A DNA stretch of 24,790 bases from a virus (Duplodnaviria; Heunggongvirae; Uroviricota; Caudoviricetes): the IMG/VR virus record IMGVR_UViG_3300020582_000005, one strand, 5' to 3'. The notes under the pieces are model-generated. The model was not told the origin of the DNA and did no database searches. It saw only the letters and a list, made by a program, of their open reading frames with translations. How positions within the stretch are numbered: position 1 is the stretch's first letter; each line of letters starts with the position of its first letter. The position numbers and the translations under genes are program-made. Below, in pieces: positions 1 through 24,790 of the stretch.

Positions 1-2
1 GC

Positions 3-461
3 GAAGCACGCACGCTTGCACGTCAATTAATGGATCAGCATGGACTCCAACGTTGGACGTTCCGAATAGATAAATGCAAATCTCGTTTCGGTCATTGCAA
101 CTGGCGTCGTGGTCGTATCTCTCTGTCGGGTCCACTGACCGAATTGAATGATCTAAACACAGTCCGAGATACCATTTTGCACGAGATTGCCCACGCCTTG
201 ACGCCTTTTGCTAATCATAATGCTACTTGGAAATTAAAAGCACGAGAGATCGGTGCTAATCCTATGGCCTGTTATAATTCTGTCAATGTTAAACTTCCTC
301 CGGCACCGTGGCACGCCATTTGCCCAAAGTGTCATCGAGATATTAAGCGATACCGCATGAGTCGTCGCTTGCTGACTGGAAGATACTATTGCAAGTGTGT
401 AAGCTTGCCTGCTGAAGAGGATATGTATTTAAAATGGGAGGGTTTAAAATTCCCGGTTTGA
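3..461 (+). CDS. SprT-like zinc metalloprotease, 5'-truncated
   Basis: HEIAHA zincin motif after 'VRDTILHE', C-terminal CPKC...YYCKC. The frame is open from the window edge (EARTLARQLMDQHGL), so the true start probably lies upstream of base 1. Confidence 0.85.
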   Translation, partial: EARTLARQLMDQHGLQRWTFRIDKCKSRFGHCNWRRGRISLSGPLTELNDLNTVRDTILHEIAHALTPFANHNATWKLKAREIGANPMACYNSVNVKLPPAPWHAICPKCHRDIKRYRMSRRLLTGRYYCKCVSLPAEEDMYLKWEGLKFPV

Positions 462-504
462 TTATGACGAATCAAGAATCGATTTTGAGCAATGGGAGAA
501 TAAG

Positions 505-741
505 GTGATCTGCTCAGAATGCCGAAGGAGAATAGTCCGGACTCATCACTTACAGAGAACGTGTCTGTCTCCCGAGTGTAAGAAGAAACATGCGAAACAT
601 AGGCAACGTTTGTTCGCACGTCATTATTATCATTATCAGGGACGTTGCAAAAATGGATACCAAGTTAAGCCGAGAGCACCACGCAGGCAGTGGCCCACGG
701 TTGATCAGATTTTACTTGACAATAAAATGAGAGGATGCTAA
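505..741 (+). CDS. Hypothetical basic Cys-motif protein
   Basis: GGAG 6 nt before GTG; CSEC and CLSPEC motifs; Arg/Lys-rich. Confidence 0.6.
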   Translation: MICSECRRRIVRTHHLQRTCLSPECKKKHAKHRQRLFARHYYHYQGRCKNGYQVKPRAPRRQWPTVDQILLDNKMRGC

Positions 742-744
742 TTT
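716..744 (+). promoter_or_regulatory. Sigma70-type promoter
   Basis: TTGACA (716-721), 17-bp spacer, TAATTT (739-744). Confidence 0.6.
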
Positions 745-750
745 TCGATC

Positions 751-1215
751 ATGAAAAAGCAAATGAAGTTCCGGCGTCAAGGATGGTGCGAATGCTTTCC
801 GACTGTTGTTGCAATGTTGACAAATCACACGCCACGGTACATCATCAAGCGGATGCTTGCGGTTGTGTCTTACACTTCTTGGGAAGAGTTTGTTAAATTC
901 GGCACGCAGGATATTCCATCGATTGATAAAATGTTCCTCATTGTTCAAGAAATGTTGCCGTGGCTAACTCTTGAGTGTTTTAAAAGACTTTCTTATAATA
1001 TGACGACAGGTTATCAATTAGAGGGATTGGATTTGACTGGCCGTGGTGTTATCACAATCGTGTGCTTATTTACTCGCCACATTGTTGCTTATCAAGATGG
1101 TATAATTTATGATCCTTTTCAGAAGAAACCGATGACTGTGCAGGAGTGGCGTAAAATATTGGATGAGCACGGTTGGACAATCGATTTAGTTCAACCAGAG
1201 AAAACAAATGTGTAG
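751..1215 (+). CDS. Peptidase C39-like (papain-fold) protein
   Basis: Q..W.ECFPTVVAML (Cys nucleophile context) and HIVAYQDGIIYDP (His/Asp) match the C39-like layout. Confidence 0.6.
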   Translation: MKKQMKFRRQGWCECFPTVVAMLTNHTPRYIIKRMLAVVSYTSWEEFVKFGTQDIPSIDKMFLIVQEMLPWLTLECFKRLSYNMTTGYQLEGLDLTGRGVITIVCLFTRHIVAYQDGIIYDPFQKKPMTVQEWRKILDEHGWTIDLVQPEKTNV

Positions 1216-1324
1216 CGAATGTGGATGGGATCAGGAATACGAAATTGATGAAAGTGAAGATCAATACGCTATGAATCCAGATAGCGATCCAAGAGAAGAT
1301 GCTGATAACATACAATACGACTGA
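1208..1324 (+). CDS. Small acidic protein, 38 aa (MCSECGWDQEYEIDESEDQYAMNPDSDPREDADNIQYD)
   Basis: Read by hand and below the ORF-track cutoff; overlaps the upstream stop by 8 nt and the next gene by 26 nt. Confidence 0.45.
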   Translation: MCSECGWDQEYEIDESEDQYAMNPDSDPREDADNIQYD

Positions 1325-1862
1325 GCATCGATTCGAGCTAAGCTTGCTCTCAGGCGCACCGTGGCAAGCTGAGATGGACCTTGCGAAGCAAGCGGGATTC
1401 AAGTGTGATGGTCCCCCCAGTTGGACTTGGGCCACATCTAAAGCATTGATCGTTGCAAAGCTTAAGGAGCACCGGCCTACCGTATTAGAGATTACGCCAC
1501 AAGCATTGGAAGAATTTAACAAGCTGATCCATCAGGAGCAGGAGAATCAGAAGATTATAGATCAGGTTAAAGAATTAAAGAAGGAGCAGCGCAAAAAAGA
1601 AAAGAAAGCTGAGCGAGTAGAAGAATTACTAACTAGTATACCTGCATACTGGCAAGGTAAGGATCAAATCGGTCGAGAGGATTTGCCTCAAGAATTAATT
1701 GAACGATTGAGCAAAAGAACAATGTTGACAATAGGAAAATCATCTAATACACTATGTCAGTATTGCCATGAGCCAGTTTACTTTTATGAGAAACAGGACC
1801 CACCGACGTGCATTTCGTGTGAACTAGATTTTGAGCAATTTCAAAAGGAGACAGGATTATGA
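1299..1862 (+). CDS. Hypothetical protein (N-terminal AK.AGF..W module, coiled coil, C-terminal CxxC..CxxC)
   Basis: 187-aa ORF with ATGA coupling to the next gene; CQYC...CISC. Confidence 0.7.
   Translation: MLITYNTTEHRFELSLLSGAPWQAEMDLAKQAGFKCDGPPSWTWATSKALIVAKLKEHRPTVLEITPQALEEFNKLIHQEQENQKIIDQVKELKKEQRKKEKKAERVEELLTSIPAYWQGKDQIGREDLPQELIERLSKRTMLTIGKSSNTLCQYCHEPVYFYEKQDPPTCISCELDFEQFQKETGL
1725..1753 (+). promoter_or_regulatory. Possible internal sigma70 promoter
   Basis: TTGACA (1725-1730), 17 bp, TACACT (1748-1753), inside a CDS. Confidence 0.35.
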
Positions 1863-2077
1863 CGCAGCTAGTTGAAGTCAAGCGATACAATTCAGTTGGG
1901 CAGTTTCTTTGTGCATATCAGGACGAAGTCATTGTTAAGGATTCACCCGAGTATCCCGATCTGAAAACGCAATTGAAAGCTGAGCAATGGACCTTGTCGC
2001 TCCCATCCGATCAAAAGTTAGATGAGCGTATTCTGCCCCGATTATTTGAAATAAAAAGCTTGACACGCAAGCGGTAA
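1859..2077 (+). CDS. Hypothetical protein
   Basis: ATGA overlap with the upstream gene; GGA upstream. Confidence 0.65.
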   Translation: MTQLVEVKRYNSVGQFLCAYQDEVIVKDSPEYPDLKTQLKAEQWTLSLPSDQKLDERILPRLFEIKSLTRKR

Positions 2078-2088
2078 TTTGGTAATAT
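2051..2088 (+). promoter_or_regulatory. Sigma70-type promoter with conserved upstream motif
   Basis: ATAAAAAGC-TTGACA (2060-2065), 17 bp, TAATAT (2083-2088); AAGGAG RBS follows. Confidence 0.8.
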
Positions 2089-2106
2089 ACTCTTAAGGAG
2101 ACACAA

Positions 2107-2361
2107 ATGAAAGCCAAAGTATTTCCAGCAAAGCCGAATGAAGATGAAGTTTTTCTGGCACTTGTGCAAGAGAATGATCGTGAGCTTCTTCTTATGTTGG
2201 CAGACTCAAATGGCAAACCGATTGAAGATTCGGAGATTTTGCGAATCGCTCCAGACTTTATAGAAGGAAAACTTCGAATCTTGAAGATTACCGGTCGTCA
2301 GTCGATTAAAGCAATCACGTCTAAATTTGTAATGGATGGGACGCAAGTTAAGGTTTTCTAA
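2107..2361 (+). CDS. Hypothetical protein
   Basis: Strong AAGGAG RBS, directly downstream of a promoter. Confidence 0.75.
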   Translation: MKAKVFPAKPNEDEVFLALVQENDRELLLMLADSNGKPIEDSEILRIAPDFIEGKLRILKITGRQSIKAITSKFVMDGTQVKVF

Positions 2362-2504
2362 TGCCTAAGAAGTTTACACAGGCGAACGAAGCACGGCGAC
2401 GTTCTCGTAATGTCCTGGGAACGTTGCCGCAGACTCGGGTGATTCAGGATAAGCGGCGTAAGCCAGCAAAGCATAAGAAACCACTGCGGAGTGACGATGT
2501 TTAA
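2361..2504 (+). CDS. Small basic protein, 47 aa (MPKKFTQANEARRRSRNVLGTLPQTRVIQDKRRKPAKHKKPLRSDDV)
   Basis: Read by hand; TAATG coupling fills the gap between neighbours exactly. Confidence 0.6.
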   Translation: MPKKFTQANEARRRSRNVLGTLPQTRVIQDKRRKPAKHKKPLRSDDV

Positions 2505-2805
2505 ATACGAGGACTATGCTGATGGTGCCCTGCTAGACAATGGCGGTAATTTGATTACCGAATCATTGCAGGAAGCAGCCCAGAGTGCCTTGTATCCGTC
2601 AAAGCGACAAAATAAGGAATCAAAGAATGAGAAATGTCAGGAGTGTCACATTCCGTTGTCTATTCCGGGTTCAATGTATTGCGATGTGTGCTCTGCTATG
2701 CGTGACTCTCTTAATCAAACTGGTTATTTCAACAAAGTCCACCTAGAGTGGGAAGAGGAAAATCAATCCAGGGCGAGTCACAAGCGCCAGATAATGGGGG
2801 AGTAA
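2497..2805 (+). CDS. Hypothetical protein with CxxC...CxxC motif
   Basis: GGAG 5 nt before ATG 2497; CQEC and CDVC. Confidence 0.65.
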   Translation: MFKYEDYADGALLDNGGNLITESLQEAAQSALYPSKRQNKESKNEKCQECHIPLSIPGSMYCDVCSAMRDSLNQTGYFNKVHLEWEEENQSRASHKRQIMGE

Positions 2806-3158
2806 TGAAAAGTTGTGCAAAGAAATTTCCTTCTGGCACCATACACGGACGCTATGATAGTAAAGTGTGCCCATCTTGCTCAATTCCTGAAAAATCCACA
2901 GCTGTGCAGGACGATTTTGTGTGGGATTTACCCGCACGTTACAAGCATGACGCATGTCCAAATTGCCGATATCTCGGTCGCTTTAACGATTACGATTTGT
3001 ACTACTGCGAAGGTATAATGACTAAGACTGTTCTGGCTAGATTCTCCCATGAACCATCAGGTTATTCGAGTGGATGGGGATCAAGCTTAGCTCCGTTGCT
3101 TGTAGCCGAAGCTCTTGCATATCGGCAGAACCTTGTCAGTAAGGATAAAATCGGATGA
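2805..3158 (+). CDS. Hypothetical Cys-motif protein
   Basis: GGGGAG-TAATG start at 2805 (ORF-track start 2748 trimmed); CPSC and HDACPNCRYLG. Confidence 0.65.
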   Translation: MKSCAKKFPSGTIHGRYDSKVCPSCSIPEKSTAVQDDFVWDLPARYKHDACPNCRYLGRFNDYDLYYCEGIMTKTVLARFSHEPSGYSSGWGSSLAPLLVAEALAYRQNLVSKDKIG

Positions 3159-3322
3159 GTCTACCGAAAGAAAAATTCGTCCCAAAGCCGTCTAAGTACG
3201 ATCAGCTGCTAAAAGGTTTAAATGAGTTAATTATTAAGTGGCGAGCCGAAGCCCCTTGGGAGATACAATGGGACGTGGCTGCTTGTGAATTAGAGTCTGT
3301 CATTAATAAGGTAATTAAATGA
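3155..3322 (+). CDS. Hypothetical protein, 55 aa
   Basis: Read by hand; ATGA overlaps at both ends. Confidence 0.6.
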   Translation: MSLPKEKFVPKPSKYDQLLKGLNELIIKWRAEAPWEIQWDVAACELESVINKVIK

Positions 3323-4065
3323 TTACAATAATCGGTGACGTACATGGCAAGACTCACGTCTACCAGAAGCGTCTACGTCAGCATTATGAAGGCAAACGGA
3401 CGATTCAGATCGGCGACATGGGTATCGGATTCAAGGGTGTCGGTCTGCATGAAATGCCGATGAATCATCGTTGGTTTCGTGGCAATCATGACAATCCGGA
3501 GTTATGCCGACAGCACCCCAATTATCTTGGCGATTACGGCTATTTGCCTGAGGATTGCCTATTCTGGCTAGCAGGTGCGTGGTCTATTGACCGTGCTATG
3601 CGTATTACCGGTGTCAGTTGGTGGCCCGACGAAGAGTTATCTATTAAGGAGTTGGGCGAAGCGTTGTATCTTTATGAACAAGTAAAGCCGGAGTATGTTA
3701 TTTCACACGAGGCTCCGCAAGAGGCCGCACGCTATTTAATAGGATCAACAGGTTCCGATGCTGGATATTTTAAAACTAAGATGGGCTGCATAGAGACTCG
3801 CACTAGCACAGCATTGCAGGCGATGCTCGATCTTCATCAGCCGAAGGAATGGGTGTTTGGTCATTATCACGTCAACATGCAATTTCAGATTTTTAATAAA
3901 CAGGGTGAGGTGCTTAAGACGAAATTTACTTGTGTCGGTGAATTAGGTGAGTATACTTTACGTACGGAGCTGTTATGCACTCGCTGTAAACAGGAGCGAT
4001 CTATGCACTCGATGGAGCCGCCTTATGATACGGATGATTGTCCTGGTTTTTCTTATATTCGTTAA
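3319..4065 (+). CDS. Calcineurin-like metallophosphoesterase
   Basis: All five motifs present: GDVHG, GDMG, GNHD, SHE, GHYH. Confidence 0.9.
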   Translation: MITIIGDVHGKTHVYQKRLRQHYEGKRTIQIGDMGIGFKGVGLHEMPMNHRWFRGNHDNPELCRQHPNYLGDYGYLPEDCLFWLAGAWSIDRAMRITGVSWWPDEELSIKELGEALYLYEQVKPEYVISHEAPQEAARYLIGSTGSDAGYFKTKMGCIETRTSTALQAMLDLHQPKEWVFGHYHVNMQFQIFNKQGEVLKTKFTCVGELGEYTLRTELLCTRCKQERSMHSMEPPYDTDDCPGFSYIR

Positions 4066-4153
4066 TTGCTATTGTCCGCTACCGCACCGGGACAAGTGTG
4101 ATTGCTCTAAGCATATTTGTTCGTGGTGCGATCCAATAGAAAGTTTGAAATAA
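4025..4153 (+). CDS. Small signal-peptide-like, Cys-rich protein, 42 aa (MIRMIVLVFLIFVNCYCPLPHRDKCDCSKHICSWCDPIESLK)
   Basis: GGAG 7 nt before ATG 4025; hydrophobic N-terminus followed by 6 Cys; overlaps the 3' end of the phosphoesterase. Confidence 0.4.
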   Translation: MIRMIVLVFLIFVNCYCPLPHRDKCDCSKHICSWCDPIESLK

Positions 4154-4185
4154 AGCTTGACAAGATTTCAGAATTATGAGACTAT
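4148..4185 (+). promoter_or_regulatory. Sigma70-type promoter with conserved upstream motif
   Basis: AAATAAAGC-TTGACA (4157-4162), 17 bp, TGa-GACTAT (4180-4185). Confidence 0.7.
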
Positions 4186-4204
4186 CAGGATAGGAGATGA
4201 AAAG

Positions 4205-5068
4205 ATGAAGCCCATGTTGGCGGCACTCTGCGAAGATATCACCAAGCTTCGTTATCCAGTAATCGCTAGTCCAAAGCTAGATGGCATTCGAGCACTTGTT
4301 TTGAATGGTCAGCTTGTCAGTCGCACGTTAAAACCAATTCCGAATCGGCATGTACAGAAGCTATTTGCTGGTTTGCCTGAGGGTACCGATGGCGAGTTGA
4401 TTATGGGTGCTGCGAACGACGATCCTTATCGACGCACCGTCAGTGCAGTTATGTCTGAGGATGGCGAGCCAGATGTTCATTACTATGTGTTCGATAATTT
4501 TCTGGCAAATGGGACATTTATAGATAGATTTTATAAAGTTCAGTATTTGGAAGAGCATAAAAATGTTAACGTAGTGTTGCATGAAGGAGTAACGGATGCT
4601 GATGATTTAGCATCATTTGAAACTAAGTGCATCGAGATGGGTTTCGAAGGAGCAATGATCCGTGATCCTAACGGTCCATATAAATTTGGCCGAAGCACCG
4701 CAAAAGAGGGCTACCTTCTAAAGCTTAAGCGTTATCGGGATTCGGATGCTAAGATTCTAAGTACCTATGAATTGATGCACAACGGTAATGAAGCAACGAC
4801 AAACGCTCTCGGACGTACTGAGCGATCATCACATCAAGAAAATAAGACAGGTTTGAACGCTCTTGGTGGATTCGAATTGAGAGATATTCATTCCGGAGTC
4901 GAGTTTCGTTGCGGTACCGGCTTAACGCAGAATGATCGAGAGGCATTGTGGGATACCCGAGAGGAATTGATCGGCAAGATTATCAAATACAAGTTTTTTC
5001 CGACTGGCAGTAAGGATAAGCCAAGGCATCCGGTATTCCTAGGTTTTCGAAGTAAACTTGATTTGTGA
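4205..5068 (+). CDS. lig: ATP-dependent DNA ligase (minimal, PBCV-1-like)
   Basis: SPKLDGIR (motif I KxDG), DGELI, YYVFD, FEGAMIR, LLKLK, RHPVFLGFR; AGGAG RBS before ATG 4205. Confidence 0.95.
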   Translation: MKPMLAALCEDITKLRYPVIASPKLDGIRALVLNGQLVSRTLKPIPNRHVQKLFAGLPEGTDGELIMGAANDDPYRRTVSAVMSEDGEPDVHYYVFDNFLANGTFIDRFYKVQYLEEHKNVNVVLHEGVTDADDLASFETKCIEMGFEGAMIRDPNGPYKFGRSTAKEGYLLKLKRYRDSDAKILSTYELMHNGNEATTNALGRTERSSHQENKTGLNALGGFELRDIHSGVEFRCGTGLTQNDREALWDTREELIGKIIKYKFFPTGSKDKPRHPVFLGFRSKLDL

Positions 5069-5078
5069 GGGCAATAAA

Positions 5079-5393
5079 ATGGCTTACAAATATCGAACAG
5101 ATTATACGATTCTGGAGTGGCATGATTTAGGTTCGCTAGCTGTTCTTTTAAACCGAATGGTTAATGATGGTTGGCGAGTCGAGAATCATAAGCTTAGTGC
5201 TGGTGACGATAAAAGTGGTTGGACTATTTTCGTTCGTACAGTTACACTCGATCAACCTTTACTGGAACGAACGATCAATGTCGGTGAAGTTTACCGTATC
5301 CTGAACGCCCGTTTGACGCCGGGATCAGAAGAGTCTCGACAAATGGATGCCGATATTAAGAAAGTGGTCCGTCTGCCGGGAGACGAAAGATAA
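5079..5393 (+). CDS. Hypothetical protein
   Basis: GAGG RBS before ATG 5079. Confidence 0.65.
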   Translation: MAYKYRTDYTILEWHDLGSLAVLLNRMVNDGWRVENHKLSAGDDKSGWTIFVRTVTLDQPLLERTINVGEVYRILNARLTPGSEESRQMDADIKKVVRLPGDER

Positions 5394-5424
5394 AGCTTGA
5401 CAATTAACTGGAAAATGCTATGAT
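5388..5424 (+). promoter_or_regulatory. Sigma70-type promoter with conserved upstream motif
   Basis: AGATAAAGC-TTGACA (5397-5402), 16 bp, TGc-TATGAT (5419-5424; extended -10). Confidence 0.75.
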
Positions 5425-5494
5425 TACTTTAGATAGCTTGAAAGCAGGTTCATGGATTTCTTCGGGATGGATAGATAATTCAAAAGGAGATAAA

Positions 5495-6115
5495 ATGCAG
5501 ATCAGAGAAGCAGCAAAAGTACAGAATAGGCAAACCACATGGTACGTAATCGGTGACTCTGGCACAGAGTACATCGTTCACAACAAACGTAATGCAGTTA
5601 GTCATCACAAGGTGTGGACGTGCAACTGTCCAGACTTTACTGAGCGTCGGCAATTCAAGAATCAGGAGTGTAAGCACATCTTGGAAGTTCGAAATTTCGT
5701 CAACTTGAAGGTTGCAGTACAGGCAGCGGAAGCGGCTGAATGTGCTTTGTCCGATGCGTCAGTTAAGAATGTTCTCAACTTGATTGTTAAGATTTTAAAC
5801 GGTCCACGAGCCGAGGCTAGACAGTTGTGGGATGTTTTGACTATTTTGCGTGGTCCTGATAACGACGATCTTGATCTGAAAGAGAAAACAACGGCTGCAC
5901 TCCGGGGAGCCATTGGACTTTTTTCAAACAGCCGTACTGGAGCGGTTGTCTCTAGTGAAAAACCATTCGGCTATAATTTCGACTTATGGAACGGATCGAA
6001 TGATTATTACCGGCTGATTAGTGAGTTGACTAAACAGCATAATGCACAGAAACATTTTGCCATCCATTATCGGTCGGCTTTAATAACGTTGAAATCTCTC
6101 GGCTACATCAAGTAG
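5495..6115 (+). CDS. SWIM zinc-finger protein with uncharacterised C-terminal domain
   Basis: WTCNCPDF...CKHI = SWIM CxCxnCxH; AAGGAG RBS before ATG 5495. Confidence 0.75.
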   Translation: MQIREAAKVQNRQTTWYVIGDSGTEYIVHNKRNAVSHHKVWTCNCPDFTERRQFKNQECKHILEVRNFVNLKVAVQAAEAAECALSDASVKNVLNLIVKILNGPRAEARQLWDVLTILRGPDNDDLDLKEKTTAALRGAIGLFSNSRTGAVVSSEKPFGYNFDLWNGSNDYYRLISELTKQHNAQKHFAIHYRSALITLKSLGYIK

Positions 6116-6302
6116 CTTGTTTTCCTGAGGCCGTTGCGGGGAACACTTTGACCGTGCCTCTTGTAAAGACCGGTTACGGCTAAGAGCGGGAATTAGGCAA
6201 CCAGCAGCGGGAAAGCGAAAGCTGAAGTCACACAGTGGCACCGAAAAGGTACCGTTGGCTGCTCCCTGGACCGTCAGTCGAAGCAAAGGACCGGCAAATC
6301 TT
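6116..6302 (+). ncRNA. Candidate structured non-coding RNA or cis-regulatory leader
   Basis: Only long intergenic gap in the window; about 56% GC (101/180 for 6121-6300); several hand-foldable stems and a GAAA tetraloop. No family assigned. Confidence 0.45.
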
Positions 6303-6314
6303 AGGAGTCAATAA

Positions 6315-6548
6315 ATGTTCGATCCTGAAAGCTTGATGTTTCAAACCGATTGGAAACCGCTTGAGGATCGGTTCAGGCGTCGAGCGGAAGAGGCTGTCGC
6401 ACGTGGTGAGATAAGCAACATTTATCAGCATCAGGAAGTTGTCACGGTTGAATCCGTTATCGATCCGAAGATAGCATCATCGGCATACGAATTGGGTAAA
6501 GCTGTAGGTCAGACAGTCGGCTTGATTTTAAAATCAAAGGAGACGTGA
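6315..6548 (+). CDS. Hypothetical protein
   Basis: AGGAG RBS at 6303-6307. Confidence 0.7.
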   Translation: MFDPESLMFQTDWKPLEDRFRRRAEEAVARGEISNIYQHQEVVTVESVIDPKIASSAYELGKAVGQTVGLILKSKET

Positions 6549-6835
6549 TGGAACCGAAGGCGATCCGGGTAATTTCTAAGCCAAGAGTGTTGGAAGCACC
6601 ATATCAGCTAGGAATGGAAGATGACGGTACTCGTGAAGAGTCACCTGCACCGGTTAAAAAATCGGTAGAGACGTACGAGCAGCGAATATCAAAAATGACC
6701 AACAGGCAATTGCGTCACGAAGTCCAAAAGGGAATTAAGGGAGAGTTGACCGGCTACCGTGCCGTCGCCGAGTCGGTCGTATTGGATGTGCTCCTAGAAA
6801 GCTTCAAGAATGGAATGAAGCCGTTCGTTAGCTAA
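6548..6835 (+). CDS. Hypothetical protein
   Basis: AGGAG upstream; GTGATG coupling. Confidence 0.7.
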   Translation: MEPKAIRVISKPRVLEAPYQLGMEDDGTREESPAPVKKSVETYEQRISKMTNRQLRHEVQKGIKGELTGYRAVAESVVLDVLLESFKNGMKPFVS

Positions 6836-6904
6836 GATGTTGTTTGTCATTATCTTGTTTCTAATAGCTTACATAAGCTTGGCAGACGTGGTCTGGAGAT
6901 CACC

Positions 6905-7033
6905 ATGCAAGAAAAACTCATCAGAGGAAATTATCATCAAGAAAAAGAAAGAATAGAGCGTCGAGAATTCAAATTGTTATTGTCTTTGATTCATAAACTT
7001 AAAACAGCAACAGCGGTGCTGGAGCGAATATGA
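6905..7033 (+). CDS. Hypothetical protein, 42 aa
   Basis: Read by hand; GGAG RBS; ATGA coupling to the next ORF. Confidence 0.45.
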   Translation: MQEKLIRGNYHQEKERIERREFKLLLSLIHKLKTATAVLERI

Positions 7034-7197
7034 AGTGGATCGCTCAAATGTGGAGATGGCTTTATCCAACACCGCCAATGTGGGTGGATTCTACTGTGTT
7101 TGAGTACTATCATCGAACAGTCGAGCGTAAACAGCACTGGAGTGAACGTACCGACTTAAAACTGCAGCAGAAAATGCCTTATTCGCCTTGTCAATAA
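7030..7197 (+). CDS. Hypothetical protein, 55 aa (MKWIAQMWRWLYP...)
   Basis: Read by hand; GGAG upstream; ATGA overlap. Confidence 0.5.
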   Translation: MKWIAQMWRWLYPTPPMWVDSTVFEYYHRTVERKQHWSERTDLKLQQKMPYSPCQ

Positions 7198-7225
7198 TCG
7201 TGTACCCTCTCCCGCCACTTTGGGA
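7196..7225 (+). repeat. 30-bp imperfect direct repeat, copy A
   Basis: AATCGTGTACCCTC-tcccgcc-ACTTTGGGA; 25/30 identical to 7603-7632. Confidence 0.85.
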
Positions 7226-7641
7226 TGACAGCGAGAGAGCGGATACTATTGCTTTGGTTTCAATTGACGGTTCCAGAATGGGACCTAATTGACGCATATC
7301 AGAATCACGTCTGTTTCATATGCGGTAAGCCCAATAAATCAGGTAAGCGACTCTCTACAGACCATGATCATAGAAAGACGGGTCCAACCGCCGGTTTAAT
7401 CCGTGGACTGCTCTGCGCCACTTGCAATCGTATCTTAGGAAAAATTGAGGACCCCAGATTTTGGCGAGATGATTTAATTTCTAAGCTAGAACGTCTGATT
7501 CTTTACCTTAAAAATCCACCGGCAGTCAAAGCTCTTGGAAGAAGTGTATTCATATTTCCCGGTAAATTAGGGACCGACGTACATCGAGCATGGTTGAAGA
7601 AAAATCGTGTACCCTCAGCGACTACTTTGGGAAGAACATGA
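7225..7641 (+). CDS. Recombination endonuclease VII family (His-Me finger) nuclease
   Basis: CFICG...LSTDHDH...RGLLCATCNRILG, the EndoVII signature. Confidence 0.9.
   Translation: MTARERILLLWFQLTVPEWDLIDAYQNHVCFICGKPNKSGKRLSTDHDHRKTGPTAGLIRGLLCATCNRILGKIEDPRFWRDDLISKLERLILYLKNPPAVKALGRSVFIFPGKLGTDVHRAWLKKNRVPSATTLGRT
7603..7632 (+). repeat. 30-bp imperfect direct repeat, copy B
   Basis: AATCGTGTACCCTC-agcgact-ACTTTGGGA; lies in the last codons of the EndoVII ORF. Confidence 0.85.
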
Positions 7642-8324
7642 CATTAGACAAACACCATATAATACTTTACGGAGTGGCAATTTTATTTGCTCTTGGATTG
7701 ACTTACACAATTGAATCTAAAATAGCAGATAGAGCCGATCAAAAGTATCAAGATTTGAAAACACTATCTGATCAAAAAGACGCTACAAATGCACAATTTC
7801 AAAAGCAAATAACTGATCAAATGGCACAATTAGCCATGCAAAATTCACAATTGCAAGCTGAAAATACACAGCAAAATGCTATAGTTTCTAATTTGATAGC
7901 ACAGCTTAAAGCGAATAAAACAAAAGACGCTACGCTTCCACCGACAGACTTAGCTATGAGAATCCAAACGTTAGCTCCAGGTGGTACTGTGACAGTTCTA
8001 GCTGACGGCTACAAACTAGATCAGTCAGAGGCTGTTAGTGTCACTCAGGCTTTAGAGGAAGCTCCGATTTTGCAACAACAATACGATGCCGATCAAAAAG
8101 TTATAGACAATGATACGACTATCATTGAAAACGACGCAAAAACTTTAAACGGTGAAAAGCAATCTCATAAAAGTGATGTAGAAGCAATACAAGCTAAGCT
8201 CGACACAGCGAATCAAGAAATTAAAACAGTAAAAGATGACGCACGCAAGAGTAAATTCAAGTGGTTTATCGCTGGAGTTGTGACAGGTTTTACATTAGGT
8301 CGGATTCATAATCTAACATTCTGA
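7638..8324 (+). CDS. Membrane-anchored coiled-coil protein (spanin-like architecture possible)
   Basis: N-terminal hydrophobic helix (IILYGVAILFALGLTY), Gln-rich heptads, C-terminal KSKFKWFIAGVVTGFTLG; ATGA-coupled start at 7638. Confidence 0.65.
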   Translation: MTLDKHHIILYGVAILFALGLTYTIESKIADRADQKYQDLKTLSDQKDATNAQFQKQITDQMAQLAMQNSQLQAENTQQNAIVSNLIAQLKANKTKDATLPPTDLAMRIQTLAPGGTVTVLADGYKLDQSEAVSVTQALEEAPILQQQYDADQKVIDNDTTIIENDAKTLNGEKQSHKSDVEAIQAKLDTANQEIKTVKDDARKSKFKWFIAGVVTGFTLGRIHNLTF

Positions 8325-8800
8325 TGAAACGATGCACTCAGTGTGGTAAGAGAAAAGATGTTTCCGAATTTTATAATAGAAAAGCTGAGTGTAGAAAATG
8401 CAGTAATGCGAGGTCTGTTGAGTGGGCTAAGCAGCACAGAGAGCGAGCGACTAGGAACTCACGGAAGTGGAGGAAAAACAATCCAGAGAAAGTCAAAGAA
8501 ATAGTTAGGAGAAATCATCTAAAACGAAAGAAACTGTGTATTGTAAAATACGGTAAAAATGGTGGTTGTGTTTGTTGTGGCGAAAAAGAGATTAGTTTTC
8601 TTTCACTAGATCATATCAAAGACAACGGAGCGAAAGATAAAAGAAAGTATGGACCTGGAGAACGACTTCGTTATTGGATGATAATTAGAGATAAATTTCC
8701 AGAAGGGTTACAGACGTTGTGTTTTAATTGTCAGTGGGGAAAAAGAATTTATAAAGGATTCTGTCCGCATCATCCTAGGACAGACTTAAGGAAATCATGA
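8324..8800 (+). CDS. HNH-family endonuclease
   Basis: N-terminal CTQC..CRKC; YG..CVCCGE...FLSLDHI...LQTLCFNC. Confidence 0.8.
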   Translation: MKRCTQCGKRKDVSEFYNRKAECRKCSNARSVEWAKQHRERATRNSRKWRKNNPEKVKEIVRRNHLKRKKLCIVKYGKNGGCVCCGEKEISFLSLDHIKDNGAKDKRKYGPGERLRYWMIIRDKFPEGLQTLCFNCQWGKRIYKGFCPHHPRTDLRKS

Positions 8801-9537
8801 CTTCGTCACGTATAGTTTTTATCGATTTGGAAACGGCTCCGTCCTTGGGTTACGTTTGGGGAAAATGGGAGCAAAATGTTATAGAATTTGAAAAGGATTG
8901 GTATGTTTTGTCGGCGGCATACAAGAGAGCAGACGAAAAGAAGGTTCATGTTTTAGGATTAAATGATTTTCCAGAATACGCTGTGGATAAAGAGAATGAT
9001 AAACCTTTAATGCAGGCGCTGTGGAGCGTTTTAGATCAAGCAGATATCGTTATTGGACATAACTTGGATAATTTCGATGTGAAAAAAGCAAATGCTAGAT
9101 TTATTACTCATGGTATGCCACCTCCAAGCCCCTATCGAACATTAGATACTCTTAAGTTAGCTAGATCGGTTTTTAAATTTGACAGTAATAAATTAGACGA
9201 ATTGGGGAAGTACTTAGGTGTTGGTCGTAAGGTTCAACATACCGGGTTTAGTCTTTGGAAAGCTTGTATGTCAGGAGATGCTCAAGCTTGGAAGTTGATG
9301 AAAAAGTATAATGCTCAAGATGTTATTCTTCTTGAGAAAGTTTATAATCTCATGCGACCTTGGGCAAAAAGCCATCCTAATGTTAATCAAGGAGATTTAC
9401 AAGCGTGCCCAAAGTGTGGCTCTGCAAAAATTCAACGTCGTGGATTTAGTTATACACTACTGAGAAAGAAACAGCGGTATCAGTGTATGAGTTGTCTAGG
9501 CTGGCACTCAGGACCAGCTATTAAGGTGGATAAATAA
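8797..9537 (+). CDS. RNase H-fold DEDD 3'-5' exonuclease with C-terminal zinc ribbon
   Basis: IDLET, GHNLDNFD, KYNAQDV; CPKC...YQCMSC. Confidence 0.85.
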   Translation: MTSSRIVFIDLETAPSLGYVWGKWEQNVIEFEKDWYVLSAAYKRADEKKVHVLGLNDFPEYAVDKENDKPLMQALWSVLDQADIVIGHNLDNFDVKKANARFITHGMPPPSPYRTLDTLKLARSVFKFDSNKLDELGKYLGVGRKVQHTGFSLWKACMSGDAQAWKLMKKYNAQDVILLEKVYNLMRPWAKSHPNVNQGDLQACPKCGSAKIQRRGFSYTLLRKKQRYQCMSCLGWHSGPAIKVDK

Positions 9538-10092
9538 ATGTTACTTTTAGCTTTTGGTCACAAAGCTCGACAAGGTAAGGATACTGCTGGTCAGGGTGTA
9601 TTTGATTATTACGAAAAGAAGCGTCAGTTGGCGTTACGGCATGGTTTGCGAGTCATTCCGAGCGTAGGTATCTATCGTTTTGCCGAAGCGCTGTATGAAG
9701 AGGCACGACGTGATTACGGCATGACTGAGAAGGATGCTCCGTTGCTTCAGCGAATCGGTTCAGAGCGTCGAGCACAGGACCCGGAGTATTGGGTTAAGAA
9801 AGTATTTGAGAAGATCGCTTATGATAAGCCTCATATCGCCGTCATTACTGATTGTCGATATCAAAATGAAGTTGCAGCGGTTAAGAAATTTGGTGGATAT
9901 ACCGTCAAAGTTGAACGGTTGAACGAGAATGGTACTCTTTATTTGGCTACGGATCGTCCAGCAAATCATCAATCCGAAATCGATCTAGACAACTACAATT
10001 TCGATTATTACATTCGAGCAAAGACAGGCCAAGTAGCTTGGGTAGAACAGCAAGCAATTACATTAGCCGAAATGCTTAGAGGATTGAAGTAA
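9538..10092 (+). CDS. Deoxynucleoside monophosphate kinase
   Basis: GHKARQGKDT P-loop, LLQRIGSERR, ITDCRYQNE, HQSE..LD. Confidence 0.85.
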   Translation: MLLLAFGHKARQGKDTAGQGVFDYYEKKRQLALRHGLRVIPSVGIYRFAEALYEEARRDYGMTEKDAPLLQRIGSERRAQDPEYWVKKVFEKIAYDKPHIAVITDCRYQNEVAAVKKFGGYTVKVERLNENGTLYLATDRPANHQSEIDLDNYNFDYYIRAKTGQVAWVEQQAITLAEMLRGLK

Positions 10093-10093
10093 A

Positions 10094-10543
10094 ATGTCAA
10101 AACCTTTTAAAGAATTGCTTGAGAAAATGTCTCCTGAAGCTCAGCAGATGGTTAAAGAAAGAGTGGAGCAAATTAAAGAGGAGATGCTGTTTATAGAGGA
10201 ATTTAAGCGGCAGCAAGAAATTAATTACAAAATTAACGATGAACACGGTTTTGAAGATTTGTCTAGGGCAGCAAAGGGAACCGAGTATGAGATGGATAAT
10301 CTCGGTTTAAAGATCGCTCTGATACATAGCGAATTATCTGAAGCGCTGGAATCGTTCCGTCATGGTGATCCGGCAAGCGATCACATACCTGAGTTTACTG
10401 GTGCCGAAGAAGAGTTTGCCGATGTGATTATCAGAATTATGAATATCGCACAGGGCAGAGGATTGCGAGTAGCAGAAGCGCTGATAGCAAAGCAGGCATT
10501 TAATAATTCTAGAGAATATAGACACGGGGGAAAGAAATTCTGA
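10094..10543 (+). CDS. MazG-like (all-alpha) NTP pyrophosphohydrolase with extra N-terminal arm
   Basis: KIALIHSELSEALE...EEEFADVIIRI motif and C-terminal N..REYRHGGKKF. Confidence 0.85.
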   Translation: MSKPFKELLEKMSPEAQQMVKERVEQIKEEMLFIEEFKRQQEINYKINDEHGFEDLSRAAKGTEYEMDNLGLKIALIHSELSEALESFRHGDPASDHIPEFTGAEEEFADVIIRIMNIAQGRGLRVAEALIAKQAFNNSREYRHGGKKF

Positions 10544-10794
10544 TGAGAACTGAATACCATGTAGTTTTAAATCATGTTGGAAATCGTATTACAGTTTTTA
10601 GTCCGGGCGAGGGTCCTTCGGCATGGGACCCTAGTGGAGAGATTTGGGGAGTCGCTCGAACTTACGAAGTTGTCACAGATTCGTTTACCAAAACTCAAGA
10701 ATTGGTTCCGTTAGGAGAAGGTGTTCAAGTCTCTACTAGAGTTATGAAACAGAGATTTCCCAAGGAATTTGAATTAGATGCCCAAAAAGCTTAA
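10543..10794 (+). CDS. Hypothetical protein
   Basis: TGATG coupling. Confidence 0.6.
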   Translation: MRTEYHVVLNHVGNRITVFSPGEGPSAWDPSGEIWGVARTYEVVTDSFTKTQELVPLGEGVQVSTRVMKQRFPKEFELDAQKA

Positions 10795-11185
10795 AGTTTA
10801 TCTGGCAGCAGCTATTCATCGACGAGATGAAATGAAAATGGTCATCTCTGAAATAGAGCATCTGGCTGAAGTAACTAGTCGATGGGTCAGTGCTTCTCCA
10901 GTTGCTGGTGATTTGAATGAACATAGAAAGTTGTGGGCTAAGCGTGACTTGGCAGATGTTCGTAGAGCAGATGTTTTAGTAAGATTCACCGACGATTTAG
11001 ATCGAAAAACTGTCCCGGCTAAACTTGCCACAGGCTCTAGAATGGTTGAGATGGGAATCGCTTTAGAACGAAAGATGAGAGTGGTTGTAGTTGGTGGGTA
11101 TCAATGTATTTTTGATTATCTACCAGAAGTAATTCATTTGAAAAATGTAGTTGAGTTGAGAGTTTATTTGAGTGGTTTACAATAA
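10778..11185 (+). CDS. Nucleoside 2-deoxyribosyltransferase-like protein (NDT/Rcl fold) 1
   Basis: KVYLAA, RDLADVRRADV, GSRMVEMGIA (catalytic Glu context). Confidence 0.75.
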   Translation: MPKKLKVYLAAAIHRRDEMKMVISEIEHLAEVTSRWVSASPVAGDLNEHRKLWAKRDLADVRRADVLVRFTDDLDRKTVPAKLATGSRMVEMGIALERKMRVVVVGGYQCIFDYLPEVIHLKNVVELRVYLSGLQ

Positions 11186-11194
11186 GGAGACAAT

Positions 11195-11566
11195 ATGGGA
11201 ATTGTAGATAATACGTATCGAACTTTGACTTGTGGCAAATGTGATAAAACTCTGACATTTAACATTCAGGAATTTCAAACTCCCGAAGGTCAGAAAAAGA
11301 CGTTAGAAGAGGCTCCGTGGCTTCGTACATATCGTGTCTTGAATACTGTTCTTGACGGACGAGTCTTTGGATATTGTTCTGATGAATGCACCCTCCGAGG
11401 GATTGAATCAGGTGAAGTGAATCCAGTAGAGAAGAAAGTTATAGAGTTTCCTACCGGAGGCAATCTTCAAGCCATTAAGCGAGCAGCAGCAGAAGCAGCG
11501 GCTAAGGCTGAAGGGACTCGGCAATTGAAAGAGGGACAACCAGTTAATATTGTACCAGGATCGTGA
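11195..11566 (+). CDS. Hypothetical protein with CxxC...CSDEC zinc motif
   Basis: AAGGAG RBS; CGKC and YCSDEC. Confidence 0.7.
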   Translation: MGIVDNTYRTLTCGKCDKTLTFNIQEFQTPEGQKKTLEEAPWLRTYRVLNTVLDGRVFGYCSDECTLRGIESGEVNPVEKKVIEFPTGGNLQAIKRAAAEAAAKAEGTRQLKEGQPVNIVPGS

Positions 11567-11940
11567 TGACAGACCATTTGATCACATTTTACGGGCATGT
11601 AATTAAGGCGAAGCGGCTGGAACTAGATTTGCCTGAAGTAGTTTGGTTCAACAAGATCGTCCGGGTTCAAAATAAAGAACAGCTTGAACTAGAGATCAAT
11701 AAAGAAGCCGCCGTTATTATCATCAGGCAGCGGGGAATGGTCGTGACTAAGAATCAAGACCCCGGTCATGTGCAGGCTGGTGATGACGCAAGTTTTGAAA
11801 ATCGTATGTTTGTTCCAATGGAGATGTTTGGTTTCATAGATTGTGAAGTAAAGGATATCACCGGAGAGACGCCAAATTTTGAAGATGGCGTCACGTTTGT
11901 CGGTAACGGTTTAGAGAAGAAAGAATTGAAGGAGAACTAA
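11563..11940 (+). CDS. Hypothetical protein
   Basis: GTGA overlap; 125 aa. Confidence 0.65.
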   Translation: MMTDHLITFYGHVIKAKRLELDLPEVVWFNKIVRVQNKEQLELEINKEAAVIIIRQRGMVVTKNQDPGHVQAGDDASFENRMFVPMEMFGFIDCEVKDITGETPNFEDGVTFVGNGLEKKELKEN

Positions 11941-12125
11941 TGGTAAAGACAAGATTCAGTGTAGGTGATGTTGTTCAATTGAATAGCGGTGGTCCGAAGA
12001 TGACGGTTGTGGATGTTCAAGCACTTTCTGTGACATCTACGGCTAGTTATAGAACAGCGTGGTTTGATGAAGGTCGAGCGGTAGCATCTAATTTTCCCGA
12101 AGGTGCTTTGAAGAAAGGTAAATAA
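11940..12125 (+). CDS. YodC/DUF2158-family small protein
   Basis: FSVGDVVQLNSGGPKMTV...WFD...FPEGAL is characteristic; AAGGAG RBS. Confidence 0.85.
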   Translation: MVKTRFSVGDVVQLNSGGPKMTVVDVQALSVTSTASYRTAWFDEGRAVASNFPEGALKKGK

Positions 12126-12126
12126 A

Positions 12127-12339
12127 ATGGCGACAGTCTATCAGTGTGATCGTTGTAGTAAACAACAAGATGTTCGTCTATATGAATTACAGTTAGACGA
12201 TACAGAGTATGATAATTTGGCGGAACGACTTTGCGATTCGCAAAAGCCACTTCATCAAAGTTTGTGTATAGATTGCACCAAAGATTTAGGTGAATGGCAG
12301 CGTAATCCGAAAAAGAAATATAAGGTTCAGTTAGTATGA
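12127..12339 (+). CDS. Hypothetical zinc-finger protein
   Basis: YQCDRC...LCIDC; AAGGT RBS. Confidence 0.65.
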   Translation: MATVYQCDRCSKQQDVRLYELQLDDTEYDNLAERLCDSQKPLHQSLCIDCTKDLGEWQRNPKKKYKVQLV

Positions 12340-13058
12340 TTTGGCTTTCATTCGACGTAGAAACAACTGGTTTGGATGTAAACAATGATCGTGTCATTGA
12401 AGTAGGAGCGATCCTCTATTCGACAGGCCAGCATAAAGCGTTAGAGTCAGCTGGATTTCTGGTTAAATCAGACGTAGCGATTCCAAAAGAAGTTACCGAT
12501 ATTACCGGTATTCATCAGATAGCAGTAGATAAATTTGGTTTTGATTCATCAGCAGGATTAGAGAATGTTTTAGCTATGCTCGAATTGTCGGATGCGGTGA
12601 TTGGGCACAATATTAAAAGATTTGATAAGCGGGTTCTCGAATCGTGGTGCATCAGAGAGAAGCATTTATTGGGAAGCAAATTAATCATCGATACGATGAC
12701 CGATCTTCCGCAAGAGGGAAAGAAGTTAGGCTATATGGCTCTAGAGGCTCCTAGACCGTTCATTAATCCGTTTCCACACTCGGCATTCGCTGATGCTTTG
12801 ACAGTTATTTGTCTTGCGGATCAGTACGACACAGATTTGATTGTCAAACGAGCTAAGTCTCCGACGTTAGTTGTCCAAAGTCATCAGGCTCGTAATGCAA
12901 ATGATGACGCAAAGAAGTTTAAATTTCGTTGGAATCCCGACAGGAAAATGTGGTGGAAGGCGATCAAGGCAATTGATTTTGAAGCATTCCAGAAACAGGG
13001 ACTTCCGTTTGATATTTCAGTCCGAGAAGATTTGCACGCAGAAGATTTATTTGATTGA
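12336..13058 (+). CDS. DnaQ-like DEDDh 3'-5' exonuclease with C-terminal DUF5710-like module
   Basis: FDVETTG, GHNIKRFD, HSAFAD; C-terminal AKKFKFRWNPDRKMWWK. Confidence 0.9.
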   Translation: MIWLSFDVETTGLDVNNDRVIEVGAILYSTGQHKALESAGFLVKSDVAIPKEVTDITGIHQIAVDKFGFDSSAGLENVLAMLELSDAVIGHNIKRFDKRVLESWCIREKHLLGSKLIIDTMTDLPQEGKKLGYMALEAPRPFINPFPHSAFADALTVICLADQYDTDLIVKRAKSPTLVVQSHQARNANDDAKKFKFRWNPDRKMWWKAIKAIDFEAFQKQGLPFDISVREDLHAEDLFD

Positions 13059-13107
13059 GTTTCAACCTTAATCGGTTGATTGTAGAAGTACCTAACAGGA
13101 GAAAAGT

Positions 13108-13647
13108 ATGATTATTGAGAAAAATAGTGGAAACTTTGAAAATCCTAAATCAGGAGCATACGTGGGTATCGTAGCAGACGTGGCGGAATTACTAAATGTC
13201 CCGACACGTTTCGGTCCTAAGAACAAAGTTCGTATCATCTGGATTTTGGATCAGAAGGATTCAACAGGTAAGCCGTATCGTGTCATGGAGCAAGTAAATG
13301 CCTCAATTAACGAGAAGGCTAGACTGTTTGAAATCGCAAAGGGTGTCCTAGGCGCTCCCCCAAACGCTAAGTCTTTCGATACAGAGAGTTTGATGGGACG
13401 GTCTAACCAGTTGTTTATCGTTGTAGAACGTGGTGAGGATGGAAAAGACTATGCTCATGTGAAGGGGATTTTGCCTCTTCCTCAGGGCGCAGCTGTACCA
13501 GTAGTTCCGGCTGAATTTGTTCGAAGCAAGGATAAGAAGCCGTTTACTCCTGGCGCAGGTAACGGTTCAGCATCGGTGCAGACTAATCCTGCAGCGACTG
13601 CGCAGCCTACACAGGCAACAACGCCTACTTCTAACGTTCAGTTCTAG
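13108..13647 (+). CDS. Putative single-stranded DNA-binding / replication protein
   Basis: AGGAG RBS; beta-rich core (GAYVG...KVRIIW...SINEKARL), Pro/Ala/Thr-rich linker ending in Phe; located at the head of the replication module. Confidence 0.6.
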   Translation: MIIEKNSGNFENPKSGAYVGIVADVAELLNVPTRFGPKNKVRIIWILDQKDSTGKPYRVMEQVNASINEKARLFEIAKGVLGAPPNAKSFDTESLMGRSNQLFIVVERGEDGKDYAHVKGILPLPQGAAVPVVPAEFVRSKDKKPFTPGAGNGSASVQTNPAATAQPTQATTPTSNVQF

Positions 13648-13679
13648 AACTTCCCGGCCTGACGGTGAAAGCCAACCGA

Positions 13680-13717
13680 AAATAAGGCTTGACAGGCCAC
13701 GCAGAGCGTGGTATTCT
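13680..13717 (+). promoter_or_regulatory. Sigma70-type promoter with conserved upstream motif
   Basis: AAATAAGGC-TTGACA (13689-13694), 17 bp, TGg-TATTCT (13712-13717). Confidence 0.8.
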
Positions 13718-13733
13718 CACATCTGGAGAAATT

Positions 13734-14327
13734 GTGATTATAAATTCAAACGAATCCTTCGCATCAAAACCCTTTGAAGAACGGTTACGATTGGGTAAGT
13801 TATGCGAGGCTCAGATGTTTGAAAATCTTAAGAGCATCGGCTATTACCTTAAACCTGCCACTAAGCATGAAGATATAGAACTTAAAATTGATGGCTATCT
13901 GAGTAATGATCAGCATCTTTATATTCCGTTTCAATCTAAGTATCGTCAAACAGGTATCGATATCGGTTTAGATGTTTGGGAACCTTGGTTCGGTCCGAAT
14001 GATCCCCGCAATGGAGTAGGCCGAGATTATAAAAGCAAAGCTGAGTTATATGTTACTCAGGTGAATGATCAGCTTTACGTGATGCATAGAACAGGTTTGC
14101 ATTTGATTGTTGACCAGACGTTTTACGAATGGAAAAATCATAATCATAAATTTCATTTTGGTGATGGCATTAGTAGAGGTACTTTCAACCCGAGCATTCA
14201 AGGCGTTCAGCTAAAATTAAAAGTCGATGAATCTAATCGTAAAACTAAAATCATCGTCTATATTTCGCCTACCTCTGTGGATGAAAATTACCGCTTAGTA
14301 CGTACCGTCAAACCAATCATTATCTAA
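13734..14327 (+). CDS. Putative PD-(D/E)XK-fold nuclease
   Basis: G..CEAQM...G...ATKHED...IDG...FQSKYR (D...QxK); GGAG 5 nt before GTG 13734. Confidence 0.5.
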   Translation: MIINSNESFASKPFEERLRLGKLCEAQMFENLKSIGYYLKPATKHEDIELKIDGYLSNDQHLYIPFQSKYRQTGIDIGLDVWEPWFGPNDPRNGVGRDYKSKAELYVTQVNDQLYVMHRTGLHLIVDQTFYEWKNHNHKFHFGDGISRGTFNPSIQGVQLKLKVDESNRKTKIIVYISPTSVDENYRLVRTVKPIII

Positions 14328-14341
14328 CTTTAGGACCGTGA

Positions 14342-16408
14342 ATGGGCCAGTTTAAAGACATAGCTCTACCTCTAATTGCACGAGGCATTCCAGTAATGCC
14401 TCTGTTGCCTAAGGCTAAAAATGCTTTCCTTTCTGGGTGGCAAAATTTAGCTAGTTTCGATTTGAATCAAATTGAAGCTTGGGATACTCAATATCCTGAT
14501 CATAACTGCGGATCGGTTGCTAAAGCTACGCCTAGTGGTTACTGGTTTCTAGAATTAGATAGGCCAGAAGCAGGACAACGTATTGAAGCTGAAACCGGGC
14601 ATAGTGTCCCTCAGACATTTCGTGTACGTTCGTCTCCTGGTAGAGGGCATCTTTACTGGAAACAGAATGCAAAGTCGTTGGCGATGGGGAATATTTCGCA
14701 AAATTTTGTCAGAGACACAGATTGGTCAGCCCGTGTCGACAATGAATATGTGGTCAGTCCGGGCAGCTGGCACCCAAAGTCAGGTCGGCAATATGAGATT
14801 GTCAGCAACGCTGAAATTGTTGAAGCACCAGATTGGTTAATAGATTGGTGCATTAGTCAGAAACTTGACAAAAAAGTTGTCCAGAAAACTATTGAAGAGG
14901 GTGGTGTCATCCCTCATGGTGCTCGCAATGTTACGCTGGCTTCACTTGCTGGTAAGATGCGGCACCGAATGCAAGCCGACGAAGACGAGATTTATGCTTA
15001 TCTGAGAGAAGTAAATAGAAAGCAGTGTCAGCCGCCCCTGGCAGATGAGGATATAAGAGTCATTGCGGCTTCGATAGCCCGTTATCCTGTAAAGAATGAC
15101 ATTCCCCTCGTCCGTGGAGTCCCGATTGACGTACGGGCTTCCCAAGCGCAGCAACCAGTAGCTCCGGAAGAAGCTCTGGAAGAAGCTCCGGAGCCAATAA
15201 CGATATCTAGCGTACCTTACCCAAAGTTTCCAGAGTGGGTGATGAATGGTACTAGTTTATTTGAAGGCTTCGTTAAGCCAGTATGTGACGTTAATAGTCG
15301 ATATCCTGAATATATGTGGATGTCGGCTATGGTTATCCTGATGAACTTTCTTGCACTGAAAGTCAACGTAAATAAAAAGCGTCTAATACCGTCGTTTTTC
15401 TTGATCAACATAGGTATGAAAGGACGACTGCACAAGTCCGCATCGGTTGAAGACGCAATCCGTTATTTCGCTTGTATGGGTGTGTGCGATAATGGCGGTG
15501 TGATGACCCGAAATGCTGAAGGAAAGAGCTTAATCTATAGCCCTGGATCACCCGAAGGATTGGGCTTGGAGATGCAGAGAACTCAGTGTAAAAACGCTAT
15601 TCTTTATTACGACGAATTTATGACGTTAGTTAATAAAGCCGGAATAGATACGTCTGATCTCGTGGCAACACTGTTGAAGCTCTATGAGTCAGGTAAATTT
15701 TCGAATTTGATTAAGGCTCGCAAAGATAGTTTCTCATTAGAGTTTGGAACGTATTGCGTAAGCTTTATCGCTAATACAACCGACAAGAATTTCATTCGGC
15801 TCTGGAGCAAACTACTTGGCAACGAGAGTTCTGGTCTGAAAGACAGGTTCTTTTTCTTATATCAACCGCAGCGCTTGAAGGATCAGAAGCCATTCGTAGA
15901 TGTGAATTGGGGCGAAGGTGTTCTGAGAACTCGGAAGTTGATTGACGCAGCTTTGTTAAAGAAAACTTATGATATTATTTACCCGGAAATGTTGGATAAT
16001 ATTTCAAAGCGGATGGATGATCGTCAAGAGCAACGAGTCGAGCGTCTTGCATTAGCCTTTGCTGTAGATTTGGGTTTGGACGCTATAGATGATGAATGTA
16101 TCGAGCGTGCCATAGCAATCGTTGATTATGAACAAACCGTAAAGAAATATCTGAAAACTTTCGAGACACAGACAAAAGAAGCTCAAATTCAGATGGAAGT
16201 AATTGGTTATTTGATGCGGCATAACGGCACGGCTTTGCAACGAGATGTTGAGCGAGCCTTGCATCCTGTTGAGCAGTGGGGAACATTTTTGTGGAGTCGT
16301 TCATGGCAAGGATTAGTCATGTCGGGAAAAATTCAAGTTCTAGGTAGTGGTACAAGGGGTGATCCTAAGCAATGGCAACTTTTGTGGATTCCCGAAGAGG
16401 AAGAGTAA
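14342..16408 (+). CDS. Bifunctional primase-polymerase (AEP) + PriCT-1 + DUF3987-like P-loop/helicase domain
   Basis: IPVMPL..KAK...GWQ, LELD, GRGHLYW, YVVSPGSWHP; GARNVTLASLAG...PPL..EDI..IAASI; GMKGRLHKS, SPEGL, ILYYDEF. Confidence 0.85.
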   Translation: MGQFKDIALPLIARGIPVMPLLPKAKNAFLSGWQNLASFDLNQIEAWDTQYPDHNCGSVAKATPSGYWFLELDRPEAGQRIEAETGHSVPQTFRVRSSPGRGHLYWKQNAKSLAMGNISQNFVRDTDWSARVDNEYVVSPGSWHPKSGRQYEIVSNAEIVEAPDWLIDWCISQKLDKKVVQKTIEEGGVIPHGARNVTLASLAGKMRHRMQADEDEIYAYLREVNRKQCQPPLADEDIRVIAASIARYPVKNDIPLVRGVPIDVRASQAQQPVAPEEALEEAPEPITISSVPYPKFPEWVMNGTSLFEGFVKPVCDVNSRYPEYMWMSAMVILMNFLALKVNVNKKRLIPSFFLINIGMKGRLHKSASVEDAIRYFACMGVCDNGGVMTRNAEGKSLIYSPGSPEGLGLEMQRTQCKNAILYYDEFMTLVNKAGIDTSDLVATLLKLYESGKFSNLIKARKDSFSLEFGTYCVSFIANTTDKNFIRLWSKLLGNESSGLKDRFFFLYQPQRLKDQKPFVDVNWGEGVLRTRKLIDAALLKKTYDIIYPEMLDNISKRMDDRQEQRVERLALAFAVDLGLDAIDDECIERAIAIVDYEQTVKKYLKTFETQTKEAQIQMEVIGYLMRHNGTALQRDVERALHPVEQWGTFLWSRSWQGLVMSGKIQVLGSGTRGDPKQWQLLWIPEEEE

Positions 16409-16695
16409 TGAGTGACCTTCTTATTTATGGAAATCGTAAACAAGAGGATATTATTTGGGACATATCAACCCCCGAGAAACGAGCGGCAGGATTTTTAGCT
16501 TTGTTTCGTTTTCTTAATGAAGAGTGGGATGTTTATCAACCGGACGATTTAGACGCCGTTCAAGAAAAACTTTTCAATAAGGCCGTTGAAGGTGATGCCG
16601 TTGCGGCAGAACGCTTGTTGACTATACGTAAGAATTATGAATATGAAGAATGGGATTTTGGAGAATTAATCAACCCTCTGACAGGAAGAAAATGA
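16408..16695 (+). CDS. Hypothetical protein
   Basis: TAATG coupling at 16408. Confidence 0.65.
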   Translation: MSDLLIYGNRKQEDIIWDISTPEKRAAGFLALFRFLNEEWDVYQPDDLDAVQEKLFNKAVEGDAVAAERLLTIRKNYEYEEWDFGELINPLTGRK

Positions 16696-17378
16696 TACCT
16701 GAAATTAAGGTTCTAGATCACGGTTTTGTAAGTTTGGAAGATTCTTGTGCTACAGATTTGAGCGTAGTTAATTCGGCACGAGTCTCCTTTAATAAATATC
16801 ACGAAAAGATGGAAGAGGGTGACGACAAGCTGATCGGTTTCTTGATGAAGAACCGGCACGGTACGCCATTCGAACAGAATTTCTTCCGGTTTCGAGTCAA
16901 AGCTCCTATCTTCGTGTTTAGGGAGTGGCATCGGCATAGGATTGGAATCAGTATTAATGAGTGGAGCGCTCGTTATTCTGAATTAAAAGGTGAGTTTTAT
17001 ATCCCAAGCTTAGAAAACGTTCGCATTCAATTGGGAAAACCGGGATATTATACTTATGAAACGGCTTCGTCAGAATTAGCCCAACAATTTATTAATAAGC
17101 TACAGATAAGTAGTGAGTTTTGTTTTAAAGATTACCAAGAGGCTTTAGAATGGGGAATAGCTAAAGAACAGGCACGTTTTCTTCTACCAGTAAATATTTA
17201 TAGTGAGATGTACTGGTCTTGTAATGCTCGTAGCTTGATGAACTTTCTGAGTTTGCGGAATGCTCCTAAAGCTATGTGGGAAATTCGGCAGTATGCAGCA
17301 CAATTGGAAAATATTTTTAAAGAAGTTATGCCGATCACATGGCAATATTTTGTAGAAAATGAAAGGATGGCACCATGA
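16692..17378 (+). CDS. thyX: FAD-dependent thymidylate synthase
   Basis: VVNSARVS, RHGTPFE, REWHRHR, NEWSARY, NARSLMNFLSLR, EIRQYA. Confidence 0.95.
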   Translation: MIPEIKVLDHGFVSLEDSCATDLSVVNSARVSFNKYHEKMEEGDDKLIGFLMKNRHGTPFEQNFFRFRVKAPIFVFREWHRHRIGISINEWSARYSELKGEFYIPSLENVRIQLGKPGYYTYETASSELAQQFINKLQISSEFCFKDYQEALEWGIAKEQARFLLPVNIYSEMYWSCNARSLMNFLSLRNAPKAMWEIRQYAAQLENIFKEVMPITWQYFVENERMAP

Positions 17379-17869
17379 GTAATTATCCGTTATGGCATGA
17401 GAATGGATGTATGAAGTGGGACATTCGTTTTCTTGAGCTAGCGAAGCATATTTCCAGTTGGAGTAAAGACCCGTCAACAAAGGTCGGTGCCGTTCTAGTT
17501 AACGATCTTAAACAGGTTGTCGGTATGGGTTACAATGGTTTCGCTCGTGGTGTTCAAGATACTGATGAACGTTTAAATGATCGTGAAACAAAATATAAGT
17601 TAGTCGTTCACGCTGAAGTAAATGCGATTATTCAAGCTGGTTCTCAGGCTCGTAATTCGACATTATATGTTTATCCGTCTTTTATGATTCCACCGATTTG
17701 TCATGAGTGCTGTAAATCGGCCATTCAAGCGGGTATCAGAAAAATTGTCGGTTATGTACCAAATGAAGCGGACCCCCGTGTTCAGCGATGGAAGGATTCT
17801 ATACTGACTTCACGGGAAATGTGGCTTGAAGCAGGATGTGTCTGGAGAACTTACGAGGAGACAGTATGA
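17375..17869 (+). CDS. dCMP deaminase
   Basis: SKDPSTKVGA, GYNG, HAEVNAI, PICHECCK. Confidence 0.92.
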   Translation: MSNYPLWHENGCMKWDIRFLELAKHISSWSKDPSTKVGAVLVNDLKQVVGMGYNGFARGVQDTDERLNDRETKYKLVVHAEVNAIIQAGSQARNSTLYVYPSFMIPPICHECCKSAIQAGIRKIVGYVPNEADPRVQRWKDSILTSREMWLEAGCVWRTYEETV

Positions 17870-18387
17870 AATCGATTTATGTGATAGGAAGTTTACGGAA
17901 TCCAAATATTCCATTGTTAGCGAATGATTTGCGAAAACTAGGCTTGGATGTTTTTGACGATTGGTTTAGCTCAGGTCCTGAGACGGATGATTATTGGCAG
18001 AAATATGAAAAGATTAGAGGGCGCACATACGGAGAGGCACTTAACGGAACTATGGCTGATCATATATTCTCGTATGACAAGTCCCATCTCGACCGTACCG
18101 ACGCTGCTGTCCTAATGGCACCTGCCGGTAAATCTGGACATATGGAATTGGGCTACACTATCGGGAAGGGAAAGCCGGGATTCGTCTTGTTCGATAAAGA
18201 ACCGGAGAGATACGACGTGATGTACCGATTTGCAACAGGAGTTTTCTTTGACCGGCAAAAGTTTTTAGATCATATATCACAGCGTTACCTTGGAGTTTAC
18301 CCGAATAGTCTTCTATGTTGTGGAGGCGATGAAGCTGGAAATCATTTACGTCAATGTCCGAGTGTTGGAATTCCAGCAAATTTGTAA
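17866..18387 (+). CDS. Nucleoside 2-deoxyribosyltransferase-like protein 2
   Basis: IYVIGSLRN, YDKSHLDRTDAAV, GKSGHMELGY; GAGGAG RBS before ATG 17866. Confidence 0.75.
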   Translation: MKSIYVIGSLRNPNIPLLANDLRKLGLDVFDDWFSSGPETDDYWQKYEKIRGRTYGEALNGTMADHIFSYDKSHLDRTDAAVLMAPAGKSGHMELGYTIGKGKPGFVLFDKEPERYDVMYRFATGVFFDRQKFLDHISQRYLGVYPNSLLCCGGDEAGNHLRQCPSVGIPANL

Positions 18388-18388
18388 T

Positions 18389-19336
18389 ATGCGACTTGAA
18401 ACTGATCTTAAATTAGATTTTAGCGATGTTCTTCTAAAACCGAAACGATCTACTTTGTCTAGTCGATCTGAAGTGGATTTGGAACGAGAATTTAAATTTA
18501 AGTATTCTGAAAGAACGTGGAGAGGTATTCCTGTTATTTCGGCTAATATGTCTAGTGTGACCAATAAAGCGGTTGCTGATGTTATGTTTGCAGAGCATAT
18601 GTTAGCTGCTTTACCGAAGGGTTTTTTAATTACATCAAATTATTGTATTCAAACTGTAGGTTTAAAAGAAAATCCCGATGTGATTTTAAATAATCTGTGT
18701 GTAGATGTGGCCAACGGTTATTCTGAGCAACTGGTTCAAAGAGTTTCTCAGTTACGTTCATTATATAAAAATGTTACGATTATGGCTGGAAACGTTGTCA
18801 CGGCAGAAATGACAGAAGCTTTGATCTTAGCAGGTGCCGACGTAGTTAAAGTTGGTATCGGTTCTGGAAGTGCTTGTTCAACTCGATTAAAGACCGGCGT
18901 TGGTTATCCGCAATTGAGTGCCATAGCAGAGGCTGCAGACGCTGCTCACGGCCTAGGAGCACATATTATTTCTGATGGCGGATGTACTGCTCCGGGTGAT
19001 GTTGTTAAAGCATTCGCTGCAGGCGCAGACTTTGTCATGCTTGGCGGAATGCTTGCCGGTTGTCAAGAAAATGGTCCTGATTTCTACGGCATGTCATCTA
19101 GACGAGCCAATGAGGAAATGGCTGGCGGATTAAAAGATTATAAAGCGGCTGAAGGATGGGAGATGACACTTCCGCCTAAAGGTTCTCTGAAAGATGTTCT
19201 GCAAGATATTAAAGGTGGATTGCGAAGTGCTTGTGCTTATGTGGGAGCTAAGCGATTGAAAGATTTACCGAAATGCGCCACGTTTATTAGAGTGAATAAT
19301 CAGATTAATAAATCGCTGCTGGATTATCGAATTTAA
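18389..19336 (+). CDS. guaC: GMP reductase (type 1, shortened)
   Basis: DLKLDFSDVLLKPKRSTLSSRSEVDLER, CVDVANGYSE, KVGIGSGSACSTR, SDGGC, FYGMSS, GGLRSACAYVGA. Confidence 0.93.
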   Translation: MRLETDLKLDFSDVLLKPKRSTLSSRSEVDLEREFKFKYSERTWRGIPVISANMSSVTNKAVADVMFAEHMLAALPKGFLITSNYCIQTVGLKENPDVILNNLCVDVANGYSEQLVQRVSQLRSLYKNVTIMAGNVVTAEMTEALILAGADVVKVGIGSGSACSTRLKTGVGYPQLSAIAEAADAAHGLGAHIISDGGCTAPGDVVKAFAAGADFVMLGGMLAGCQENGPDFYGMSSRRANEEMAGGLKDYKAAEGWEMTLPPKGSLKDVLQDIKGGLRSACAYVGAKRLKDLPKCATFIRVNNQINKSLLDYRI

Positions 19337-20577
19337 TGGAACTATTCCATATCGACTACGAGTCTCGAAGTGAAGTTGAGATCGGAGATAAGAATAAACG
19401 TGAAGGTGTAGGCCTTTACAATTATCTGCATCATCCGACGACAAAGCCTTTAATGATGGCGTACGCTCTTGGTGATGCAAAACCGCAGCTGTGGGAGATA
19501 GCTCAGGGCGAGCCTATGCCTAAATTCGTTTGGGAACGTATGACAGACCCGAATCAGTTGATGGCAGCGTGGTACTCGGCGTTTGAACGTGGGATGACAT
19601 TAGTGAAACTTGGAATAGATATTCCGATAGAACGTTGGTATGATCCACAAGCTAGTTCTAGATATCTGTCTTTGACGGGTAAATTGGAAATTGATAGTCA
19701 AGTTTTAAATCTTGGAAAAGAATTTGCGAAGGACGAACGTGGTGAAGATTTAATTCATTTGTTTAGCCGATTGACAGTTGTCAAAGCTACAAAGAAACGT
19801 CAAGCAGCAAGTTTCTTTAATGACTACAATTCACATCCTAAGGAGTGGCAGGAATTTGGAGAATATTGTCGCCAAGATATTGTTGCAGAACGAGAAAACG
19901 CTCGCCGACTTCAACTTCTCGGAGTATTTCCTTTGCCCGAGCGAGAGCGAAGAATCTGGATATTTGATCAAAAAGTCAACGACCGAGGGCTTCCAGTCAA
20001 TATGGAGTTCGTCATTAAAGCATATAAATTAGCTTGTCGAGCTAAGGAAGCAGCCCTAGCAAATCAGCAGCGCTTGACTGGTTTAGAGAATGCTAATTCG
20101 CCTTTGCAAATGCTTGAGTGGGCACAGGGACAGGGTTATAAGCCAAATACGCTTCGTAAAGAACGTGTCACTGCTACTTTGAAATATGAGAAAGATACTA
20201 TAACTCCATTATGTGTCCGGGTGTTAGAAGCTCGTGCAGCGGCTAGTTCCACAACGTACAAGAAATTGGCTGCCATCATCAGACAGGTTTGTCCAGACAA
20301 CAGACTTCGTCACCAATTTATATATATGGGATCGGCACGGTGTGGTCGGTGGACAGGGAACGGATTCCAAGTTCACAATCTGGCACGCCCTGACAAGCGA
20401 TTCGAGGATCAGAAAAATATTAAGAAAGCCCGAGCGCTGGTGTTGACTGAAGATTATCAGGGAATTATCGATGCGTTCGGTAAGAAGCCAGAAAATAACA
20501 ATGGTGACATCGATTACGGCGCAGTCTTGATTGTTGTGAAAAATTTGATACGGACGGTATTCGAAGTTGCCAGATAA
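19336..20577 (+). CDS. polA: Family A DNA polymerase, N-terminal part (3'-5' exonuclease, thumb, palm motifs 1-2; APSE-like phage type)
   Basis: IDYESRS (ExoI), SAFER (ExoII), EYCRQDI (ExoIII), STTYKKL, ARCGRWTG..FQVHNLAR; ends LIRTVFEVAR-stop with no motif A, B or C. Confidence 0.9.
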   Translation: MELFHIDYESRSEVEIGDKNKREGVGLYNYLHHPTTKPLMMAYALGDAKPQLWEIAQGEPMPKFVWERMTDPNQLMAAWYSAFERGMTLVKLGIDIPIERWYDPQASSRYLSLTGKLEIDSQVLNLGKEFAKDERGEDLIHLFSRLTVVKATKKRQAASFFNDYNSHPKEWQEFGEYCRQDIVAERENARRLQLLGVFPLPERERRIWIFDQKVNDRGLPVNMEFVIKAYKLACRAKEAALANQQRLTGLENANSPLQMLEWAQGQGYKPNTLRKERVTATLKYEKDTITPLCVRVLEARAAASSTTYKKLAAIIRQVCPDNRLRHQFIYMGSARCGRWTGNGFQVHNLARPDKRFEDQKNIKKARALVLTEDYQGIIDAFGKKPENNNGDIDYGAVLIVVKNLIRTVFEVAR

Positions 20578-20848
20578 TTGTATCTGCGGACATGCTAGAA
20601 AGGAACATCGTCAAATTTATTTAGATGATGAAGCAATCCGTGGGGAGTGTTTACACTGGTTTCCACAATGGCTTTCATTTTTGAAAATAGGTTCTCAGTG
20701 TCAATGTAAAGAATTTGAGTTACCATTACACGATAATTTTTATAAACAAGACGGCGTTTATTGGTGGAACGATGCGCCTCGTTATGTTCATGACACAAAT
20801 AGATGCCGAGTTTGCAACGGGAGTTTGAGGACAGTTCGTGGACACTAG
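20567..20848 (+). CDS. Small Cys/His-rich protein inserted between the two polA parts
   Basis: TTG start; CICGH....H...C.H...CQC..F and CRVC; overlaps both polA parts by 11 nt. Confidence 0.6.
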   Translation: MPDNCICGHARKEHRQIYLDDEAIRGECLHWFPQWLSFLKIGSQCQCKEFELPLHDNFYKQDGVYWWNDAPRYVHDTNRCRVCNGSLRTVRGH

Positions 20849-21824
20849 ACTGAATGTCGCCGATCTTAATGCAATCGAGACGAGAGTAGCCGCTTGGATC
20901 GCTGGCTGCGAGCCTCTACTTCAAGTATTTTATGAGGGAAAAGACCCCTATTTAGCTTTCGCCGTCAAAATGTACGGCATACCTTATGAAACTTTAGAAG
21001 CTGATTTACATTCCGATGATCCGGTCAAGAAAGCCGCAGCGAAGTTCATGCGGCAGATGGCGAAGCCGGGAGTTCTTGCGGCGGTGTATCGTCAAGGTGC
21101 CGGTGGAATGGGTAAGGATAAAAAGACTGGTGATCCTAAGAAGCTAGGATTGTGGGGCTATGCTGAAAACATGGGCATAGATATGACTCTTGCAGAGGCT
21201 CAGAATATCACAAACGTTTTTCGTGAGTCATATCCCGAAATCGTCCATATGTGGTATGCGTTAGAAATAGCTATCAAGTCGGTTTTGCAGAATAGACCGG
21301 TGACAACGACGAATCCGGATATGTTGTTCTCCTTGAGCAGACTGGATCAAATAGGAATAAAGTTCGATAAGCTTCCTTTTAACGATAGAGGAAATGATCG
21401 CCAGATTCTTAGAATGCAATTGCCGTCAGGTAGATATCTTCATTATGTGGATGCTCACATCGACGATATTAGAATGCCGTGGAGCACTGAAGATAATGAA
21501 GTATTCAAACCCGGATTGATTTATAGTGGCGTCGATCAGGAAACAAAGCAGTGGAAGAACGGTATTGTCAGTCACGGTGGAAAAGTTTTTGAAAATGCTG
21601 TGCAAGCGATAGCCCGAGATGTTCTATGTGATAAACTTTTAGAAATCGATCAGATTTGTTCAATCTGTGGTCACGTACATGACGAAGGAATTAGTGAAAC
21701 AGACAATGATCCGTTTCACCCTGGCTATCGAGAGATGGTTCATTTGATGTCACAGCCGGTCAGATGGGCACCAGATTTACCTCTAGGAGCAGATGGCTTT
21801 GAGGATGTTTATTATCATAAGTGA
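20838..21824 (+). CDS. polA: Family A DNA polymerase, C-terminal part (motifs A, B, C)
   Basis: VADLNAIETR (A), RQMAKPGVLAAVY (B), ENAVQAIARD, GHVHDE (C); GAGG 7 nt before GTG. Confidence 0.9.
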   Translation: MDTRLNVADLNAIETRVAAWIAGCEPLLQVFYEGKDPYLAFAVKMYGIPYETLEADLHSDDPVKKAAAKFMRQMAKPGVLAAVYRQGAGGMGKDKKTGDPKKLGLWGYAENMGIDMTLAEAQNITNVFRESYPEIVHMWYALEIAIKSVLQNRPVTTTNPDMLFSLSRLDQIGIKFDKLPFNDRGNDRQILRMQLPSGRYLHYVDAHIDDIRMPWSTEDNEVFKPGLIYSGVDQETKQWKNGIVSHGGKVFENAVQAIARDVLCDKLLEIDQICSICGHVHDEGISETDNDPFHPGYREMVHLMSQPVRWAPDLPLGADGFEDVYYHK

Positions 21825-21830
21825 GGCAAA

Positions 21831-22109
21831 ATGAAGTGGGATTTTAAAATAGATTTTACTATCAGTCGTGGCAGGAAACGTATCCTGGTGCTTGAAAGGA
21901 TACTTCCGTTTCTTAAGAAGCTGAAAGAGCGTCATAAGAATGCGTATTATTCTTGCTTTCGAAAGACTCGTTTCACTTCGCACGGTGCAGCGATGAATGC
22001 AATGTGGTTCAAGAAGCATCCGGAAGCGCCAGCGTTTTCGGCATACAACTGTGAAATTTGCGAGGGCTTTCACATCACGACGGAGAAAGGTAATGGAAAA
22101 GATGACTAA
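21831..22109 (+). CDS. Hypothetical protein with C..K...Y.C..C..FH zinc motif
   Basis: GAGG RBS; CFRKTRF...AYNCEICEGFHIT. Confidence 0.7.
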   Translation: MKWDFKIDFTISRGRKRILVLERILPFLKKLKERHKNAYYSCFRKTRFTSHGAAMNAMWFKKHPEAPAFSAYNCEICEGFHITTEKGNGKDD

Positions 22110-22254
22110 GGATGACCGGTCTAAAAAGTACGTAGAGATAGTTTTGACTGGAATTCTAGGACCGTTTGTTATTCTGATGTTTATTGTTAGTATTCCGTTT
22201 TATTTATTGGGTTGTCTATTGAACAAATTAATTTTCGGGGAGTGGGAGCGATGA
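22093..22254 (+). CDS. Small membrane protein
   Basis: GGAG 7 nt before ATG 22093; long hydrophobic stretch. Confidence 0.55.
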   Translation: MEKMTKDDRSKKYVEIVLTGILGPFVILMFIVSIPFYLLGCLLNKLIFGEWER

Positions 22255-23486
22255 AATTTGTACCTATGTATGACTTGGATCGCTTGTCCAAGGAAGAACT
22301 TCAGCAGTATTATCTTGATGCATGTCAATTCCATGGTGTGCCGCCTGAGTTAAACGTCTTGGCATTCACCTACATGGATTCCGGAGACGGAGCACGTCGT
22401 CGAGTCCTGTACGCTAAGAAAGGTGCCACGGATATTATTCGTGAACGGTTGGGAATCTCCGTCGCTGATCTTAGAAAGGAAATCTTTAACGGTACCCTGA
22501 CTTATACTTGCTTTGGTAAGAATAAAGACGGTCGATTTGAAATAGCTGTCGGTGCGTCTTATATCGATGGTTTGACGGGCAGAGCATTGGAAGTCGCCAT
22601 AATGGTCGCTCAGACTCGGGCTATTCGGCGAATGACACTGCAGTTTGCTGGTGCAGGTTTAATCGATGAAACTGAGCTTCAAGCAGATTCAAAGACAACT
22701 GACGTTAAGGAAGCTTTAACAACGCCGCAGCCAGTGAATAGACCCAATGCAGCGGCGGGTAAAGATATAACTGACAGTGGAATCGGTAATCTTTCTAGCC
22801 CCATCGATCTAGAAGTAGTTAAAACGCTACGAAGTGAACCTCTAGGACCTACCCAAGCCCAATTAGAGGCTCAACAAGCCTTGTCTAAGGTGCCGGAGAC
22901 GGTTCTAGCCAAGGAAGCCGGGGAAACGCTCCCTGAGGCTCCTAAACGTCGACAACGGCAGAAGCCAGTAGAGTTGGATACTCCATTCTCTTTTGATAAC
23001 CCCGTTCCAGTGCCAAAGTCAGTGAACGCCGACATTCCGGAAAGTAAGCAAACGACGACACCGGTAAAAGAAGTATCGGTTATCGAAACCTGGAAATCTT
23101 ATCCAGAGCATCTTACAGTAACTTTGCCAAAACCGGTTGACTTTGAACGTTTAGATGTAATGCCTGTTATTCCTAAGGCAGAAGATATCATTCCCGAGAT
23201 GAAGGCTCCTATTCCTGAATTACCGAATGATCAGCAGATGAAAGCATTTCGTGATCGTTTGTTCACATATACGAATACGATCCTGCCACAAGCAGGTATG
23301 GTTCCAACAGAGAACATTGGTGGTATCGGCATGAAGGTTCGTTTATTTGCTCAAGCAACGTACGGTCAAGTCCTGAATCAACTGACTGTCGCTCAGTGGG
23401 AAAATATGTTTAAGATGTTTGATAGTTTAACTCCAGTAGGTTTGGTTAAGTTGATTGATGAAACAGCCTTGAAAACAAAAGCATGA
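22251..23486 (+). CDS. RecT/Red-beta-like single-strand annealing protein with long C-terminal extension
   Basis: LS.EE..QYY...C...G..P, VLYAKKGATD.IR, GRFE.AVGA, M.AQTRAIRR.TL..AG.G.IDETE pattern; start 22251 by ATGA coupling. Confidence 0.7.
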   Translation: MKFVPMYDLDRLSKEELQQYYLDACQFHGVPPELNVLAFTYMDSGDGARRRVLYAKKGATDIIRERLGISVADLRKEIFNGTLTYTCFGKNKDGRFEIAVGASYIDGLTGRALEVAIMVAQTRAIRRMTLQFAGAGLIDETELQADSKTTDVKEALTTPQPVNRPNAAAGKDITDSGIGNLSSPIDLEVVKTLRSEPLGPTQAQLEAQQALSKVPETVLAKEAGETLPEAPKRRQRQKPVELDTPFSFDNPVPVPKSVNADIPESKQTTTPVKEVSVIETWKSYPEHLTVTLPKPVDFERLDVMPVIPKAEDIIPEMKAPIPELPNDQQMKAFRDRLFTYTNTILPQAGMVPTENIGGIGMKVRLFAQATYGQVLNQLTVAQWENMFKMFDSLTPVGLVKLIDETALKTKA

Positions 23487-24790
23487 TACTTAATGATGAA
23501 CAGCAGGCGGTAGTTAAGGCTATTGACGGAACGTGGGTGACCGTCGCAGGGCCGGGAAGCGGTAAGACGACTGTCTTAATTCAACGATATTTGAATATGT
23601 TGATGGGCGGTATTAAGTCTAAGGATATCCTTAATCTAACATTTACTGCTGCCGCAGCAGAAGAGATGGTCAACCGAGTCGGCTTATTGAATGCTAACAA
23701 AGTGTTTAGAACGTTTCATAGTTTCGCCTTGGAGTTGATTAAGAACGAACGGCAGCACCTGCCGTTCAAATTGTCAGATACGGTAATTCCAGTTGCTTTG
23801 GAAGATTACAAGTTGATATTTAAATTAGTCGAATCGTACAAAGCAATTAATAATTATCAGTTGTTGAAAGAGATGATCAGTGGTTGGAAACGTTCTAATA
23901 TGGAGCCAGAGCAAGTTATAGCGGAGTCAAATAATGAACGAGAATACTTCTACGGATTGGCATATAGAGATTACGAGCGTCGTTGTCGAGAAGAAGGGTG
24001 GCTGGACTTTGATTCGCTTATGCGGGAAACGGTCAAGCTCCTTGAAGCCGATGGAACCGTTCGTTCTAGATATCAACGGTCCTACATCAGCGTGGATGAA
24101 GCCCAAGACACTGATATCGTCCAATTCCGACTGCTTCAGCTTATCTTCGCAGGAAACATCTTCGTTGTTGGAGATGAGAATCAGCTTATATACGAATGGC
24201 GAAGTGCTCAGCCAGGAAGCCTCTCAAACTTCGAAAGATTGTTTCCAGGCGCTAGAAAGTTGTATCTCGGAGAAAATTTTCGCTCCACGGGAGAGTTGGT
24301 CAGCTTTTTCAAAACGATCCTCCCGGTGGACAACGGCATTGCATCGCATATGGTCACTCGGAACCCTTTGGGAGAAAAGCCATCATTCACTAAATTTTTC
24401 GACGACTTTTCAGAAGCGAGTTGGATCATCGATCACTTACTTGATCCGCCACGGACAGCAATCTTAGCTAGAACGAATCGGCAGTTGTTTATTTATCAGC
24501 GATTAATGTCTAGTCGTGGAATTAAATATGTGTTCCTGGGTAAAAAAGATTTCTTTGATCAGAAGGAAATTAAACATATGTTGTCTTTAGCTAAAGGCTA
24601 TCTTGAGGATACTCGACCAGCGCACCAAATTTTATCAGCGATCATACGTGAACATAATCTTCCAGCGTTATTTAGAAATTTTAATCCGGACGAGGCCGAT
24701 CCTATAAATAATATGAACGGCTTAGTTAAAATCGCAGTGGAAAAAGGCGGTAATATAAAAGAGTTTTTAGATTTTATGCGGAAATTAATG
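23483..24790 (+). CDS. uvrD: UvrD/PcrA-like SF1A helicase, 3'-truncated (absent from the ORF track)
   Basis: Read by hand: LNDEQ, AGPGSGKT, LTFTAAAAEEM, RTFHSF, LDFD, VDEAQD, VGDENQLIYEWR, ENFRST, AILARTN; runs off the window end. Confidence 0.95.
   Translation, partial: MILNDEQQAVVKAIDGTWVTVAGPGSGKTTVLIQRYLNMLMGGIKSKDILNLTFTAAAAEEMVNRVGLLNANKVFRTFHSFALELIKNERQHLPFKLSDTVIPVALEDYKLIFKLVESYKAINNYQLLKEMISGWKRSNMEPEQVIAESNNEREYFYGLAYRDYERRCREEGWLDFDSLMRETVKLLEADGTVRSRYQRSYISVDEAQDTDIVQFRLLQLIFAGNIFVVGDENQLIYEWRSAQPGSLSNFERLFPGARKLYLGENFRSTGELVSFFKTILPVDNGIASHMVTRNPLGEKPSFTKFFDDFSEASWIIDHLLDPPRTAILARTNRQLFIYQRLMSSRGIKYVFLGKKDFFDQKEIKHMLSLAKGYLEDTRPAHQILSAIIREHNLPALFRNFNPDEADPINNMNGLVKIAVEKGGNIKEFLDFMRKLM

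Follow-up and report, generated by a model that had tools for sequence, protein, structure and literature searches.

An N-terminal HigA-type antitoxin arm on a phage MazG-like enzyme: a candidate decoy antitoxin

[quoted passage not shown] The phage T4 protein Dmd counters RnlA/LsoA. Toxins of the Gp49 family have been found to act in abortive infection (PMC11980606), and orphan antitoxins and antitoxin mimics encoded by phages represent a known counter-defence strategy (PMC11825919, PMC11481870).

The free HigA2 and HigA3 antitoxins of M. tuberculosis have a disordered or cleaved N-terminus of 25-35 residues, to which toxin binding has been assigned by analogy with HigA2 of V. cholerae and HigA of S. 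pneumoniae (PMC8420761, PMC7340258). The N-terminal segment of V. cholerae HigA2 adopts its fold on HigB2, which it binds with picomolar affinity, and residues 3-22 as a peptide are enough to neutralise this toxin (PMC5416850), while in S. pneumoniae HigBA the interface is formed by HigA residues 10-34, i.e., the residues preceding the HTH (PMC7984235). From the V. cholerae HigA2 and S. pneumoniae HigA complexes (PMC5416850, PMC7984235, PMC8420761) we infer that the corresponding arm of Gp49-partnered antitoxins likewise binds the toxin.

Phage MazG proteins have been connected with TA systems by a separate route. Atd1, the MazG of Pectobacterium phage PcCB7V, lowers (p)ppGpp and thereby prevents MazF activation (bioRxiv 10.1101/2022.06.09.495361; Cell Rep 2023). 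A cyanophage MazG reportedly does not hydrolyse (p)ppGpp (Rihtman 2019, as cited in PMC12846349).

The gene described here lies in a window (the whole stretch of phage DNA that was analysed) of 24,790 nucleotides, which constitutes a tightly packed single-strand block of phage replication and nucleotide-metabolism genes. Its gene content includes endonuclease VII, an HNH endonuclease, two DNA-polymerase exonuclease-subunit-like genes, a dNMP kinase and a primase/helicase. The ORF list and the sequence show a 149-residue ORF whose N-terminus reads MSKPFKELLEKMSPEAQQMVKERVEQIKEEM and whose ATG is positioned 1 nt past the stop codon of the dNMP kinase gene (Table 1). The 83-residue product of the downstream gene returned no Pfam or PHROG match, and no RNA data set carrying the fusion gene was present among the listed sequencing runs.

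Table 1. Positions in the window of the fusion gene, its component segments and its neighbours (A1, alignment of 30 homologues)
Feature	Coordinates	Strand	Description or basis
Arm-MazG ORF	10094..10543	+	149 aa plus stop: antitoxin arm, then MazG-like NTP pyrophosphatase
HigA-type antitoxin arm, codons 1-31, MSKPFKELLEKMSPEAQQMVKERVEQIKEEM	10094..10186	+	Arm-only HMM, shuffles, model
MazG-like all-alpha core, residues 32-149	10187..10540	+	Homologues begin here; Foldseek
SELSEALE, residues 79-86, first metal-binding ExxE helix motif	10328..10351	+	E80, L81, S82, E83, A84 invariant in A1
EEEFAD, residues 105-110, second metal-binding motif	10406..10423	+	E105, E106, E107, A109, D110 invariant in A1
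AGAGGA, Shine-Dalgarno-like, inside the end of the kinase gene	10078..10083	+	10 nt 5' of the ATG at 10094
Internal ATG (M31), candidate alternative start	10184..10186	+	AAAGAGGAG directly 5'; poor spacing
Upstream dNMP kinase gene	9538..10092	+	phrog_139, E 1.8e-22
Downstream 83-aa gene	10543..10794	+	Start overlaps the MazG stop (TGATG)

The N-terminal sequence is exactly as given in the original prediction. The original prediction had likened the N-terminus of this protein to that of HigA/XRE-type antitoxins, a likeness which was borne out by profile comparison. A tblastn search of residues 1-40 against 7.3 Gb of plasmid sequence returned six weak matches, four of which fall on XRE/HTH genes. 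Three of these four were inspected, and all three align at, or a few residues from, Met1 of an antitoxin whose gene adjoins an upstream gene annotated as 'RelE/ParE family toxin', which by Pfam is PF05973 (Gp49/DUF891). The genuine antitoxins of this family match PF13744 and PF01381. An HMM was then derived from the 31 arm columns of 45 homologues of one inspected antitoxin, these having been picked by full-length similarity. Residues 1-31 of the phage protein align without gaps to positions 1-31 of this model at 31-35 bits (E ~1e-12, Z=1), whereas 200,000 shuffles of the arm that preserved its composition reached 16.7 bits at most. Furthermore, when 12,287 six-frame pieces drawn from the window and from 87 retrieved loci were scored, the arm obtained an E-value of 1.1e-7 and the best non-family piece scored 11.5 bits; the phage arm, at 30.6 bits, falls in the range of genuine family members (27.8-55 bits). 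To avoid circularity, a stricter model was built from which the three antitoxins found through the arm were left out, along with P0124, which is the homologue closest to P0121. Against this stricter model the phage arm scored 23.6 bits (E 2.9e-5), while the held-out genuine antitoxins P0122 and P0123 scored lower, at 17.1 and 8.1 bits, respectively.

Identity between the phage arm and single antitoxin arms reaches 15 of 31 positions, and pairs of arms within the family share as few as 6 of 31. All of the conserved arm positions, i.e., M1, K3, P4, F/L5, L8, S13-P14-E15 and E30-M31, are retained in the phage protein without an indel, the M31 codon being both the final conserved arm position (EM) and the internal ATG listed in Table 1. 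The AF2 model of the phage arm predicts a helix at residues 3-10, a turn at 11-13 and a helix from residue 14, while that of the genuine antitoxin P0153 predicts helices at 3-10 and 14-29, followed by the HTH and a C-terminal hairpin (E86-89/E92-95). An ESM Atlas structure search with residues 1-34 returned mostly HTH_3/HTH_37 proteins of 100 residues, and hinted at stand-alone peptides of 31-38 residues. Taken as a whole, these comparisons of sequence confirm that residues 1-31 are truly homologous to the N-terminal arm found in the XRE/HTH_37 partner antitoxins of Gp49/DUF891 (HigB-type) toxins.

Other searches with the arm were less informative. The arm alone returned, from Pfam, NCBIfam and the PDB, designed helical proteins and a weak LPO_1073/Vpar_1526 match (E 0.008), none of which was useful; a word-indexed search with residues 1-40 recovered the fusion protein itself and the related protein P0002 and no others; and none of 50,697 phage records was matched by the arm in a tblastn search. 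The one phmmer match of residues 1-35 among 1.84 billion representatives, a 2129-residue ankyrin-repeat protein, was rejected, as its repeat linker (..VEKLLEKMSPEAINA..) represents a chance partial motif to which the arm HMM assigns no score.

With a profile of the antitoxin family, matches were obtained to HigA2 (7EWC, E 6e-17) and HigA3 (6LTY, E 4e-14) of M. tuberculosis, and to S. pneumoniae HigA over the HTH and beta-lid alone (E 7.5e-6); V. cholerae HigA2 was not detected as a sequence relative by this profile. With the HigA-type XRE/HTH_37 antitoxins (e.g., WP_163836089.1 of Spartinivicinus ruber pB, as well as HigA2/HigA3), the phage protein shares the first 31 residues, the conserved positions, the predicted helix layout and the start at Met1. 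However, it lacks the HTH, the beta-lid and an upstream toxin gene, and a MazG-like enzyme follows the arm in their place. That the HTH had been replaced by MazG was part of the original prediction, and indeed neither HTH_3, HTH_37 nor HTH_31 matches the fusion protein, of which residues 32-149 are MazG-like. Similarly, the C-terminal beta-lid (GGELEVVARFPDG, involved in dimerisation) is absent from the fusion sequence, and the AF2 model contains no such hairpin. The phage fragment stops exactly at the arm/HTH boundary of the antitoxins. The same logic, i.e., a short N-terminal segment ahead of the HTH which grips the toxin and is disordered alone, is seen in V. cholerae HigA2 and S. pneumoniae HigA (PMC5416850, PMC7984235), and since a 20-residue peptide of the former is sufficient, the arm alone may work, although the toxin of V. 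cholerae HigA2 belongs to PF06296 and not to Gp49.

The expectation that no toxin gene would be found nearby held: no PF05973 match was obtained among the 20 small ORFs of the window, and the gene upstream of the fusion encodes a dNMP kinase rather than a Gp49/RelE-ParE toxin. It could be argued that another part of the ~112-kb genome encodes a phage-borne toxin to which this protein is the antitoxin, the two forming a split, non-canonical TA pair in which MazG takes the place of the HTH. The sequence examined covers 24.8 kb of that genome, Gp49 toxins are common phage morons (phrog_3445), and antitoxin domains are known to swap between systems. However, five related phage contigs, two of which are at least 92% complete, contain neither a PF05973 toxin nor an antitoxin-family match, and such a pairing is considered very unlikely. 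The toxin that partners the closest antitoxin gave a match to the PADLOC defence protein NsnC (E 1.4e-12). Searches with a single sequence or with a five-sequence profile identified no solved structure for any toxin of the Gp49 family.

The core of the fusion protein is accepted as a MazG-like NTP pyrophosphatase. The protein matches phrog_3301 'pyrophosphatase' (E 1.7e-26) and phrog_5658 (E 5.6e-22), though none of the Pfam or NCBIfam MazG models, and the JGI label on its relatives is 'NTP pyrophosphatase (non-canonical NTP hydrolase)'. Approximately 980 homologues were recovered, most of which are 112-120 residues long and cover query residues ~31-149 alone. Residues E80, E83, E105-E107 and D110 are invariant in the alignment of 30 homologues, and the resulting metal-motif layout, E80-x-x-E83(-x-x-E86) and E105-E106-E107-x-x-D110, corresponds to the ExxE...ExxD arrangement on two helices that is the signature of all-alpha NTP pyrophosphatases. 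The AF2 model of the fusion protein has a mean pLDDT of 92.9, and nearly all of the matches listed by Foldseek for this model belong to the same superfamily (DCTPP1, iMazG, E. coli MazG, MazZ and HisE), with probabilities of 0.85-0.96, yet with E-values of ~0.2 and query-normalised TM scores of 0.37-0.48. The closest folds include human and mouse dCTP pyrophosphatase, the integron iMazG and S-2L MazZ.

The suggestion that the enzyme also hydrolyses alarmones found no support, in that the core occurs in ~1000 homologues without the arm, is encoded in a nucleotide-metabolism block and has dCTP pyrophosphatases as its closest folds. Given these closest folds, the nucleotide-metabolism and replication context and the commonness of the core among arm-less homologues, a role in dNTP house-keeping is plausible and is at least as likely as alarmone hydrolysis. 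Atd1, the cyanophage MazG and S-2L MazZ (7ODY) resemble the present protein in the metal motifs and in its predicted all-alpha pyrophosphatase fold, but carry no antitoxin arm, and the present core differs in its dCTP pyrophosphatase-like closest folds and its nucleotide-metabolism context. Atd1 ties a phage MazG to suppression of a TA toxin via (p)ppGpp; to propose the same for this core would be speculative. Like the antitoxin mimics described previously (AdfB/NADAR and DarG-like enzymes acting against DarT, PMC11825919, PMC11481870, PMC13309987; also T4 Dmd), the phage fusion has no toxin of its own and would stand in for a host antitoxin. Those mimics, however, are whole proteins or whole enzymatic antitoxins, while here a putative neutralising segment is placed on an unrelated enzyme.

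Members of this MazG family do not normally carry the arm. In the alignment of 30 homologues, residues 1-31 are common to P0002 alone, a protein with 94% identity to the fusion protein (nine differences, one of which is in the arm), and the other close relatives possess unrelated N-terminal extensions of 8-45 residues, or none. The MazG proteins of the cultured phages Bas95, Pondi, Silvergun, phiPMW and SteveFrench have N-termini that are unrelated to the arm. It was thus found in this phage, in P0002 and probably in a 151-nt freshwater contig, as opposed to ~1000 arm-less homologues. The first 40 residues had been at issue as a stretch that might match no antitoxins and be usual in phage MazG homologues; instead, residues 1-31 match antitoxins and are absent from the other homologues except P0002. 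A 20-residue extension (MKDPLAPEIDK...) in L019/P0007 was considered as a shortened arm, a notion which the arm HMM did not support.

The genes surrounding the junction permit a comparison of allelic states. By core, the closest relative is L004/L018, a 61-kb soil contig, in which the core is 97% identical and no arm is present, and in L004 the downstream 83-aa gene is 100% identical. There, a separate 53-aa ORF lies between the kinase and MazG, the latter beginning MKFLDDGQL-FISEFKRQQ, and the ...AGAGGATTG...TAAAATG junction is also found 5' of the L004 slot gene. The kinase-to-MazG order is retained in L004, L019, L020 and L021, and three further syntenic relatives have merely 8-20 unrelated residues ahead of the core. 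Between the kinase stop codon and the core lie 32-65 nt in the simple forms, as opposed to 100 nt in the present phage and 195 nt in L004. The L004-type allele also occurs in a second soil metagenome, where 196 other nucleotides connect position 10086 with position 10188. Based on these differences in slot content and spacing among relatives, the arm is a lineage-specific insertion or replacement at a variable kinase/MazG junction.

An additional arm allele is found in X3, a sequencing run of a freshwater metagenome, on the above-mentioned 151-nt low-depth contig, whose kinase end is L004-like. This allele contains a synonymous change at V24 and a replacement of M31 by E (codon GAG), showing that the internal start is not conserved. 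The X3 allele bears on the question of whether translation might begin at M31 (10184) and yield an ordinary MazG of 119 residues, in which case the arm would be untranslated or merely an open upstream frame. A protein of 119 residues has the usual length for the family, and AAAGAGGAG lies just ahead of the M31 ATG, but the spacing of ~0-2 nt between motif and ATG is too short. Furthermore, the arm match is highly significant at the protein level and extends from its own ATG, just past the preceding stop codon and with its own AGAGGA motif upstream; the surrounding genes are tightly packed; and the reading frame is intact in the X3 allele despite its lack of M31. A start at M31 is accordingly regarded as extremely improbable.

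Given that the arm occurs in no more than a tiny lineage and occupies a variable junction, a neutral recombination scar represents a serious rival explanation and one that is quite possible, if short of probable. In such a scenario a higA-like gene or a higBA cassette would have occupied the slot, and an in-frame deletion or illegitimate recombination would have fused its first 31 codons to mazG, leaving an inert extension, tolerated since the enzyme would accept any addition at its N-terminus. The nearest relatives of this tiny lineage indeed have other slot content, unrelated N-terminal extensions of 8-45 residues are common in the family, and phage records with full higBA modules exist, which are possible donors. 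The join could have been guided by similarity at the junction, where GAGATG with the RBS-like AAAGAGGAG is found and EM-L.I/AE.. occurs on both sides. Against a scar, the arm is complete, free of indels and scores like a genuine member, as opposed to a decayed remnant, and its boundary coincides with that of a functional module. Its codon composition is phage-like, the GC3 of the arm (0.387) equalling that of the core (0.39), which indicates that the arm is no fresh import and suggests residence over some time without decay. Moreover, the arm recurs on different flanks, given the L004-like kinase end of X3. The changes seen within the arm amount to one amino acid in P0002, and one synonymous and one non-synonymous change in X3.

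A further alternative is that the arm acts in cis on the enzyme, either as a protease-sensitive degron that times MazG turnover, or as a helical extension that alters oligomerisation or localisation. Antitoxin arms are the labile, Lon/Clp-sensitive part of these proteins. The arms of HigA2 and HigA3 are disordered and easily cleaved (PMC8420761, PMC7340258), the AF2 model predicts a single long helix from residue 14 to 50 which runs into MazG helix 1, and other members of the family carry other N-terminal add-ons. Neither a degron nor an oligomerisation helix, however, would be expected to retain the full set of family-specific arm residues, and close relatives function without such an extension. 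A role in cis is therefore thought to be rather improbable.

The reading which we tentatively favour, as a distinct possibility that falls somewhat short of an even chance, is that the fusion protein serves as an HTH-less decoy antitoxin, displayed on an enzyme scaffold and directed against a host toxin of the Gp49/HigB type. It is envisaged that the phage acquired just the part of an antitoxin that neutralises the toxin, and presents this part on an enzyme that is stable and probably oligomeric. Upon infection, the labile host antitoxin would decay and thereby free the Gp49/HigB-type toxin of a TA defence belonging to the host or to a rival element. The arm would then fold onto the freed mRNase toxin and hold it inactive, so that abortive infection would fail. 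Lacking an HTH, the protein would leave the host operon unrepressed and would be purely a decoy antitoxin, while the MazG core would most likely retain its ordinary nucleotide-pool function, any extra anti-alarmone role being speculative.

Several lines of evidence favour the proposed decoy function. The homology of the arm, with a score in the range of genuine members and above that of two held-out antitoxins, is one of these, as are the retention of the conserved positions without an indel, together with the same predicted helices as in a genuine antitoxin, and the termination of the fragment at the exact arm/HTH boundary. The kinship of the family with M. tuberculosis HigA2/HigA3, the neutralisation achieved by an N-terminal peptide of V. 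cholerae HigA2, and the interface formed by the pre-HTH residues of S. pneumoniae HigA point in the same direction. At the level of the locus, it is favoured by the location of the arm in a slot where near-identical phages swap alleles, a situation usual for arms-race genes, by an arm frame that is open in three data sets, one of which lacks the internal ATG, and by a GC3 that matches the core and does not indicate a recent import. The involvement of Gp49 toxins in abortive infection (PMC11980606), the NsnC match of the partner toxin and the precedent of antitoxin mimicry among phages (PMC11825919, PMC11481870) are likewise consistent with a decoy. The decoy reading is weakened, on the other hand, by the occurrence of the arm in two proteins and one 151-nt contig among ~1000 homologues, one of which has a 97%-identical core that does without it, and by the variable and unrelated N-termini of this MazG family, which imply that the position tolerates arbitrary sequence. 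In addition, the arm alleles are too few for gauging selection, the neat boundary is explicable by microhomology (EM-LFIEEFK in the phage as compared to EM-TLAELRQ in the antitoxin), and toxin binding by the arm of Gp49-partnered antitoxins is itself argued from other complexes.

A literature search identified no paper on an antitoxin arm fused to MazG, in agreement with the earlier statement that no description of such a fusion was known. The strategy class, i.e., phage-encoded antitoxin surrogates, is known, and what is new is the form, in which an enzyme carries no more of a type II antitoxin than its disordered, putatively neutralising segment. A broader proposition would be that phages repeatedly graft the neutralising segment of HigA onto MazG-family enzymes, which would then constitute a new class of HTH-less 'arm-on-enzyme' decoys that stop TA-mediated abortive infection by acting on the toxin itself and perhaps, further upstream, by hydrolysing nucleotides or alarmones; this generalisation is doubtful.

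The fusion offers a small and cheap test object in the form of a 31-residue peptide, for which a naturally arm-less allele can serve as control. Should the arm be inert, the locus would cleanly illustrate the making of chimeric N-termini by mosaic recombination at the junctions between phage genes. If, instead, the arm neutralises a toxin, it would provide direct genomic evidence that toxins of the RelE/HigB/Gp49 kind matter in infection, with Gp49/DUF891 as the specific target family, and would reveal a simple route to counter-defence, in which some 30 stolen codons are hung on a stable enzyme.

The closest relative of the window by MazG core, the soil contig L004, lacks the antitoxin-like arm, and its slot between the dNMP kinase and MazG genes is occupied by a separate ORF (MKFEAFKDK...), for which no PHROG match was returned. 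The start of this slot gene (TAAAATG after ...AGAGGATTG) coincides in place with that of the arm, and the kinase-MazG slot looks like a hot-spot of cassette exchange. The final arm codons, AAAGAGGAGATG (window 10175-10186), are similar to GAGAGGAGAATAATG, the RBS-plus-start region of the arm-less L004 MazG (about 7958-7976), and this likeness possibly represents microhomology at a recombination joint.

Coordinates of genes in the window and in other loci
Feature	Locus	Position	Remarks
53-aa slot ORF	L004	7816-7977	counterpart of window 10094-10186
Gp49 toxin	L001	1135-1485	adjoins the antitoxin closest to the arm
DnaQ-like 'DNA polymerase exonuclease subunit' gene	window	8797-9537	phrog_403, E 2.8e-86
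135-aa gene	window	10778-11185	two genes downstream of MazG; only a weak Pfam match, nucleoside 2-deoxyribosyltransferase-like, E 0.013
DUF2158 gene, 61 aa	window	11940-12125	clear match, E 7.3e-12; family of small proteins; located within the replication block
DnaQ-like 'DNA polymerase exonuclease subunit' gene	window	12336-13058	phrog_192, E 1.3e-22

Among other genes of the window, the two DnaQ-like genes are separate and lie less than 3.5 kb apart, and the 135-aa gene may be part of the nucleotide-pool functions. Elsewhere, a MazG-like gene common to two cultured phages is annotated as encoding 245 aa in Escherichia phage Bas95 (L088:1192-1929) versus 146 aa in phage Pondi (L089:1489-1929), and the Bas95 start is probably placed about 99 codons too far upstream.

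The arm was also compared with proteins in large databases. Its sole match with an E-value below 0.001 in a library of 1.84 billion proteins was P0168, an ankyrin-repeat protein of 2129 aa in which the inter-repeat linker ..IVEKLLEKMSPEAINA.. recurs dozens of times; P0168 was rejected as a relative, as its likeness to arm residues 6-16 is by chance and it obtained no score with the arm HMM, built from the arm columns of HigA-type antitoxins. By language-model features, the nearest ESM Atlas entries to residues 1-34 of the ORF fall into three clusters (scores 0.91-0.94), each made up of 70-90 'hypothetical proteins' 31-38 aa long, which could be stand-alone arms or merely truncated antitoxin N-termini. 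A search of window positions 10094-10198 against NCBIfam returned a weak arm match to positions 14-42 (of 257) of LPO_1073/Vpar_1526 (E 0.008, 15.8 bits), a family whose members could likewise begin with an arm-like segment.

The Gp49 toxin of L001, the locus carrying the closest antitoxin, matches the PADLOC defence protein NsnC over the latter's C-terminal 100 positions (E 1.4e-12), and also phrog_3445, a phage family annotated as 'toxin' (E 2.3e-25). Gp49 domains are therefore present both within candidate defence systems and among phage morons.

What the first reader, a model, noticed from the sequence alone, without database searches (positions are those of the whole stretch)
19336..21824. 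Gene-in-pieces family A DNA polymerase split immediately before motif A
Seen: part 1 ends LIRTVFEVAR-stop (20577) and part 2 begins (V/M)DTRLNVADLNAIETR (20838) with its own GAGG RBS. Joining gives RT-VFEVARDTRLNV-AD, 12 residues between RT and AD, the same as E. coli Pol I (RQ-AFIAPEDYVIVS-AD). Essentially no residues are lost or duplicated, and all catalytic motifs are intact, which argues against decay. The 260-nt spacer holds a complete ORF and shows no group I P7/S elements or intein features. Established precedent: phage Aeh1 nrdA is split by mobE yet forms a composite active site. Inference: a heterodimeric PolA whose palm is assembled from two chains, or an unrecognised RNA- or ribosome-level joining mechanism.
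Basis: partly seen in the sequence, partly recalled or inferred. Interest (0 to 1): 0.85.

Follow-up and report, generated by a model that had tools for sequence, protein, structure and literature searches.

The report
Phage DNA polymerase in two genes
This uncultured phage encodes its family A DNA polymerase as two separately translated genes, broken at a surface turn just before the catalytic aspartate; a small unrelated zinc-finger-like gene sits in the gap, and this is a real, widespread case of a known "genes-in-pieces" arrangement.

Summary
PolA part 1 (19336-20577), a 93-aa Cys/His-rich ORF (20567-20848) and PolA part 2 (20838-21824) lie in three frames with 11-nt overlaps, and all catalytic motifs are intact.

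The split is not peculiar to this window:
- An 83%-identical relative has the same break with no insert (GTGA stop/start overlap).
- 101 of the 120 best stand-alone C-halves from metagenomes start 3-14 residues before the motif A aspartate.
- Relatives carry Endonuclease VII-type homing-endonuclease genes or other small ORFs at the same site. Others are contiguous.
- A tree needs at least 3 changes of state.

Both halves are under strong purifying selection (dN/dS 0.07 and 0.09). Complete related genomes hold no other polymerase. The break maps to a four-residue turn before the motif A strand, and a complex prediction passed (0.89 against 0.00 for controls).

I found no sign of an intron, an intein or recoding. 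The gap ORF is a real small gene family that sits in other genomic contexts elsewhere.

The most likely product is a non-covalent two-chain polymerase, at a recurrent landing site for mobile genes.

OM43 phages MEP401/402 (PMC10580990) are split at the same turn. This scan had already found the same split on other DNA (e1-3449235, e1-3606031, e1-3428034).

The parts
19336..20577 (+). PolA part 1 (413 aa): 3'-5' exonuclease domain, thumb and the first palm element. It ends ...LIRTVFEVAR-TAA.
   Evidence: ORF list. phrog_17 DNA polymerase E 2e-37. tblastn to phage DNA polymerases. Aligns to profile positions 2-402 of contiguous relatives.
19354..19362 (+). Exo I motif D7-x-E9
   Evidence: Invariant in the alignment of 12 split N-halves.
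20567..20848 (+). 93-aa Cys/His-rich ORF filling the gap (TTG start, TAG stop, 11-nt overlaps on both sides). It belongs to a small phage gene family of unknown function.
   Evidence: No Pfam, PHROG or NCBIfam match. Four homologues at 48-69% identity with invariant Cys/His positions. These lie outside PolA in other phage contigs.
20827..20831 (+). Shine-Dalgarno-like GAGGA, 6 nt before the GTG of part 2
   Evidence: Read from the sequence. The relative L002 has GAGG 7 nt before its GTG.
20838..21824 (+). PolA part 2 (328 aa): motif A strand, fingers and the rest of the palm.
   Evidence: PF00476 E 3e-5, below the gathering score. phrog_17 E 9e-44. tblastn to phage DNA polymerase I. 335 stand-alone homologues.
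20859..20885 (+). Motif A (ADLNAIETR; catalytic Asp9 at 20862-20864)
   Evidence: Invariant D9, L10, I13, E14, R16 in 50 homologues. Aligns with Taq LDYSQIELR.
21051..21089 (+). Motif B (R72...K76...Y84)
   Evidence: Invariant columns.
21672..21686 (+). Motif C (H279-V-H-D282-E283)
   Evidence: Invariant columns. Aligns with Taq VHDE.

Best explanation
The phage's only family A DNA polymerase is a true gene in pieces. The coding sequence is broken inside the palm, at a four-residue surface turn between the helix ending ...IRTVF and the beta-strand that carries the catalytic motif A aspartate.

Part 1 (exonuclease, thumb and first palm element) and part 2 (motif A strand, fingers, motifs B and C) are translated separately from one transcript. 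Translation probably relies on termination-reinitiation coupling through the overlapping stop/start pairs. The two chains then reassemble non-covalently into an ordinary PolA fold with a two-chain palm.

The break site is a recurrent landing pad for mobile genes. Relatives carry free-standing Endonuclease VII/HNH-type homing endonuclease genes there, or other small ORFs, or nothing at all. So the fission was most likely created by endonuclease-gene invasion next to the highly conserved motif A DNA, or at least repeatedly exploited by it.

In the window's lineage the gap now holds a different cargo: a 93-aa Cys/His-rich gene of a small phage family that lives in other genomic contexts elsewhere.

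Shown here: anatomy, conservation, selection, sole-polymerase status in related complete genomes, and location of the break.
Inferred: association and activity of the two chains, translational coupling, and the endonuclease origin of the split.
For: 1. The same break appears in independent assemblies.
- L002/L003 (83% identity) have part 1 TGA overlapping part 2 GTG, with no insert.
- 101 of 120 stand-alone C-halves (44-85% identity, many on 20-124 kb contigs) start 3-14 residues before the motif A Asp.

2. In an IMG/VR sample of 57 loci, 44 are contiguous, 5 are split with no gap and 8 are split with inserts of 154-768 nt at the same site.
- The inserts in L024, L027 and L037, and in the contig of P0009 (66% identity, in the window's own clade by its identity to part 2), encode PF02945 Endonuclease_7 proteins.
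- Other gaps hold two further small conserved ORF families.

3. The tree needs at least 3 changes of state, and the AU test rejects one split clade (p 0.008).

4. dN/dS between the window and L008, which are both split, is 0.070 for part 1 and 0.090 for part 2, with dS above 1.

5. Related genomes that are complete or nearly so (two 100% complete with terminal repeats, one 94%) have no PolB or DnaE. Each has exactly two matches to the PolA profile, which are the two halves.

6. An AlphaFold2 model of a contiguous relative (pLDDT 88) puts the break in the turn A406-G409, between helix 392-403 and strand 410-417, which carries Asp416.

7. Complex prediction for part 1 plus part 2:
- score 0.89 in all three runs, best of 3 controls 0.00;
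- in calibration the mark was reached by 58 of 80 solved complexes and 2 of 110 mismatched pairs, counts that hold only roughly because my own alignments were used;
- the runs agree in at least 93% of contacts, and the partner pLDDT is 89;
- the part 1 tail (406-412) packs against part 2 residues 1-5 and 324-328.

8. The gap ORF has four homologues with conserved Cys/His positions. The three whose neighbouring genes can be read lie outside PolA, so it is an independent gene.
Against: The complex prediction may only reflect the model's memory of the contiguous PolA fold, as the tool itself warns.

The window's gap ORF is not a recognisable endonuclease, so an endonuclease origin for this particular lineage rests on relatives. 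The order of events (split first or insert first) cannot be told.

The small ORF starts with TTG and has no clear ribosome-binding site.

The window's whole genome was not available, so sole-polymerase status is shown only for relatives.
Confidence: 0.8

Rival explanations
1. The halves are joined into one chain by an RNA-level or ribosome-level event: a self-splicing intron, translational bypass, or two +1 frameshifts that read the gap ORF through as an insertion domain.
For: The three frames run 1, 2, 3 with symmetric 11-nt overlaps. An AGA codon precedes the part 1 stop and another AGA lies four codons into part 2. Introns are known in other phage PolA genes (PMC3428280, listed).
Against: - No Rfam intron match at E up to 10.
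- RNA folding z-score is -0.16.
- The insert is wholly a conserved protein-coding gene that stands alone elsewhere.
- Relatives with zero-length gaps still have the halves in different frames, with a stop directly before the start.
- There is no slippery sequence at either overlap (read).
- A 272-nt hop would be over five times the known T4 gene 60 bypass (my own knowledge).
Confidence: 0.05
2. Protein trans-splicing: a 'fractured gene' with split-intein halves flanking a mobile gene (Dassa et al. 2009).
For: The gene order (host N-part, mobile gene, host C-part) is the same as in fractured genes (PMC2677866).
Against: Part 1 ends and part 2 begins on polymerase residues, with at most one extra residue relative to contiguous relatives. 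That leaves no room for an N-intein of about 100 aa or a C-intein of about 35 aa. There is no Cys/Ser/Thr nucleophile at the junction.
Confidence: 0.01
3. The polymerase is a decaying pseudogene or an assembly artefact, and replication relies on another enzyme.
For: The gene is interrupted. The Exo II asparagine is replaced by tyrosine in the window. The window's whole genome could not be searched.
Against: - dN/dS is 0.07-0.09 across two split lineages.
- All catalytic motifs are intact.
- The same split with proper start codons is found in over 100 independent sequences.
- No other polymerase is present in complete related genomes.
Confidence: 0.04
4. The 93-aa Cys/His protein is itself the agent: a new kind of small mobile nuclease that created or maintains the split. 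Alternatively it is a third subunit or regulator of the polymerase. This is not exclusive of the best explanation.
For: It occupies exactly the site that Endonuclease VII genes occupy in relatives. It occurs in unrelated contexts in other phages, as mobile genes do. It has conserved putative zinc ligands.
Against: It shows no similarity to HNH, GIY-YIG or Endonuclease VII proteins. The fold prediction was poor, pLDDT 49. The 83%-identical relative does without it.
Confidence: 0.12

Closest known systems
Methylophilales (OM43) phages MEP401/MEP402, DNA polymerase gp13 / gp14 / gp15 (PMC10580990; GenBank OP830906)
   Same: A family A polymerase split inside the pol domain with a small ORF of unknown function in the gap.

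I read the record. gp13 ends ...IKTLFLSRYGE and gp15 starts MILNADAKALEW. Pfam places gp15 residue 2 at PF00476 position 154, against window part 2 residue 6 at position 155. The break is therefore in the same turn, within about 3 residues.
   Different: It is a distant PolA lineage (Zobellviridae); hhalign could not even align the C-halves. The gap ORF is unrelated (78 aa). The authors suggested an intron and gave no comparative series or endonuclease link.
Aeromonas phage Aeh1 nrdA-a / mobE / nrdA-b, and split gene 43 (43A/43B) of Aeromonas phages 25 and 44RR (reviewed in PMC2988022; also PMC2677866)
   Same: [quoted passage not shown] The halves are translated separately and reassemble; activity has been shown for both of those enzymes. 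A related phage has a split without the endonuclease. Stop/start overlaps occur, as with mobE.
   Different: The enzymes differ: ribonucleotide reductase and a family B polymerase. In the window the gap gene is not a recognisable endonuclease. Here the natural series is much larger (contiguous, endonuclease-occupied, other cargo, empty) and shows at least three changes of state.
Exo/pol domain fission in T7-like cyanophage PolA (S-SBP1-like; Czernecki et al. 2023, PMC10201439)
   Same: A family A polymerase encoded by two adjacent genes and predicted to reassemble into the normal fold.
   Different: That break lies between the exonuclease and polymerase domains. This one lies inside the palm, 8 residues before the catalytic aspartate, so the active-site sheet itself is built from two chains.
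Fractured genes with split inteins (Dassa et al. 2009, PMC2677866), and intron-interrupted phage PolA genes (for example Pf-WMP3, PMC3428280)
   Same: Mobile elements target conserved active-site-coding DNA of phage replication genes. The gene order is N-part, endonuclease gene, C-part.
   Different: There are no intein halves and no ribozyme here. Joining is non-covalent.

Membership tests
Family A DNA polymerase (PolA) | Polymerase motifs A (D...E), B (R...K...Y) and C (HDE) | tested here: met
   D9/E14, R72/K76/Y84 and H279-HDE283 of part 2 are invariant in 50 homologues. The profile of contiguous relatives hits Taq and Klenow at E 2e-9, with motif A and motif C aligned.
Family A DNA polymerase (PolA) | Match to the curated family model | tested here: inconclusive
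   PF00476 gives 23.4 bits for part 2, below the 34.3 cut-off, and no hit for part 1. phrog_17 'DNA polymerase' gives E 2e-37 and 9e-44. tblastn hits over 1600 phage DNA polymerase I genes.
Family A DNA polymerase (PolA) | N-terminal 3'-5' exonuclease motifs Exo I-III | tested here: met
   D7-x-E9, F83-E84 and Y177...D181 are conserved in 12 N-halves. The Exo II asparagine is Tyr80 in the window only.
Genes-in-pieces made by free-standing homing endonuclease genes (Aeh1 nrdA/mobE type) | The gene is contiguous in relatives and cut without loss of residues | tested here: met
   44 contiguous loci against 13 split loci. The junction length is conserved at 12 residues, plus the initiator residue.
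Genes-in-pieces made by free-standing homing endonuclease genes (Aeh1 nrdA/mobE type) | A homing endonuclease gene lies in the gap | tested here: not met
   The window's gap ORF has no endonuclease signature. The feature is met in relatives: PF02945 Endonuclease_7 ORFs in L024, L027, L037 and the P0009 contig.
Genes-in-pieces made by free-standing homing endonuclease genes (Aeh1 nrdA/mobE type) | The two products reassemble into an active enzyme | not testable with these tools
   Indirect evidence only: purifying selection, sole polymerase in relatives, and a complex prediction of 0.89 against a best control of 0.00, which may reflect memory of the contiguous fold.
Fractured genes (split-intein type) | N-intein at the end of part 1 and C-intein at the start of part 2 | tested here: not met
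   The termini abut polymerase residues directly.
Group I/II intron-interrupted gene | Ribozyme core between the exons | tested here: not met
   No Rfam match at E up to 10. Folding z-score -0.16. The insert is a conserved ORF.
Exo/pol domain-split PolA (S-SBP1-like) | Break at the exonuclease/polymerase domain boundary | tested here: not met
   The break is at residue 413, in the palm turn before motif A.

The most novel reading that the evidence does not exclude
The turn before motif A is a general fission hot spot of family A polymerases. It was hit independently at least three times in this uncultured clade and again in Zobellviridae OM43 phages. Two-chain PolA with a composite active-site sheet would then be a stable, widespread enzyme form. 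Gap residents such as the window's Cys/His protein would not be passive cargo: they would be either a new kind of small mobile nuclease or a recruited polymerase accessory subunit.
Probability: 0.12. Interest if true: 0.65.

Novelty: new member of a known kind. Interest (0 to 1): 0.45.

Why it matters
The finding shows that a family A polymerase tolerates a chain break eight residues before its catalytic aspartate. It also shows that nature has made this break repeatedly.

The natural series covers every stage: contiguous genes, genes occupied by an Endonuclease VII-type gene, genes carrying other cargo, and empty splits with overlapping stop and start. This is a good system for studying two things:
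- how homing endonuclease genes fracture essential genes;
- how the pieces stay functional.

It also points to a ready-made split site for engineering two-piece PolA enzymes.

For annotation, stand-alone "half polymerases" of about 330 and 410 aa in phage metagenomes should not be called pseudogenes or fragments.

Tried and rejected
- DNA-level search of the phage collection found nothing. The nearest cultured phages are at most 37% identical and contiguous.
- Synechococcus virus S-ESS1 looked split, but at another position with overlapping CDS. I took it for a probable frameshift and dropped it.
- Rfam at a permissive threshold gave only chance snoRNA hits.
- No whole genome is held for the window.
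- A word-based homologue search for the gap ORF found nothing. Only the exhaustive HMMER search found its four relatives.
- BLASTP and hhalign of the gap ORF against the Endonuclease VII gap proteins were not significant.
- AlphaFold2 of the gap ORF gave pLDDT 49, too poor for a fold search. The protein atlas and NCBIfam gave nothing.
- phmmer of a contiguous relative against the PDB found nothing. A profile was needed.
- Promoter and terminator scans were at chance level.
- No flanking direct repeats or target-site duplication were found. The 'RTV' echo between the part 1 tail and the gap ORF tail is native to the gap ORF family, so it is not a duplication.
- hhalign could not align MEP401 gp15 to the part 2 family. 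Pfam coordinates were used instead.
Full report
**What is in the sequence.** Three + strand ORFs occupy 19336-21824 in three different frames.
- PolA part 1 is 19336-20577, 413 aa, ending LIRTVFEVAR-TAA.
- A 93-aa Cys/His-rich ORF runs from TTG 20567 to TAG 20848.
- PolA part 2 runs from GTG 20838 to 21824, 328 aa, beginning VDTRLNVADLNAIETR.

Each neighbouring pair overlaps by 11 nt. The part 2 frame is closed by TGA at 20826-20828, and GAGGA lies 6 nt before the GTG.

Part 1 carries Exo I and Exo III and most of Exo II. Part 2 carries motifs A, B and C, all at positions that are invariant in its relatives. PHROG 17 and tblastn identify both halves as phage DNA polymerase I. The nearest cultured relatives are Casjensviridae-like and similar phages at 37% identity or less, and all of them are contiguous.

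**The split is real and old.** IMG/VR contigs L002 and L003 come from two metagenomes and are 83% identical in part 2. They have the same break with no insert: the TGA of part 1 overlaps the GTG of part 2, and a TAA in the part 2 frame lies directly before that GTG.

More distant relatives (L004 and L005, about 50% identity) are contiguous and read ...IIRTVFVAPEGQRMNVCDLNAIETR. The split forms neither lose nor gain residues, apart from the initiator.

A search restricted to proteins of 180-574 aa returned 335 stand-alone C-halves. Of the best 120 (44-85% identity, many on contigs of 20-124 kb), 101 start 3-14 residues before the motif A aspartate, typically M-x-x-R-F-N-V-[AC]-D.

**What sits in the gap elsewhere.** I surveyed 57 usable IMG/VR loci, a sample not biased by protein length.
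- 44 are contiguous.
- 5 are split with overlapping or abutting stop and start (GTGA in L008, ATGA in L032, longer overlaps in L010 and L018).
- 8 are split with inserts of 154-768 nt at the same position.

Every insert is filled by + strand ORFs that overlap the stop of part 1 and the start of part 2.

In L024, L027 and L037 the ORF is a PF02945 Endonuclease_7 protein with N-terminal CxHGxxKxxCxxC repeats. L029 has a related protein. By identity to part 2, the contigs of P0009, P0007 and P0003 belong with the window's own clade.
- The contig of P0009 (66% identity) has part 1, a 196-aa Endonuclease_7 gene and part 2.
- The contig of P0007 (70% identity) has a 393-nt gap with no called gene.
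- The contig of P0003 (85% identity) has two ORFs in the gap.

Two other small protein families recur in gaps: L029/L036, and L026/L030.

Endonuclease VII-type proteins are an established homing endonuclease family in cyanophages. I take this from the title and abstract of PMC6083498 as listed; I did not read the paper further.

**How often it happened.** I built a maximum-likelihood tree from the N and C parts with the junction left out. It places the split loci in three separate, well supported groups inside a 28-row clade whose outgroups are all contiguous. At least three changes of state are needed.

Forcing all split rows into one clade costs 71.9 log-likelihood units, with p-AU 0.008. 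The tree cannot say whether these changes are three fissions, or fewer fissions followed by re-fusions.

**Is the split enzyme functional?**
- Selection. The window and L008 are both split, so their divergence postdates the fission. dN/dS between them is 0.070 for part 1 and 0.090 for part 2, with dS above 1.
- Sole polymerase. I searched four related records that carry the split. Two are 100% complete with terminal repeats, one is 94% complete and one is 61% complete. None has a PolB or DnaE match, and each has exactly two matches to the PolA profile, which are the two halves.
- Location of the break. An AlphaFold2 model of a contiguous relative (pLDDT 88.3) shows a helix at 392-403 (...NLIRTV), a four-residue turn A406-P-P-G409, and a strand at 410-417 carrying Asp416. 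The split falls inside that turn. The profile alignment equates this stretch with Taq IRRAFIAEEG / WLLVALDYSQIELR.
- Complex prediction. Part 1 with part 2 scored 0.89 in all three runs, and the best of 3 controls scored 0.00. In calibration the mark was reached by 58 of 80 solved complexes and 2 of 110 mismatched pairs; these counts hold only roughly here because my own alignments were used. The runs agree in at least 93% of contacts and the partner pLDDT is 89. The part 1 tail (406-412) packs against part 2 residues 1-5 and 324-328.

As the tool warns, halves of a known fold can pass from memory. The prediction shows likeness to the contiguous polymerase, not binding.

**Joining mechanisms considered and set aside.**
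- Intron. There is no Rfam hit at E up to 10 and the folding z-score is -0.16. The insert is a conserved protein gene. Relatives with zero-length gaps have nothing to splice, yet their halves are in different frames.
- Split intein. There are no extra residues at either terminus.
- Frameshifting or bypass. There is no slippery sequence at either overlap. The AGA...AGA pair would need a 272-nt hop and would delete three conserved residues.
- Promoter-like and terminator-like sites are at chance level. This fits one transcript with translational coupling, as proposed for nrdA/mobE in T4 (PMC2988022).

**The gap ORF of the window.** It has no Pfam, PHROG or NCBIfam match and no word-level homologue. 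An exhaustive HMMER search found four relatives at 48-69% identity, 91-165 aa long. Positions C5, C7, H14, C28, C45, C47, H55, H75, C80 and C83 are invariant, so it is a real gene.

For three of the four relatives the neighbouring genes can be read, and none lies in a polymerase gene.
- One lies between sugar-modifying genes on a 96.8-kb phage-like contig.
- Two lie among small phage ORFs.

The fourth relative (P0121, 69% identity) is known only from contigs of about 1 kb without DNA, so its context is unknown.

The gap ORF is not significantly similar to the Endonuclease VII gap proteins, and its fold could not be predicted. I read it as independent, moron-like or mobile cargo that took the place occupied by endonuclease genes in relatives. 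Its function is unknown.

**Comparison with what is known.** The arrangement works like the Aeh1 nrdA/mobE and phage 25/44RR gene 43 'genes in pieces' (PMC2988022; PMC2677866).

Within family A, Czernecki et al. (PMC10201439) described an exo/pol domain fission as the first PolA split. That break is at a different site.

The closest precedent is the OM43 phages MEP401/402 (PMC10580990). Their PolA is split by a small unknown ORF, and the authors suggested an intron. I read the GenBank record and found that the break lies in the same turn: gp13 ends ...LFLSRYGE and gp15 starts MILNADAKALEW. The Pfam coordinates are within about 3 residues of the window's. The site is therefore a convergent hot spot in two distant PolA lineages.

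This scan had already reported the same split on other DNA:
- e1-3449235 is the L024 genome;
- e1-3606031 has a 68-aa gap ORF like that of L036;
- e1-3428034 has an additional one-base interruption inside motif A.

**Verdict.** This is a new member of a known kind. It is of moderate interest because of the rich natural series and the intra-palm position of the break. It is not categorically new.

Noticed in passing
L027:3488-3530: Part 2 of this endonuclease-occupied relative reads MSTRFNVCDL, then TAA, and continues NAIESRV in the +1 frame. The sequence is CTT TAA C where relatives have CTT AAC. This is either an extra T in a T-run (an error) or a prfB-like +1 shift site inside motif A, as an earlier scan note (e1-3428034) proposed for CUU-UGA in another genome.
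   Followed up: partly
window:19573-19575: The Exo II asparagine (AFNSAFER in relatives) is tyrosine in the window (AAWYSAFER). The 88%-identical L008 keeps the asparagine. This may affect proofreading.
   Followed up: no
window:14342-19336 and 23483-24790: The neighbourhood is a replication and nucleotide-metabolism module: primase-helicase (14342-16408), thymidylate synthase (16650-17378), dCMP deaminase (17375-17869), nucleoside deoxyribosyltransferase-like (17836-18387), a GMP reductase/IMPDH-family gene (18290-19336) and a UvrD-type helicase (from 23483).
   Followed up: partly
proteins P0017, P0026, P0040, P0050, P0053: A minority of stand-alone C-halves start about 21 residues earlier (M-x-KYYSPLII...IRTVF...). 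P0017 is on a 40.7-kb contig. This may be a second fission site or a gene-calling artefact.
   Followed up: no
L029:2732-2938 and L036:3298-3504; L026:3343-3504 and L030:3283-3495: Two further small protein families (68 aa; 53-70 aa) recur in the polymerase gap of different relatives, one of them next to an endonuclease-like gene. Their function is unknown; there is only a weak DUF2188 hint.
   Followed up: partly
contig of P0009 (no DNA available): Besides the Endonuclease_7 gene in the polymerase gap, a LAGLIDADG-like ORF lies two genes downstream of part 2. These phages appear rich in homing endonuclease genes.
   Followed up: no
L088:3001-3276: The closest gap-ORF homologue for which DNA is available (56% identity) lies between an aminotransferase/epimerase cluster and glycosyltransferase genes on a 96.8-kb phage-like contig.
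   Followed up: partly
L001 (KY249644, Synechococcus virus S-ESS1) 1759-3874: The DNA polymerase is annotated as two overlapping CDS broken near the C-terminus. Neighbouring helicase genes are likewise split, which suggests frameshift errors in the record.
   Followed up: no
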